From positions 1 to 51,871 of the forward strand of contig CAYTEK010000003.1 in assembly GCA_964436715.1 (NCBI GenBank): a DNA stretch of 51,871 bases, in the 5' to 3' direction. The first letter of the stretch is position 1. Every line of letters begins with the position of its first letter. The stretch is from an uncultured Verrucomicrobiota bacterium. GTDB lineage: Bacteria > Verrucomicrobiota > Kiritimatiellia > CAIQIC01 > Lenti-01. The notes beneath the pieces are model-generated. The model made no database searches, was not told the DNA's origin, and saw only the letters and a list, made by a program, of their open reading frames with translations. The translations under genes and the position numbers were made by a program. This document shows, piece by piece, positions 1-51,871 of the stretch.

Positions 1-1096
1 GTTCGCGCAGCATCGCGTTGACCTTGAAGCGGCCCGTTTCGCTGAGCGGACTCCACGCCGTCTTGCCGTCTTCCTCATGGACGTTGAGCCAGACCGCGAC
101 CAAATCCAATTCCGGCACGATCACCATCGCGAACCGCCCCCCGTAGCCTGAACCCATGAACGTGCGCGGCGGCGCATCCGGCAAAAACCGCCCGCCGTCC
201 GGCGTCGTTTCGTTGTGCCACCAGAAATAGCCCAGGCAGCCCAGATGATTCTTTTGGTTCTTGCCCCCGCCGATCGATTTCCAGCCCTGCGCCGACAAGT
301 CTTCGGCTTCCCGTCCCGACGTCCGCGGAAAATCCGGCGGCAACGTGCCGGCCATGGCCTGGTCGAACAGGTCCTGCCGCAACAGGCGCCGGCCGTTCCA
401 CTCGCCGCCGCGCAGATAGAGCAAGGCGAACCGCGCCATGTCCCGCGCCGACATGCGGATCCGGCCCCGGTGCGAATTGCGGTAATTCGCCGTCGGTTGG
501 TCTTCGAAACCCAGCGCCGCGCCCAGCCACTTGCCGTTGAGCAATTCGTCGTATTGGACCGGCAGCTTGTCGTACACCCGGTAGAACAGCGTCCAAACCA
601 GCAACCCCGTCGCGAAATCGTTGTAGGCGAACGCTTCGCCCGGCTTCTCCGCCAGGCCATAGCCCGACGTCTGGTTCAGCAGATGCCGAAACGTGATCGC
701 GCGATCCTTGTAGTCCAAATCGGCGTTCAGGTTCCCGATTTCCGGCGCCCACCGCAGGATCGGCTCGTCCAAGGAGCCGATCAGGCCGAGTTCGATCGCC
801 TTGAAGGCCAGGAATGCGTAGATCGGCTTGCACGCCGACGCGACGTCGCCCCGGAAGGCGACGTCGCCCCATGTGAAGATCATCTTCCCGCCTTGCACGA
901 GGCACCCGGCGCCGCCCGCCCGGTCCGCGAACGCCTGCAGCTTCGCCGCGGAAAAGCCCGCCGCTTCCGGCGCCTTCGTCGTCCAATGCGCGCCGGGACA
1001 AGGCGGACCGGTCCGCGCCCGGCAACCGGCGGCGCCGAGCGCCAGGCTGCCGACGATCAGCCAACTCGCCGCTTGCTGGACGCCCCGTTTCGTCAC
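1..1096 (-). CDS. serine hydrolase (beta-lactamase/transpeptidase-like fold), paralog 2; 3' end cut by window edge
   Basis: Not in the ORF track because it has no in-window stop. My translation from GTG 1096-1094: VTKRGVQQAASWLIVGSLALGAAGC...KAPEAAGFSAAKLQAFADRAGG...DVASACKPIYAF (S-x-x-K)...DRAITFRHLL...FAYNDFATGLLVWTLFYRV...SETGRFKVNAMLRE. It shares long identical peptide runs with the 1093..2235 product. The GTG overlaps the upstream TGA (GTGA). Confidence 0.8.
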   Translation of the reverse strand, partial: MTKRGVQQAASWLIVGSLALGAAGCRARTGPPCPGAHWTTKAPEAAGFSAAKLQAFADRAGGAGCLVQGGKMIFTWGDVAFRGDVASACKPIYAFLAFKAIELGLIGSLDEPILRWAPEIGNLNADLDYKDRAITFRHLLNQTSGYGLAEKPGEAFAYNDFATGLLVWTLFYRVYDKLPVQYDELLNGKWLGAALGFEDQPTANYRNSHRGRIRMSARDMARFALLYLRGGEWNGRRLLRQDLFDQAMAGTLPPDFPRTSGREAEDLSAQGWKSIGGGKNQKNHLGCLGYFWWHNETTPDGGRFLPDAPPRTFMGSGYGGRFAMVIVPELDLVAVWLNVHEEDGKTAWSPLSETGRFKVNAMLRE

Positions 1097-2235
1097 GGCG
1101 CCGGCTCCGTGCGCGCGGCGAGCAGTTCGCGCAGCATCGCGTTGACCTTGAAGCGGCCCGTTTCGCTGAGCGGACTCCATTGCTCGTCGGGATGGACCTT
1201 GTGCCAAACCGCCACCAGATCCAGCTCCGGAATCGCCACCATCGCGAATTGTCCGCCCCAGCCCGAGCCCATGAAGGTGCCCGGCGGCGCGTCCGGCAAG
1301 AAAAGCCCGCCGTCCGGCGTCGGGCGGTTGAACCACCAGAAATGGCCCAGGCAGCCCAGATGGTTTTTCAGGTCCTTGCCCCCGCCCGCGCCGATGGCCT
1401 TCCATTCCGCCGGCAGCAATTCGGCGTCGCGGCCCTGCGTCCGCGGAAAATCGAGCGGCAAGCACCCGCCCAGCGCTTCCCGGAAAAGATCCTGCCGCAG
1501 CAGGCGGCGGCCGTGCCACTCGCCGCCGCGCAGATACAGCAGGGCGAACCGCGCCATGTCCCGCACCGACATGCGGATGCGACCCCGGATGGCTTTTCGC
1601 CAGCCTTGGTAGTTCGCGGTCGGCGCATCTTCGAATCCGAGCGCCGCCCCCAGCACGTCGCCGTTGAGCAGTTCGTCGTAGCGCGCCGGCGGCAAGGCCC
1701 ACACCCGGTAGAACAAGGTCCAGACCAGCAGGCCGGTCGCAAAGTCGTTGTAGGCGAACGCCGCGCCGGGGGGCTCTTGCAAGCCGTAGCCCGACGTCTG
1801 GTCCAGCAAATGGCGGAACGTGATCGCGCGATCCTTGTAGCCCAGATCGGCGTTGAGGTTTCCGATTTCCGGCACCCAGCGCAGCAGCGGCTCGTCCAGC
1901 GACGGCAACCGGCCTTGCTCGATCGCCTTGAACGTCAGGAAGGCGTAGATCGGCTTGGCCGACGACACGACGTCGTGGCGCCCGGTGACGTCGCCCCACG
2001 TGAAGATCATCTCCCCGCCTTGCACGAGGCATCCGGAACCGCCCGCCCGGTCCGCGAACGCCTGCAGCTTCGCCGCGGAAAATCCCGCCGCTTCCGGCGC
2101 CTTCGTCGTCCAATGCGCGCCGGGACAGGGCGGCCGCCGCGCCGCGGCGACTTTCCAGGCCGCGCCCGTCGCGACTCCCGCCAGCGCCAGCGCCAGCGCG
2201 CCGCGCCCGACCCACTTGCGGATTCCGCCATTCAT
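1093..2235 (-). CDS. serine hydrolase (beta-lactamase/transpeptidase-like fold), paralog 1
   Basis: 380-aa ORF with an ATG start. It has a signal-like N-terminus (GRGALALALAGVATGAAW), an S-x-x-K nucleophile motif (SSAKPIYAF) and a class-C beta-lactamase/esterase-like layout. Confidence 0.8.
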   Translation of the reverse strand: MNGGIRKWVGRGALALALAGVATGAAWKVAAARRPPCPGAHWTTKAPEAAGFSAAKLQAFADRAGGSGCLVQGGEMIFTWGDVTGRHDVVSSAKPIYAFLTFKAIEQGRLPSLDEPLLRWVPEIGNLNADLGYKDRAITFRHLLDQTSGYGLQEPPGAAFAYNDFATGLLVWTLFYRVWALPPARYDELLNGDVLGAALGFEDAPTANYQGWRKAIRGRIRMSVRDMARFALLYLRGGEWHGRRLLRQDLFREALGGCLPLDFPRTQGRDAELLPAEWKAIGAGGGKDLKNHLGCLGHFWWFNRPTPDGGLFLPDAPPGTFMGSGWGGQFAMVAIPELDLVAVWHKVHPDEQWSPLSETGRFKVNAMLRELLAARTEPAP

Positions 2236-2272
2236 GGGGGCCTATCCTATTCCAATCCGCCGTTCCGGGCAT

Positions 2273-2313
2273 CCAAAAAGAACGCCCGGCCGCCGTTGCC
2301 GGTCGGCCGGGCG
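2273..2313 (-). terminator. rho-independent terminator downstream of leuA
   Basis: Perfect 10-bp stem, cgcccggccg (2283-2292) paired with cggccgggcg (2304-2313), with an 11-nt loop. On the minus-strand RNA it is followed by UUCUUUUUGG (plus 2273-2282). It lies 20 nt after the leuA stop. Confidence 0.6.
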
Positions 2314-2332
2314 CCGCGCGCAAGCCGGCGGG

Positions 2333-3871
2333 CTAGGCCTTGGCGGCTTCGCCCGTCAGGAAGAGGTGCCGACTCAGCGCGTTGACGTAGGCCTTCGCCG
2401 CCGCCCTCACGATGTCGATGTCCGCCCCCTTCGCCGCCACCGTTTCCTCGCCGTACTTCACCTGCACCGAAGCTTCGCCCAAGGCGTCTTCGCCGTGCGT
2501 CACCGCCTGCATCGCGAACGACTTCAGCTCGCCCTTGATGCCGGTGATGCGGTCGATGGCCGTCAGCGCGGCTTCCACCGGGCCGGAGCCCGTCGCGGAA
2601 TCCTGCACGACGACGCCGTCCTTCTCGATCTGCACCGTCGCGGTCGGAATCGACCGGTTGCCGGCCGACACCTGCAGGCACTTGATCGCATACACCCGCG
2701 GCACGTCGGAGATGAATTCCTTCAGCAGCTCGACGATGTCGTCGTCGTAGACCACCTTCTTCTTGTCCGCCAGCGCGATGAAGGCGTCGTAGATGCCCTG
2801 CAGCTGGTCGGCGCTGACCTGGATGCCCATGCGCTTCAGGTGGGCCGCGAAGCCGGCGCGCCCGCTGTGCTTGCCCAGCACCAGATCGGTGCCCGTCACC
2901 ACGCCGACGTCTTCCGGCCGCATGATCTCGTAGGTCTCGCGGTGCTTCAGCATGCCGTCCTGGTGGATGCCCGATTCGTGCGCGAAGGCGTTCGCGCCCA
3001 CGATGGCCTTGTTGCGCTGCACCATCATGCCCGTCAGCTGGCTCACCAGGCGGCTGGTCGCGAACAGTTCCTGCGTCCGCACGCGCGTCTGGATGCCGTA
3101 GTGGTCGTTGCGCACCTTCAGCGCCATCACCAGCTCTTCCAGCGAGCAGTTGCCCGCGCGCTCGCCGATGCCGTTGATGGTGCACTCGACGCCGCGCGCG
3201 CCGCATTCGATCGCCGCCAGCGAATTCGCCACCGCCAAGCCAAGGTCGTTGTGGCAATGCACGTGCACCACCACGTCGGCCAGCTCCGGCACGTGCTCGT
3301 GCAGATAGGTCAGCAGCTTGCGGAATTCCTGCGGCACCGTGAACCCCACCGTGTCGGGGATGTTCACCGTCGTCGCGCCCGCCGCGATCACCGCGCGCAC
3401 CACTTCCGCCAGGAATTCCGGCTCGGTGCGCGACGCGTCTTCGGGGCTGAACTGGACATCCTTGCAGAACTTCTTCGCGTAGGCCACGCCTTCGACGGCC
3501 TGGCGGACGATTTCGTCCTTCGCCTTCTTCAGCTTGAATTCGCGGTGGATCGCGCTCGTCGCCAGGAACACGTGGATCCGCGCGCGGTCGCCCGCGGGCT
3601 TCAGCGCCTCGGCGCATTTCTCGATGTCGCCCTTCACGCAGCGGGCCAGCCCCGCGATGCGGCATTTCTTGATTTCGGCGGCGACTTTCTTCACCGCCTC
3701 GAAGTCGCCCGGCGAGGCCGCCGGAAAGCCGGCTTCGATGATGTCCACGTTCAGTTTTTCGAGCTGCCGCGCCACCTGCAGCTTTTCGTGCAGGCCCATG
3801 CTCGCGCCGGGGCATTGCTCCCCGTCGCGCAGCGTCGTGTCGAAAACAATCACGTGATCCGGTTTTTTCAT
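2333..3871 (-). CDS. leuA: 2-isopropylmalate synthase
   Basis: MKKPDHVIVFDTTLRDGEQCPGASM..., HCHNDLGLAVANSLAA, and a C-terminal LeuA regulatory domain. I moved the start from the track's 3931 to ATG 3871, the conserved N-terminus, which has AGGA about 8 nt upstream. Confidence 0.95.
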   Translation of the reverse strand: MKKPDHVIVFDTTLRDGEQCPGASMGLHEKLQVARQLEKLNVDIIEAGFPAASPGDFEAVKKVAAEIKKCRIAGLARCVKGDIEKCAEALKPAGDRARIHVFLATSAIHREFKLKKAKDEIVRQAVEGVAYAKKFCKDVQFSPEDASRTEPEFLAEVVRAVIAAGATTVNIPDTVGFTVPQEFRKLLTYLHEHVPELADVVVHVHCHNDLGLAVANSLAAIECGARGVECTINGIGERAGNCSLEELVMALKVRNDHYGIQTRVRTQELFATSRLVSQLTGMMVQRNKAIVGANAFAHESGIHQDGMLKHRETYEIMRPEDVGVVTGTDLVLGKHSGRAGFAAHLKRMGIQVSADQLQGIYDAFIALADKKKVVYDDDIVELLKEFISDVPRVYAIKCLQVSAGNRSIPTATVQIEKDGVVVQDSATGSGPVEAALTAIDRITGIKGELKSFAMQAVTHGEDALGEASVQVKYGEETVAAKGADIDIVRAAAKAYVNALSRHLFLTGEAAKA

Positions 3872-3913
3872 GTTCGTTCGTCCTATGGGAAAGGTCCTGG
3901 GGTCGCACGCGGG

Positions 3914-3949
3914 CAACAAAACGCCCGCCAAGTCTCAACTTCGGCGGGC
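3914..3949 (-). terminator. rho-independent terminator of the permease operon and/or attenuator in the leuA leader
   Basis: On the minus-strand RNA, gcccgccgaag / cuuggcgggc form a 10-bp stem with one bulge and a 6-nt loop, followed by GUUUUGUUG. The element lies between the DppC-like stop (4150) and the leuA start (3871). Confidence 0.55.
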
Positions 3950-3977
3950 TGTCCGGAAAACCATCGGCTCCGGTCGA

Positions 3978-4064
3978 TCATCCAACGCAACACCCGTCGC
4001 CCGCCGTGGCACGGATGTCGCCGCGCAACGCGAGAAGCAGGCCCTGGATGCACCGAATCGTCAT
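3978..4064 (-). CDS. candidate Leu-rich leader peptide upstream of leuA (speculative)
   Basis: My translation is MTIRCIQGLLLALRGDIRATAGDGCCVG*, with four Leu in five residues encoded by CTG CTT CTC TTG. It ends 29 nt upstream of the terminator-like hairpin. There is no Shine-Dalgarno; the ATG sits about 10 nt after the putative -10, so it would have to be leaderless. Confidence 0.2.
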   Translation of the reverse strand: MTIRCIQGLLLALRGDIRATAGDGCCVG

Positions 4065-4073
4065 GATGCGGAG

Positions 4074-4102
4074 ACTAAACCACGCCGCCCGCCCCCTGTC
4101 AA
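4074..4102 (-). promoter_or_regulatory. candidate sigma70-type promoter for the leuA leader
   Basis: On the minus strand: TTGACA (4102-4097), a 17-nt spacer, then TTTAGT (4079-4074). The -35 is perfect and the -10 matches 4 of 6. Confidence 0.35.
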
Positions 4103-4149
4103 GGGCCGCCGGCCCGCGCCGCGCATTTTCCCCGGCGGCCGCCGCGGCC

Positions 4150-5061
4150 TCATTCCGGCGCGGTCCGCAGGCGCGGATCCAGCGCGTCGCGCAGGACGTC
4201 GCCCAGCAGGTTGAACGCCAGCACCACCGCGAAGATCGCCGCCGTCACCGCCGCCAGTTCCCACCACATGCCCTGCCACAGCCGCAGGCGCGCCGACGCG
4301 ATCATCGTGCCCCAGCTCGGCTGGCCCTGCGCGCCGAGGCCCAGAAAACTCAGGAACACCTCCGTGCCGATCGGCGCCGGAAACCGCAGCGTGAACGACA
4401 CCAACGCCACGTGGACCACGTTCGGCAAAACGTGGCGGAACAGGATGCGCCCGTGCGAAAAGCCCAGCGCCTGCGCCGCCCGCACGTAGCCGCGGCCCTT
4501 CTGCCGCAGCGTTTCCGCCCGGATCAGGCGGCACGTGCTCACCCAGGTCGTGAGCCCGATCGCCAGGAACACGCCCAGCAGCCCCTTGCCCACCACCATC
4601 GCGATCGCCAGCACGAACAGCAGCCCCGGGATCGACGCGAACGTCGTCGCCAGCCACGTCACCACGTCGTCCGTCTTCCCGCCGAAATACCCGCCCAGGC
4701 AGCCCAGCAGCACGCCGATGGGAATCGCGATCAGCGACGACACCACGCCCACCTGGAACGCGATGCGCGCCCCCTGCGCCAGCCGCAGGCCCACGTCGCG
4801 CCCGAGCCCGTCCGTGCCCAGCCAATGCGCCGCGCCCGGCGCCTGGTAGCGCGCGGCGAGATCCTGCGCCTGCCACGGCGGCGTGACGTCCCGCCACGCA
4901 TACCAGTCGTGCGCGATCTCCGCGCCCAGCGCGACGAGGAAAAAGACCGCCAGCACCGCGAGGCACGCCCGCGCCGTGCGGCTGGCCCACACCTGCCGCC
5001 ACGCCGCGCGCCCCGGCGCCGCGTCGCGCGCTCTTTCCGCTGGTTGCGCGCCCGCGTTCAC
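4150..5061 (-). CDS. ABC transporter permease, DppC/OppC-like
   Basis: The C-terminal 303 aa of track ORF 4150..5901 read HWLGTDGLGRDVGLRLAQGARIAF..., then the EAA-loop region YVRAAQALGFSHGRILFRHVLPN. I set the start at GTG 5061-5059, which overlaps the upstream TGA (GTGA). Confidence 0.85.
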   Translation of the reverse strand: MNAGAQPAERARDAAPGRAAWRQVWASRTARACLAVLAVFFLVALGAEIAHDWYAWRDVTPPWQAQDLAARYQAPGAAHWLGTDGLGRDVGLRLAQGARIAFQVGVVSSLIAIPIGVLLGCLGGYFGGKTDDVVTWLATTFASIPGLLFVLAIAMVVGKGLLGVFLAIGLTTWVSTCRLIRAETLRQKGRGYVRAAQALGFSHGRILFRHVLPNVVHVALVSFTLRFPAPIGTEVFLSFLGLGAQGQPSWGTMIASARLRLWQGMWWELAAVTAAIFAVVLAFNLLGDVLRDALDPRLRTAPE

Positions 5062-6317
5062 GACAGCTTCACCCGCGGATCCACCCACGCCAGCGCGACG
5101 TCCGCCAAGACGTTCGCCGCCGTGAAAAACAGCGCGCCCACCAGCACCACTGCGCGCACCACGTCGACGTCCGCCGAATGGATCGCGTTGAGGCTCAGGT
5201 AGCCCAGTCCCGGAATCCCGAAGAAACTTTCCAGCAGCAAGCTGCCCGTGTAGAGGAACGGCAGCGCCAGCGCCACGTTGACGATCACCGGCCCCAGCGC
5301 GTTCTTCAGCACGTGCTTGAACAGCACGCGCCCTTCGCCCAGGCCCTTGGCGAACGCCGTGCGCACGTAGTCCTTGTGCATCTCCTCCAGCAGGATGGTC
5401 CGGTAGAACCGCACGTTCGTGCCCAGCCCCGTCGCCACGCCGATCAGGATCGGCAGCAGCAGGTTCCGCCACGATTCGAAGCCCCACACCGGGAACCAGC
5501 CCAGTTTGTACGCCAGCACGAACTGCCCGAACACGATCCACACCAGGTAGTTCACGCTCATCAGCGCCACGCAGACCGCCACGAGGCTCCGGTCCAGCCA
5601 CGATCCGCGCCGATACGCGCACAGCAGCGCCAGCGTCAGGCTGACCGCCAGCTCGACGACCAGGATCGGCACCGTCAGCGCGAGGCTCGGCCCGAGGCCG
5701 GCCCGGAGCAGCCGGCCCACCGGCTGGTTCAGGCTCGTGCTCGTGCCGAAATCCAGCCGCGCCACGCGCCGCGCGTAGTCCGCCAGTTGGCTGTCGAAGA
5801 AATGCCGCGTGCCCTTTTCCAGCCGCACGCGCCGGATTTCCGCCCAACCGCCGGCCGCGCGGAATGCCGGTTTTTCCACGCCGTGGAAAACTTTTTTCCA
5901 CGCCGTGGAAAACTTATTTCCATCCTGTGGAAAACCGGGCCCGCGGCCTTCGACCGTCAGGCGCCAGCGACCGTCCGCCGGCAGCGGAAACGCGAGCGGC
6001 AGGACCAGTTCCTGGCCGTCTTCCAGCCGCAGTCCGCCGGTGGCGCCCGCGCCCCAGGCCGCGCGCGCGCCGGGTCCGGCCGTTGCGAAATCCACGGTTT
6101 CCAGCGCGCGGGTTTTCGTCCAGCGGCCGCAAAAGAGCGGCTTGTCGTAGCCCCGCGCCGCGTCGAATTCCTCCAGCGAGCGGGCGCCGGCGTTTTGCCC
6201 GAGCACCAGCGCCGCGGGACTGCCCCCCACCACGTTGAACAGCACGAAGGTGATCAGCACGACCCCGATCACCGTCGGGATCGCCTGCCCCAGCCGTTTC
6301 GCCACGTAGCGCCACAT
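5058..6317 (-). CDS. ABC transporter permease, DppB/OppB-like, with about 110 extra residues in the first periplasmic loop
   Basis: MWRYVAKRLGQAIPTVIGVVLITFVLFN...YVRTAFAKGLGEGRVLFKHVLKNAL. The start is moved to ATG 6317. The extra segment between DKPLF and FFDSQLADY contains the 22-nt repeat array. Confidence 0.85.
   Translation of the reverse strand: MWRYVAKRLGQAIPTVIGVVLITFVLFNVVGGSPAALVLGQNAGARSLEEFDAARGYDKPLFCGRWTKTRALETVDFATAGPGARAAWGAGATGGLRLEDGQELVLPLAFPLPADGRWRLTVEGRGPGFPQDGNKFSTAWKKVFHGVEKPAFRAAGGWAEIRRVRLEKGTRHFFDSQLADYARRVARLDFGTSTSLNQPVGRLLRAGLGPSLALTVPILVVELAVSLTLALLCAYRRGSWLDRSLVAVCVALMSVNYLVWIVFGQFVLAYKLGWFPVWGFESWRNLLLPILIGVATGLGTNVRFYRTILLEEMHKDYVRTAFAKGLGEGRVLFKHVLKNALGPVIVNVALALPFLYTGSLLLESFFGIPGLGYLSLNAIHSADVDVVRAVVLVGALFFTAANVLADVALAWVDPRVKLS
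5872..5934. repeat. three tandem 22-nt hairpin units (TTTTCCAC-GCC-GTGGAAAA) inside the DppB-like CDS
   Basis: Inverted repeats at 5872-5890, 5894-5912 and 5916-5934 (the third is degenerate: ATTTCCAT-CCT-GTGGAAAA). The period is exactly 22 nt. Each unit has an 8-bp stem and a 3-nt loop. Confidence 0.9.
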
Positions 6318-6372
6318 GTCCGGCAGTATGCCACCAATCCGCGGCCGGCCAATCCCAAACCGCGCGAAACGG

Positions 6373-6888
6373 CTAGCCCCGCGCCCACAGGTCGAGCAAG
6401 CGCTCGGCCAGCGCATCGACGTCGGCGTCGGAGGTGTCGAGCCGGTGCGGCACCTGCGCGTAGTGCGGCGCGCGCGCGGCCAGCAGCTCGCGGATCTTGG
6501 CGCCGGGATCCGCCACGGCCAGCAGCGGGCGCTTCTTCGAGCGCGCGGTGCGCTCCAGGATGACGTCCGGCCGCGCCGTCAGGCAGACGAGCACGCCGTG
6601 CGCACCCAGCGCCCGCAGGTTTTGCTCGCGCAGCACCACCCCGCCGCCGCACGAAATCACCGCCCCGTCCTTCCGGCCCCACTCTTCGGCCAGCGCCGAT
6701 TCCAGGTCCCGAAACGCGGCCTCCCCGTCCTCCGCGAAAATCCGCGCGATCGGCTTGCCGGCGCGCCGTTCCAGCTCCGCATCCATTTCGAGGAACGGCC
6801 GGCCGGCCAAGGCGGCGACGCGCCGGCCCACGGCGCTTTTGCCCGTGCCCATGAATCCCAGCAGCACCAGATTCCGGAGATTTTCCAT
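6373..6888 (-). CDS. aroK: shikimate kinase
   Basis: 171 aa with Walker A LVLLGFMGTGKSAVGRRVA, GEAAFRDLE, and ISCGGGVV. Confidence 0.92.
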   Translation of the reverse strand: MENLRNLVLLGFMGTGKSAVGRRVAALAGRPFLEMDAELERRAGKPIARIFAEDGEAAFRDLESALAEEWGRKDGAVISCGGGVVLREQNLRALGAHGVLVCLTARPDVILERTARSKKRPLLAVADPGAKIRELLAARAPHYAQVPHRLDTSDADVDALAERLLDLWARG

Positions 6889-6903
6889 CCCGGACAGGGC
6901 AAC

Positions 6904-7128
6904 CTATTTCGGGTCGGACGTCAAATCCAACTTCCGCAGATACCGCGCCCGCCAGCCGCAGGCGGTTTTTTCGAGCTCGAGTTCCACGCGATCGCCTTCG
7001 GCCAACGCCCCCACGACGGCCAGGATTTTGGGCAACGGGTGCAGAAACACCTGCGCCCGCGTGGCGTCGAGCTCGGCGAAGCCGAAGCCCTTGCGGGAGT
7101 CGAACCATTTGACGGTGCCGGTGACCAT
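6904..7128 (-). CDS. cold-shock domain protein (divergent CspA family)
   Basis: 74 aa. MVTGTVKWFDSRKGFGFAE matches the RNP1 region of the cold-shock domain. The second half is divergent. Confidence 0.75.
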   Translation of the reverse strand: MVTGTVKWFDSRKGFGFAELDATRAQVFLHPLPKILAVVGALAEGDRVELELEKTACGWRARYLRKLDLTSDPK

Positions 7129-7242
7129 GGCCGCTCGTTCCGCGAACGCAGGACATGCGTTCGGCGATTGAGAAAAAATGCCACGTCGCCGTTAGGGGGC
7201 GATTCGGGGTCGGTTAATTTTTCGTATGAATTTTGCCCGATG

Positions 7243-7272
7243 AAAAAAACGGCCCCGCGCGAGGCGGGGCCG
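7243..7272 (-). terminator. rho-independent terminator after the PtsN-fusion gene
   Basis: A 9-bp GC stem, cggccccgc (7250-7258) paired with gcggggccg (7264-7272), with a 5-nt loop. It is followed by U7 on the minus-strand RNA (A7 at 7243-7249). Confidence 0.8.
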
Positions 7273-7301
7273 CAGCGGCCGTCGTGCCAACGGCTTGCGC
7301 G

Positions 7302-8138
7302 CTATTGAATGACGAGGCGCGTGGCCTTCATCAGGGCCTTCCACAGCTTCTCGGGCGTGTCCGCCTCGAAGAGCTTGTCGCGGTTTTCCGCCTTCTGGAA
7401 CACCTGCGAGAGGCCGGCGATCAGCTTGAGATAGAACGCGCTGGCGGCCGTGGGAATCACCATGAAGAACACGATGCGCGTGCCAGCCTTGCCGGCCGGA
7501 TCGAACTTGATGCCCTTGGGCGCGATGCCCAGCGCCAAGGTCAGCGCGCCGCCTTCGATGCAGCGCACGTGGGGAAACGCGATGCCGTTTTCCACGGCGG
7601 TCGTCACGATCGCTTCGCGCTTGAGGGCGGATTCCAGCAGCTTGTCGGCGTTGTCCACGAAGCCTTCGGCGGCCAGCTTCCGGCACATTTCGGCCAGCAC
7701 CGCGTCGCGGTCCGCGCCCTTCAGCGCCGGGATCATCAGCGTTTCGGCGGAAAACCGCTCGATGCCGATCTTGGGCGGATCGCTGCGGCGCGGGGACTTG
7801 CGGGTGTTGCGCGCGCCGGATTCCTGGTAGAACAGCAGGCGGGCGCAGGCGGGACAATGGTAGATCCGTTCGGCGGCGTGCACTTGGTGCACCAGCGACA
7901 CCGGCAGCGTCATGCCGCAGGCGGTGCACACGCCGTTGACCACCGGCACGATGGCCAAGGGATTCTTTTGCAGCAGCCGCGAAAACTGCTGGCCGACGTC
8001 GGCGGGGATTTCCTTGGTGAGCGACGCGATCGAGGCATCCAGCTGGTCGAGCTGGGCGCCCGGCATGCCGGCTTCCTGCTGCGCGCGGGCGATGATGAGT
8101 TCCTGAAGTTGGACGAGAAGATTAATGGTCGGTTGCAT
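7302..8138 (-). CDS. C4 zinc-ribbon (CT398/DUF164-type) fused to a PTS EIIA-type-2 (PtsN/EIIA-Ntr-like) domain
   Basis: The N-terminus has a coiled-coil-like segment followed by VCTACGMTLPVSLVHQVHAAERIYHCPACARLLF (CxxC...CxxC). The C-terminus is an EIIA-2 fold with ENGIAFPHVR (phosphorylatable His region) and IVFFMVIP. Confidence 0.75.
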   Translation of the reverse strand: MQPTINLLVQLQELIIARAQQEAGMPGAQLDQLDASIASLTKEIPADVGQQFSRLLQKNPLAIVPVVNGVCTACGMTLPVSLVHQVHAAERIYHCPACARLLFYQESGARNTRKSPRRSDPPKIGIERFSAETLMIPALKGADRDAVLAEMCRKLAAEGFVDNADKLLESALKREAIVTTAVENGIAFPHVRCIEGGALTLALGIAPKGIKFDPAGKAGTRIVFFMVIPTAASAFYLKLIAGLSQVFQKAENRDKLFEADTPEKLWKALMKATRLVIQ

Positions 8139-8243
8139 GGATTCCTGAATGATGGCTATGGCTCTTGAACAATACGGTCAGCCGTTTTACGCGCAGACTG
8201 CGAAAACGTAAAGGAAAACCGCCCCCGGCCCCGGCGCGACGCT

Positions 8244-8831
8244 TCAGGGCCAAGTGACCATCACCACGTTGCTGCGCTCCTGCACGTTGCGCAGCGAGGA
8301 TCTCGCCAACCCGCTCACCATCAATCCGATGCGCTCGCCGCTGGTCGGTCGCCAACTGCTCAGCGGAGACACTTCGATGTGGTCGCTGTCCGTCAGCACG
8401 GACATCGGCTTGGCGGTCTGCCCGTAGCGCAGCCATTCGAAGGTCGCCGCATACCACGTTCCGTTCAGGTTGACGATGACCCAGGGATTCGCGTTGGCGC
8501 CATCCACCGCCGGCCAGACCTTCGCCTTGTCGTAAGCCAGATGAATCGTCCCGCCGCCGACGCTGGCGCGCAGCGACGCCGTTTGCGCCCAATCCGACAC
8601 GTCCGCGTGCAGCCAGTGGATCGGCCCGGCGATTTCCGCCGGCCAACTCGAAACCGAATCGTCCGCGTCCGAAACCGCGGCGTTGTCTGCGGTCGTCGTC
8701 GCCGCGGTTTCCGCGGTGGCGGTTTCCGCCCCGCCGGCGCTCCACTCGCAACCGGTTCCCGCCCCGGCGAGCGCGATCAGCCACGCTCCCAAGCCCCAGC
8801 GGGCCAGCGTTCGTTTGTCGTTCGTCGTCAT
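8244..8831 (-). CDS. probable secreted/lipoprotein of unknown function (paralog A)
   Basis: Signal peptide ending LIALAGAGTGC, an A/T/D-rich linker, then a conserved domain of about 130 aa (KVWPAVDGANANPWVIVNLNGTWYAATFEWL...SGERIGLMVSGLARSSLRNVQERSNVVMVTW). I do not recognise the family. Confidence 0.6.
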   Translation of the reverse strand: MTTNDKRTLARWGLGAWLIALAGAGTGCEWSAGGAETATAETAATTTADNAAVSDADDSVSSWPAEIAGPIHWLHADVSDWAQTASLRASVGGGTIHLAYDKAKVWPAVDGANANPWVIVNLNGTWYAATFEWLRYGQTAKPMSVLTDSDHIEVSPLSSWRPTSGERIGLMVSGLARSSLRNVQERSNVVMVTWP

Positions 8832-8870
8832 TTTGGCAAAGTACCTTTGCGGGCCAGCGCCGGCAACCGT

Positions 8871-9608
8871 TTATTTCGAATGGTGCAGCCACTTCCGGCG
8901 CTCGGCCGGCGCCAGTCGTTCGATGGCGTAGCGCAGCGCCGTGCGCGGCAGGTGCGCCGCCTGCCGCGTCAAGAACGCCCGCAGCGCGGCGACGTCGCGC
9001 TTGCCGGCTTCGCGCAGCATCCACCCCGTCGCCTTGTGCAGCAGGTCTTCGGGATCGTCGCGCAGGCGTTCGGCCAGCCAGAAAGTGTTGGCCAAATCGC
9101 CTTGGCGGATGTGTTCCAGCGTGGCGACCATCGCGATGCGCCGTTCCCAGAGATTCGGCGAATCCGCCAAGCGCCGCAGGACGCGGCGGCCTTGGCCCGG
9201 CGGCAGATGGCGGCCCACGATGCCCGGCGCGCTGAGGTCCACCAGATCCCAGTTGTTGATGCGCGCCGCGTGCGCCAGGTAGAAATCGAAGACTTCCGCG
9301 CGCGCGGGCGGCGTGCCGCGCGCATAGGCCCGCACCAGCGCCGCCAAGGCGAAAAATCGCGCTTCGTGCACCAACGAGGCCAGCAATTCGCCGGCGACGG
9401 CCAGCGGCACGTCGGAAAAGCGCGCCAGGATCGCGCGCGTTTGTGGAACCTGCAAGCCCCAGAATTCATCGCCGGCGCCGTATTCGCCGGGCCCCGTCTT
9501 GAAAAACCGGCGCAGGTTCGCCGCCTGCGCCGGACAACTGGCGCGCTTCAGTTCCCGCAGGACGGCGGCCGTCGTCGCCGGCCGGGCGGCTGGCGCGCCT
9601 AGCGCCAC
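8871..9608 (-). CDS. DNA alkylation repair protein (AlkD/AlkC-like HEAT-repeat family)
   Basis: LRRFFKTGPGEYGAGDEFWGLQVPQTRAI...NNWDLVD...LWERRIAMVATL...GWMLRE. The start is set at GTG 9608, the only plausible start near the domain N-terminus. It overlaps the upstream lipoprotein gene by 10 nt. Confidence 0.8.
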   Translation of the reverse strand: MALGAPAARPATTAAVLRELKRASCPAQAANLRRFFKTGPGEYGAGDEFWGLQVPQTRAILARFSDVPLAVAGELLASLVHEARFFALAALVRAYARGTPPARAEVFDFYLAHAARINNWDLVDLSAPGIVGRHLPPGQGRRVLRRLADSPNLWERRIAMVATLEHIRQGDLANTFWLAERLRDDPEDLLHKATGWMLREAGKRDVAALRAFLTRQAAHLPRTALRYAIERLAPAERRKWLHHSK

Positions 9609-10240
9609 GTCACCATGTCGACGTTGCTGCGCTCCTGCACGTTGCGCAGGCCGCCGCGCACCAGGCCACTGACCATCAAGCCGATGCGTTCGCCCGAACG
9701 CGGTTCCCACGAACTGAGCGGCGACACCTTGATGTGCCCGCCCCAGCTCTTGCCGCTCATGTCCTTCAAGGTCTGGCCGGCGCGCAGATATTCCCACGTC
9801 GCCGCGTACCATTGGCCGTTGAGGTTCACGAACACCCACGGATTCGCGTTGACGCCGTCCACGGCCGGCCACACCCGGGCCTTGTTGTAGTTCAGGGTGA
9901 CCTTGCCGCCGCTGACGCTCGCGTCCAGACTGGCCGTCACGGCCCAATTCGACACGTCCGTGCCGAGAAAGCGCACGGAGCCGGTGATTTCCGAAGGCCA
10001 CAGGCTGTTGGTGTTCGTCGTGCCGGAATCGCCGCCCGTGTCGCCGCCGGTGGCGTCGGTGCCGCCCGTGGCGACATTCGTGGTCGTTCCCGTGGTGGCC
10101 GTGGTCGTTTCGATGCCTTGCAGCTCGTTCAGCGAGACCGTGCCTTCGTTTTCCATGGAAGAGGTTTCGCAGCCCGCCGCCAACGCCGCCGCCAACAGCG
10201 CAACTCCGCCCATTTTCATCCACGTTTCGATCTTGGCCAT
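9599..10240 (-). CDS. probable lipoprotein of unknown function (paralog B)
   Basis: MAKIETWMKMGGVALLAAALAAGC (lipobox LAAGC), a T/G-rich linker, then the same domain as paralog A (RVWPAVDGVNANPWVFVNLNGQWYAATWEYL...SGERIGLMVSGLVRGGLRNVQERSNVDMVTW). I chose the ATG at 10240, which has GGAGAA 8 nt upstream. Confidence 0.65.
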   Translation of the reverse strand: MAKIETWMKMGGVALLAAALAAGCETSSMENEGTVSLNELQGIETTTATTGTTTNVATGGTDATGGDTGGDSGTTNTNSLWPSEITGSVRFLGTDVSNWAVTASLDASVSGGKVTLNYNKARVWPAVDGVNANPWVFVNLNGQWYAATWEYLRAGQTLKDMSGKSWGGHIKVSPLSSWEPRSGERIGLMVSGLVRGGLRNVQERSNVDMVTWR

Positions 10241-10278
10241 CGCGAATTCTCCAACGCTCACCACGAGCTTATCGCCGG

Positions 10279-10307
10279 TAGATACTTCATGAAGGAAGTT
10301 AACACAA
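10279..10307 (-). promoter_or_regulatory. candidate promoter for lipoprotein B, overlapping a 10-bp palindrome
   Basis: On the minus strand: TTGTGT (10307-10302), a 17-nt spacer, then TATCTA (10284-10279). The spacer contains the perfect palindrome CTTCATGAAG (10285-10294). This is the most AT-rich patch of the left half of the window. Confidence 0.3.
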
Positions 10308-10345
10308 CTATAATTTGCGCGCCGTGCGGAATATTTTCGCGCGGC

Positions 10346-11323
10346 CTAGTCCGGCCAGACGGGCGTCAGCCGTTGCGGGTCGCGCAGATCCGCGTCGAAG
10401 GCGCGGCTCAAGGCGCGCCAAACGGGGCCGGGCCGGCCATCGCCCACGGGGCGGCCCGCGAATTCCGTCACCGCCGCCACGTTCGGCGTGGTGCCGAAAA
10501 TCAGCATTTCCGTGGCCCGTTCCACTTCGGCGCGCGGCACGTCCGCTTCCTCCACGCCCGCGAGCACGCCCGCCGGCACGAGCTGGGCGCGCGCCAGTTC
10601 CAGCACGCGCAGCATCGTCGTGCCCAGCAGGATGTGGTCCGGCTTGGGCACGCGCAGCACGCGGTCCGCCGTCACGATGCCGAAATTTTCGGTGGGCAGT
10701 TCGGTCATGTGGCCGTTCTTGTCGAACCCGAGCATGAAATCCACGCCGGCATCCACCGCCTGCTTTTTCATCAGGACGTTCGGCAGGTAGTTCACGCTCT
10801 TGACCTGCGCGAAGAAGCCGGGCTTGGCCGGCACGGCGCTCACGCCCACCCGGGCGCCTTCCGGATGCGCCGCCATGAACGGCGGCGGGAGCCGGATGGC
10901 CAGCACCAGCAAAAGCGGCTGCGGACAATCGTAGGGATTCGCCGAATGGCTGCCCGGACCGCGCGAAACGAAGATCCGCACCAGCGCGTCGCGCCGGCCG
11001 CCGGCCCGCACCACCGCGCCCACGATCCGCCGCAGGTCCGCGCGGGTCCACGGGAGCGCCAGCGCGATGGCCCGGGCGCCGTTTTCGAGCCGCGCCAAGT
11101 GCGCGTCGAGATTGTACACCGCGCCGGCCACGCACTTGAAGGTCTCGAACAAGCCGTCGCCCCGGTGCACCATGTGGTCGTCCACTGGGATCGTCATCAG
11201 GTTCGGCTCCGTCGTGATGGCGTCCCACCAGCTCGAATACATCGCGTAGTAGTGCGCCTGGTACTCCGGCCGGTGCGTGCGGCAAAACGCCGCGTAATCT
11301 TCGATTCCGAAATCCGTCTTCAT
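10346..11323 (-). CDS. class-IV aminotransferase (branched-chain/D-amino-acid aminotransferase or ADC-lyase family)
   Basis: MKTDFGIEDY...HRGDGLFETFK...AQVKSVNYLPNVLMKKQA...TELPTENFGIV...ILLGTT. The start is moved to ATG 11323 inside the long track ORF 10346..13849. Confidence 0.85.
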   Translation of the reverse strand: MKTDFGIEDYAAFCRTHRPEYQAHYYAMYSSWWDAITTEPNLMTIPVDDHMVHRGDGLFETFKCVAGAVYNLDAHLARLENGARAIALALPWTRADLRRIVGAVVRAGGRRDALVRIFVSRGPGSHSANPYDCPQPLLLVLAIRLPPPFMAAHPEGARVGVSAVPAKPGFFAQVKSVNYLPNVLMKKQAVDAGVDFMLGFDKNGHMTELPTENFGIVTADRVLRVPKPDHILLGTTMLRVLELARAQLVPAGVLAGVEEADVPRAEVERATEMLIFGTTPNVAAVTEFAGRPVGDGRPGPVWRALSRAFDADLRDPQRLTPVWPD

Positions 11324-11337
11324 CCGCCTTCTCCAAA

Positions 11338-12789
11338 TCACTTCCGCTTGTGCGCCGGCGGCAAGCCGAGTTCCTCGCGGTATTTCGCCACGGTGCGCCG
11401 GGCCACCTGCAGCCCCTGCCCCGCCAGCTTGTCGGCGATGGCCTGGTCGGACAGCGGCTTGCGCAGGTCTTCGTGCGCGATGGTCTTCGCCACCGCTTCC
11501 TTGACCGCCTCCGTCGAGATCGCGCCGCCATCCGCCGTCTTCAGGCCGGCCGTGAAAAAGAACTTCAGTTCGAACGTGCCCTGCGGCGTCCGCACGTACT
11601 TGCCCGAAACCGCCCGGCCCACCGTCGTCTCGTGCACGCCCAGCTTTTCCGCCACCGCCCCCATCGTCAGTGGCTTCAGCTTGGAAATCCCGTGGACGAA
11701 GAAATCCCGCTGCGCCGCCGCGATTTCCTCCGCGATGCGCCGGATCGTCGTGCGCCGCTGGTGCAGGCTGTCCATCACGAACTGGCCCGAACGGATTTTC
11801 TCGTTCAGGTATTTCTTCGCTTCCGCGGCCGTTTCGGGATCCGCCAGCATCGCCTCGTACTCGGCGCTGATGTGCAGCCGCGGCAGGCCGTCGCGCAGCA
11901 TCTCCACCGTCGGCGCGCCTTCCGCGGACAGCCGGATTTCCACTTCCGGGGTCACGTACGTCGGCGGCGGCGCCGAAAACTTCAGGCCCGGCTTCGGGTC
12001 CAGGGCGGCGATCAGCTTGAGCGCCGCCGCCGTTTCGGCTTCCGCCAGCCCCGCCGCCCGCGCCAGCTCCGCGGCGCTTTTCTCCCCCAGCGCTTCCAAC
12101 TGGTTCGCGACCAGGCGCGCCGCGGGCGAATCCGCGCCGTGGCCCGCCCGCCGCAGCTGGATCAGCAGGCATTCCTTCAGGTCGCGCGCCGCCACGCCCG
12201 GCGGATCGAATTCCTGCACTTCCGCCAGCGTGGCCCGCACCGTGGCTTCCGCCACGCCCGCTTCGCGCGCGATTTCCGCCACGTCCGCGGCCAGCCAGCC
12301 GTTGTCGTCCACGTTGCCGATGACGTAGGCCCCCGCCTTTTTCTGCTCCTCGGTCAGGCCGGATTCGTTCAGCTGCTCTTCCAGGTGCGCGTGCAGGGAC
12401 GGCGGCGCGGTGATCGAATCCAGGAAGAACTGCCGTTTTTCCTCGTCGGCCGGCGCAGGCGCCGGGGTGCCCGGCGCTTCGTCCAGCGGCCGCGGTTCCA
12501 GCATCTGCTCCAGGGCATCGATCTCCCGCCCGAAATCGTCCGGCTCGAAATCGTTTTCCTGATCCACTTCGTCGCTGGCCCGCGCCGCCAGCGGTTCGGG
12601 CGCCGCGCCCAGCGCCGCGTCGGCGTCGCCCGGCTTTTCCTCCAGCACCGGATTCTGCTCCAGTTCGGCGCGCACCAGATCGCGCAGTTCCGGCAGCGGC
12701 GCCTGCAGGAAGCGCAGCGCCTGCATCATGCGCGGCGCCAGCTTCATTTCCTGGCGCAACGCCTGGTTCTGGAACATGCCTGGTTTCAT
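11338..12789 (-). CDS. rpoN: RNA polymerase sigma-54 factor
   Basis: 483 aa. N-terminal region I is LRQEMKLAPRMMQALRFLQ. The C-terminus has an HTH and the RpoN box: RPLSDQAIADKLAGQGLQVARRTVAKYREELG. Confidence 0.95.
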   Translation of the reverse strand: MKPGMFQNQALRQEMKLAPRMMQALRFLQAPLPELRDLVRAELEQNPVLEEKPGDADAALGAAPEPLAARASDEVDQENDFEPDDFGREIDALEQMLEPRPLDEAPGTPAPAPADEEKRQFFLDSITAPPSLHAHLEEQLNESGLTEEQKKAGAYVIGNVDDNGWLAADVAEIAREAGVAEATVRATLAEVQEFDPPGVAARDLKECLLIQLRRAGHGADSPAARLVANQLEALGEKSAAELARAAGLAEAETAAALKLIAALDPKPGLKFSAPPPTYVTPEVEIRLSAEGAPTVEMLRDGLPRLHISAEYEAMLADPETAAEAKKYLNEKIRSGQFVMDSLHQRRTTIRRIAEEIAAAQRDFFVHGISKLKPLTMGAVAEKLGVHETTVGRAVSGKYVRTPQGTFELKFFFTAGLKTADGGAISTEAVKEAVAKTIAHEDLRKPLSDQAIADKLAGQGLQVARRTVAKYREELGLPPAHKRK

Positions 12790-12801
12790 ATGGGTCCAAC
12801 G

Positions 12802-13908
12802 TCAATCTAGCGGATTGTCCGGGTCCTGCAAAACCGATTCCACCTCTTCGGCGGCGGCCCGTTCGGCGCTCTTGCGGCCCGAAGCCAGCACCTCGTCCAC
12901 GCGGCGCAGGAGCGTGGCCGCGTCCTGCCGTTCCTCCAGGGTGCGCGCCAGCGCGCCGAAGCCGCGGAAGCCCCGCAGATAGCGCACCAGATGCGGCCGC
13001 AGCACGAGGCAGGCCGTCAGTTCCGCGCCCAGCTTCAGTTCCCGCTTGCCGCGCCGGGTCATCAATTCCAGTTCCCGCCGCAGATGTTCGCGGATCGTCG
13101 CGCGGATCTCCTCCGCGTCCGGCAGGCGCGGCGCCCGGCCCGCCGCGAGGTCGCGCACGTCGCGAAACAACCAGGGATTCCCCAGCGCCGCGCGGCCGAC
13201 CATGACGCCGTCCACGCCGGTTTCCGCCGCCAGGCGAAAGACGTCCGCCGCCGTCTTCGCGCCGCCGTTGCCGATCACCGGCACCCGCCGCGCGCGCTTC
13301 ACCTCCGCGATCAAGTTCCAGTCCGACGGCCCCGAATGCCGCACCGCCGCCACGCGGCCATGCAGGAAAACGGCGTCCGCCCCCGCGGCCTCGGCGCCGG
13401 CCGTCGTTTCCATCACGTTGATCGTGTCCGCGCACCAGCCGATGCGCGTCTTCACCGTCACCGGCAGCGCACCCGCCACGGCCGCCTTCACCTGCCGCAC
13501 GATTTCCGCCATCTTCGCCGGATCCCGCATCAGCCCCGCCCCGTCGCCGCGGTTGCGGATCTTCGGCATCGGGCAGCCCGCGTTGACGTCGAGGAAGTCG
13601 AAGCGGCCCAGCGCCGCGATGCGCGCCGCCGCCGCCGCCATCGCCCCCGGTTCCGATCCGTAGATCTGCGCGCCGAGCGGATGCTCCGCGCCCCACGCGT
13701 CCAGGTAATGCTCCGTCCGCGCGTGGTGCCGGACCAAGCCTTGCGCGCTGACCATCTCGGTGACGACCGCGCCGCAGCCCTGTTCGAGGCACAGCGAGCG
13801 GAACGCGCCGTCGGTGAAACCCGCCATGGGCGCGAGGAACACCGGCCACTCCACGCGGAGCGGCCCGATCTGGACGGGCTGGAGGGAAAACTCGGACATG
13901 CGCGCCAT
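12802..13908 (-). CDS. dus: tRNA-dihydrouridine synthase
   Basis: VFLAPMAGFTDGAFRSL...DVNAGCPMPKI...VTVKTRIGW...VIGNGG...VDGVMVGRAALGNPWLF. The start is ATG 13908 (or 13899). Confidence 0.9.
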   Translation of the reverse strand: MARMSEFSLQPVQIGPLRVEWPVFLAPMAGFTDGAFRSLCLEQGCGAVVTEMVSAQGLVRHHARTEHYLDAWGAEHPLGAQIYGSEPGAMAAAAARIAALGRFDFLDVNAGCPMPKIRNRGDGAGLMRDPAKMAEIVRQVKAAVAGALPVTVKTRIGWCADTINVMETTAGAEAAGADAVFLHGRVAAVRHSGPSDWNLIAEVKRARRVPVIGNGGAKTAADVFRLAAETGVDGVMVGRAALGNPWLFRDVRDLAAGRAPRLPDAEEIRATIREHLRRELELMTRRGKRELKLGAELTACLVLRPHLVRYLRGFRGFGALARTLEERQDAATLLRRVDEVLASGRKSAERAAAEEVESVLQDPDNPLD

Positions 13909-13917
13909 CCTACGCAC

Positions 13918-13958
13918 TTTTCCACGGCGTGGAAAAATATTTTCCGCACCGCGGAACA
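13918..13958. repeat. two tandem 22-nt hairpin units of the same family as 5872-5934, intergenic
   Basis: TTTTCCAC-GGC-GTGGAAAA at 13918-13936 and the degenerate TTTTCCGC-ACC-GCGGAA at 13940-13956. The period is 22 nt. The array begins 10 nt upstream of the dus start codon. Confidence 0.85.
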
Positions 13959-14009
13959 ATCCTCGCCGCGCCCCTGCGGCCCGGCGCGGCGGCGGCCCGG
14001 ACGCGCGCC

Positions 14010-14780
14010 CTACAGCACGCCCCGGTAGCGCTCGCGCAGCTTGTCGACGTGGGAGCCGGCCCAGTAGATCTTGCCGCAGGCGGCGCAACGGTAGAAGAGG
14101 TCGAAGTACTTCTTCGTCTTGGGTTCCAGCCGGTCGGCCACGAGTTCCTTCGCCACGGGCTCGATCGGGCCGTTGCAGTCCGCGCAGCGCGAAAACGGCC
14201 GGATCTGGTTGGCCAGGTCGAACCGGCGCACCACCTCGTCCACCTGGCGCCGCGGCCAGACCGACCGCACCCAATAGCCGTGGGTGATCGCCTTTGCGTG
14301 CAGCAGCCGCCGGTCGCGGGTGAGCACGATCCGTCCCTGCGCCTCGGAAATCGCTGCGATTTCGTCGTCGGCGTACGCGTTCGAAAACAGCGCGTCGAAC
14401 CCCAACAGGCGCAGCATCCGCGCCAGCCGGCCGAGGTTCACGTCCACCACGAAGGCGACCCGGCGCAGCGGCCGCTCCCGCAGCTTCACGATCGGCGAGA
14501 CGTCCAGGCTTTCGAACTTCGGATAGACCGCGACGCGGTCGCCGTCCCGCAGCCGATAGTCGAAGCCGACGGACGCGCCGTTGACGACGATCAGGTCCAC
14601 CTCCACGTGCGGCACGCCGAGCGCCTCGATGGGATCCTTGATGCCCGGATGGCCGTCGAACCGGTACGGCACCGTTTGGTAACGCTGCTCCGGCCGGAGG
14701 AAGTCGTTCAACTCCTCGTAGAAGCGGAATTCCGCCGCCTGCAGGAAGATGCGCCGGGATTTTCGTTTCGGATGCTTCAT
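14010..14780 (-). CDS. Mut7-C RNase domain protein (beta-grasp N-terminus, PIN-like core, C-terminal zinc ribbon)
   Basis: FVVDVNLGRLARMLRLLGFD...RIVLTRDRRLL...RCADCNGPI...FYRCAACGKIYWAGSH. The start is moved to ATG 14780. Confidence 0.75.
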   Translation of the reverse strand: MKHPKRKSRRIFLQAAEFRFYEELNDFLRPEQRYQTVPYRFDGHPGIKDPIEALGVPHVEVDLIVVNGASVGFDYRLRDGDRVAVYPKFESLDVSPIVKLRERPLRRVAFVVDVNLGRLARMLRLLGFDALFSNAYADDEIAAISEAQGRIVLTRDRRLLHAKAITHGYWVRSVWPRRQVDEVVRRFDLANQIRPFSRCADCNGPIEPVAKELVADRLEPKTKKYFDLFYRCAACGKIYWAGSHVDKLRERYRGVL

Positions 14781-14844
14781 GGGCGACGATTTCCTCCGCG
14801 GGCGCAAGCGGCGCCGGACCGCATGGGAAACGCGGACCGGGGCT

Positions 14845-15546
14845 TCAGCGGTCGGCGGCGGCGGGCTCCACGAGCTGGGCCTTGTGGGGCTCGGCATCGG
14901 GGAACGCGACGCGGACGGCTTGGGCGCCGAAGCCCTTGGCGAGCATTTCCATCGTTTGGCGCGCGGACGTCTGCACTTCCGAACGGAGGCGGCGGGCCAG
15001 GTTCTGCGCAAGCTGCTCGGCCTGCGCCTTGGCTTCCTCCATCAGCTTGTTGCGATCTTCCTCGTTGAAGCCGCCGCCGAGGATCTTGTTGATCACGTCG
15101 GGCAGGATGATGGGCAGGAGCTTGCCGCCCTGCTCGTCGTAGAAGGTCACGTCGCGCACGTGGACGACGTAGTCGCAGCGCGGCATCTGCAGGCGGTAGC
15201 GGCCGGGGGCCTCCTCCTGGACCGCGAAGGCGGGATCGCGCAGGTCGTATTGGAAATCGATGTCGAACTCGAAGATCATCGCCATCTTCTTCGAGGTGAT
15301 GAGCCATTCGAGGTAGCGCTTGCCGAGGTCGCCGAGCGAATGGTCGCGGGCCGTGACGATTTCCTTGGTGACCGCCTTGAAGACGGACAGCACGCCGATG
15401 GCCTTCAGTTCCTCGATGGCCGCCGTCGCGCGGAGGGTCGGTCCGGAGACCGCGCCCGGACGGCGGAACAGCAGCCACAGGCAACCCGCGGCCAAGGCGC
15501 CGCACAACAGGCTCAGCAAAACGATGGTCAAGGCTTGGCTGATCAT
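14845..15546 (-). CDS. DUF4230-like membrane-anchored protein
   Basis: A single N-terminal TM (ISQALTIVLLSLLCGALAAGCLWLLF), then GVLSVFKAVTKEIV...KMAMIFEFDIDFQYDL, typical of DUF4230 as I remember it. The start is ATG 15546. Confidence 0.6.
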   Translation of the reverse strand: MISQALTIVLLSLLCGALAAGCLWLLFRRPGAVSGPTLRATAAIEELKAIGVLSVFKAVTKEIVTARDHSLGDLGKRYLEWLITSKKMAMIFEFDIDFQYDLRDPAFAVQEEAPGRYRLQMPRCDYVVHVRDVTFYDEQGGKLLPIILPDVINKILGGGFNEEDRNKLMEEAKAQAEQLAQNLARRLRSEVQTSARQTMEMLAKGFGAQAVRVAFPDAEPHKAQLVEPAAADR

Positions 15547-15626
15547 TCCGGTTCCTCGCGTTCTGTCGGCAATCCTAACATGGCCGGGCCGGGCATTCAA
15601 CGCCGCCGGGAGGCGGGAACGGCCGC

Positions 15627-15652
15627 GGCCACCTTTTTATAAAAAGGTGGCC
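15627..15652. promoter_or_regulatory. perfect 26-nt palindrome in a divergent intergenic region (candidate operator)
   Basis: GGCCACCTTTTTA|TAAAAAGGTGGCC has no mismatch. It lies between DUF4230 (-) and the VTC gene (+), about 90 nt upstream of the VTC ATG. The AT-rich core is unique in its neighbourhood. Confidence 0.45.
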
Positions 15653-15741
15653 GGGGCGCCGGGGCGGTTTCCGGGCGAAAACGCGGCCCCGGCGCCGCGC
15701 TTGCGCTTGCATTCAAGCCGGGTTCCGCCCATGATTTGCGC

Positions 15742-16482
15742 ATGTTTCTCCGATTTTCCACCGGCGGCCGCCCCGAAGCGGCGGAATCCGGCCTGACCAG
15801 CGAACTGAAATACGTGGGCGACGAAACGCTGGCCCCGGCCGCGCTCGCCTTGCTGGACGCCGACTGCTGGCCCGATCCCCAGCATCCCGCCGGCCAAATC
15901 CACAGCGTCTACTTCGACACGCCGGACCGGCGCTTCCACGCGGAAAAAACGGACGGCGACAACCTGAAGCGCAAGGTGCGGATCCGCTGGTACGAGCGGC
16001 CGGAAGCGGACGACGCCGGCGAAACGACGGTGTTCGTCGAACTCAAGCTGCGGATCGGTTCCGCCCGGCGCAAGCATCGCCTCGCGGTACCGGCGCCCAC
16101 GCGCTGGCTCCGCACCGCGCCGCTCGACGATCCAGCCTGGCCGGCTTTCCTCTACCGCCACGCCGGTGCGCTCCCGGAAGCGATTCCCCTGCACCTGGCG
16201 CCCGTCCTGTGCATCCGCTACGCGCGCGATCGCTACGTCTGCCCGCGCACCGGCAGCCGGATCGCCGTCGATCGCGACATCCGGGCGGAACGGCTCAACC
16301 CGGAACTGCTGCCGGGCGCGCCGCGCGTCCATCTGGACCGGTCGCTGTGCGAATTCAAGAACCGGGGCGGCGTGCTGCCGGCCCTGGGCGAAGCCTTGTT
16401 CGCCGCCGGCTTCCGGCTGCGCAGCTTTTCGAAATACGGCGAGTGCATGAACCAAGCCCTGAACGGAGGAACCCCCGCGTGA
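15742..16482 (+). CDS. VTC-domain (polyphosphate polymerase/CYTH-like) protein
   Basis: ELKYVGD...IHSVYFDTPD...KVRIRWYE...VFVELKLRIG...RIAVDRDIR...LCEFKN. The track start 15736 is TTG; I prefer ATG 15742. Confidence 0.75.
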   Translation: MFLRFSTGGRPEAAESGLTSELKYVGDETLAPAALALLDADCWPDPQHPAGQIHSVYFDTPDRRFHAEKTDGDNLKRKVRIRWYERPEADDAGETTVFVELKLRIGSARRKHRLAVPAPTRWLRTAPLDDPAWPAFLYRHAGALPEAIPLHLAPVLCIRYARDRYVCPRTGSRIAVDRDIRAERLNPELLPGAPRVHLDRSLCEFKNRGGVLPALGEALFAAGFRLRSFSKYGECMNQALNGGTPA

Positions 16483-17177
16483 AGAACCTAGACGTGCTGG
16501 ACGTGCTGGATCGTTTCCAGGAATTGCGGGAGCAGCTGGAGCCGGGGCGGGTCGTGCTGGCGCGGCTGGCGTCGCTGGCGGCTGCGTGCGCGGCGGCGGG
16601 CAGGTCCCGCGTCATCTACGAGCGGCGGGGCACCGGCAGCCAGGTGCACCGGGCGTTCCCGCTGCTGGGCATCTCCATCACCACGCTGTTCATCGGCGTG
16701 CAATTGTCCATTCCCCTGTCGCTCGGCCTGCTCGGCGCGCTGTCGATCATCCGCTTCCGCACGCCGATCAAGGAACCCGAGGAAGTCGGATTCATCATGC
16801 TGGTGATCGCCGCGGCGGTTTCGGCGGCCACGTTCAATTTCCGCTTCCTGGTGCTGCTGTACGTCGTGGCGCTCGCCAGCCTGCTGCTGGCGCGGGGCGC
16901 GCGGGCGTGGACGTTCCTGCGGCGCGACGGCGTGCTGGTGCTGACCTTGCCGGCGGAAGGTGCCGCCGCCCACGTGGCCGCCGTCGAGACCGTCCTCAAA
17001 GCCCGACTGCGCCGGCACCGGCTGGAAAGCGCCGCCTGCCGCGACGGCACCGCCAGCTACCAGTTCGTGTTCTCCGGCCTGCGGGACGGCGTGCCCGAAC
17101 TGCAGGCGGAACTCGCCGCGCGGGCGCCCCTGCGTTCCCTGAACGTTTTCCTGGACCGCCCCGGTGGCCTGCGCTGA
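16479..17177 (+). CDS. DUF4956 membrane protein
   Basis: LSLGLLGALSIIRFRTPIKEPEEVGFIMLVI is the DUF4956 signature as I recall it. Start GTG 16479 overlaps the VTC TGA (GTGA). The frame matches track ORF 16209..17177. Confidence 0.7.
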   Translation: MKNLDVLDVLDRFQELREQLEPGRVVLARLASLAAACAAAGRSRVIYERRGTGSQVHRAFPLLGISITTLFIGVQLSIPLSLGLLGALSIIRFRTPIKEPEEVGFIMLVIAAAVSAATFNFRFLVLLYVVALASLLLARGARAWTFLRRDGVLVLTLPAEGAAAHVAAVETVLKARLRRHRLESAACRDGTASYQFVFSGLRDGVPELQAELAARAPLRSLNVFLDRPGGLR

Positions 17178-20025
17178 CCGCTGGCGGGGCGGGGCGAAAA
17201 TCGTCCTGGTCCTCGCCTTGGGCGGCGCGGCGGCGTTCGCGTATCGCTCCGATCGCCTGCTCTTCGAACTGCCGGCCGTCAAAACCCAGCTCTACGCCGA
17301 CAAAACCAGCCAGGCGCTGGCCCGCCGGCACGGGTTGGCTTTCCTGACGACGTTCGACGAGGCGCGGCCGACGGAATGCATCGGGCGCGGCAACGTCCTG
17401 TACCCCGGCACCGAAAGCGGCCCCGGCCGGCTCGGACGCGCGCGGCGGTTCGACGGACGCCCCAAGACCTACGTGTCCACGGCGACGGAGTGGTCCAAGC
17501 TGGGCGAGACCTACACGCTTTCGCTGTGGATCAAGCTGGACGACCTCCGGCGGGATCAGGACGTCTGGTACACCTCCTTCCAAGATCGATTCGTCGGTTT
17601 CGCGTTGCGCGACGGCCAAATGTCGTTTTTCGTGCCCGGCGGCGAACCTGAGCAGATCGCGCGCTATCCGTTTGCGGCCTACGGCCGGTTCGTGCATTTG
17701 GCGGGCGTGGTCGATGGCCCCGGCGGCGAGGCCCGGCTGTATGAAAACGGCCGGCTGCAAGCCCGCATTCCCATCGCGGCGGTCGATCTGCCGAAGCAAA
17801 ACATGGAATTCGGCAAGACGCGCTGGTATTCCGTGACGGCGCCGCTTTCCGCCTGGATCGACGAGGCGGCGGCCTGGACCCGCGCCTTGTCCCCGGACGA
17901 AATCCGCCGGCTGGCGCAGGCGCGCGTTTCGCTGCCGTTCGTCCTGGAGCCGCGGCGCTACGGGCGTTGGCGGCTTGCGCAGGCCGTGCAGGCCGGCATT
18001 CCCGAGTGGCTCAAGTTGCTGGATCGGTTCAACGTGCTGCTTCACGAAGGCCGCCTGCTGGCGGCCGACCTGCCGGACGTCCATCTCGACTTCAGTTCCG
18101 CCGACGCGCGCCATTTCAGCCGCGCGCACGAACGCAGCCTGGCTTCCGGCCGGCGCACCGCGAAGGGCGCTAATTTCCGCCGCATCTACGCCCAGATCGA
18201 CGGCCGCACCGTCGAAGCGCAGCTCTGTCTGGAAGGTTCCGACGTCCGCTACGCCGCCGGCCGGCGCCCCGGCTTCATTTTGGAAATTCCGGCGCAGGCG
18301 CCGGAAAGCGGCTCGCGCCGCTGGCGCCTGATTCCGCCCGAAAACGAAAGCGGCGAAGGCTGGGCGCGCGGCACCCGGGATCTGTGCCGCCTGAGCATCG
18401 ACGGCCAATTCAAAGGCGTCTATCGCCGCGAGCCCTTCGACCGGCGCGGCCTGCGGCCCGGCGACAAGACCTGGGTGGCCAACGGCCCGCGCCTGCCGGT
18501 GGACTGGCGCTCCCTGTTCCGCATGCCGGCCGAATCCCGCGCGTGCGTGCCGCCGGCCGAACAAGAAGCGCTGCGGAATTTGCTGGTCAACGACATCCAC
18601 CATCCGTGGAGCCGGCGGGAATGGGATTTCCGAATGCGCGCGATCCAAAAGGCGGCCGCGCCGGAACCGGTCGCGCCGACCGCCTGCGCGTTTCTCGGCG
18701 ACAATCCGTCGCCCGATTACGTCGTCGGCGATCTCGCCTTGCCGACGAACGTCGCCTGGACCAGCTCCCGACCCGACGTGATCGCCGCCGACGGCCACGT
18801 GACCCGGCCGGACGGGGACCGGCCCGTGACCGTCGAACTCGCGGCAACGTCGCCGAACGGCGGCGCCGCGACCGCGCTGCAGTTCCGCGTCATGCCGAAG
18901 CGCCGGAATTTGTCCGCGTTGATGCTGTGGTTCGACGAACCCCTGAGCCATCCCCGGCGCGTGGAATTCGAAGCCGAATTCCATCCGGCCGGCGAGGACG
19001 GCCCGCCGCGCCGCCTGCGCGGCAGCCAAGCCACGCGCGGCGGCATCAAGCACCACGGCAACACCAGCTACTGGGAAGGGCTGAAAAAACCGCTGTCCCT
19101 GCGCTGCGACGAACCCCATCGGCTGCTCGACGCGAACGCCGCGACGCGCCATCTCTATCTGCTCAACGGCTTCCTCGACGCCACCAAGATGCGCAACAAG
19201 CTGGCGTTCGATTTGTTCCGCTCGTTCGGCGGCCCCGACCGCCCGCGCCAGGCGCCCGAACTGGATTGGACGGAGGTGTTCGTCAACGGCCGCTATTTCG
19301 GCATCTACGAAATGGCCACCCGCATCGACGGGGAAACGCTCGGCGAAAATGACGACGCCGAATCCGAAACGCCTTCGGGAGCGGTGCTCTACAAGATCGC
19401 TTCCCTTCAGAATCTCTTCCTGGGCTCGGGGCGGCGCGCGTTCGAGCAGATCCTGCCGCCGGCCGCGCAGTTTCCCTGCGAACAGCCGCTGCGCGATTTC
19501 GCCGATTTCGTGCGCCGGGCGGATCGGGAAACGTTCGCCCGCGAAATCGGCGACCGGCTGGATCTGGACAACGCGGTCGATTTCCTGCTGCTGCTGTACT
19601 TCTCCGGCAACAAGGACGGCTACGACGGCAATTTCTACCTGGCGCGCGATTCGGCGCCGCACGCGCGGTTCCAATTCGTCGTTTGGGACTACGATCACGG
19701 TTTCGGCAAGCGAAACCTCGCCATGTCCAACCTCATCATCGACCGCTTGCGGCGCGACGTGCCCGGCTTCGACGAACGGCTTCGCGCGCGCTGGCGCGAA
19801 CTGCGGAACGGCCCGTTGGCGACGGCGGCGCTGAACGCGCGCCTCGACGAAATGACCGCCCGCCTGGCCGGTTCCATGGACTTCGATTTCGCGCGGTTTC
19901 CCCGCGCCGGCGCGACGTCGTTCGCCGCCGAAACGGCGAAATGGCGGAAAACCATCGGCCTGCTGCTGGCCGACATGGACGCGCGCTTCGGCGGCCCCGC
20001 CGCCGGGCCGGCGCCGGCGCCCTAG
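17164..20025 (+). CDS. membrane-anchored LamG (concanavalin-like) domain fused to a CotH-family kinase-like protein
   Basis: An N-terminal TM (IVLVLALGGAAAFAY), then a LamG-like segment (TYTLSLWIKLD...FVHLAGVVDG...ARLYENG...IDEAAAWTRALSPDEI), then CotH-like LYLLNGFLDATKMRNKLAFDLF...VFVNGRYFGIYEM...NFYLARD...FVVWDYDHGFG. The GTG start overlaps DUF4956 by 14 nt. Confidence 0.75.
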   Translation: MACADRWRGGAKIVLVLALGGAAAFAYRSDRLLFELPAVKTQLYADKTSQALARRHGLAFLTTFDEARPTECIGRGNVLYPGTESGPGRLGRARRFDGRPKTYVSTATEWSKLGETYTLSLWIKLDDLRRDQDVWYTSFQDRFVGFALRDGQMSFFVPGGEPEQIARYPFAAYGRFVHLAGVVDGPGGEARLYENGRLQARIPIAAVDLPKQNMEFGKTRWYSVTAPLSAWIDEAAAWTRALSPDEIRRLAQARVSLPFVLEPRRYGRWRLAQAVQAGIPEWLKLLDRFNVLLHEGRLLAADLPDVHLDFSSADARHFSRAHERSLASGRRTAKGANFRRIYAQIDGRTVEAQLCLEGSDVRYAAGRRPGFILEIPAQAPESGSRRWRLIPPENESGEGWARGTRDLCRLSIDGQFKGVYRREPFDRRGLRPGDKTWVANGPRLPVDWRSLFRMPAESRACVPPAEQEALRNLLVNDIHHPWSRREWDFRMRAIQKAAAPEPVAPTACAFLGDNPSPDYVVGDLALPTNVAWTSSRPDVIAADGHVTRPDGDRPVTVELAATSPNGGAATALQFRVMPKRRNLSALMLWFDEPLSHPRRVEFEAEFHPAGEDGPPRRLRGSQATRGGIKHHGNTSYWEGLKKPLSLRCDEPHRLLDANAATRHLYLLNGFLDATKMRNKLAFDLFRSFGGPDRPRQAPELDWTEVFVNGRYFGIYEMATRIDGETLGENDDAESETPSGAVLYKIASLQNLFLGSGRRAFEQILPPAAQFPCEQPLRDFADFVRRADRETFAREIGDRLDLDNAVDFLLLLYFSGNKDGYDGNFYLARDSAPHARFQFVVWDYDHGFGKRNLAMSNLIIDRLRRDVPGFDERLRARWRELRNGPLATAALNARLDEMTARLAGSMDFDFARFPRAGATSFAAETAKWRKTIGLLLADMDARFGGPAAGPAPAP

Positions 20026-20852
20026 ACGAACGCCCGCAGGATCGGATCCGCACGCATCTGGTCCCGGGTCAGGACGGAATTCCGCAAAACCACGTCCAGC
20101 ACGAGACGATCCACCCAAGCCGCCGGCAGCAGCCGCCGCTGGATCAGGCACAGCTTGTCGAACCAGCCGATCCGCGCCCCGAACACGTCGCGCGCCGACG
20201 CGGCGCGAATCCAGCGACTCGACAGATTGCGGCCGTCCGCGCGCAGGCGCCGCAGCACGTAGGGCGCTTCCAGGTTGCGAATGCGCCGCCGGCCGCCGCA
20301 CAGCGCGTGCCGCATGAAATGGAAATCCGTGCCCACCCGGACGGACAGGTCGTAGCGCTCCGGACCGTTCCTAAAAACCAGCGACGTGTGCCAGGCGACC
20401 GTCGCCTGCGCCGGCTGGCGCCGCCGCAGGAACCGGTCGGTTTGCTCGTAGTGGTTGACGATGGCCGTACCGCACCCCACGTCGCCGGGATGGGTTTCGA
20501 GATGCGCGACCTGCGCCCGCAGCTTGTCCGGATGCCAGAGATCGTCGTGGTCCTGGATCGCCACGTACGCGCCGCGGGCCTGGTCCAGCAGGAGATTCAA
20601 GCCACCGTAGGCGCCGAGATTTTCGCGGCTCGGCACCGGGCGGATGCGCGGATCTTCCGCCGCCAGCCGCGCCAGGATTTCCGCCGTGCGATCGGCGGAG
20701 GCGTTGTCGAGCACGAGGATTTCCAGGTTCCGATGGGTTTGGCCGGCGACCGACCGCACCGTCGCTTCGAGAAACGGCGCGGCGTCGTGCGCGCAGATCA
20801 GGACGGAAACCAGCGGTTCCGCCGCGCGCGAATTGTCCGCATCGCCGGCCAT
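20022..20852 (-). CDS. GT2-family glycosyltransferase
   Basis: VSVLICAHDAAPFLEATVRSVAGQTHRNLEILVLDNASADRT...IQDHDDLW. The start is ATG 20852. The gene is convergent with the CotH stop, overlapping it by 4 nt. Confidence 0.85.
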   Translation of the reverse strand: MAGDADNSRAAEPLVSVLICAHDAAPFLEATVRSVAGQTHRNLEILVLDNASADRTAEILARLAAEDPRIRPVPSRENLGAYGGLNLLLDQARGAYVAIQDHDDLWHPDKLRAQVAHLETHPGDVGCGTAIVNHYEQTDRFLRRRQPAQATVAWHTSLVFRNGPERYDLSVRVGTDFHFMRHALCGGRRRIRNLEAPYVLRRLRADGRNLSSRWIRAASARDVFGARIGWFDKLCLIQRRLLPAAWVDRLVLDVVLRNSVLTRDQMRADPILRAFV

Positions 20853-20854
20853 CG

Positions 20855-21322
20855 CTAGTCCGCCGGCCGCGCGCCGTTTTTCTTTTCGGCCGCGGCGAGC
20901 CGGCATTCCAGGTCGCGCAGCCGGGCCTCCAGGATCGCGCAGCGCGACGCCGTCGCGGCCGCCTTGTCGTTCAAAGCCGACAGCGCGATCGAAAAATGGA
21001 ACGACACGAGCACCAGGAACGTGAACACCACGGCCACGACGGACGTGACATACTGCATGCCGAACCACTGGCGGGCGCCATCCACCAGTTGCGGGAAAAG
21101 GGCCGTCAGCGTGATCATCGCGGCCGTCGCCAGCCACAGCACGGCGTATTTTTCCCGCAGCTTGTAGCCGCGGATCGCCAGCAGCGTGATCAGGAACACG
21201 CCGATGCTGACGACGCCCATCAGCGCGCGAATGCGCAGCATCTGGCTCGCGTCCGCCAGCCAGAAACCCAGCAGGACGAGTCCGCCCGCCAGAACCGCCA
21301 GCGCCAGCAGAAGCTTTTTCAC
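20855..21322 (-). CDS. DUF2304 small membrane protein
   Basis: 155 aa with about 4 TM segments, KLREKYAVLWL...ALFPQL, and a C-terminal coiled tail. It shows the usual pairing with a Dpm1-like GT2. Start GTG 21322 overlaps the upstream TGA (GTGA). Confidence 0.65.
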   Translation of the reverse strand: MKKLLLALAVLAGGLVLLGFWLADASQMLRIRALMGVVSIGVFLITLLAIRGYKLREKYAVLWLATAAMITLTALFPQLVDGARQWFGMQYVTSVVAVVFTFLVLVSFHFSIALSALNDKAAATASRCAILEARLRDLECRLAAAEKKNGARPAD

Positions 21323-22083
21323 GACGCGCGCCCTTTCTTGATGAACGCCGCCGATCCGCGCGGATCCACCGAACGCAGGCGATCTACGAACAGCGCCAAA
21401 AACACCTTCGCGGCGAAATTCAACGTGCCCCAGGCGCGGATCGAGGATCGCCCCGCCTGCCGCGGCCGGAACGCCACCGGCACTTCCTCCATTTCGAAAC
21501 CCTGCCGCCGCAGCAGCGCGATGGCTTCGGCTTCCGGATAATCCGCGGGATAATGGATGGCGAAGCATTGCAGCAGCGGCCGCGACACCAGCCAAAACCC
21601 CGACGTCGGGTCCGTGATCCGCTTCTTGCAGATCGCGGAAAGAAACGCCGCAAGCGCCTTCAGCGCCAATTGCCGGGACCAATTTCCGTGATAGGTGCTG
21701 TTCGCGCCGTAGCGCGTGCCGATCACCAGATCGGTGGGCTGGGCCCGCATCGCCGCAATCAGCTTGCGCGCCTCGGCCGGCGGATGCTGGCCATCGCCGT
21801 CGAGTCGGATCACGTATTCGGCGCCGCATTCCAGCGCGTCTTGGAAGCCCGCCTGCACCGCCGGGCCCACGCCCAGATTGCACGGCAGGCGCAGCACGCG
21901 CGCGCCGGCCGCCCGCGCCACTTCGGCGGTGCGGTCGGTCGAACCGTCGTCCACCACCGTCACCGCGGCGCCGGGCAGCTGCGCGCGCACTTCCGCCAGC
22001 AATTCCGGCAGCGCGGCTTCCTCGTTGAAGGCGGGGATGAGAACCGTCGTGCGCGCCAAGAAGGATGGAAGAGCCGTTTCCAT
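21319..22083 (-). CDS. GT2 glycosyltransferase, polyprenyl-phosphate sugar synthase (Dpm1/GtrB)-like
   Basis: VLIPAFNEEAALPELL...VTVVDDGSTDRT...IRLDGDGQHPP...ITDPTSGFWL. The start is ATG 22083. Confidence 0.85.
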   Translation of the reverse strand: METALPSFLARTTVLIPAFNEEAALPELLAEVRAQLPGAAVTVVDDGSTDRTAEVARAAGARVLRLPCNLGVGPAVQAGFQDALECGAEYVIRLDGDGQHPPAEARKLIAAMRAQPTDLVIGTRYGANSTYHGNWSRQLALKALAAFLSAICKKRITDPTSGFWLVSRPLLQCFAIHYPADYPEAEAIALLRRQGFEMEEVPVAFRPRQAGRSSIRAWGTLNFAAKVFLALFVDRLRSVDPRGSAAFIKKGRAS

Positions 22084-22090
22084 GGCGCGG

Positions 22091-24391
22091 TCAGTCTGGC
22101 ATGGAAGTCCCGCCGGGTTCAACCCGAATGATGACGCGCCGCAGCAGCGCGCCCAGATCCGGCGCGTAGCCGGACAGGCCGAATTCCGCCGGATCGTAGG
22201 GACGCTCCGCGCGGAATTCGTAGATTCCCGTGGCCGGGCGCGGAGCGTCGCCCGCCGGACGCGCCAGCGCGCCACGCACGACGTGTTCGCCCGCGGGCAC
22301 ATCCAGGCGCAGCGGTTCCCCGCCCCACGGCGGCGCCACCCGCAACGTCTGCCGGCTCCAATCCGGATTCGGCGCCGGCCAGGCGGCGACCGCTTCCAGC
22401 GCCACCGCGCCGCCGGGCGCGGGAATCGGCCCGACGATGCCGCTGCCCTGCCGCGTCCACATCGCGCCGTTGCGCGTCTGGCCCCACGGCCCGCGCAAGG
22501 CGAGCGGACCGCCGTCCAATTCCTTCGTCTGGAAAACGGCTTCGCCGGGCGCCAGCGGCACCCAGCGCAAAAACGAGTTCGCCACCGTTTTTTCGCCGCG
22601 TTCCGCCGGAAAAAACGCCTTCGTCTTCACGACGGGAAAGGCGCCGCTTGCGGCAAACGCCGGTTCCAGCCGCACGCCGTCTTCGAGCGCGCAGGGCGCG
22701 TGCGACGTGGCCACCCAGACCTCGGCGGTCCGCGCCGACGCGGCCAGCCAACGGGCGACGTCCGGCCAATGCGCGACGGCGGCTTCGCCCAAGCCCAGCG
22801 CGCGTTGCCGCAAGCCCGCCGCGTACGGCACGCTGTGGGGATAGTAGTCGAAAACGACCCAGCGATTCGTGCCGAGGCGTTCCGCCACGTCCGCCGTCCA
22901 CGCCGTCGCGCCGCGTTCGCCGACCATGAAATACGGCGCCGGCCAGCGAATCGCGTTCGCTGCGCCCGCCGCCGCCAGCAGCGCGACGAGCAGTCCGCTC
23001 TGGAACCGGCCGCGGCGCGCCCACGCCGCCGCGCCGGCCGCGAGCGGCGCCGCCAGCAGCGCGATGCCCGGCAGGATCACCGGCAAGAAGCGCCGCTGGC
23101 TCCAGAGTCCCACCGGCGTTTCCACGCCTTTGACGAACCAAAACAACAGCGCGGCGGCGGTCAGCGCCGCCAGCCAGAAGCGCTCCCGAATCGGCCGCCG
23201 CGGCAGCGCGATCGCGACGGCGCCCGCCAGCAGCAGCAGGCCGCAAGGCCAGCGAATGCCGCTCCACGTGGCCGCGGCGCCGCTGCGCAACGCCGCGCCG
23301 ACCGCTCCCGGACCGGCCGCCGCCAAAAGCAGGGGCGCGGCGCACAACATCCTCCAGCCCCACGGAGTCCACCGCTCGTCCAGGCGGCGAATCCGCGCGC
23401 GCCACGCCGGACGGAATCCCGCCCACAGGCCGACGCCGGCCAGCAACGCGAGCGCCAGCAACGCCAACGCGACGGCGCGAAGTTCCGGCACGGAAAACGC
23501 CAATTGCTTCAAAACCGACCAGCGCGTCCAATCGCCGTAGGGTTGGCACACCCAACGCGTCAGTGCCCAAAACGGAAAGAGCCCCGCCAGCAACCCGACC
23601 GCCGTCGCGCCGGCCGTTTTCCGCTCGGCGCGTTCCAGCAGCAGGCCCAGCGCCACGGGCACCGCGAGCACGATCAGCGTCGGGTGGAAACCGACGGACC
23701 AGCCCAGCGCGAAACCCGCGATTCCCGCCCACAGGCCGCGCAGGGGCCGCGCCGCCGCGGCCGCGACCACGCCGGCCACCAGCGCCGCGCCGACGCTCTC
23801 CGCGTAGAAGCCGCGCAGGAACCACGCCGGCCACGCGGTGCCCAACGCCAGCGCCGCCGCAACCGGCAAGCCCCAGCCTCCGCCGGCGCAGAACGCCGCC
23901 GCCAGCACCAAGGCCCACGCCAGCGCGCCGACCAGCGGCACGAAGCGATCCGGCGACATGCCCGGAGCCAAGCCGGCGGCCGCCAGCGACGTCGTCGGCA
24001 TGAAAAACGGCCGGGTTTCCGCGCTGGCGGGGCCGGACAACTGGAACGCCAAATCGCGCGTGGGCCGCGTGCCGGGACGATACCGAAACCACGGCCGCAA
24101 TTCGGGCGGCACCTGCGCCCAGACGGAATCGATTCCGCACAGCTCGCGCCCGGCCGCCAGCACGTGCGCCATCTTCCGATAGGCCGCCACGTCCAGCCCG
24201 GCGAAAACGTCCTCGTGAGGAAACGCCAGCAGGCCCGCGGCGCCGGCCAGCCACAGAAACGCCAACCCGACGCGCGCGCCGACCGCGGCCTGCCGCAGGC
24301 GCGCCGCCAGCGCGGGGCCCACCCACGCCAGCAGCGCCAGCAGCGGCAAAACGGTCGCCCACGCCGCGCCCATGGATTCGATGCGGATCAT
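22091..24391 (-). CDS. large polytopic membrane protein, probable GT-C (ArnT/PMT-like) glycosyltransferase with a C-terminal extracytoplasmic domain
   Basis: More than 10 predicted TM helices. The first loop, HEDVFAGLDVAAYRKMAHVLA, resembles the D-x-x-x-Y loop of ArnT/PMT enzymes. It sits next to Dpm1-like GT2 and DUF2304. The start is uncertain (24391 or ATG 24373). Confidence 0.5.
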   Translation of the reverse strand: MIRIESMGAAWATVLPLLALLAWVGPALAARLRQAAVGARVGLAFLWLAGAAGLLAFPHEDVFAGLDVAAYRKMAHVLAAGRELCGIDSVWAQVPPELRPWFRYRPGTRPTRDLAFQLSGPASAETRPFFMPTTSLAAAGLAPGMSPDRFVPLVGALAWALVLAAAFCAGGGWGLPVAAALALGTAWPAWFLRGFYAESVGAALVAGVVAAAAARPLRGLWAGIAGFALGWSVGFHPTLIVLAVPVALGLLLERAERKTAGATAVGLLAGLFPFWALTRWVCQPYGDWTRWSVLKQLAFSVPELRAVALALLALALLAGVGLWAGFRPAWRARIRRLDERWTPWGWRMLCAAPLLLAAAGPGAVGAALRSGAAATWSGIRWPCGLLLLAGAVAIALPRRPIRERFWLAALTAAALLFWFVKGVETPVGLWSQRRFLPVILPGIALLAAPLAAGAAAWARRGRFQSGLLVALLAAAGAANAIRWPAPYFMVGERGATAWTADVAERLGTNRWVVFDYYPHSVPYAAGLRQRALGLGEAAVAHWPDVARWLAASARTAEVWVATSHAPCALEDGVRLEPAFAASGAFPVVKTKAFFPAERGEKTVANSFLRWVPLAPGEAVFQTKELDGGPLALRGPWGQTRNGAMWTRQGSGIVGPIPAPGGAVALEAVAAWPAPNPDWSRQTLRVAPPWGGEPLRLDVPAGEHVVRGALARPAGDAPRPATGIYEFRAERPYDPAEFGLSGYAPDLGALLRRVIIRVEPGGTSMPD

Positions 24392-24463
24392 CGCCCGCGT
24401 TATACCACAAGCCGGCGCCGGAAACCTAGCCCTTCTCGCGGCGATCCGACGCCACGAAATCCT

Positions 24464-24491
24464 TTGGCGGCGACCGAAAACCCACTATACT
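24464..24491 (+). promoter_or_regulatory. candidate sigma70-type promoter for the 24504 GT2 operon
   Basis: TTGGCG (24464-24469), a 16-nt spacer, then TATACT (24486-24491), 12 nt before the ATG. On the opposite strand, TGgTATAAC (extended -10, 24399-24407) lies 7 nt before ATG 24391. Confidence 0.3.
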
Positions 24492-24503
24492 TCGGACCAT
24501 GCG

Positions 24504-26153
24504 ATGAAAACCGCCGTTTCCATCTGGCTCCGGCAATTGGCTTCCGCGTTCATCCTGGACGGCGTTCCCGGCGCCTGCCGGGAAGCGTGCCGATGGCGGC
24601 ACAACCGGCGGTTGTTCGCAAGTCCGCGCGAACTGGCCCGACAACGCCGACAGATCTTCGCCGATTCCCCTCGCTTCGCCGTGGAACTCGCTTGGCGGAC
24701 CGTCGCGCCCGACGCGTTGGCCCGCACGTTGGATTCCCTCCTGGCCCAAACCCATGCGAACTGGGAAGCGCACGTCGCTCGGCCAACCGACGCGGCGGCC
24801 GCCGCCGTGGCGCAGGATTACGCCCGCCGCGATGCGCGCATCCGCGGCGCCGACGGGACCGCGGCGGAAACGACCGCCGATTACGTCGCCCGCCTGGACG
24901 CCGGCGATTTGCTCGCGCCGGAAGCCTTCTTCGAATTGGCGGTCGTCTGTCGAGCCGCGCGCCCGGACGTGCTGTTCACCGACGAAGCCGAATTCACCGG
25001 TTGCCCCGCGCGCATCGGCCGGATCCGCTTCAAGCGCAATTACGCGCCGGACGAACTGCGCGCCGGCGACGGCATCGGCCAGTTGCTCGTCGCGCGCCGC
25101 GACCTTTGGAACCGGCCGGGCATCGCCGGCGCAAACGGCCACGACCTGCGGCTGCGCCTGTGCGAACAGGCGCGGCGGATCGACCACGTGCCCCGGCCGC
25201 TGTTCTTTCAAAATGCCGACTTCGCCGCCGCCCCGGCGGCGGACGCGGCCGCCGTGCAAGCCCATCTCGAGCGCGTCGGGCTGGCGGGCCGAGCCGAACC
25301 GCTGTCCGACGCGCCGTTCTGCCGCATCCGCTACGCCCTCCGCGGAAATCCGACGATTTCCCTCGTGATCCCCAACCGCGACAGCCAGCCGCTGCTGGAA
25401 ACGTGCATCGCCTCCATTCAACGGCGCTCCACCTATCCGAATTTCGAAATCGTCGTCGTGGAAAACGGCAGCACGGCGCCCGGCCTGGCCGCATGCTACG
25501 CCCGGCTCGTCCGCGACTCGCGGATTCGCGTCGTGGAATATCCGCGCGGCCGGCCGTTCAATTTTTCCGCGCTGTGCAATTTCGGCGCGCGGCAAACCGG
25601 CGGCGAACACCTCTTGTTCCTGAACAACGACGTGGAAGTGCTCGCGCCGAACTGGCTCGAAGAAATGCTGGCGTTTTCCCAGCGCCCGGACGTCGGCGCC
25701 TGCGGCGCCCTGCTGCTGCAGCCCGACGGCACGATCCAGCATGCGGGCATCCTGCTGGACGGCCTGCCCCGGCATCGCGGCCGCGGCCGCGTCCCGCACG
25801 ACGACGGCGCCTTCCGGCATCCCCACGAGCTGGCGGCCGTCACCTTCGCCTGCTGCCTGACCCGGCGCGCGGTGTTCGAACAAGTCGGCGGACTCGACGA
25901 AGATTTTCCCGTCGCCTACAACGACGTGGATTACTGCCTGAAGGTTCGGCGCGCGGGCCTGCGGATCGTCTGGACGCCGCATGCGGAACTCCGCCACCGC
26001 GAATCCGCCACCCGCGGCCGCGATCTGACGCCCGCCAAGTTTCTCCGCTCCGTCGCCGAGGCCCGCCGGCTCCGGCGCAAATGGCCGGCGGAACTGAACG
26101 GAACCGATCCCGGCGCCAATCCCCATCTTTCCGGCCACCCGGCGGCGATCTGA
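24504..26153 (+). CDS. two-domain GT2-family glycosyltransferase
   Basis: The C-terminal half is a classic GT2: ISLVIPNRDSQPLLETCIASI...FEIVVVENGS...LLFLNNDVEV...QHAG...YNDVDYCLKVRRAG. The N-terminal half is a degenerate GT2-like domain. The start is ATG 24504. Confidence 0.85.
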   Translation: MKTAVSIWLRQLASAFILDGVPGACREACRWRHNRRLFASPRELARQRRQIFADSPRFAVELAWRTVAPDALARTLDSLLAQTHANWEAHVARPTDAAAAAVAQDYARRDARIRGADGTAAETTADYVARLDAGDLLAPEAFFELAVVCRAARPDVLFTDEAEFTGCPARIGRIRFKRNYAPDELRAGDGIGQLLVARRDLWNRPGIAGANGHDLRLRLCEQARRIDHVPRPLFFQNADFAAAPAADAAAVQAHLERVGLAGRAEPLSDAPFCRIRYALRGNPTISLVIPNRDSQPLLETCIASIQRRSTYPNFEIVVVENGSTAPGLAACYARLVRDSRIRVVEYPRGRPFNFSALCNFGARQTGGEHLLFLNNDVEVLAPNWLEEMLAFSQRPDVGACGALLLQPDGTIQHAGILLDGLPRHRGRGRVPHDDGAFRHPHELAAVTFACCLTRRAVFEQVGGLDEDFPVAYNDVDYCLKVRRAGLRIVWTPHAELRHRESATRGRDLTPAKFLRSVAEARRLRRKWPAELNGTDPGANPHLSGHPAAI

Positions 26154-26156
26154 GCC

Positions 26157-27560
26157 ATGCTGTTTCCAACGCCGGTTTTCCTGTTCATCTTCCTGCCCGT
26201 CGTCCTGGCGCTCTATTATCTGCCCGGAGGAAAACGCCGGCGGACGGCGCGAAACGGCCTGTTGTTCGCGGCCAGCCTGGCGTTCTACGCGTGGGGCGAA
26301 CCCGCGAACGTCCTGCTGCTGCTGGTCTCCATCGTCGTCAACTGGCTGCTCGGATTGCGGGCGGCGCAGCGCACGGGTTTTCTTTGCGGCAAAGCGGCCG
26401 TCGCGGCGGCCGTGGCCTTCAACTTGGGCCTGCTGTTCGCATTCAAATATCTCGGTTTTGCGGCGGCCAACCTGGAACTGCTGCTCCGCGTGGACGTGCC
26501 GGTGCCCCGCCCGGCCCTGCCCATCGGCATCTCGTTCTTTTCGTTCCAGGCGCTCTCGTACGTGATCGACGTCTATCGGCGCAAGCATCCGCCGCGCCGC
26601 AACCCGCTGGGCGTCGGGCTCTACGTCGCGTTTTTTCCCCAGCTGATCGCCGGTCCCATCGTGCGCTACGAAACCATCGCCGATGAAATCGACGACCGGC
26701 GAGAGAACGTCGCCGATTTCAGCCGGGGTGCCTGCCGGTTCATGCTCGGCCTCGCCAAGAAAGTCGTGCTCGCCAATCCCCTGGCGGTGGTGGCCGACAT
26801 GGCTTTCGGCGCCGAATCGGGCCTCTCCGCCGCCACCGCTTGGCTGGGCGTCGTCGCCTATGCGTTCCAGATCTACTTCGATTTCTCGGGCTACTCCGAC
26901 ATGGCGATCGGGCTGGGCCGCATGTTCGGATTCCATTTTCTCGAGAACTTCAACGACCCCTACGCCGCGACCTCCATCACCGACTTCTGGCGGCGCTGGC
27001 ACATCTCCCTGTCCACTTGGTTCCGCGACTACGTGTATATTCCGCTGGGCGGCAGCCGGGTGGACAGCCGGGCGCGGCTCGTGTTCAACTTGTTCGTCGT
27101 CTGGACGCTGACCGGCCTTTGGCACGGCGCCAACTGGACGTTCGTGCTGTGGGGCGCGCTATATTTCGCGCTGCTCGCGCTGGAAAAGCTCACGGGCTTC
27201 GCGCAACGCCTCGGCCGCTGGGGGCACGTCTACGCCCTGTTTTTCGTGCTGCTCGGCTGGGTGCTCTTCCGCGCCCGCGACCTTGCCCATGCCGCGGCCT
27301 ACGTGCAAACCCTGTTCGGCCTGAACGGCGCTCCGCTGGCGGACGGCACGTTCGTCTTCTACCTGCTGGACTACAAGATCTACCTCTGCGCCGCGCTGCT
27401 CGCCTGTCTGCCCGTCCGACACCGGCTTGCGGCCTGGCCCGCGTGGCGCTCGCGAATCGGAGGCGCGGCCTACGTCGCGGGCGTCGCGCTGGTTTTCCTG
27501 ATCGGCCTCTCCTTCATCGTCAAGAGCGACTACAATCCGTTCATCTATTTCAACTTCTAG
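26157..27560 (+). CDS. MBOAT-family membrane O-acyltransferase (AlgI/DltB-like)
   Basis: MLFPTPVFLFIFLPVVL...ISFFSFQALSYVIDVYR...FPQLIAGPIVRY...FWRRWHISLSTWFRDYVYIPLGG (conserved His). Confidence 0.92.
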   Translation: MLFPTPVFLFIFLPVVLALYYLPGGKRRRTARNGLLFAASLAFYAWGEPANVLLLLVSIVVNWLLGLRAAQRTGFLCGKAAVAAAVAFNLGLLFAFKYLGFAAANLELLLRVDVPVPRPALPIGISFFSFQALSYVIDVYRRKHPPRRNPLGVGLYVAFFPQLIAGPIVRYETIADEIDDRRENVADFSRGACRFMLGLAKKVVLANPLAVVADMAFGAESGLSAATAWLGVVAYAFQIYFDFSGYSDMAIGLGRMFGFHFLENFNDPYAATSITDFWRRWHISLSTWFRDYVYIPLGGSRVDSRARLVFNLFVVWTLTGLWHGANWTFVLWGALYFALLALEKLTGFAQRLGRWGHVYALFFVLLGWVLFRARDLAHAAAYVQTLFGLNGAPLADGTFVFYLLDYKIYLCAALLACLPVRHRLAAWPAWRSRIGGAAYVAGVALVFLIGLSFIVKSDYNPFIYFNF

Positions 27561-27566
27561 CCGGCC

Positions 27567-28886
27567 ATGAGTTCCGCCGCCCATTTTTTCGACCGCCACG
27601 CCGCCGGCGCCCTGCTGTTCTTGGCCGTCCTCTATGCCGGTGGCGGCCACTATGGCCTCGTGCGGTGGCGCTTGGCGAACGCGCCGACCCCGGCGGCGAT
27701 TCCCGCGCCCGATTGGGAAGCCGAGTATCCCTTCCCGGCCGGCCTCGAACCCCCGCCCCGCGTCGCCGCTTCTCCAAGCCCCGCCGACGATGAAACGGCC
27801 GCCCCCGCGGGGCGCTTCAAGGCCCGCGCGCCACGCCGAATCCAGCGCATCGAGACTTTTGCCCGCGAAAACGCCCTGCTGCGCCTTCCGCTTTCCGAAG
27901 CGAACATGGCTTTCCGGCGATTCGCGGGCATGCGGCTGTTTCCCGACGCCGACGACGTCCTGCGCTTGAACAACGGTTGGCTGGACCTGCCCAGCGTCGC
28001 GGCGGACGTCGATTACGACGCCGATCAAATCGCCGCGTTGCGCGACCATTGCGCCGCCCGGGGCATGGGATTCCTTTACGTCGCGGCTCCCGGCAAATGC
28101 GACCGGTTGGATACCCAACTTCCCGCGGGATTCGCGGATTTCGCCAACCCCAACGTCGATCGTTTCGCGGCCCGGCTGGCGGAACGCGGCGTGCCTTGCC
28201 TGGATCTGCGCGAGCCCCTCCGCCGGGATTTCGCGGATCGCTGGAACGCGTTTTTCCGCACTGATCACCACTGGAAGCCCGAAGCGGGTTTGTGGGCCGC
28301 CGGCCAGATCGCGGCGGAATTGAATCGGCGCTTCGATTTCGGCATCCCCGCCGGCCTGCTGGCCCCCACCCACTACGCCGTCGAAGTCCGGCCGGCATTT
28401 TTCCTGGGCTCGCTGGGCAAGAAAGTCACCCGCGCCTACGTCGCGCCCGACGATTTTTCCCTGCTGACGCCCAAGTTCAAAAGCCGCTTGAGCCTGGACA
28501 TTCCGACTCGCCGCGTGCGGCAAACGGGATCCTTCCGCCGGGCGCTGATCGATGCGCGCCAGATCGCCCGGCGCAATCTCTATGGCCGCAATCCCTATGC
28601 CGCCTACCTCTACGGCGATTCCGCCTTTCTCGCGATCACCAACCATCTTCGGCCGGACGGCCGGCGACTGCTGGTGGTGAAAGATTCGACCGCCAACGTC
28701 GTCCTGCCGTTTCTGGCGCTCGGCACGGCGGCGCTGGAAGCCGTGGACCTGCGGCATTTCAACGGCAGTCTCCGCGCGTTGATCGACCGCCGCCGACCGG
28801 ACGCCGTGGTGGTGCTCTATGGCGCCCGAAGCATCCGCACAACCACGCCGGCGACTCCGCGCAACGGCTGTTTCCGGCTCGAATGA
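27567..28886 (+). CDS. DHHW-family protein (AlgJ/AlgX-like SGNH partner of MBOAT)
   Basis: An N-terminal TM and the signature FFRTDHHWKPEAG. It lies directly downstream of the MBOAT gene. Confidence 0.8.
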   Translation: MSSAAHFFDRHAAGALLFLAVLYAGGGHYGLVRWRLANAPTPAAIPAPDWEAEYPFPAGLEPPPRVAASPSPADDETAAPAGRFKARAPRRIQRIETFARENALLRLPLSEANMAFRRFAGMRLFPDADDVLRLNNGWLDLPSVAADVDYDADQIAALRDHCAARGMGFLYVAAPGKCDRLDTQLPAGFADFANPNVDRFAARLAERGVPCLDLREPLRRDFADRWNAFFRTDHHWKPEAGLWAAGQIAAELNRRFDFGIPAGLLAPTHYAVEVRPAFFLGSLGKKVTRAYVAPDDFSLLTPKFKSRLSLDIPTRRVRQTGSFRRALIDARQIARRNLYGRNPYAAYLYGDSAFLAITNHLRPDGRRLLVVKDSTANVVLPFLALGTAALEAVDLRHFNGSLRALIDRRRPDAVVVLYGARSIRTTTPATPRNGCFRLE

Positions 28887-28974
28887 TCCCGCCCGCCCGC
28901 CGAGGCGCGTTCCGGCCGCCGGCGACCGAAAATAGCTTTGCGCCCCGTGCAGAGACGGAATATGGTTCCTCGAC

Positions 28975-30915
28975 ATGGTGCCGATCATCTCCAAACCGCG
29001 CCGGCGGCTGGGCATTTTCCTGTTCCACGATCCCGACGGCATCGTCGACGACTACGTCGTCCACCTGCTGCGAGACCTGCGGCGGAATCTCGCGGACTTG
29101 ATCGTCGTCGCCAACGGACGATTGTCGGACGCCGGCCGGCGCAAGCTGGAAGAATTCACGCGCGAGATCCACGTGCGCCCCAACGAAGGCTTCGACGTCG
29201 GCGCGTGGCGGGAAGCCCTGCTGGAACGATGCGGCTTCGACCGGCTGCGAACCTACGACGAACTGGTGCTGTGCAACGATTCCTTCTTCGGACCGTTCTA
29301 TCCCTTCGCCGAGGTGTTCCGCGAAATGGAACGGCGCGGCGACGACTTCTGGGGCCTGAGCGTCCACGGCGAAGCCCCCGGCCTCGGGCTTTCGCCCTAC
29401 GGCTACCGCCCCCGCTACCTGCAAACCTATTTCCTCACGTTCGGGCCGCGCCTGCTGGCGGCGCCCGCGTTCCTCGAATTCTGGCAAAACCAGCCGGCCT
29501 GCCGGCGGTTCGAGGAACTGGCCGAACGGTTCGCGGCCGTGCTGACGCGACATTTCGCGGATCTCGGCTTCTCGTGGAGCGCCTACTGCGACACCGCCGA
29601 CCTGGAAATCGGGCGCGACAAGAACTACGATCCGCACACGTTCAGCCTGTACGAACTCGTGTCCCAGCGGCGCTATCCCGTCCTCAAGCGCCGGTCGTTC
29701 CGCGTGCCCCGGGAAACCTATCTGCGCTTCGGCGCCGGCGACGAACTGGCCAAAACGCTGGATTACGTCCGCCGCCACTACGATTTCGACCTGGACCCGA
29801 TGTTCGCCCATTTGCTGCGGCGCGGCGACGCCGCGGCCTTGAAGGACGCCTTGTGCCTGAACCACGTTTTGCCCGTCGCGGGCGCGGCGCCGCCGTTTCC
29901 GGCCGGCAAGAAGGTTGCGGTCGTCGCCCATCTGTTCTATCCCGAACTCTTCGCCTGGTGCGAGCGCTACCTGCGTCCGCTCCCGCCCGAGATCGACCTC
30001 TTCGTCACGACCGACGCGGACGACAAGAAAGCGGAACTCGAGCGGCGGTTCGCCGACTGGCCCGGCCGCCGGCCGACGGTGCTGCGGGTCGAACCGCGCG
30101 GGCGAGATTGGGGCGCGCTGCTGGCGGGTTGCGGCGACCGGCTGGCGGGCTACGACTATCTGGGCTTCGTGCACGACAAGAAATCGGCGCAAAAGGAATA
30201 CCCCACCGTCGGCGCGGGGTTCCGCGATCTGCTCTGGGAAAACGTGCTCGCCGGCGAAACCTACGTGCGCCACGTCGTCGCCGCGTTCGAGGCCAATCCG
30301 CGGCTCGGCCTGCTGGTGCCGCCCGGCCCCCTCCACGGCACCTATTTCAAATCCGGCCTGGACCGCTGGACGATCTGCTACGACGAAACCGTCCGGCTGG
30401 CGCAGAAGCTCGGGCTGGCGACGCGCATCGATCGGAACCAGCAGCCGCTGGCCGTCGGTTCCGTCTTCTGGTGCCGGCTGGACGCCTTGAAACCGCTGTT
30501 CGCCGCGCCGTGGCGCGCCGCGGACTTCCCGCCCGAGCCGCTGGCCCACGACGGCACCGTCAACCACGCGCTGGAGCGCATCCTGCCTTTCGTCGCGCAA
30601 TCCCAGGGCTATCTGACCGGCTGGGTCCTGACCGACCGTCAAGCCGCCGTCGAAATCGCCAACCTCCGCTACATGCTGGACGAAACCCGCCACGCCCTGG
30701 ACGGCACGCCCGGTTTGAACTTCGCCACTTTCGCGGCTTTCCGAAAATCGCTGGCGACGCTGCGGCGCACGCTGCGGTTGACCGGCCTGGGCGTCGCGCT
30801 GGACGGCCTCCACAAACTGGCCGATGTCGCGATTCGACGCAGTCCGGCTCGCCTCCGGCGCTGGGGCGCGCGGTGGCGGCTGCGCGCGGCGGGATCCGAC
30901 GGAGCGGCTCGATGA
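28975..30915 (+). CDS. rhamnan synthesis protein F (RgpF)-family glycosyltransferase, duplicated domain
   Basis: RLGIFLFHDPDGIVDDYVVHLL...NEGFDVGAWREAL...CNDSFFGP...DFWG, and a second half with VAVVAHLFYPEL...NRGRDWGAL-type motifs (VEPRGRDWGALL). Confidence 0.8.
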   Translation: MVPIISKPRRRLGIFLFHDPDGIVDDYVVHLLRDLRRNLADLIVVANGRLSDAGRRKLEEFTREIHVRPNEGFDVGAWREALLERCGFDRLRTYDELVLCNDSFFGPFYPFAEVFREMERRGDDFWGLSVHGEAPGLGLSPYGYRPRYLQTYFLTFGPRLLAAPAFLEFWQNQPACRRFEELAERFAAVLTRHFADLGFSWSAYCDTADLEIGRDKNYDPHTFSLYELVSQRRYPVLKRRSFRVPRETYLRFGAGDELAKTLDYVRRHYDFDLDPMFAHLLRRGDAAALKDALCLNHVLPVAGAAPPFPAGKKVAVVAHLFYPELFAWCERYLRPLPPEIDLFVTTDADDKKAELERRFADWPGRRPTVLRVEPRGRDWGALLAGCGDRLAGYDYLGFVHDKKSAQKEYPTVGAGFRDLLWENVLAGETYVRHVVAAFEANPRLGLLVPPGPLHGTYFKSGLDRWTICYDETVRLAQKLGLATRIDRNQQPLAVGSVFWCRLDALKPLFAAPWRAADFPPEPLAHDGTVNHALERILPFVAQSQGYLTGWVLTDRQAAVEIANLRYMLDETRHALDGTPGLNFATFAAFRKSLATLRRTLRLTGLGVALDGLHKLADVAIRRSPARLRRWGARWRLRAAGSDGAAR

Positions 30916-32705
30916 AGCCGCTCGCCGAATCCGCCCCCCTCTTCGGTTGCGACGCTCCCGAGCGGTTGCGCTATTCCCGGCTGGAACGAGAACTGCTCGA
31001 TGCCGTCCGGCATCATTCGGAAAGCGAATTCAATCGGCTCGTCCTGCGGAAAAACGACCGCGAACTCGCCCGCGAACTGTGCTTCGAGCGGCGCAACGGC
31101 ATCCAATGGCTGCCCGTCGCGAAAACCGAAACGGTGCTGGAAATCGGCGCCGGCGCCGGTGCCCTCACCGGCGCGTGGGCCGACAAGGCCGCCCGCGTCG
31201 TCGCCGTCGAACTCTCCCCCGCCCGCGCCGCGATCAACGCGATCCGGCAGCGCGGCCGCGACAACGTCGAAATCCACGCCGGCGCCTTCGCGGAAACGGA
31301 GCGGCGGCTGGCGGACCGCAAATTCCACGTGATCGCGCTGATCGGTTCGCTGGGCGCGGCCGCGGATTTCGTCGGGCCCGACGGCGATCCACGGCGGCGC
31401 CTGCTGGAACGGTTGCGACCGCGGCTGGCGGACGGCGGACGGATCGTCGTCGCCGCGCCCAATCGCTACGGCCTCAAGTTCTGGGCCGGCGGCGCGGAAG
31501 ACGATGTGGAGCCGCCATTTGGCCGCCTGGAAAGCCAGGCGGAAGCGACTGCAAGCGGCGCCTTGTCGCGCGCGGAATTGGCGCAGTTGGCTCGCGACAG
31601 CGGTTTCGCGAGCGCCGTATTTTTCTATCCTCATCCCGATTTCCGATTTCCCAGCTGCATCTATTCCGACGAGCGCCTGCCCCGGCCGGGCGAATTGGGC
31701 TGCAACGCGTTTCCCTGGGATGCCCGGCAAAGCCAGCTCTTCCAGCCGGGCAAGACGTTTGACGAGCTGATCCGCGAAAACCAATTTCCGTTTTTCGCAA
31801 ATTCGTTTTTGGCCGTGCTGGCGCCGGAAGCGCCGCGCGCCGCGGCGGCGGACGGCCGCCGGATCGTCTACGCGAAATTCTCGACGATGCGCCGGCCGGA
31901 ACGCCGCATTCGCACCGATCTGCTCGTGGACGAACGCGGCGCGCCGATCATCCGCAAATCGCCGACGGCGGCGGCGGGCCAGGCGCACGTGGACGGATTG
32001 CAGCGCCACTTCGAGCAATTGTCCCGGCTCTGCGCCGGCACGCGCTTCGCCGTCAACCGCTGCGAACTGCGCGGCGGCGGCGCCGAATTCGAATTCCTCG
32101 CGGGGCCGACGCTGGCCGACGAGGCGCTCGACCGGCTGCGCCGGAACGATCGCGCCGGATTCCTCGCCGCGATGGCGGACTTCTGCGCCGCGGTCCAGGC
32201 GCTCGCGACGGAAGAATTCCGGCCCACCGCCGAATTCCGGGCCGTCTTCGGCGCCGTCCGCCTGCCGTCGGGGCTGAAATCCGCGCCCGTCACCGACGTC
32301 GATCTGATCCTGCCCAACCTCTTTGCGCGCGACGGCCGCTGGCACGTGATCGACTACGAGTGGACCTTCGATTTCCCGATTCCGGTCGGTTACGTGCTCT
32401 ACCGAACCTTCCGCTACCTGTATTCCTACAACGAATGGATCGGACGGAAATTCGGCGGCCTGCACCGGGAATTGTACCGCTTGGCCGGCATCGCCGGCGA
32501 CGTGCGCCGCTACAAGCGCATGGAATGGGCCCTGCAACAGCACCTCGTGCCGCGGCCCGGTTTCGTCCAGGATCTCGCACCGCGCCGCCAGCTGCGGCTC
32601 CGGCCCGATCGGTGGCTTCCGCTTCGCAACGCGTGGCGCCGCTTGCCGCCCGGAATGCTTTCCTGGCTGGCCCGGGCGCAGGCCTGGACGTCCGACCTGC
32701 CGTGA
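30912..32705 (+). CDS. class-I SAM methyltransferase fused to a kinase-like domain (WbdD-like candidate glycan chain terminator)
   Basis: SAM motif I is VLEIGAGAGALTG. The C-terminal part has the protein-kinase/APH-like catalytic signature DVDLILPNLFARDGRWHVIDYEW (D-x4-N ... IDxE). Start ATG 30912 overlaps the RgpF TGA (ATGA). This is the in-frame C-terminal part of track ORF 28938..32705. Confidence 0.65.
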   Translation: MKPLAESAPLFGCDAPERLRYSRLERELLDAVRHHSESEFNRLVLRKNDRELARELCFERRNGIQWLPVAKTETVLEIGAGAGALTGAWADKAARVVAVELSPARAAINAIRQRGRDNVEIHAGAFAETERRLADRKFHVIALIGSLGAAADFVGPDGDPRRRLLERLRPRLADGGRIVVAAPNRYGLKFWAGGAEDDVEPPFGRLESQAEATASGALSRAELAQLARDSGFASAVFFYPHPDFRFPSCIYSDERLPRPGELGCNAFPWDARQSQLFQPGKTFDELIRENQFPFFANSFLAVLAPEAPRAAAADGRRIVYAKFSTMRRPERRIRTDLLVDERGAPIIRKSPTAAAGQAHVDGLQRHFEQLSRLCAGTRFAVNRCELRGGGAEFEFLAGPTLADEALDRLRRNDRAGFLAAMADFCAAVQALATEEFRPTAEFRAVFGAVRLPSGLKSAPVTDVDLILPNLFARDGRWHVIDYEWTFDFPIPVGYVLYRTFRYLYSYNEWIGRKFGGLHRELYRLAGIAGDVRRYKRMEWALQQHLVPRPGFVQDLAPRRQLRLRPDRWLPLRNAWRRLPPGMLSWLARAQAWTSDLP

Positions 32706-32714
32706 AGCGGCCGG

Positions 32715-33446
32715 TCACGGCCGCGCGCGGCGAGCCGGCGGGGAAATGCCGAACAGTTCGTCCTTGAGCCAAGCGCCGTACGAATATTTCCAGTCCAGGA
32801 AATCGGGATCGTCGCGCAGCCGCGGATTCGCCGCCGCGATTTCCGCCTTCCGCTCCCGGGGCACGCGCCGGTTGAGGCAGTAGAGATCCTTCTTTTTGTA
32901 GTGCGCCGCCTTCCGGGCCAGATAGACGAATCCGAACACGATGGCGGGATTCAGAATCCGGACGCCGTGGGCCGCGAACGTGGCCGGACAGAACCGATCG
33001 TCGGTCAGCGCGCCGGCCGGCACGTCGAGCGTCAACTGGTGCGGCTTGTATTCGAACATGCATCGGTCCGCCGCACGCCGGAAGAAAATCACGTCGTAGG
33101 AAACGCCCCGCCAGATGAAGGAGACGTTGCCAGTCCATTTGACGCGCACCGCGACGCCCAAGCCCGCCAAGATTTCCAGCAAGCGGACGCGCTCCTTTTC
33201 ATCGACGTTCAGGTCCACGTCCTTGAAACGCCGAAATTGCCGCCCCTCCAACAGGGACACGAGAAATCCGCCGGCCACGAAATATTCGACGCCCCGGTCG
33301 TCCAGCATCCGCGCGAATTCCCGGAGGTTCGCCAACACGCGCGAAAATCGGTTCCGGCAGAACACGTACAAGCCGGCGAAGCGGACGATCCGGCGCGCGC
33401 GCACGAACCAGGCCGTTTCTTTCCATCCGCCCGGTCGATTTTGCAC
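32715..33446 (-). CDS. nucleotidyltransferase-fold protein (LicD/MNT-like)
   Basis: LREFARMLDDRGVEYFVAGGFLVSLLEGRQFRRFKDVDLNV resembles the G-G ... D-x-D nucleotidyltransferase motif. The start is GTG. Confidence 0.45.
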   Translation of the reverse strand: MQNRPGGWKETAWFVRARRIVRFAGLYVFCRNRFSRVLANLREFARMLDDRGVEYFVAGGFLVSLLEGRQFRRFKDVDLNVDEKERVRLLEILAGLGVAVRVKWTGNVSFIWRGVSYDVIFFRRAADRCMFEYKPHQLTLDVPAGALTDDRFCPATFAAHGVRILNPAIVFGFVYLARKAAHYKKKDLYCLNRRVPRERKAEIAAANPRLRDDPDFLDWKYSYGAWLKDELFGISPPARRARP

Positions 33447-33464
33447 GGCGCCTCTTTTCCGCCC

Positions 33465-34406
33465 CTACGCTTGCGGCTCCGCCGCGCTGGCGGCGCCCCG
33501 CAGCAGCCGTCGGCCGCCGGCCAGCAGCGCCCGGCACAAGAGGCCCGCCGATTTCCGCGACGTTTGCCGCCAATCGAGTCCGATGGCGCGCGCGCCCAGC
33601 GCCGCCGCCGCTCCATGCGCGCCGGCGGCGTGCAGGCGCGCCGCAGCGCGCCACATGGCTTGGCACGCGCCGCGGCGGGCGTTGCGCCGCAAGACGCGGG
33701 CCTCCGCCGGCGAAAACAGCGCGGCGTGCTTGGCCAAGATCCGGTCGGCCAGTTCCACGTGCCGGAAGCGCGCCCGGCCGACGCCGCTGATGCTGTCGCC
33801 ATGCACGCGCACGTGCATGCGCCCGCCCGGCAGCCGCTCGCCCCGGAATCCCTTTTCCGCCAGCGTCAGATAGAAATCGTAATCCCCCTGCCCATCGTTG
33901 AATTTTTCGTCGAAACCCGCCTGGCGGGCGGCGTCCAGGCGGATCAGGGAACTCATCACCAAAAAATTGCCGCGCTTCAATTGGGCCAAGCTGAAGTCCG
34001 GAAACGTCCGTTCGTCTTCGATCTCGCCGAAGCGCCGGACGTCGGGATAGACGAAGGCCAGGGACGCATCGCGCGCCGACCGCGCGACGATGGCCAAGGC
34101 CTGTTCCAGGAAATCGGGGTCGATCCAATCGTCGGCGTCGAGATTCAGGAACCAATCGCCCCGCAATTCGGCCAGCATGGCTTGGCGGATGGCGTAGACG
34201 CCCACGTGGTCGAACCGGCGGTATTTCACCGCGCCGCCGTAGCGCGCCAGCACGGCAGCCGTGTCGTCCGTCGAACCGTCGTCGGCCACGACGATCTCCA
34301 GCGGCGGCACCGTTTGCGCCAGCGCGCTGTCGATGGCCTGGGGCAGATAGCGGGCGTAATTGTACGTCGGGATCAGCACCGACACCGTGGGCACGTCAGG
34401 ATTCAT
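33465..34406 (-). CDS. GT2-family glycosyltransferase
   Basis: VSVLIPTYNYARYLPQAIDSALAQT...EIVVADDGSTDDT...LNLDADDW. The track start 34412 is TTG; I prefer ATG 34406. Confidence 0.88.
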   Translation of the reverse strand: MNPDVPTVSVLIPTYNYARYLPQAIDSALAQTVPPLEIVVADDGSTDDTAAVLARYGGAVKYRRFDHVGVYAIRQAMLAELRGDWFLNLDADDWIDPDFLEQALAIVARSARDASLAFVYPDVRRFGEIEDERTFPDFSLAQLKRGNFLVMSSLIRLDAARQAGFDEKFNDGQGDYDFYLTLAEKGFRGERLPGGRMHVRVHGDSISGVGRARFRHVELADRILAKHAALFSPAEARVLRRNARRGACQAMWRAAARLHAAGAHGAAAALGARAIGLDWRQTSRKSAGLLCRALLAGGRRLLRGAASAAEPQA

Positions 34407-34415
34407 GGACAAATT

Positions 34416-36383
34416 CTATCTGTGCGGAAGAGGTTTTTCCATTCGATAGTACAGATCCTTTCGGACGCGTCCGAGCGGAATCGCCCAAGGTTCCCGCCAT
34501 TCCGTTTCCGACAACAGCAAATACCGAACCTTCAACCGGTCCAGGTCCGCCCGGCACAATTTCCACCTGATCATGTCGCGGCTTTTCAGAACCGCTTCAC
34601 TTTCGTTGCCCGGAACGAGTTCGACCGAAACGTGGGCGTAACGGTTCCAAACCGATGCGAACTTGCGGTCGGGATCAATCGCGAGCCACAAGGCGGTTTG
34701 CGCAGTGAAATGGATGCCGTTCACGCAGGCCAGGCCGTTTGCAATCAACAATTGGGCTCGCGATTTTTCGTTGGTCAGCCAGCGACCCGCGCCGAATTCC
34801 CGCTGGATTTCCCGGGCACGAGCCGCGACCTGTTTGTGCAGCAGCGGGCTGGCACCGACGCAGAGGGGATGGACGAACGCGCCGGTCAGCAAAGAACACG
34901 CCAGATAGCCGCCCAAAAAGAGGAACCGGTTCACGCGCAACAACCCCGCACTCAGCACCCCAAACAGGCCGACTCCTGCGATCAGCATGACGATGCCGGT
35001 CGCCGGTTCCGCGTCCGCGAAGTAGTCCCAGGCCTTTTCATCGATGCGCAACAGAATTCCCAAACTCAACAATGCGACAACGAGCCAACCCAGCGTTTTC
35101 GGCCAGGACAGGCGCACGGCGCGCCGGCGGCAATGATCGAACGCCTTGAACGTCAACAGCAAGAACACGAAGGACATCCCGACCGGCGCACGATGCGGCG
35201 CCACGAGGAAAAGGCCCGTGCATTGGGCCACGGACTCCGGCCAAGTAAAAAGCATCCAGCCGATCAACACGCCGCCATACGCACACAAAACGCACCCGAA
35301 CCATGGCCGTTTCTTCCCGCCCTGCCGCCAAGCCTGCAGGCCGAGACCGGCCAAAGCAACGAACGGAACCGCATACACGCTGACCACGCAGTTGTTCATG
35401 AACTGCACATCCAGGAAAGCAGTGAACAGGCAAAGCAACGCATAGGCGAAAAATCCCACATGTCCTTGGAACGTCCCGCCAAGATACAGGCGGTGGCCCG
35501 GATAAGCGGAATGGCGAATGACGTTCAGCGCTTCCCGGTGAACTGCGAGAAAATAGATTCCTTCGGCAACGACCAGTCCCAGCACCACCCCAAGAATGAT
35601 CATGGCTTGGCAGCGGTTACCGCCCGCCTCCCAGGCGCGCCGCGTCAGATCCGCCGCCAGCAAGAGCCACAGATAGCCCAGCATCAACTGAAACGGCGGA
35701 TAGAACGAGTACGCGTAGGAGCAGAGCGCGACCAGCAGACCAACGCCCCACAATCCTTGCGCGAGCGGCCGGCGCGCGGCGATCAAACGGTAAAGGCACA
35801 CGAGCCCGGCGAAAAAATAGAGCAGCAGATACGGCACAGACGTGTCCCACCACTGGGTCGGCGCCCCCCAACAGATGGCCAATGCGCCCACGACGGCCAG
35901 GCTTTTGTCCCCACGGGTCCAGATCAGGAAGAACTCCAGCGCGAACAGGAAAAGGCCGAGGTAGCGGATCCACCAGTTCCAGGCCAAGCCGCGTTCGGCG
36001 CCGAACAGGAAATAGCCCCAATTGTGCGCTTGGCCGACGGCGGTCCAATCCCAGACGGGACAAGCGGGCATCGCCAAGAACATGTCCATGCCGCCGCCGA
36101 TGCGGTCGTTGATGCGCGGGAAGAAATCCGGATGGGCGCATTGCGCCAGCACGGCCGGAGTCGAAACCCGCCATTCGTCGCTGCGGATCGCGCGCCACCG
36201 GCCGATTTCGTGAAAGCGGTATTCCGTCGTCGCATCCGGGAACAAGACGTCCCAGGCACCCAGCGAAAAGCCGTGGATGTTTCCGAAAACCAGCAAGGCG
36301 AAAACGAGCAGTCCAAGGCCCCACCGGAATCGAAACGTCCAAGATCCTCCGTACGCCAACCAAATGGCCCACGCGCGCGCCAC
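34416..36383 (-). CDS. polytopic membrane protein of unknown function (candidate glycan polymerase / GT-C-like)
   Basis: 655 aa with more than 10 hydrophobic helices and a soluble C-terminal domain of about 150 aa. I recognise no motif. GTG start. GC is visibly lower than in the neighbours. Confidence 0.45.
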   Translation of the reverse strand: MARAWAIWLAYGGSWTFRFRWGLGLLVFALLVFGNIHGFSLGAWDVLFPDATTEYRFHEIGRWRAIRSDEWRVSTPAVLAQCAHPDFFPRINDRIGGGMDMFLAMPACPVWDWTAVGQAHNWGYFLFGAERGLAWNWWIRYLGLFLFALEFFLIWTRGDKSLAVVGALAICWGAPTQWWDTSVPYLLLYFFAGLVCLYRLIAARRPLAQGLWGVGLLVALCSYAYSFYPPFQLMLGYLWLLLAADLTRRAWEAGGNRCQAMIILGVVLGLVVAEGIYFLAVHREALNVIRHSAYPGHRLYLGGTFQGHVGFFAYALLCLFTAFLDVQFMNNCVVSVYAVPFVALAGLGLQAWRQGGKKRPWFGCVLCAYGGVLIGWMLFTWPESVAQCTGLFLVAPHRAPVGMSFVFLLLTFKAFDHCRRRAVRLSWPKTLGWLVVALLSLGILLRIDEKAWDYFADAEPATGIVMLIAGVGLFGVLSAGLLRVNRFLFLGGYLACSLLTGAFVHPLCVGASPLLHKQVAARAREIQREFGAGRWLTNEKSRAQLLIANGLACVNGIHFTAQTALWLAIDPDRKFASVWNRYAHVSVELVPGNESEAVLKSRDMIRWKLCRADLDRLKVRYLLLSETEWREPWAIPLGRVRKDLYYRMEKPLPHR

Positions 36384-36384
36384 G

Positions 36385-37302
36385 TCAGATCACCTTCCGC
36401 GCGCCCGCCAGAATGCGGTCGTACAAGGCCATGACCTCCGCGTCGCTCCGCAGATAATGCCGGCCGTATCCTTTCGCCAGGCTTTCCGGAGAAACGTTCG
36501 CTCGATAGGTCCGCGTCTTGCGCAGGATTTCGTCCCGGTCGACGTATTTGTAATGCAGCAGCTTGGCGTGGTTGGAATGGAAGGTCTTGATGCGTCCCTC
36601 CGGCCGCGAGCAATGGCAGCCCTGGCTGAAGTGGATTTCCTTCACGCGGTTGGGGTCGAACAAGATCGTCTTGGAATAATGGGAGGCGACGTCCATGCCC
36701 GCCTGCACCCGCGCCGTGATGGGCGTGCCGTCGAATTCCGGCAGTTTTTCGCACGCCATCTGGTAGCCGTGGGGCCGCAGCACCGTGTAGCCGTGCCGCT
36801 TCATCAAGGCCAGCAGCACGTCCAGGTGCGGATGGTAGAGAAATTCGTCCACGTCGCACACCAGCACGAAATCGGCCTTCCCCGCCGAGGCCTTCCAGGC
36901 GTGGTTTTTCATCCGCTCCCGTTCCACGTGCGCGAATTGTCCGCCGGTGTCCAAGGAAACGATCTCCACGTTTGGATGGCCGGCGAGCAACGCACGCGTG
37001 GCGTCGGTGGACATGTTGTCGTAGATGAAAAACCGATCCACGAAGGGGCCGTAGTGGGCCATGAAATAGGGCAGGATCCGCTGCTCGTTCCGGCACGGCG
37101 CGTACAAATGCACCACCGGCCGCTCCAGCCGCCGCCCCGCAGCGGATCGCGCCATCCGGCGAATGCGCCGCTCCCAAAAGCCATCGAACCATAGGCGGCG
37201 GCGCGCCCATTCCGCGCGCCGCAGCAGCCGATAAGCGGCGCCGTCCGTCCATTTCCATGGCGGGCGTCGCCGAACTCCCTCCCCGTTCTGTTCTGGCTGC
37301 AT
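36385..37302 (-). CDS. glycosyltransferase, Glyco_tranf_2_4-like (GT-A fold)
   Basis: VVHLYAPCRNEQRILPYFMAHYGPFVDRFFIYDNMSTDATRALL...VLVCDVDEFLY. The start is moved to ATG 37302. Confidence 0.65.
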   Translation of the reverse strand: MQPEQNGEGVRRRPPWKWTDGAAYRLLRRAEWARRRLWFDGFWERRIRRMARSAAGRRLERPVVHLYAPCRNEQRILPYFMAHYGPFVDRFFIYDNMSTDATRALLAGHPNVEIVSLDTGGQFAHVERERMKNHAWKASAGKADFVLVCDVDEFLYHPHLDVLLALMKRHGYTVLRPHGYQMACEKLPEFDGTPITARVQAGMDVASHYSKTILFDPNRVKEIHFSQGCHCSRPEGRIKTFHSNHAKLLHYKYVDRDEILRKTRTYRANVSPESLAKGYGRHYLRSDAEVMALYDRILAGARKVI

Positions 37303-37454
37303 CGAATGGTTCTTTCCAAAGAATGCAGGAAAACTGTAAGGCGCCGCCGCCGCGGGAGTCAACGGAGCAACTGTTTGGAATTGAATAAGGCGCCCATTTC
37401 CCGGGCATCTCCGGAATTGCAGGTTGCCGCCCGCTGTGACAGGGTAGCGGCGTC

Positions 37455-38399
37455 GTGGTTTCATCCGCTCCATTTCGCGTTTCCGTCGTCGTTCCGGTCT
37501 ACAACGCCGAAAAGTACGTGGCGCGCGCCGTCGCTTCCGCCTTGGACCAGCCCGAAGTCGAGGAAGTCCTTCTCGTGGAGGACGATTCTCCCGATCAGGC
37601 GCTCGCCGTCTGTCGACGGCTGGAATCCGAAAACCCGGAACGGGTCCGGGTGTTCCGCCATCCCGACGGCAAAAACCACGGCGCCGGCCCTTCCCGCAAC
37701 CTCGGCATTCGGCACGCCCGCTGTCCCTTCATCGCCTTCCTCGACGCCGACGACTACTATCTGCCCGGCCGGTTCGCGCGCGACGCCGAGTTGCTCCGGG
37801 AAGATCCGACGCTCGACGGCGTCTACAACGCCATCGGAGCCGACATTCTGGACGAAGCCGGACGGCAATGGTGGACATCCGGCAAGGAACGCCCCCGCAC
37901 GACCTGCGTGTGGAGTTCGCCGCCGCCGGAACGGCTGTTCTTCGAAATGCAGCCCGTCGGCAACGGCGGCTGGTTCGTGCTCGACGCCTTGACGGTGCGA
38001 CGCGAGGTTTTCGACAAGGTGGGCCTGTTTTCCAACTTGCGGCTGGGACAGGACACCTTGCTGGTCGTCCAATTGGCCGCCCTCTGCCGCCTCGCCGGCG
38101 GCAACACGCGGGAACCGGTGGCGATGCGCGGCGTGCACGGCGAAAACCGCATCCAGGATCCGCAGAAGATGCTGGCCGCCCGCCGGACCGTCTATCGCGC
38201 GTTGCTCGTCTGGGCCCGGCAACGCCGGTTGCCCCGCGCACAGCGCCGGGAAATCCAAGGTTTGAACCTGCGCCTGCTGCACAGCTGGAAAGCGCTGCCG
38301 GGCCTGCTCGCGCTCGATCCGCGGCTGGCGTTCCATCCCCGCCTGCGCGACATCGTCCGGGCCCGGCTGCGCAGCCTGTTCGCTCGCCGCCCGGCCTAG
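37455..38399 (+). CDS. GT2-family glycosyltransferase (tandem paralog 1)
   Basis: VSVVVPVYNAEKYVARAVASALDQ...VLLVEDDSPD...FLDADDYYLPGRFARDAELL. GTG start. Confidence 0.88.
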   Translation: MVSSAPFRVSVVVPVYNAEKYVARAVASALDQPEVEEVLLVEDDSPDQALAVCRRLESENPERVRVFRHPDGKNHGAGPSRNLGIRHARCPFIAFLDADDYYLPGRFARDAELLREDPTLDGVYNAIGADILDEAGRQWWTSGKERPRTTCVWSSPPPERLFFEMQPVGNGGWFVLDALTVRREVFDKVGLFSNLRLGQDTLLVVQLAALCRLAGGNTREPVAMRGVHGENRIQDPQKMLAARRTVYRALLVWARQRRLPRAQRREIQGLNLRLLHSWKALPGLLALDPRLAFHPRLRDIVRARLRSLFARRPA

Positions 38400-38464
38400 C
38401 CGCGGCGATTTCGCCGACAGGTTCTTGTTTCTTTCCGCACCGCGTTTTTTTATTCTCGCTGCCG

Positions 38465-39502
38465 ATGACTCAAGCGGAACCATTCGTCGTCTCGGTGGTC
38501 ATCCCCGTCTACAACGCGGAGAAATTCGTCGCGCGGGCGGTCGCCTCCGCCTTGGCGCAGCCGGAAGTCGGCGAAGTCGTCTTGGTCGAGGACCAGTCGC
38601 CCGACCAAGCCCTCGCCGTCTGCCAACGCTTGGCCGCCGAACGTCCCGATCGGGTTCGGCTGTTCCGGCATCCGGACGGCCGGAACCACGGCGCCGGCCC
38701 CTCGCGCAACCTCGGCATCCGCCAAGCGCGGTTCCCGTTCATCGCCTTCCTCGACGCCGACGACTACTATCTGCCCGGCCGGTTCGCGCGCGACGCCGAA
38801 TTGCTGCTGGCCGACGAAACGCTGGACGGCGCGTACAACGCGCTCGGCGTCGAGTTCGTCGATGCGGAAGGCGAGCGCTGGTGGCGGGCGCAGCCCGCGC
38901 GCGCCCGCTTGACGACGATCTGGGACCCGCCGCCGCCGGAAGACCTGTTCGTGGAAATGAGCCTGCTCGGCAAGCGCGGGCTGTTTTCCTTCGATGCGGC
39001 CACGTTCCGCCGCCGGGCGTTCGAGCGCGGGGGCTATTTTTCCGACCTGCGCCTGTCGCAGGACACGTTGCTGCGCATGCAGCTCGCCGCCAAGTGCCGC
39101 TTGGCCGGCAGCCAGACCCGCGCGCCCGTGGCCATGCGCGGGGTGCACGGCGACAACCGCATCCGGCATCCCGAGCGCATGCGCCAAGCCGAGCAGGAAG
39201 TCTACGCCGCGCTGCTGGCCTGGGCGCCGACCGCCGGCCTCACCCGCCGCCAACGGCGCGTCTTGCACGACGTCTGCCTGCGCCGCTGCCGCCGCTGGAG
39301 CATCACTCGCCGCATCGTCGCCCAGGATCCCCTTCTGTTGCTGCGCGGGCGCACGCTGCTCGTCGTCCTGCGCCGGATGCTGTTCCGGCAGGAAGCGGGC
39401 GATTTCTTGTTGCCGGGCTTTTTCCCCGAATTCCGCCGCCGGCTCGCCCACCGGCTCCGCCCGGCGGACGACCATCCAACCCCCGAACCAGGCCGCCCAT
39501 GA
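38465..39502 (+). CDS. GT2-family glycosyltransferase (tandem paralog 2)
   Basis: VSVVIPVYNAEKFVARAVASALAQ...VVLVEDQSPD...FLDADDYYLPGRFARDAELL. It is collinear with the 37455 product. ATG 38465 lies inside track ORF 37868..39502. Confidence 0.88.
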   Translation: MTQAEPFVVSVVIPVYNAEKFVARAVASALAQPEVGEVVLVEDQSPDQALAVCQRLAAERPDRVRLFRHPDGRNHGAGPSRNLGIRQARFPFIAFLDADDYYLPGRFARDAELLLADETLDGAYNALGVEFVDAEGERWWRAQPARARLTTIWDPPPPEDLFVEMSLLGKRGLFSFDAATFRRRAFERGGYFSDLRLSQDTLLRMQLAAKCRLAGSQTRAPVAMRGVHGDNRIRHPERMRQAEQEVYAALLAWAPTAGLTRRQRRVLHDVCLRRCRRWSITRRIVAQDPLLLLRGRTLLVVLRRMLFRQEAGDFLLPGFFPEFRRRLAHRLRPADDHPTPEPGRP

Positions 39503-40425
39503 CCACGCCGCGCACCGCCGCTCCGCAGCTCTCCATCATCACCGTCAACCGCAACGATCGGGACGGCTTGGCCAAGACCTTGGCCAGCGTCCACGAACAG
39601 CAGTCGTTCGCGGCGTGCGAACACCTCGTGATCGACGGCGGCTCCACCGACGGCAGCATCGACGTGATTCGCCGCTACGCCGACCGGCTCGCGCATTGGG
39701 TTTCGGAACCGGACGCCGGCATCTACGCGGCCATGAACAAAGGCATCGCCCGGAGCCGCGGCGACTACCTGCTCTTTCTCAATTCCGGCGACTGGCTGGC
39801 GCCCGACGTTTTGGCCGCGACGTTCGCCGATTTTCCGGCGGCCGACGTCGCGTACGGCAACCTGCAGTTCATGATCGGCGACCAGCCCGGCAAGTTGTGG
39901 GTGCCGCCCGAACCCACCGACCTCAATTTCACGTTCTGGGTCCGCGGCACCCTGCCCCACGGCGCGACCTTCATCCGGCGCCGCCTGCTGGCGGAGCGCG
40001 GCTACGACGAAAATTACCGCATCGTCGCCGACCGGGAGTTCTTTTTCCGCACCTACTTGCGGGGCGAAGCCACGTTCGCCCACGTCGATCGGCTCGTGAG
40101 CTATTTTCCCCGGGGCGGCATCTCCAACGATCCGCGCCACGCGGAACTTCGGCAAGCCGAACTCGAGCGCCTGTTCCGGCCGCACCTGCGCCCGCTCGAC
40201 TTGGCGCGGTTCTGCGCCAACCGCACCCCCGACGAAGCCATCCTGGACGAACTGCTGCGGCGCCGCCACGAACTCGTCCGCGCCTCCGCGCCGCTCCGCC
40301 GCCAGCTGCGGCGCTGGATCGATTTCTTCTTCTGGCTGCAGCGCCACCGCGCGACCCGCGCCGGCCTGCGGGCCGCCGCGCGCTTCCTGGAGCGCCGCGA
40401 GGAACCGCCGCGCCGGCCGCTGTGA
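39499..40425 (+). CDS. GT2-family glycosyltransferase
   Basis: LSIITVNRNDRDGLAKTLASVHEQ...HLVIDGGSTDGS...YAAMNKGI...LFLNSGDW. ATG 39499 overlaps the upstream TGA (ATGA). Confidence 0.88.
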   Translation: MTTPRTAAPQLSIITVNRNDRDGLAKTLASVHEQQSFAACEHLVIDGGSTDGSIDVIRRYADRLAHWVSEPDAGIYAAMNKGIARSRGDYLLFLNSGDWLAPDVLAATFADFPAADVAYGNLQFMIGDQPGKLWVPPEPTDLNFTFWVRGTLPHGATFIRRRLLAERGYDENYRIVADREFFFRTYLRGEATFAHVDRLVSYFPRGGISNDPRHAELRQAELERLFRPHLRPLDLARFCANRTPDEAILDELLRRRHELVRASAPLRRQLRRWIDFFFWLQRHRATRAGLRAAARFLERREEPPRRPL

Positions 40426-40468
40426 GGGACGGAAACGGCCGGTGCCGCCCCGGCCGGCCGCGCGAACG

Positions 40469-41335
40469 TCACTCGCTCCCGCGCCAGGCCCGGAAGCGGC
40501 GGCGCCATTTTTCCGCGGACCCTTTCGCGATCTGGACGAGCTGGAACGCGACGCTCCGATTCCGAATCGCTTCCCACTCGCGCGCGTTCTTCCGAAGCCG
40601 ACGGCACTCCTCTTCCAGCAATTTCAGGCGCTCGTAATCGCGCAGGACCGCCGCCGGCAAGTGGCGCCGCAGGACGATTTCCTTTTCGCGCGCCAGCCGC
40701 TCCGGATCCAGCGCGCTGAGCCCGCCCGCATCGTAGAACGCCACCGGAAAAGGCAGATGCCGGCAAGACCGCCCCGCCACGACCGCGCGCAGGGTGAAAT
40801 CCCAGTCGGCCATGATCCGCAAGGACTCGTCGTAGGCGCCCAACACGGCGAACAGCTCCCTCTTGTAGAAGATCGCCTGATGGCAAATGCCCTGGCGAAT
40901 CGCGAAGCAGGCCATCGTCAATTCGTCGGGATAGCGGACTTCCCGCACGCCGCCCTCGGGCGTCGGCCGCAGGACGTTGCCGTACAGCAAATCCGCGTCC
41001 GGCCCCGCCGGACCGAACGCGCGCTCCAGCACGCAGCGATCGGCCAGCCAGTCCCCGCTGTTGAGGAAATGCACGTACTCGCCGCGCGCGGCGCGAATGC
41101 CCTTGTTCATGGCTTCGTAGACGCCCCCGTCCGGCTCCGAAACCCAATGGGCCAGCCCGTCCGCCCGCGCGCGGATCTCGTCCATGCTGCCGTCCGTGCT
41201 GGCGCCGTCGATCACGACGTGCTCGAAATCGCGGAACGTCTGCGCGCGCACGCTGTCCAGCGTCTTGGCCAAGCCGGCCGCCTGGTTGCGGTTGACGGTG
41301 ACGAAGCTGACCTTGGGCGCGGCCGGGGCGTTCAC
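40469..41335 (-). CDS. GT2-family glycosyltransferase (inverted paralog of 39499..40425)
   Basis: VSFVTVNRNQAAGLAKTLDSVRAQ...HVVIDGASTDGS...YEAMNKGI...HFLNSGDW. GTG 41335 overlaps the upstream TGA (GTGA). Confidence 0.88.
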   Translation of the reverse strand: MNAPAAPKVSFVTVNRNQAAGLAKTLDSVRAQTFRDFEHVVIDGASTDGSMDEIRARADGLAHWVSEPDGGVYEAMNKGIRAARGEYVHFLNSGDWLADRCVLERAFGPAGPDADLLYGNVLRPTPEGGVREVRYPDELTMACFAIRQGICHQAIFYKRELFAVLGAYDESLRIMADWDFTLRAVVAGRSCRHLPFPVAFYDAGGLSALDPERLAREKEIVLRRHLPAAVLRDYERLKLLEEECRRLRKNAREWEAIRNRSVAFQLVQIAKGSAEKWRRRFRAWRGSE

Positions 41336-42378
41336 GTCCGCACGCTTTCATAGGCCCGGACGTGCGCCCGCGCCGTCGCTTCCCACGTGTAGCGCCGCAG
41401 GACTTCGTCCCGCCAGGTCGGTTGCACCGGGACGGGCGCCCGCAAGGCTGCCGCCCAGGCGTCGAGGTCCGCGGGATCCACGAACGTCGCCATGCCGTCC
41501 GCGATTTCCCGGTACACGGGCACGTCGGACAGGATCAGGCCGGTGCCGCACGCCAGCGCTTCGATCACGGGAATGCCGAAGCCTTCCATCAGGGACGCAT
41601 GCACCATCGCGTCCGCGCCCGCATAGGCCAGCCGCAACGTCGCATCGTCCACGCGGGGGCGGAAGTGGATGCGATCCAGCAGCCGGGCGGCGACCACCCA
41701 GCCGATTTCGTCCTCGGCCAGCGGCTGCCGGCCGCCCAGGATCACCAGATGCCGGTCGGTTTCCCGCGCCGCGCGGCAGAACGCCTGCAGGATCGTGCGG
41801 AAATTCTTGTAGTTCTTGCGCGCGCCGACGTGCAGCAGGTAGGGCGCGCCGCCCGTCAGCTGCCGGCGGAATTCCCGCACGTCGGCCGCAGCGGGCGGCG
41901 GCAGGACGAACGGCGCGGAAACCGCCGGATAGGCCACGAAGATCCGCGCGGGATCGAGGCCGACGCGTTCCGCGGCCAAATCGCGGGTGGCTTGGGAAAT
42001 CGCGACGACCGCCGCCGCGCGCCGCAAGACGCCGAACTGGCGCTCCACGAAGCCGTCGCCGTTGGGCCGCAGGAGGGGGAACGCGGCGTCGATGAAATCG
42101 TACGCGGTCGCGACGGACGTCGCATCCATCCGCGGCCACCGGGTGTAATAGCTGGTGTGGAACACGTCCGCGCGCCACGCGGCCAGCCGGCCGCGCCAAC
42201 TCCGGCGCGCGCGCCAGGGCGCATCCGCCGGCGGCGTCGCTTGGGGCGGCAGCAGCAAGTGGCAGCGCACGGGAGCCGAAAGCCGCGCCAGGGCCTTCAG
42301 CGTTTCGGTCCAGTAGCGGGTGATGCCTCCGCCCGGATTCAAACGATAGATGATGCCATCGACGTAGACGTTTTTCAT
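41332..42378 (-). CDS. GT4-family (GT-B) glycosyltransferase
   Basis: MKNVYVDGIIY...LLHVGARKNYKN...MVHASLMEGFGIPVIEALACG (E-x7-E region). ATG 42378 overlaps the upstream TGA (ATGA). Confidence 0.88.
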   Translation of the reverse strand: MKNVYVDGIIYRLNPGGGITRYWTETLKALARLSAPVRCHLLLPPQATPPADAPWRARRSWRGRLAAWRADVFHTSYYTRWPRMDATSVATAYDFIDAAFPLLRPNGDGFVERQFGVLRRAAAVVAISQATRDLAAERVGLDPARIFVAYPAVSAPFVLPPPAAADVREFRRQLTGGAPYLLHVGARKNYKNFRTILQAFCRAARETDRHLVILGGRQPLAEDEIGWVVAARLLDRIHFRPRVDDATLRLAYAGADAMVHASLMEGFGIPVIEALACGTGLILSDVPVYREIADGMATFVDPADLDAWAAALRAPVPVQPTWRDEVLRRYTWEATARAHVRAYESVRT

Positions 42379-44204
42379 GGTTTGATGAAGAGCAGGCCGC
42401 ACACCCCGGCGCCAGGCATGGCGCCGAACGAGGGATAGGTCCGATAATGGGCGGCGACGTCCCACGGGTCGTCCCAGGTCGCCACGGCGCCCTCCCGCCG
42501 CCACCGGGCGATGTAGGCGTGGAAATGGCCGGGCGTCATTTCGCCGAACCATTCCATCCGCGCCGGTTCTTGGCCGATCGTCTCGACGAGGCGCGCGCGA
42601 ATGGCCGCTTCGTCGTAGAAGCGCTGGAAAAAGTAGCGCGCGGTCGCGGCGTCCCGCGGCTGGGTGCCGTAGGCATCGCGGTCGCGATACTCGTCCCACG
42701 CCTGCCGGTCCGTCGGCACCGTCAAAATCAGGCGCCCGCCGGGGCGCACGGCTTTCCACAGCCGCCGGACGGCATCGCGATCGTCGCCGCCGGCGCCCGC
42801 GATGTGTTCGATCACGGACAGCGACCAAACCGCATCGTAGCCGCCGGTCGCCGCGTCCAGCGATTCGACGCCGGCCTCTTCCAGTTCGATCCCCGGCCAG
42901 CGCAGGAGATCCCGCAGGCGCCGCGTCCGGCGCAAGTCGCGCGCGTCCGGATTCAACATCCGCACCTGCACCTCCGGCAGGCGCCGCGCGACGTCGAAGC
43001 TGAACAGGAACGGCGAACTGACGTCGAGGCAGCGCCGGGGCGCGAACCCGTCCTGCGCCAGCGCGCGCCGCGCGAAATCGAACTCGAAATAGCGGGTGCT
43101 GCTGACCGGGCACGCCAGCAGCGCTTGGGCCGCCGCCGGATCCCGCCGCCGCAGGCGCCACCCCATTCGGCGGCCCAGGCGATAGAAATCCCGACCCGGC
43201 AAATCCAGCTGCCGCGCGCGCGCGAACGCGCGGTGCGCGCGCCAGGCCCCCAGCCAGATCGCCGCCCGCCGGCCCAGGTTTCGCCGCGCGGCCTGCAGCC
43301 GCGCGGCCAGCCGCGCACCCAGGCCGGGCCGCGGCCGCTCGGCGGGCAGATAGAGCCGTTCGTATTCGCGGTCCAGCCGGCGGTTGCACTTCACGCGGCG
43401 CGGATGCCGCAGGGGAAACGACAGCGCCGTCGCCGGCGCCAACTGCGAATCGCCTTCCGTCGTGTGCGTGCCGCCCGGCCCGAAGCCGATGTTGTCCACG
43501 AGATTGGCCGCGGGCACGATGCCAAGCCCGCCATGGGCCCAGCAGGAAAAATTCCACGGATAGTCCCACGTGTCCACCTGCTGCCGGCGATAGGCGGCGA
43601 CGAGCTGGCTCCAGATGCGCGCCGCGCGCGCGTCGCCCAGGTGCCGCCGGAGCCAGGCGGGATCGGACAGGTGCGGCCAGCGCTCCAGCGTCGGTTCGTA
43701 CCGCCGCCAGGCCCGGCGCCACGTCGCCCAGCCCCAGATCAGCTGATAGGTCGTGAAAGCGTAGGAATCCCGCCCGCACAAACCCGGGCGGCGATACCCC
43801 ATGCCGCTGATCGTCGTGACCCGCTCGTCGTCGCGATAGCGTTCGAGCAGTTCGGCGCAATACGGAAAAAACGACGGGTCCGGCAGGCAATCGTCCTCCA
43901 GGACGATGCCGGCTTCGACCTGTTCGAAAAACCAAGTGATGGCGGAACTCACCGCGGCCCGGCAACCCAAATTAGTTTCCCTGAAAAGGGTTTTTACCTC
44001 GCACGGCCAATCCACCTGCTCGGCCAAGCGGCGGCATTCCCGGCAGGCCGTTTCGTCATCGGGACGATTCGGCCGGGGACCGTCCGCCGCCACGAACAGG
44101 CGCGCCGGTCGCGCCGCCCGAATCCGCGCGAACACCTGCCGCGCCAGCTCCGGGCGGTTGAAAACCAGAAACAACACGGGCACGTCGGACGGCGCGGACG
44201 TCAT
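42375..44204 (-). CDS. GT-A-fold glycosyltransferase (HlpA/GNT-I-like) fused to a class-I SAM methyltransferase
   Basis: N-terminus: VPVLFLVFNRPELARQVFARI...LFVAADGPR...IVLEDDCLPDPSFF. C-terminus: CLDVSSP...YDAVWSLSVIEHI...VRPGGRLILTVP. ATG 44204 overlaps the upstream TGA (ATGA). Confidence 0.7.
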   Translation of the reverse strand: MTSAPSDVPVLFLVFNRPELARQVFARIRAARPARLFVAADGPRPNRPDDETACRECRRLAEQVDWPCEVKTLFRETNLGCRAAVSSAITWFFEQVEAGIVLEDDCLPDPSFFPYCAELLERYRDDERVTTISGMGYRRPGLCGRDSYAFTTYQLIWGWATWRRAWRRYEPTLERWPHLSDPAWLRRHLGDARAARIWSQLVAAYRRQQVDTWDYPWNFSCWAHGGLGIVPAANLVDNIGFGPGGTHTTEGDSQLAPATALSFPLRHPRRVKCNRRLDREYERLYLPAERPRPGLGARLAARLQAARRNLGRRAAIWLGAWRAHRAFARARQLDLPGRDFYRLGRRMGWRLRRRDPAAAQALLACPVSSTRYFEFDFARRALAQDGFAPRRCLDVSSPFLFSFDVARRLPEVQVRMLNPDARDLRRTRRLRDLLRWPGIELEEAGVESLDAATGGYDAVWSLSVIEHIAGAGGDDRDAVRRLWKAVRPGGRLILTVPTDRQAWDEYRDRDAYGTQPRDAATARYFFQRFYDEAAIRARLVETIGQEPARMEWFGEMTPGHFHAYIARWRREGAVATWDDPWDVAAHYRTYPSFGAMPGAGVCGLLFIKP

Positions 44205-45067
44205 GGTTGTTCTTTCGCGGGCAACCCGGCGGCGCGGACCGCCAGCAGGTTCTGGAACTGGAAGATTTCGTTGCGCGGCTGGTAGGGGCCCAGCGGAATC
44301 AAGCGCCGCGTGTCCAGCCGGAAAAACCGGTAATCGGGCAGCAGGTCGTAGAAATCCCGCAGGAACACCCGCGCCGCGACGTTCATTTCGTTGAATTCGA
44401 ACAGGATCGCGCCGATGCGCCCGCCGCGGATCAGGTTTTCCGCCCCCTGCAAGACGGCGAATTCGTTGCCCTCCGTGTCGATCTTCAGAAAATCGATGGT
44501 TTCCCACTGCTGCTCGGCGGCCACGGCGTCCAGCGTGCGCAGGCGGATCGTTTCGGCCACGGCGTCCGCGAAGCGATGCATGGAACGCGCCACTTCGGGG
44601 TACAGGCTCGCCAGCGAACTGAGATCCTCGCGGGACGAACGATAGATGGGCGCCGTCGCCTCCTGCCGGCCGAGGCCGACGTCGAAGCACCGCACGTCCA
44701 GCCCCCGCACGTTCTCCTGCAACTTCGCGAACGTCGCCGCGACGGGTTCGAAGGCGCAGATCGCGGCCGCGGGAAATTGGGCCCGCAGCCGGCGCGCGAA
44801 CTCGCCGACGTTGGCGCCGACGTCCACCAGCACGGGCTGCGGCCGGGAAATCCAGCGCGGCAGCTCGTTCCGGATCAGGTGTTCCTCGCCCGTGACGTCC
44901 AGGTTTTGATATTTCAGGATGCCCATTTCCCGATGGGCCAGGCCGAGCAGATCGATGCCGGCCACGTGCGCCACCTGGCGGATGATCCGCCGGCAGCGCT
45001 CCGGTCCGAGGCGCCGGGCGCCCCAACGTTGAAGGGCATCTAGCATTCGCATGGTTGGCTGCTCCAT
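44201..45067 (-). CDS. FkbM-family methyltransferase
   Basis: VLVDVGANVGEFA...IDFLKIDTEGNEFAVLQGA. The start is ambiguous: ATGs at 45067, 45052 and 45046 all overlap the end of the Wzt C-terminal ORF. Confidence 0.8.
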   Translation of the reverse strand: MEQPTMRMLDALQRWGARRLGPERCRRIIRQVAHVAGIDLLGLAHREMGILKYQNLDVTGEEHLIRNELPRWISRPQPVLVDVGANVGEFARRLRAQFPAAAICAFEPVAATFAKLQENVRGLDVRCFDVGLGRQEATAPIYRSSREDLSSLASLYPEVARSMHRFADAVAETIRLRTLDAVAAEQQWETIDFLKIDTEGNEFAVLQGAENLIRGGRIGAILFEFNEMNVAARVFLRDFYDLLPDYRFFRLDTRRLIPLGPYQPRNEIFQFQNLLAVRAAGLPAKEQP

Positions 45068-46338
45068 TGGCTGCGGATCAAGACGGCGCAGTGGGCGGGC
45101 AGGCCCTTGCTGCCCGTGCCGAAATAGTCGCCGCCTTCAACGACGATTTCCGCGGCGCGGGACACGCAATCCAAGACCTCCGTTTCGCCTTTCGACAGGA
45201 ACACGGTGGCGAAATACGCGCCCTCCGCCAAGTTGAAATCCCGCACCGCGCATTCGATGCGCGTCGCGGGCGCCTCCAAATTCCGGTTTTCGTTCGTGAA
45301 ACTGGTCCGCACGAGCCAAACCGTTTCGTCCCGGCGGTCGCGCAGGGCGATGCTGGCCACGACGTTCGTCAACGGCGCGACGCCGGCGCCCAGCTGGCAC
45401 TCCAGGCAAAATCGATAGGACCGCCCCGACTGCAGCACGGCTTGGCGCCGGCCGGTCTCGTCGACGACGTAGAAATCCGCGACTTTCGCGCGTCCCGAGC
45501 CCGAACGATCCTGGCGTTCCCGGAGCGGCACGACCTTGGCGCCGTTTTCCAAGGCCTCCAGATAGCCGCGGATCACGTCCGCGCAGGGCCCCAGGCGCGC
45601 CAGTTGGCCGTCCTTCAGCCAGATCGCGCGGGAACAGAGGTGTTCGACGGCGGCCATGTTGTGGCTGACGAACAGGACGGTGCGGCCCTGCCGGGCGACG
45701 TCGTCCATCTTGCCGAGGTTTTTTTTTTTTTATTAGTCGTCGACCTAGTTCTACACCTCGTCCACCAGCAGGATTTCCGGCTCCAGATGCGCCGCCACCG
45801 CGAATGCCAACCGCACGTACATCCCGCTCGAGTAGCGCTTCACCGGCGTGTCGATGAACTTCTCGATCTCCGAAAACGCCACGATTTCGTCGAATTTCGC
45901 CGCGATTTCGCGCTTCTTCATGCCCAGGATCGTCCCGTTCAGGAAGACGTTCTCCCGCCCCGTCAGCTCCGGATGGAACCCCGTGCCCACTTCCAGCAGC
46001 GACCCCACCCGGCCGTTGATGACGGCTTCGCCGGTCGTCGGCTCCGTGATCCGCGTCAGAATCTTAAGCAGCGTGGCCTTGCCCGCCCCGGTGCGCCCGA
46101 TGACGCCGACCACCTCTCCCGGCTGCACCTCGAACGACACGTCCCGCAGCGCCCAGAACTCCGGATTGCGCTCCCGCGGCTTTTCGCCGAGCTTGCCCAT
46201 GTGCGCCGCCGGATCCCGGCCGCGCAGCTTGAGCCAGCCATAGCGCAGCTCGTCCCCCAGCGTCCGGCGGTTGATCTCTCCCAGCCGGTACATCTTCGAG
46301 AGATTGCGGACGGAAATTGCGGGAATGCTGGATTGCAT
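45040..46338 (-). pseudogene. wzt: Wzt/TagH-type polysaccharide-export ABC ATPase with a C-terminal Wzt_C-like binding domain, interrupted by an in-frame stop-codon block
   Basis: ORF 45751..46338 has Walker A GRTGAGKATLL, the Q-loop, the signature YSSGM and Walker B ILLVDEV, then TAG. ORF 45040..45708 is in the same frame and resumes with LGK-MDDVARQGRTVLFVSHNM (H-loop) plus a beta-sandwich-like tail of about 170 aa. I moved the start to ATG 46338 because the track's 46344 is TTG. Confidence 0.85.
45718..45753 (-). other. anomalous 36-nt AT-rich block replacing the D-loop codons of wzt
   Basis: The minus-strand codons are TAG AAC TAG GTC GAC GAC TAA TAA AAA AAA AAA AAC. On the plus strand there is a T13 run at 45719-45731 and GTCGAC at 45736-45741. 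It is the only such composition in the window. Confidence 0.9.
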
Positions 46339-46362
46339 GATCAATTGAGATTGCGGGATTGC
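46302..46362. repeat. array of GATTGCGG(G)-type motifs, 3' flank of the four-helix-bundle cassette (runs into the wzt 5' codons)
   Basis: gattgcgg at 46302-46309, aattgcgggaatg at 46316-46328, gattgca at 46331-46337, and gattgcgggattgc at 46349-46362. Confidence 0.7.
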
Positions 46363-46748
46363 TTGAGGGGAGAAGAACAGCCTCTTTTAATGGAGGCAAA
46401 AAGCCGAAGCAATTCATCTGCTTCCGACATCAATGGGGCCAGAACCTTCTGGCTGGCGCAAGGAGCAGGATGGAGATCGGACAGCGCTTCCAGCCAAAAC
46501 AGCGTTTCGTCTGCTTCTTTTTCGACGATCCCGATCTTGTGCGCAAAATCCGCGGCGGATTCGGCCCGCGTGGCTTCGCGATAATTGGCCCCCATGGACG
46601 CCGCCGATTTGCCCAATTGGAAAGCAATCACCTGGGTCGAAATCGCCTTGGACAGTTCATCCACGAACTTGAAAACCTGGACCGCGAACGTTCGAGTCCG
46701 GGTTTTCAGCCATTTCTTGAATTCCGCCTTGTCCATCCGCTCACTCAT
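46341..46748 (-). CDS. four-helix-bundle protein (23S rRNA intervening-sequence protein family)
   Basis: MSERMDKAEFKKWLKTRTRTFAVQVFKFVDELSK...QLGKSAASMGANYREATRAES..DFAHKIGIVEKEADETLFWLE. The gene has lower GC and is wedged between wzm and wzt. Confidence 0.8.
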   Translation of the reverse strand: MSERMDKAEFKKWLKTRTRTFAVQVFKFVDELSKAISTQVIAFQLGKSAASMGANYREATRAESAADFAHKIGIVEKEADETLFWLEALSDLHPAPCASQKVLAPLMSEADELLRLFASIKRGCSSPLKQSRNLN

Positions 46749-46756
46749 GTTTTGTT

Positions 46757-46830
46757 CCCGCAATCCCGCACTTCTGCAATCATTGCATTCCCGCAATCCC
46801 ACATTCCCACAATCTTGCACTCCCACAATC
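46757..46830. repeat. array of about five degenerate 16-17-nt units carrying CCCGCAATC / CCCACAATC, inverted relative to 46302-46362
   Basis: cccgcaatccc at 46757-46767, ctgcaatc at 46774-46781, cccgcaatccc at 46790-46800, cccacaatc at 46806-46814, and cccacaatc at 46822-46830. The array lies between the wzm stop and the four-helix-bundle start. Confidence 0.75.
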
Positions 46831-46843
46831 TTTCGCTTCCCGC

Positions 46844-47680
46844 TCACGCCACGTCCACGAACGTGCGCTGCGCCCGATTGAACGCCAGCAGCCCGATCGC
46901 CAGCAGCACCAGCGCCGCGGCCGTGCCGGCCGCGGCCTGCGCGACGGCGAAGGTGCCGTGGCCGGTCAGGCAGCGGCGCGTCGCCTCCACGACCCAGGCC
47001 ATCGGATTGACCGCCACGATCCAGCGCCATTGTTCCCCGACCGAACTGGAGGGATAAATGACCGGCGAGGCGTACATCCACAGTTGCGACAGAAACGGCA
47101 GGAAAAACTTCACGTCTCGATAGCGGATCGTCGTGGAAGCGAGCAGCAGGCCCATGGCGACGCCCAAGATCGCCGCCACGACCAGCACCGGCAAGAATCC
47201 CAGCATGTGCCAGGCCGGCGGCAACGCGACGCCCGCCCGGAACCGATAGTACAGCCAAAATCCCAGGAACATCGCGAAATTCAAGCCCAGCGTCGCGACA
47301 TTGGCCAACACCTTCACCACCGGCACGCACAGGCGCGGAAAATAGACCTTCCCGAACAAAGCCACGTTGCCCGTCAGCGTGCCGGCGATGGAATTCATGC
47401 AGTTCGCGAAGAAATTCCAGGCCAGCATGCCGCCCATGTAGAACAGGATCGGCGGCACGCCGTCCGTGCCGATCTTCGCGATGTGGCCGAACACCACGGT
47501 GAACACCAGCGTCGTCAGCAGCGGCTGGATCACGAACCACGTCGGTCCCAGCACGCTTTGCTTGTAGGCGGAGGTCAGATCCCGCTGAGCCATGATCCCG
47601 ATCAGGTCGCGGTATTCCCAGATTTCCCGGAAATCGATCCGCCACCAAGGCACATTGGCTCGAATGAGGGTCGGTCGCAT
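46844..47680 (-). CDS. wzm: ABC-2-type polysaccharide export permease
   Basis: 278 aa. FREIWEYRDLIGIMAQRDLTSAYKQSVLGPTWFVIQPLL, six TM segments, and YFPRL. Confidence 0.9.
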   Translation of the reverse strand: MRPTLIRANVPWWRIDFREIWEYRDLIGIMAQRDLTSAYKQSVLGPTWFVIQPLLTTLVFTVVFGHIAKIGTDGVPPILFYMGGMLAWNFFANCMNSIAGTLTGNVALFGKVYFPRLCVPVVKVLANVATLGLNFAMFLGFWLYYRFRAGVALPPAWHMLGFLPVLVVAAILGVAMGLLLASTTIRYRDVKFFLPFLSQLWMYASPVIYPSSSVGEQWRWIVAVNPMAWVVEATRRCLTGHGTFAVAQAAAGTAAALVLLAIGLLAFNRAQRTFVDVA

Positions 47681-47686
47681 CTCGTT

Positions 47687-48199
47687 TCATCCCAATTTCG
47701 CGAACCATTTCACCAGCGGATTTCCCAGCAGGCGCTCCGCCTGCCGGTTCAGGTCGCGCACCCGCTTCACGCGCGCGGCCAGAAAGCGCGCGCCCGCTTC
47801 CCGCTTCAAGCCCGCCAGCGATTCTTCCGCGGCCTGCAAGTCCGCATCGAGCGCGACGGCCTTCGCGCGGGCGAACTTCAGAATGCCGTGCCGCAACGCC
47901 GAACCGACGTCGTCCGCGCTGCGGTAGTAGCGCTTGCGGTCGCCCGCCTTCCGCACCCGGTGGATCAAGCCCAGCCGTTCCAACTGCGCCGCCGCCAGGC
48001 TCACCGCCGCCTTGCTCAGGCGCAATTCGCGCTCCAGCGCATCGAGCGACGCCTCCCGCGGCGTCAAATACAGGTTGGCCAGCACTTCGCCCGCCACCCG
48101 GTTGAAGCCGAATTCCTGCGCCAGCCGACCGCCCGACGCCACCAGCCGCGACTTGATCGCGGCTTCATCGGCCAGGGTTGGAAGGGACGGTTCGGTCAT
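47687..48199 (-). CDS. MarR/GbsR-family winged-helix transcriptional regulator
   Basis: GFNRVAGEVLANLYLTPREASLDALERELRLSKAAVSLAAAQLERLGLIHRVRKAGDRKRYY. The start is moved to ATG 48199. The stop lies 6 nt upstream of the wzm start. Confidence 0.7.
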   Translation of the reverse strand: MTEPSLPTLADEAAIKSRLVASGGRLAQEFGFNRVAGEVLANLYLTPREASLDALERELRLSKAAVSLAAAQLERLGLIHRVRKAGDRKRYYRSADDVGSALRHGILKFARAKAVALDADLQAAEESLAGLKREAGARFLAARVKRVRDLNRQAERLLGNPLVKWFAKLG

Positions 48200-48208
48200 G
48201 GCAACTTG

Positions 48209-48256
48209 AACTTTTATGATTTCATAAAAGTTACTGGTTCCCGGCGCGGTTGTCAA
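48209..48256 (-). promoter_or_regulatory. candidate autoregulated promoter: TTGACA -35, a -10, and a 24-nt AT-rich palindromic operator
   Basis: On the minus strand: TTGACA (48256-48251), a 17-nt spacer, then TAACTT (48233-48228). The palindrome AACTTTTATGA-TT-TCATAAAAGTT (48209-48232, perfect 11-bp arms) overlaps the -10 and the presumed TSS, 10 nt upstream of the regulator ATG. Confidence 0.45.
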
Positions 48257-48266
48257 CCCGCGGCGT

Positions 48267-51200
48267 TCAATTCATCTTGAACCAGGAATAGATCAGGGAG
48301 TTCAGCAGAACGGGCTGGCGGTCGGTGCCGCCGAGGCTCTTCACCAGCGTCGCGCCGGTCTGGGACGACAAGACGTACCATTTGCCGCCGGCGGGATGAT
48401 ACACGGCCAGGTCGGCCTTCCCGTCGCCGTCGTAGTCCGCCGGCACCGGCAGCGTTGCCGACCAGCCGAAGCCCTGCGCGAGGCCGCCCCCGCCGCTGTA
48501 CGCGATCTGCCACGTCCCGTTGGCGCGCGTGAACGTCGCGCAATCGGCTTTCCCGTCGCCGTCGTAGTCCGCCGGCACCGGCAGCGCCTTGCCCCCGCCC
48601 AAATGGACCACCCCGCCGCTGGATAGGTACCAGTTTCCGCTCGCGGGATGGTACGCCGCGATTTCGACCGCCCCGTTGCCGTCGTAGTCCGCCGGCACGG
48701 GAACCACCGCCGACCAGCCGTACGCCAAGTTGTAGTCCGTCCCGCTCTGGCTGTACCGGAAGTACCACCGCGCCGTGGGCCGGTAAAACACCGCCAAGTC
48801 CGCCCGCCCGTCGCCATCGTAGTCCCCCGGCAACGGAATCGTCGCCGACCACCCGAACGACTCGACGCGGTCGCCCGCGGACGATTGGCGGACGTACCAC
48901 TTGCCGCCGGCCGGATGGTACACCGCCAGGTCCACCGTGCCGTCCCCGTCGTAGTCCGCCGGCACCGGCACCGTCGCCGACCACCCGAAGGCCGTCGTCG
49001 CGCTGCCGCCGCCGCTGTACGCGAAACCCCAGTTCCCGTTCGCCGGCCGGTACGTCGCCGCGTCCGCCGCCCCGTCCCCGTCGAAATCGGCCGCCACTTC
49101 CGGCAATGCGACGCCCGGCAACTGGGTCACAACGCACGTGCGAACCACTCCGCCGCCGGCAACGACGATGGCGCCGTAGCGGTAGGCGCCGGCGTTTGCG
49201 GCCACGTCGTAGACGACGGTGCCGTTGCCGCTGCCCGAACTTCCTCCGGAGATCGACAGCCAGGGAGCGGTGGCCGCCGCCGTCCAGTCCACGGTGGCCG
49301 ACACCGCGAGCGACACGCCGTTGGCCCCAGCCGCCGCCAGATTGGTGCTCGCGGGCGACAGAATCGGCCTCACCACGGGCGCGCCGCCGCGGGGACTGTC
49401 GTTTCGCCAAACGTGCAGCCGCGCATAATCGTCGTAGGCGATGCCGGCGAGATCCAAATCGCCGTCGCCGTCGAGATCGATCAGCCGCGCGCCCAGATGG
49501 TTCTCTTCACCCGATCCGACCAGATGCTCCGAGAAAGCGCCGGATCCGTCGTTGCCGAACACGCTGATGCGCTTGTCTCCCCGATGTTCGGCCAAGACGA
49601 GATCGAGATCGCCGTCCCGATCCACGTCGCCGCCGTCCATGCTGTTGAGCGTGTAGCGGGTGGTCACCCAATGGCGCGTCCAATTGCCGTTGGTGGGCGA
49701 AGCGGCGGGCTGCTCCCACCAATAGGCCAGCGCGTCCGGAAGGCTTCCGGCGTTTTCTTCGGTAACGGCGACGTCGGGGCGTCCGTCGCCGTTGAAATCG
49801 CCCGCTTCGCAGCGATCGGGCCAATCCGCCTCCGCGAACGTGCCCACGACGAAAACCGGCCAGGGACTCGAGCCGTCGCCCGGGTTGCGCGCCCATTTCA
49901 CCTGTTTGCTGGCGCCGCCGGTGAACGCGAGGTCGAGGCGCCCGTCGCCGTCGAAATCGGCCAAGTCCACGCCCTCGTCGGAATCGTTGGCCGCAATCCA
50001 TACCCGCGGCCACGCGCCCGCCGCCGGGTTCGCGGGGACCGTGAAATAGCAGGGGCCTTGGGAGGTCGAAATCACGATTTCCGGCCGGTCGCCGGCCGCG
50101 ATCTGGGCCAAGCGGCTGCCTTGGAATCCGGCGGGATGTTCGCTGTTCGGCACTTCACCGAATTTCACGACCGCATGCCAATCGGTGCCGGCGGCGTCCT
50201 GCGCTTCGTACCAGTACAAGTCGATCCGGTTCGCTGCGGAATTCGGGCGCATGGCAAGCCAATCCGCGCGGTCGTCGCCATCCACGTCGAGGGCTTGGAA
50301 CAGGTGGATGTCGGCATCCACCGTCGTTTGGATCCACGCGCCGGTCAGGCTGCCGCCGGGATTCCGATAGAGATATCGCCCGCTGGCCACGTCTTGGTCG
50401 CCGTCCGCATCCACGTCGGCGAACGCCATCCCGAAGGTGCGCTCGTGCCGATCGGACACCCTCACGTACCGCCAAAAATCGAGACTGGGCGGGCCGCCGG
50501 CGTTGCTGCGGTAAACGTAGGACGGCGCGGCGTTCCAATTCACGACGCCCACGATGTCGAGATCGCCGTCGTTGTCGACGTCGCCGAGTTCCGCGCTGTA
50601 GCTGCCTTCGCTCTGGATGATCTGCGGGGTCCAGGATGCGCCGGCCCCCGCGTTGAGGAACAATCGCAGCCCGCGGTGCGTCGACTGGGGCATGCCGCCC
50701 GTCAAGACGTCCCGATCGCCGTCGAGATCCGCGTCGTACACCTGCAACGTGTGGGCGTAATCGACGATCGCCACCGGGTGGGCGCTCCAGGCGCCGTTCG
50801 CGCGGCGATACCACGTGACGGCATAGCCGGCCCGCTCGGAATGGGAAAACGCGACGTCGTTGGTCCCATCGCCATCCACGTCGCCCACCGCCACCTTGCA
50901 GGAATTGGCGGTCCAATCGCCGGTCTGGTCGTACCACTGCGAATCGATGGATTGGTACGCGTAGTTGCCCGCGCTCCGGCAGGCGGCCGGAGCGTTGGGC
51001 GTGGCGAACCAAAAACCGTTGAGAACCACGTCGAGATCGCCATCCATGTCGAGATCGCCGAGTTCCATGCCTTCGTGCGCCCCATGGACGAGCCGCACCT
51101 CCGTCCAGCGATTCGTTTCGTTGAACCAGATCTGGGTCAGGGAATCTTCGCGATACACGAGATCGAGCCGGCCATCTCGATCGAGATCGCCGACCGCGAT

Positions 51201-51650
51201 GTCCTTGCCGTACGACGGACTGACGCCGACGATCCGCACCGTCCAGCTGGCGCCGGAACCAAGGTTTTCGATCCAGGCCGCCCGGCCTTCGCCGTCGTCC
51301 GTCGGTCCCCGTCCCAAGCGGACCACGAGATCGGCGTCGCCGTCGCCATCCACGTCGGCCACCTTGAAATCGTCGGCGCGCGTATAGCCATAGGTGCCCG
51401 ACAGGGCGAACAGCGTTCGCCGCGTCCAATCGGGCGCTTGAAACCATTCCACGGTGGTGCCTCCGTCGCCGACGGCCACGACGTCGTTCAGGCCATCGCC
51501 GTTCACGTCGCCCACGTCGCGCTCGTAGGCCACGTAGGAATCGTCGAGCACCACTTGCGGAAAATTCAGGTCGGCGCCGGCAATGCCGGGAAACGCCATG
51601 GTTGCGGCCATCCAGATCTTCCATTTTCCATTCACGCCGATTTCTTTCAT
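48267..51650 (-). CDS. secreted FG-GAP/VCBS-repeat protein (beta-propeller repeats, an Ig/BACON-like domain, and six C-terminal repeats of about 43 aa)
   Basis: 1127 aa with a signal peptide (MAATMAFPGIAGA) and many DVxGDGxxDxV Ca-binding-like repeats (GDVNGDGLNDVV, ADVDGDGDADLV, GDLDRDGRLDLV ...). The C-terminal modules read PVPADYDGDGKADLAVYHPAGGKWY. Confidence 0.85.
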   Translation of the reverse strand: MKEIGVNGKWKIWMAATMAFPGIAGADLNFPQVVLDDSYVAYERDVGDVNGDGLNDVVAVGDGGTTVEWFQAPDWTRRTLFALSGTYGYTRADDFKVADVDGDGDADLVVRLGRGPTDDGEGRAAWIENLGSGASWTVRIVGVSPSYGKDIAVGDLDRDGRLDLVYREDSLTQIWFNETNRWTEVRLVHGAHEGMELGDLDMDGDLDVVLNGFWFATPNAPAACRSAGNYAYQSIDSQWYDQTGDWTANSCKVAVGDVDGDGTNDVAFSHSERAGYAVTWYRRANGAWSAHPVAIVDYAHTLQVYDADLDGDRDVLTGGMPQSTHRGLRLFLNAGAGASWTPQIIQSEGSYSAELGDVDNDGDLDIVGVVNWNAAPSYVYRSNAGGPPSLDFWRYVRVSDRHERTFGMAFADVDADGDQDVASGRYLYRNPGGSLTGAWIQTTVDADIHLFQALDVDGDDRADWLAMRPNSAANRIDLYWYEAQDAAGTDWHAVVKFGEVPNSEHPAGFQGSRLAQIAAGDRPEIVISTSQGPCYFTVPANPAAGAWPRVWIAANDSDEGVDLADFDGDGRLDLAFTGGASKQVKWARNPGDGSSPWPVFVVGTFAEADWPDRCEAGDFNGDGRPDVAVTEENAGSLPDALAYWWEQPAASPTNGNWTRHWVTTRYTLNSMDGGDVDRDGDLDLVLAEHRGDKRISVFGNDGSGAFSEHLVGSGEENHLGARLIDLDGDGDLDLAGIAYDDYARLHVWRNDSPRGGAPVVRPILSPASTNLAAAGANGVSLAVSATVDWTAAATAPWLSISGGSSGSGNGTVVYDVAANAGAYRYGAIVVAGGGVVRTCVVTQLPGVALPEVAADFDGDGAADAATYRPANGNWGFAYSGGGSATTAFGWSATVPVPADYDGDGTVDLAVYHPAGGKWYVRQSSAGDRVESFGWSATIPLPGDYDGDGRADLAVFYRPTARWYFRYSQSGTDYNLAYGWSAVVPVPADYDGNGAVEIAAYHPASGNWYLSSGGVVHLGGGKALPVPADYDGDGKADCATFTRANGTWQIAYSGGGGLAQGFGWSATLPVPADYDGDGKADLAVYHPAGGKWYVLSSQTGATLVKSLGGTDRQPVLLNSLIYSWFKMN
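48330..49110 (-). repeat. six tandem coding repeats of about 130 nt (about 43 aa) at the 3' end of the FG-GAP gene (approximate bounds)
   Basis: The core cc(c/g)tc(g/c)cc(g/a)tcgtagtccgccggcac recurs near 48421, 48551, 48671, 48811, 48941 and 49071. The protein repeats carry DYDGDG...Y.P..G.WY...GW. Confidence 0.75.
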
Positions 51651-51686
51651 GTTGCGTGACGACTATTGAAAGTCCGGCCGCACAAT

Positions 51687-51871
51687 TCAATTCATTTTGA
51701 ACCAGGAATGAATGAGCGAATTCAGCAGGACGGGCTGGCGGTCGGAGCCGCCGAGGCTCTTCACCAGCGTCGCGCCGGTCTGGGACGACAAGACGTACCA
51801 TTTGCCGCCGGCGGGATGATACACGGCCAGGTCGGCCTTCCCGTCGCCGTCGTAGTCCGCCGGCACCGGCA
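51687..51871 (-). CDS. second FG-GAP/VCBS paralog, 3' end only (continues beyond the right edge)
   Basis: The minus-strand translation ends ...PVPADYDGDGKADLAVYHPAGGKWYVLSSQTGATLVKSLGGSDRQPVLLNSLIHSWFKMN*. Positions 51747-51871 are identical to 48327-48451. Confidence 0.8.
   Translation of the reverse strand, partial: PVPADYDGDGKADLAVYHPAGGKWYVLSSQTGATLVKSLGGSDRQPVLLNSLIHSWFKMN

Follow-up and report, generated by a model that had tools for sequence, protein, structure and literature searches.

The window, the whole stretch of 51,871 nucleotides analysed here, carries on its minus strand an OppB/DppB/NikB-like ABC permease gene (5058-6317) whose coding sequence hosts an array of short palindromes. 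The array lies within a minus-strand open reading frame at 5058-6416, and the probable start at 6317 gives a protein of 419 aa beginning MWRY, with the assignment based on Pfam, NCBIfam and 1106 homologs. The Pfam matches, BPD_transp_1 (PF00528, 6.8e-33) and BPD_transp_1_N (PF19300, 3.8e-05), describe a permease core preceded by an N-terminal TM/loop module; Opp2B and related NCBIfam models also match, all equivalog models remaining under their cut-offs (best Opp2B, 189 bits vs 350). Directly downstream on the same strand lies an OppC-like partner permease gene (4150-5061; Pfam BPD_transp_1, 7.3e-30, and OppC_N), the start of which overlaps the stop of the OppB/DppB-like gene, and the same gene order is found in L001, L002 and L004. 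Positions 1-66 of BPD_transp_1_N fall on residues 34-99 of the permease and both Pfam and NCBIfam pick up the core again near residue 193, which leaves an extra segment of about 95-110 aa between them. Alignment and an AlphaFold2 model place an extra, mostly beta-strand domain after TM1 (residues ~60-175; 5793-6140, minus strand), which we infer to be periplasmic. Confidence over this domain is high (pLDDT 85-90) and dips to 65-76 at the array-coded residues 128-149, which form a loop joining two of its beta-strands. The initial annotation had placed the array in an extra segment of about 110 aa, and this location stands; the segment itself was not created by the element, which supplies 22-24 codons only, and the alignment shows the extra domain in permease orthologs both with and without repeat units.

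The whole repeat element spans 72 nt, or 24 codons (5867-5938, no strand assigned), and consists of three units enclosed by inverted CCGG (5867-5870) and CCGG (5935-5938). Unit 1 (5872-5890) is a perfect palindrome, TTTTCCAC-GCC-GTGGAAAA, read on the minus strand as (V)FHGVEK; unit 2 (5894-5912) has the same sequence and is read as FSTAWK(K); and unit 3 (5916-5934) is the degenerate ATTTCCAT-CCT-GTGGAAAA, read as FPQDGN(K). The description of every unit as an 8-bp inverted repeat with a 3-nt centre thus applies in full to units 1 and 2, but unit 3 is imperfect, since its arms pair at 6/8 positions plus one G.T. Tandem Repeats Finder recovers the proposed 22-nt periodicity at 5872-5934 (5871-5935, period 22, 3.0 copies, score 102), and shuffled versions of the window predict 0.02 occurrences of the 19-mer with at most three mismatches, vs three places found (six strand matches as counted). 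The addition of 66 nt keeps the reading frame, and the minus-strand translation, GFPQDGNK-FSTAWKK-VFHGVEKP, contains the unit in all three frames, as FPxxGx, FSxxWK and FHxxEK, just as had been claimed. The codons used are rare among the genes of the window (CCA is 3% of Pro, GGA 8% of Gly and TTT 19% of Phe). A perfect unit contains no stop codon in any of its six frames, and overlapping spurious open reading frames hold the peptides FPRRGK and FHAVEN noticed earlier, together with FSTPWK. As RNA, the 86-nt region has a folding energy of -40.4 kcal/mol (z = -4.8).

Aligned permease orthologs show that this loop is a long-standing site of palindromic repeats. In 35 of 39 orthologs the same loop carries from one to six recognisable units or clear remnants of them, and the remaining four carry none. 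It is the DNA of these loops that contains palindromes, not merely similar peptides; unit number and order differ even among close orthologs, and the length changes are always multiples of 3 nt. The permease of L004 has six CCAA-type units, and a single perfect unit occupies this loop in L188 (45% identity, 57% GC). Distant orthologs that keep the peptide and lack the palindromes would have spoken for a conserved protein motif; what the orthologs show is a varying number of palindromes decoded in differing frames, and the view that the array is not such a motif holds. The suggestion of a REP/MITE-like element that inserted and amplified in a tolerant loop is also supported, with the correction that this is not a recent private insertion: the loop is occupied down to 45% identity, and a sister lineage has its own version of the palindrome there.

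A second array of the same family lies in the window at 13918-13958 (no strand assigned), with a perfect unit at 13918-13936 and a decayed one at 13940-13958 in the same 22-nt period. This intergenic array precedes a minus-strand dus-like gene by 9-18 nt, and its orthologous counterpart in L104 consists of two intact units. Further copies had been predicted, and they are found in this array, in at least 110 loci of related genomes and in an excess of metagenome depth. The family unit is a 19-bp palindrome, TTTTCCACG-S-CGTGGAAAA, in arrays of 1-9 units spaced 22 or 31 nt apart. At least 110 stretches matched exactly, nearly all in about 20 MAGs labelled Kiritimatiellia or 'Verrucomicrobia' (one genome per species); among the matches listed, a single MAG has up to 20 or more array-bearing contigs, and about eight matches fall in other phyla, the order given by a rough chance estimate. 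For the genome studied here copy number rests on the window, its relatives and metagenome depth: where metagenomes contain this organism, the contig depth summed over units is 25-80x that of the flanks. The organism itself occurs in anaerobic-digester and wastewater populations. These depth ratios, together with the density of loci, suggest that the family spans tens to hundreds of loci.

The dispersed arrays share a common architecture. We counted 343 units (at most two mismatches) in 807 kb of array loci, forming 133 clusters when units with up to three mismatches are included, and the centre-to-centre spacings are concentrated at 22 nt (n = 107) and 31 nt (n = 104), with a few at 42-43 and 54. 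Most often, and in many genomes, three units make up an oriented 72-nt composite that is bounded by CCGG(A)...(T)CCGG and has a semi-conserved 12-nt linker. Units are stacked head to tail, and the asymmetric CCAT..GTGG and CCAC..ATGG variants keep one orientation per array, with no correlation between the orientation of asymmetric units and gene direction or local GC skew. In a position table of 356 units the flanks (-7..0 and 20..27) hold at most 0.30 bits, and the symmetry of the palindrome extends over positions 9 and 11 up to a single central S; arm variants compatible with G.T pairing are common, and T/A pairs substituted on both sides (positions 8 and 12) were seen 5 times vs about 15 expected under independence. 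Orthologous arrays differ in length by 22, 31 or 93 nt, and in one orthologous pair with 96-98% identical flanks the difference is exactly 22 nt. Units have decayed in some lineages, as in L002 and in the second unit at 13940.

According to our home-made gene calls, 48 arrays lie in tandem, 17 in convergent and 10 in divergent gaps, and 15 are intragenic; divergent gaps are under-represented, though arrays do occur there, and many arrays begin 0-15 nt past a stop codon. Their neighbours represent every kind of gene context with no gene set in common, and those that recur are orthologous housekeeping genes (ABC ATPase, epimerase, MutY-like, topoisomerase subunit A, ferritin and TupA-like). Many arrays occupy orthologous sites in different species (next to the parC/gyrA-like, mutY-like and ferritin genes, upstream of dus, within the permease loop), a conservation that carries little information for L071, L081 and L088, which are ~90% identical throughout. 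The permease is not the only gene to contain in-frame copies: in two genomes compared, TatD (TatD_DNase) has 2 vs 5 units and an NTP_transferase 4 vs 7, and further copies lie in a Kdo-type kinase, an Rce1-like protease and a YfhO-like protein, with the Pfam domains of array-bearing proteins intact or split by the insert. An Rfam E-value search of six array-rich loci returned chance-level matches only. A scan of viral contigs for TTTTCCACNNNGTGGAAAA found 28 isolated single sites and no arrays, the order of a rough chance estimate, so that the family has no phage link. In targeted full-text searches of the literature we found no description of the motif, the matches being unrelated papers and one on cyanobacterial DnaA boxes, and no relevant paper combining Kiritimatiell* with 'palindromic'.

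The sister lineage possesses a palindrome of its own, TTTTCCAAT-S-ATTGGAAAA, with CCAAT/ATTGG arms in place of CCACG/CGTGG, and this palindrome is present both in the permease and dispersed in the metagenome contigs of that lineage, which indicates that the permease slot tracks the repeat family of its lineage. The variant TTTTCCAAYCATTGGAAAA is scattered over at least 120 metagenome contigs, where the array architecture is the same and the linkers are nearly identical, its long spacing ranging from 30 to 32. Among 29 long arrays of this variant, 27 have flanks without substantial similarity to any other, and one pair represents the same locus.

The repeat is a new family within a known repeat type, and not a protein motif. 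We consider it probable that the 66-72 nt in the permease are one copy of a dispersed palindromic family of non-coding type, specific to an uncultured Kiritimatiellia clade, that behaves as a REP/BIME-like passenger, also resembling Rickettsia palindromic elements (RPEs), tolerated in the loop and passively translated. Arrays of the family mainly occupy short gaps at gene ends; inside genes they survive where a permissive loop accepts a length that is a multiple of three, as in this permease, because the perfect unit is free of stops in six frames, and the only array versions that we see within genes are in frame. In the permease loop units are gained and lost in steps of 22 or 31 nt or in combinations that preserve the frame. 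The encoded peptide would have no function of its own. Over evolutionary time the slot may have been renewed by whatever process spreads and homogenises the family, and if so the occurrence of the sister lineage's own arm variant in both its permease and its dispersed loci would follow from that homogenisation. A candidate agent is a trans-acting dimeric protein with sequence specificity, for instance a transposase or a recombinase; slippage and gene conversion among copies could act in its place or alongside it. No multi-copy transposase-like or other gene family was found beside the arrays in ~1.5 Mb of their flanks. Among the fetched loci, all of them occupied, there is neither an empty orthologous site nor a target-site duplication, and for this reason transposition is something that we infer, no more.

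The orthologous positions of arrays and the perfect unit at 45% identity fit DNA-level selection as well as renewal. We give a small but real chance to a different reading, in which the arrays are docking platforms on double-stranded DNA for a putative clade-specific dimeric protein with an architectural, insulating or tagging role, and gene-internal arrays are kept by selection on the DNA in a loop that is merely tolerant. Units would lie two and three helical turns apart, placing the dimers on one face of the helix. The palindrome is symmetric to its single central S, a property that a hairpin does not need and that a dimeric reader of double-stranded DNA does; the spacings peak sharply at 22 and 31, a few fall at 42-43 and 54, and each of these values is near a multiple of 10.5; both arms switch together between lineages, in the permease and in dispersed loci; perfect units persist in highly diverged orthologs; and the doubly substituted T/A pairs are fewer than independence predicts. 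However, dispersed copies share linker sequences and not lengths alone, so that the fixed spacing can be explained by common descent. The sister family's long spacing is not fixed (30-32), some lineages have decaying units, the gene contexts of arrays are of every kind, and no candidate binding protein was identified. In its extended form, which we hold to be doubtful though conceivable, the clade would keep genome-wide phased 19-bp dyads for a putative dimeric protein whose shift in specificity from CCACG/CGTGG to CCAAT/ATTGG would have carried every array with it, the intragenic arrays being kept or rewritten for the sake of the DNA site. If docking were the true explanation, traces of a system that tags or organises the chromosome would be legible in the proteome.

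Action at the level of RNA appears improbable to us, whether the hairpins were to stabilise upstream mRNA, to terminate or attenuate transcription at gene ends, or to slow ribosomes in the permease message. Folding energies come to -9.5 kcal/mol per unit and -36 to -40 kcal/mol for the whole array (z = -4.8), many arrays follow a stop codon within 15 nt, with tandem and convergent gaps (48 and 17) exceeding divergent ones (10), units are plentiful in metatranscriptome contigs, and the G.T-compatible arm variants recall those of REPs (PMC3733652). Yet the strand on which the G.T variant pairs is unrelated to the direction of the flanking genes and is the antisense strand in the permease of the window and of L001. 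Arrays are also found in divergent gaps, no Rfam family matches, and the depth of units over flanks is no higher in RNA than in DNA, although metatranscriptome contig depth can show neither transcript ends nor enrichment over DNA. An intrinsic terminator proper was rejected, given that the T-run belongs to the stem, and a CRISPR-like array was rejected as a reading of the units. The units could also be seen as paired DnaA boxes that titrate or regulate DnaA, with a half-site TTTTCCACA/G resembling TTATCCACA; we judge this very improbable. The half-site is one or two positions away from the E. coli consensus box, TTTTCCACG/A is also close, L001 has TTTTCCACA-G-TGTGGAAAA, and a paper on the Cyanothece oriC (PMC4674748) discusses TTTTCCACA as a box form at cyanobacterial origins. 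Against this, the family's loci far outnumber known DnaA-titration sites, and GC skew is monotonic across the window with no origin context; an origin of replication was also rejected as a reading. The C at position 8 of the DnaA box is strongly conserved, but the sister lineage's TTTTCCAAT alters it. DnaA-box clusters are recognised by TTWTNCACA, few loci and an origin or regulatory context, and the units depart from this pattern. Finally, we give practically no weight to the idea that FPxxGK, FSxxWK and FHxxEK are a selected protein repeat of the permease loop with the palindromes as a by-product. No out-of-frame version of the segment is seen, and a stretch of it is a beta-strand in the model; however, a single DNA unit yields peptides in three frames, unrelated proteins contain these peptides too, the units lie mostly in non-coding DNA, the codons are rare, and unit number and order vary among close orthologs.

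Among the repeat types closest to this passenger family are the REPs, palindromes of 20-40 bp, and their BIME clusters, as in E. coli and Pseudomonas; REPs include GTAG- and CGTC-tagged superfamilies (Di Nocera et al. 2013, PMC3733652). Cases of REPs and RPEs translated within genes are on record, one of them from the verrucomicrobium Opitutus terrae (PMC3733652, PMC10969869). The Kiritimatiellia family shares with REPs and BIMEs a short palindrome (19 bp, stem 8-9 bp), a high number of copies and restriction to a clade; the clustering of units with a small set of fixed linker lengths; the mostly extragenic location near the ends of genes, in tandem or convergent gaps and frequently right beside stop codons; and the occasional intragenic copy coding for 20-30 aa, as in O. 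terrae, a PVC bacterium. In contrast to REPs, its units lack a GTAG or CGTC tag, their flanks are nearly free of information, they are near-perfect palindromes to the central base, and they are AT-rich within a 68% GC genome; the units of an array share one orientation, whereas those of BIMEs alternate. No RAYT (Y1 HUH transposase) gene was seen near the arrays either, a regular-expression search of six-frame translations of ~1.5 Mb of array-bearing loci having returned no RAYT-type HUH plus Y..NP motifs. With RPEs (PMC10969869) the family has in common a selfish-type palindrome that lies in frame in many unrelated housekeeping genes and is translated in permissive surface regions compatible with protein function. 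RPEs, however, are single elements of ~100-150 bp, each with its own conserved peptide (PMC10969869), whereas here a 19-nt unit and a 72-nt composite form arrays of variable number read in all three frames, in another phylum and with no sequence relationship. As in MIRU-type or intergenic VNTRs, the number of units differs at the same locus between close relatives (by one 22-nt unit), but these units are palindromic, belong to one genome-wide family and use two discrete spacings that form an oriented composite. The small, non-autonomous character, the CCGG(A)/(T)CCGG inverted ends of many 72-nt composites and the linkers shared by dispersed copies recall MITEs; the body of the composite, in contrast, is made up of repeated palindromes in place of a unique core, and the occupied loci show no parent IS, empty site or target-site duplication.

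After Rickettsia and Opitutus, this represents a third well-supported case of palindromic repeats shaping protein sequence. The permease loop amounts to a natural experiment, in that one orthologous intragenic slot is followed across a clade, copy number shifts there only in frame, and the arm sequence shifts in step with the dispersed copies of each lineage. Hence the spread and homogenisation of REP-like families, be it by a trans-acting protein or by conversion and slippage, become open to testing in a new phylum. For annotation and for the use of protein families it should be kept in mind that the arrays yield spurious open reading frames on both strands and variable inserts of 7-60 aa in real proteins of Kiritimatiellia MAGs. 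The arrays also break short-read assembly graphs, with Logan contigs stopping inside an array.

The array in the permease gene occupies window positions 5867-5938 and reads CCGG-T-[TTTTCCAC GCC GTGGAAAA]-CTT-[TTTTCCAC GCC GTGGAAAA]-CTT-[ATTTCCAT CCT GTGGAAAA]-CCGG. The initial annotation described three 22-nt hairpin units at 5872-5934; Tandem Repeats Finder returns the same period and number (period 22, 3.0 copies, score 102), but the third unit is degenerate. With up to three mismatches, the 19-mer has three occurrences in the window, two of them in this array and the third at 13918, against 0.02 expected from shuffled sequence. The ORF containing the array lies at 5058-6416 on the minus strand, and the ATG at 6317 is the likely start of the host permease, a protein of 419 aa (P0001) beginning MWRYVAKRLG. 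As had been proposed, the encoded peptide GFPQDGNK-FSTAWKK-VFHGVEKP is one DNA unit read in three frames, and FPRRGK, FHAVEN (both already called spurious) and FSTPWK come from overlapping ORFs, on either strand, that are artefacts of the element. A perfect unit is stop-free in all six frames, and an example 72-nt composite, in which the CCATAGCG variant of the unit occurs, has five of the six open. The array uses codons that are rare in the window genes (CCA, 3% of Pro; GGA, 8% of Gly; TTT, 19% of Phe), which indicates that the DNA element, rather than translation, sets its sequence. Logan contigs from four independent digester or wastewater metagenomes (X1, X2, X6 and X8; window 5600-6200) equal the window exactly on both sides of the array, yet all stop inside it and none crosses, a behavior consistent with, rather than independent proof of, the two identical units in the window sequence. 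A weak unit-like TTCCGCCTTCTGGAA at 7384-7402, three mismatches from the 19-mer, lies within a PTS_EIIA_2-like gene, is kept at L002:9349-9367 in a related genome, and is probably ordinary coding sequence rather than a decayed unit.

Residues 34-99 of the host ORF match positions 1-66 of the Pfam BPD_transp_1_N profile and residues 260-450 match BPD_transp_1, while the NCBIfam Opp, Nik and Gsi permease models pick up again at about residue 193. This gap leaves ~95-110 extra residues after the first transmembrane helix, so the extra segment of about 110 aa noted initially is real, but the repeat element contributes only ~22 of its residues. From the known topology of OppB/DppB-type permeases, the extra domain would be periplasmic. 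In an AlphaFold2 model built from a 39-sequence alignment (mean pLDDT 68.8), the domain is mostly a beta-strand fold at pLDDT 85-90, and the array-coded residues 128-149, where pLDDT falls to 65-76, lengthen a hairpin between strands 117-125 and 159-169.

Residues 1-200 of the host permease, used as the query, gave 1106 homologs, of which the best 120 share 53-91% identity and measure 385-484 aa, save two truncated entries of ~250 aa. The 39 aligned orthologs keep the extra domain as ...WTxTRALExVDF...WRLTVxGxG, a variable part, and FRAxGGxAEIRxVRLE.... The palindromes are present in the orthologs as zero to six recognizable units in that variable part, with no fixed peptide, and the runs nearly always open in the FPxxGK frame and close in the FHxVE(K/N) frame. 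Array lengths vary by multiples of 3 nt (42 nt in L002, 63 in the window, 72 in L001), with L001 carrying the typical [unit-12-unit-3-unit] triplet and L002 two decayed units. The L004 permease (P0113; tblastn identity to the window protein 66%) carries six units of TTTTCCAA-YCA-TTGGAAAA, whose arms are altered on both sides by complementary changes, and a single perfect TTTTCCAATGGTTGGAAAA occupies this loop in the L188 ortholog (45% identity, from an organism of 57% GC). Across the clade, it is DNA palindromes rather than a peptide that fill the loop. Among the five most distant aligned orthologs, four (P0116-P0118 and P0120) have a short loop without a recognizable unit; since they keep the extra domain, this domain is older than the repeat element. 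The loops of P0121 and P0107 are of similar length and may hold decayed remnants of units.

In the permease orthologs P0071 and P0080, a second translated insert of ~100 nt directly adjoins the units (...QPSAEPEPQAKGKREVYSEAQSASSERAARTERQN...), and an insert of the same sort lies beside units in an unrelated YfhO-like protein (L018:3840-3945, ...KAQGEREVYSAAPPRGERGSDSDRSGN...); it looks like another dispersed module using the same slots. The OppB-like and OppC-like genes stand without an adjacent substrate-binding or ATPase gene in the window (4150-8138), L001, L002 and L004. All four have a PTS_EIIA_2/Zn_ribbon_9 protein gene upstream of the pair; three of them, the window, L001 and L002, also have shikimate kinase upstream and leuA downstream, an arrangement absent from L004. 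Every NCBIfam equivalog score for the pair is far under its cut-off, giving no substrate call.

The palindrome is a dispersed family. A second array at 13918-13958, between Mut7-C-like and dus-like genes and 9-18 nt upstream of the dus-like start, has one perfect and one decayed unit at a 22-nt period; at the orthologous site L104 has two intact units and L103 none, with a five-unit array ~190 nt further upstream. An exact-match scan for TTTTCCACGSCGTGGAAAA, with one genome per species, returned at least 110 stretches, so that the further copies sought for the initial annotation exist both in the window and in related genomes. Among the matches listed, nearly all fall in ~20 MAGs that bear Kiritimatiellia, Verrucomicrobia, Lentisphaerae or Opitutae labels, where a single MAG can contribute 20 contigs or more, and the ~8 listed in other phyla are about what a rough chance estimate predicts. 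The loci fetched from these stretches (807 kb) come from genomes other than the window's own, the nearest being 86% identical to the window. They hold 343 units with at most two mismatches and, at up to three mismatches, 133 clusters of 1-9 units, spaced center to center by 22 (107 times) or 31 nt (104 times) and, in a few cases, by 30, 42-43 or 54 nt. A position table of 356 units gives a palindrome symmetric to its center, TTTTCCACG-S-CGTGGAAAA, with uninformative flanks. Oriented by minor asymmetries, the arrays most commonly take the form of a 72-nt composite, [unit-3-unit-12-unit], in which CCGG(A)/(T)CCGG ends and a semi-conserved 12-nt linker (...CGCGAAAAAG) are frequent; the window permease element has the same ends and length, but a 22+22 spacing. 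In four metagenomes with the window organism, the two perfect units show a summed Logan contig depth 25-80x that of the flanks, the pattern that a multi-copy repeat produces, although other community members add to the depth.

With genes called from codon usage by a caller trained on these loci, 48 arrays lie between tandem genes, 17 between convergent and 10 between divergent ones, and 15 fall within genes; many begin 0-15 nt past a stop codon and occupy the entire gap. The intragenic cases checked by translation and Pfam are all in frame, and permissive loops are occupied in several proteins: TatD_DNase (two units in L012; five, splitting the domain, in L054), NTP_transferase (four units in L042, seven in L030), a Kdo/WaaP-family kinase (L027), an Rce1-like protease (L033, L099) and the YfhO-like membrane protein (L018). 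Single-unit matches in chorismate synthase (L002) and Hsp33 (L037), which may be chance, were not counted. Arrays expand and contract unit by unit: orthologous arrays differ in length by 22, 31, 54 or 93 nt, and in two genomes with flanks 96-98% identical they differ by exactly one 22-nt unit. The genes recurring beside arrays are orthologous housekeeping genes and not transposases; together with the length differences, this indicates that the same sites are kept across species while unit number shifts.

The L004 permease variant, TTTTCCAAYCATTGGAAAA, represents a sister family that is dispersed as well, in at least 120 metagenome contigs, mostly of 52-70% GC. Among the contigs listed, spacings are 22 and 30-32, and a five-unit composite with near-identical linkers recurs. 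For 27 of 29 long arrays the flanks resemble no others to any substantial degree, which makes them distinct loci rather than repeated samples of one. Lineage-specific arms are common to genic and dispersed copies, and the permease slot seems to bear the same arm type as the dispersed copies in contigs of that lineage type. The 20 kb around the L004 permease hold no further array.

How the copies spread and stay alike we infer. No empty orthologous site or target-site duplication was found among the fetched loci, viral contigs gave no signal of the family, and no Rfam family matches the arrays. Shared linker sequences and decaying units agree with descent by copying, and we rank first the reading that the repeat is a passenger in the permease loop. 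The main rival holds that the arrays are a functional docking platform: the palindrome is symmetric to its central base and doubly substituted 8/12 pairs are depleted in the 356-unit table (5 seen against ~15 expected), features more in keeping with a double-stranded-DNA reader acting as a dimer than with a hairpin, but a platform accounts less well for the common linkers and the decay. A strand-specific RNA role of the hairpins is disfavored, because the G.T-compatible variant, which keeps one orientation within an array, is oriented without relation to gene direction or GC skew, and in the permease the strand where it would pair is the antisense one. Metatranscriptome contigs carry units, with an excess over flanks about equal to that in DNA. 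The unit half-site resembles a DnaA box; DnaA-box arrays are made unlikely by TTTTCCAAT in the sister lineage, by how many loci there are and by the missing origin context.

The passenger repeat resembles REP/BIME elements in size, copy number, clusters with fixed linkers, gene-end preference and occasional translated intragenic copies. Intragenic REPs are reported to be most numerous in Opitutus terrae and Rickettsia conorii, where dimers or groups encode 20-30 aa (Di Nocera et al., PMC3733652). However, the Kiritimatiellia family has neither the GTAG nor the CGTC tag and its units do not alternate in orientation within an array, which places it outside the GTAG/CGTC superfamilies; ~1.5 Mb of array flanks contain no RAYT-type motif. 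Rickettsia palindromic elements form in-frame fusions in many unrelated genes (PMC10969869), and the Kiritimatiellia family behaves alike, although it is built differently and shares no sequence relationship with them. The permease element represents a new family of a known type of repeat, similar to REP/BIME elements and behaving inside genes as RPEs do; targeted full-text literature searches found no paper describing it. The variable palindromes across orthologs and the dispersed copies bear out the initial proposal of a REP-like element in a tolerant loop, as opposed to a protein motif. What stands out is the permease-loop slot, in frame and co-evolving across the clade, together with whatever agent keeps the family uniform.

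Some arrays are built into larger structures. In MAG JAAZFE01 (L016:2128-2428, L066:4614-4935, L089:4741-5061), two direct-orientation three-unit arrays flank a ~150-nt core of phased A/T tracts (...CCCCAAAAAACGCCCCCCAAACACCC...GGCCCATTTTGGCCC...); the core is common to L016 and L066, so the ~370-nt composite is itself repeated. Elsewhere, the GC-rich hairpins TCCCGCCCGCGCGGGA and CCCGCTTCAGCGGG serve as longer linkers, at a spacing of ~53-54 nt (L107:1947-2174, L073:2177-2414, L078:1687-1769; L039:3514-3605, L061:4009-4100), which suggests a second repeat family nested in the arrays.

Follow-up and report, generated by a model that had tools for sequence, protein, structure and literature searches.

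Has the gene for the exporter ATPase of this glycan locus, wzt, been lost by the organism, or has it been lost only by the record? The window analyzed here, namely, the whole stretch of 51,871 nt that makes up the contig CAYTEK010000003.1 of an uncultured member of the Verrucomicrobiota (GCA_964436715.1), contains a wzt gene that reads normally on both sides of a 36-nt block full of stop codons. The preliminary description of this DNA, made from the letters alone, considered the only exporter ATPase of the locus to be knocked out and put forward three candidate explanations: an engineered edit, an artefact of the assembly or record, and an unusual recombination scar. The answer bears both on the biology of this population and on the reliability of single records.

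An exact replacement of the Wzt D-loop

The block, TAGAACTAGGTCGACGACTAATAAAAAAAAAAAAAC, lies on the minus strand at window positions 45718-45753 and belongs to the deposited GenBank contig, which comes from a metagenome-assembled genome (MAG). Its codons, TAG AAC TAG GTC GAC GAC TAA TAA AAA AAA AAA AAC, are as initially read, with four in-frame stops, a GTCGAC motif (a SalI site) and a run of 13 A's. Read in the direction of the gene, from 45753 to 45718, it is preceded by CTG CTG GTG GAC GAG GTG and followed by CTC GGC AAG ATG GAC GAC. On the plus strand, the run appears as T13 (45719-45731), the sole homopolymer longer than 7 nt in the window, the GC content of which is 67.5%. The features of the gene and its partner are as follows.

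45040..46338, minus strand: wzt, 432 codons plus stop if the block is read as native, with an ABC_tran nucleotide-binding domain (NBD) and a Wzt_C carbohydrate-binding domain; deposited as ORFs of 195 aa and 222 aa
45754-46338, minus strand: 5' half-ORF, ABC_tran (PF00005, E = 1e-20)
45043-45717, minus strand: 3' half-ORF, Wzt_C (PF14524, E = 6e-17)
46844..47680, minus strand: wzm, the ABC-2 permease partner of Wzt (PF01061 at 46847-47680, E = 3e-22), intact and the same as the copy in relatives

Three hallmarks of Wzt, namely ABC_tran, Wzt_C and an adjoining Wzm, are present; wzm is located upstream of both wzt half-ORFs, and this gene order is kept in the relatives. An Avd-like 23S_rRNA_IVP gene adjoins as well. 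When the two half-proteins are joined, with 12 X's standing for the block, the product aligns without gaps to the Aquifex aeolicus Wzt structures 8dku and 6amx (E ~1e-60), and the X's coincide with the D-loop, DEaLAVGDahFQqKCfrKL. Thus, the two ORFs are indeed halves of a single Wzt separated by a 12-residue gap at the D-loop, and the block, as had been proposed, substitutes exactly 12 D-loop codons, with length and frame kept and neither an indel nor a frameshift involved. The deposited gene departs from its family at two motifs: where Walker B should be followed by L-A-V-G-D-x-x-F-x-x-K-C, it has 12 codons with four stops, and its Walker A reads GRTGAGKA, a mismatch to the GxxGxGK[ST] consensus, where 9/9 relatives have GRNGAGKS. 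Both the 195-aa and the 222-aa half-proteins are on record from NCBI in a collection of 15 billion proteins, each from one contig of 51,871 nt, equal in length to the window, as is the window's own 1127-aa FG-GAP protein, and a planted or edited window was rejected on these grounds; a repaired 432-aa Wzt with the window's own amino-acid variants is absent from that collection.

Intact wzt at the same site in relatives

Relatives were found by exact-protein look-up of the neighboring genes. Assemblies of the same population come from JGI (3300023207, 3300023203, 3300021561, 3300021843 and 3300020813), ENA (ERZ22666005, ERZ22666157 and ERZ22666155), the Logan run ERR12510824 and NCBI (GCA_030154545.1). 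At least eight independent assemblies of this strain population, 98.1-99.96% identical to the window (the two closest reach 99.86% across all of it and 99.96% across 7.8 kb), have the native 36 nt at the site, within an intact 432-aa wzt, and the block is found in none of them. The native segment is TTGGCGGTGGGCGACGTGTCGTTCCAGAAAAAGTGC, encodes LAVGDVSFQKKC and has the same flanks as the block in the window. Every record that spans the site contains one intact 432-aa wzt; two of them, L012 and L010, carry slightly different yet normal D-loop alleles, and all cluster-mate proteins (9/9) combine GRNGAGKS with LAVGDxxFQKKC. A GC-rich 36-nt segment encoding LAVGDVSFQKKC in close relatives is precisely what the preliminary description had named as the sign that the block would be an artefact of this record. 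We looked for such a segment and found it, with the intact gene in at least eight records; given that the relatives carry an intact gene, the purported knockout of the only exporter ATPase of the locus is not supported as biology.

Searches for the block itself in genomes (596 Gbp), viral contigs and plasmids (72,556) came back empty, and there is no second copy within the window; these null results led us to reject a recurrent cassette or vector as the source. The pattern of the two flanks separated by any 36 nt had no matches in genome contigs and two in metagenome contigs, both of these being unrelated Wzt genes with normal D-loops. Compared in register, the block shares 18/36 bases with its native counterpart (permutation P = 1e-5): its 15 non-A positions include 11 native bases, and none of the seven native A's is lost. 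Judging by this agreement and by the lack of matches elsewhere, the block stems from the native sequence rather than from foreign DNA.

The block as an overlay of native and adapter signals in two-color sequencing

In two-color base encoding, T is green, C is red, A is both, and G is neither (PMC13218037). On the minus strand, 18/18 changes in the block are T>A, G>A, C>A, G>C or G>T, all of which are gains of signal in this code (P = 5e-5 given the sites), and there is no native A among the changed sites (P = 0.004). If the block is the native sequence plus an extra signal, that signal is constrained to KMGAWCTMGGTSGNSGMCKWAKMWWNANNNNNAMAS. We scanned the native sequence at shifted phases, the entire contig on both strands and the adapters in common use; of these candidates, the sole fitting second signal is the reverse complement of the P5 flow-cell oligo (hereafter P5rc) followed by A's. 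Phasing or pre-phasing, with the native sequence shifted by ±1-6 nt, produced 7-20 violations, and TruSeq R1, Nextera and P7 produced at least five, so these candidates were rejected.

The overlay rules are simple: G with any base gives the other base, C with T gives A, and any base with A gives A. Under these rules, the logical OR of the native sequence with GTGTAGATCTCGGTGGTCGCCGTATCATT, nine A's and then darkness equals the deposited sequence: over 75 nt there are 0 mismatches, and 39/39 positions agree. The two parts of the second signal map as follows.

45728..45756, minus strand: P5rc footprint, GTGTAGATCTCGGTGGTCGCCGTATCATT; the first four bases, GTGT (45756-45753), are the same as native and produce no visible change; oligo identity from PMC13584795
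45719..45727, minus strand: nine overlaid A's, attributed to the poly-T linker that the grafted P5 oligo carries; the overlay ends after 45719, and 45718 (C) is native

Several features of this fit are hard to reconcile with chance. The probability of such a fit for a random 26-mer is 2.9e-11, or ~2e-8 when corrected for the ~720 offsets and adapters tried, and the placement is unique in 2 × 51.9 kb, with the runner-up at 13 mismatches. Of the 24 possible assignments of bases to channels, only the one in which G is dark and A lights both channels reaches 39/39, the others attaining at most 28/39, and this assignment agrees with the published encoding (PMC13218037). At block positions 5, 8, 17, 20, 23 and 25, C paired with T is read as A, a base that neither signal supplies, and a model in which one of the two bases is picked, or the brighter base wins in four-color chemistry, accounts for only 30/36 positions.

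The boundaries of the overlay are informative as well. The adapter and index bases that would lie upstream do not fit (for example, position -4 would turn into A), so the second signal begins exactly at base 1 of P5rc. At the other end, the T10 linker at the 5' end of the grafted P5 oligo (PMC13584795, PMC11123353) predicts ten A's; nine fit, and 45718 stays C. Literal P5rc followed by at least ten A's is found in 13 public viral contigs of IMG/VR. A scan of viral contigs with the degenerate overlay pattern mostly recovered plain poly-A runs (1,565/1,783 matches) and hence gives no count of blended cases.

What made the block look so unusual, namely its stops, its GTCGAC site and its A13 run, is a by-product of the overlay. 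An overlay placed at random sites of the contig creates at least one stop in a given frame in 53% of the cases and at least four in 0.4% (P ~0.004), such that the four-stop outcome is in the tail of random-site overlays, the only free parameter of the model being the offset. Given the fit of the block to the native sequence overlaid with the P5 adapter, wzt is almost certainly intact in the organism.

Error-like substitutions elsewhere in the record

The block is not the only place where the record stands apart from its relatives. For comparison, a 65.8-kb JGI contig was rebuilt from three records (L006, L018 and L024); it differs from the whole window by 74 substitutions and 0 indels in 51,871 nt. 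When each difference was polarized with 2-8 other records, 48 substitutions turned out to be private to the window, 18 in the block and 30 elsewhere. The latter 30 comprise 5 transitions and 25 transversions (Ts/Tv 0.2), with nonsynonymous to synonymous changes at 15:6, whereas real polymorphism among these strains shows a Ts/Tv of ~2-2.6 and a synonymous to nonsynonymous ratio of ~2:1 (Fisher P = 1e-7 for Ts/Tv and 4e-4 for synonymous/nonsynonymous). They are also strongly clustered, with 26/30 within 60 nt of another private substitution against a random expectation of 1.9; 19/30 copy the neighboring base, and 13/30 are T>G or A>C. An excess of T>G/A>C is an artefact type of two-color NovaSeq 6000 data (PMC13218037), and the rebuilt JGI contig has 11 private singletons, 11/11 of which are T>G or A>C. 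By manual count, the NT[TG] context reported for NovaSeq T>G errors is found at 8/13 of the private T>G/A>C changes, not a significant enrichment. The clusters are as follows.

46066..46091, minus strand: Walker A cluster in wzt (46091, 46077 and 46066), GRNGAGKSTLL changed to GRTGAGKATLL; N83T, S88A and one synonymous change, of the T>G/A>C type and in no relative
16541..16564, plus strand: cluster in a DUF4956 gene, four T>G in 24 nt, all nonsynonymous and private to the window
2373-2425, 3238-3242, 27811-27832, 36262-36279 and both contig ends: further private clusters, similar to that at 16541..16564

Error-like T>G/A>C clusters occur in the LeuA, ALGX and DUF4956 genes in addition to wzt. 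By their composition, the 30 private substitutions outside the block carry the signature of read errors, and we judge the Walker A change to be an error of the same class as the other private clusters.

Origin of the block: the preferred scenario and its alternatives

In the light of these observations, we are highly confident that the block is a base-calling artefact that became fixed in a low-coverage metagenome-assembled contig, not a mutation. Under this scenario, two signals would have been read at once. The first would be the native wzt D-loop sequence, as in all other assemblies; the second would be GTGTAGATCTCGGTGGTCGCCGTATCATT, the last 29 nt obtained when a read passes beyond the end of the library molecule and into the flow cell, then nine A's, then darkness. 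The A's would be a copy of the poly-T linker carried by the grafted P5 oligo, and the end of the template would account for the abrupt return to native sequence.

How such a second template could light up in the middle of a read may be most simply explained by internal mis-priming. The grafted P5 oligo, the 3' end of which is ...ACAC, could anneal to the internal GTGT during cluster amplification, giving rise to a sub-population of truncated strands within a single cluster. The two populations would stay in phase up to the GTGT, after which the minor one would contribute adapter and linker for ~35 cycles and then end, so that one read would have a garbled middle between clean flanks. This origin is suggested by the 4-nt microhomology (ACAC/GTGT) and by analogy with two public viral contigs, L066 and L118, in which genomic sequence is joined at GTT or GTG to TAGATCTCGG…ATCATT plus exactly A10, and genomic sequence then resumes. 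In L118, the reading frame is open across the P5rc and A10 block; Pfam, PDB and phage BLAST searches yielded no informative matches that would bear on length preservation in L118, for which the open frame alone serves as support.

The same optical overlay could have come about in another way, with the second strands supplied by an unstripped index-2 product that extends through P5, over the first ~38 cycles of Read 2, or by a polyclonal nanowell. We regard this as a reasonable but distinctly less probable origin. The second signal starts at base 1 of P5rc, which is where the i5 index read stops, and the preceding adapter and index bases do not fit upstream, as such a product would predict. However, a read of this kind would start at 45756 and on its own could not connect to the upstream flank in a de Bruijn graph; index-2 carry-over is therefore less consistent with the clean left flank than mis-priming is. 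In addition, the identity of native sequence and adapter at GTGT (~1/256) would be left as a coincidence, and the junctions in L066 and L118, with P5rc and exactly A10, are better accounted for by strands mis-primed in the middle of a read.

Mis-priming within a cluster still requires that the assembler kept a single aberrant read. Eight contigs from other assemblies start or end inside wzt, in the NBD; L010 switches within the NBD to an allele that is ~80% identical; and P0002 combines the same NBD with a different C-terminal domain. These contig ends, the allele switch and the alternative C-terminus suggest a branch point shared among strains, and we infer that the wzt NBD would be a breakpoint of the assembly graph with thin unique coverage, where one read could prevail. 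MEGAHIT rescues some singleton k-mers as mercy k-mers, which bridge solid regions (PMC8021871), and a rescue of singleton k-mers in this style is one possible route by which the aberrant read might have entered the consensus.

Literal contamination, whereby physical adapter DNA or an untrimmed adapter read was assembled or chimerically ligated into the contig, is a very improbable source. The second component is the P5 adapter, to be sure, and the ends of public contigs commonly show literal P5rc with poly-A, but only 25/36 block positions equal the adapter plus A9, six positions are neither adapter nor native, and the native base is visible wherever the adapter base is G. Moreover, neither a consensus nor a ligation can make A out of C and T, whereas optical mixing can.

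A genuine, strain-specific inactivation of wzt, that is, a real 36-nt tract of multiple substitutions left, for example, by hypermutation or gene conversion, is even harder to credit. The deposited record does contain the block, which divides the gene in two, and a second damaging change in wzt, S88A in Walker A, is what relaxed selection might permit; yet the block is in no relative, there is no donor copy within the window, the adapter overlay predicts the block exactly, and the Walker A changes are part of error-like T>G/A>C clusters that extend across the contig. The lesion also fails as a pseudogene in that it is private to one record, in which private substitutions, with Ts/Tv of 0.2 and nonsynonymous to synonymous changes at 15:6, do not resemble real polymorphism.

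Two mutational processes were considered and rejected. DGR-like adenine mutagenesis came to mind in view of the 14/18 changes that involve A and of the neighboring Avd-like 23S_rRNA_IVP gene, but both versions are found at the same locus in different records, four mismatches do not involve A, and the overlay explains all the changes; deaminase-type or oxidative damage does not fit either, since changes to A arise from T, G and C alike. Finally, the chance that a stop cassette or vector-derived sequence was put in by design is practically negligible: multiple stops, a SalI site and poly-A do look designed, but 18/36 native bases are kept in register, genomes (596 Gbp), viral contigs and plasmids (72,556) contain no match, and the DNA belongs to an uncultured population known from metagenomes, where it turns up in many samples from the environment. 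Thus, among the explanations that were initially offered, the artefact stands, whereas the engineered edit and the recombination scar fall on the retention of 18/36 native bases, the lack of matches elsewhere and the fit of the overlay.

Implications

The block, then, is with near certainty not a real feature of the genome but a false pseudogene produced by an artefact of base calling and assembly, and the glycan locus is to be treated as having a working Wzm/Wzt exporter. Pseudogene counts, estimates of pathway completeness or claims that O-antigen export was lost would all be wrong if they relied on this MAG. The artefact is already propagating, with both fragments in protein collections and the 195-aa one serving as a cluster representative. 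More generally, lesions seen in a single record of a low-coverage MAG should not be taken as biology.

It is about an even bet that the block is but one case of a wider, largely unrecognized class of errors, in which adapter or linker signal is blended with the template on two-color Illumina instruments and fixed in low-coverage metagenomes, creating length-preserving false pseudogenes. Such a class is supported by the literal internal analogues in the public viral contigs L066 and L118, where P5rc plus exactly A10 has genomic flanks on both sides. With a close relative for comparison, decoding suspect sites as "native OR adapter" could offer a systematic way to detect such errors.

Comparison with known systems

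The closest known counterpart of the block is Illumina adapter read-through or contamination, in which …AGATCGGAAGAGCGTCGTGTAGGGAAAGAGTGTAGATCTCGGTGGTCGCCGTATCATT is followed by poly-A: the terminal complement of P5 is the same, the A's likewise come from the T-linker, and the literal form is found in the 13 IMG/VR contigs. Two marks of an adapter artefact are present here, in that a known flow-cell oligo explains the sequence and at least eight independent records of the population have the native sequence instead. In contrast to literal contamination, the block is optically blended with the template, sits inside the contig, preserves length and is without the AGATCGGAAGAG part. Being only 25/36 identical to the adapter, it would not be flagged by sequence-based adapter screens.

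The second counterpart is the set of two-color artefacts, poly-G tails and the NovaSeq 6000 excess of T>G/A>C (PMC13218037), which follow the same channel logic, with G dark and A in both dyes; the artefact type described there also covers the 13 private T>G/A>C substitutions of this record and the 11 private ones of the JGI contig. Those artefacts represent loss of signal, whereas the block represents gain of signal from a second template in the cluster. On the assembly side, the mercy k-mers of MEGAHIT (PMC8021871) illustrate a route through which an aberrant read with clean flanks could bridge a gap in coverage, and we infer that something similar may have occurred here.

As for the gene itself, it is, beneath the overlay, a normal member of the Wzt/TagH/KpsT-type ABC exporter ATPases, such as Aquifex Wzt (8dku/6amx), with ABC_tran and Wzt_C domains, a Wzm neighbor and the canonical LAVGDxxFQxKC in all relatives. 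Unlike genuine Wzt proteins, the deposited copy, and that copy alone, is altered in the D-loop and in the serine of Walker A, and both alterations are explained as errors.

Substitution errors in the window record

The wzt gene carries a second false 'inactivating' lesion, at Walker A, in addition to the stop-codon/poly-A block at the D-loop. Every relative reads GRNGAGKSTLL at this motif, whereas the window reads GRTGAGKATLL, the product of a cluster of window-private changes (present in the window record and absent from relatives) of the T>G/A>C type, namely, N83T, S88A, and one synonymous substitution. Further window-private clusters, one of which packs four T>G changes into 24 nt, affect the genes for LeuA, a BPD permease, DUF4956, ALGX, and DUF7657.

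46066-46091, minus strand: Walker A substitution cluster, wzt codons 83-91
2373-2425, 3238-3242, 4374, 4690, 16541-16564, 27811-27832, 36262-36279, 48833: further window-private substitution clusters

Most of these cluster substitutions are nonsynonymous, and their transition/transversion ratio of 0.2 is that of a read-error spectrum; the proteins predicted from the record, therefore, contain false amino acid changes.

Reliability of related records

A sequencing artefact of the same kind is present in a second record, the JGI contig Ga0255811_10802111 from the same population (L006/L018/L024), where all 11 private singletons are T>G or A>C and one of them underlies the apparent D334A in its Wzt.

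7485, 10605, 16268, 16656, 21247, 29624, 31167, 40340, 42027, 45338, 49309 (window positions): private singletons of Ga0255811_10802111

In the wzt alleles of relatives (contig L010, positions 1-100; proteins P0002 and P0005), co-occurring strains share a near-identical nucleotide-binding half but differ in their C-terminal (Wzt_C) halves or N-termini. The allele switch in L010 falls exactly at the D-loop, and, in other assemblies, eight contigs begin or end within the nucleotide-binding domain. Together, these observations suggest either that the glycan-recognition domain is exchanged as a module or that assemblies are chimeric at the shared segment. Within the same glycan-export operon, a 135-aa 23S_rRNA_IVP gene sits between wzm and wzt, a position kept in all related assemblies.

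46347-46760, minus strand: 23S_rRNA_IVP/four-helix-bundle protein gene, 135 aa (PF05635, E = 9e-12)

The repeat region at the C-terminus of the 1127-aa FG-GAP protein recurs where the preceding paralogous gene ends, and the window contig terminates inside this second copy.

48266-49100 and 51686-51871: repeat of the FG-GAP C-terminal region, 95.7% identical over 186 nt

Because inter-assembly differences are concentrated in this stretch (48675-48930 and 51822-51846), it is probably unreliable in all records.

Adapter sequence in public contigs

Ordinary adapter read-through with poly-A occurs at the ends of 11 IMG/VR contigs, besides the two described below. Among deposited phages, 24 records (from Escherichia, Salmonella, Listeria, and other hosts) matched a query that included the adapter block at 95% identity or higher; adapter remnants in these genomes are only suspected. 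Two further IMG/VR viral contigs contain the P5 complement TAGATCTCGGTGGTCGCCGTATCATT internally, followed by exactly A10.

L066, 12501-12536: literal P5 complement plus A10
L118, 754-789: literal P5 complement plus A10

In both, the block directly abuts genomic sequence at GTT/GTG, genomic sequence resumes beyond it, and in L118 an open reading frame runs through it. These blocks are probably the same artefact as the window block, with the adapter signal dominant.
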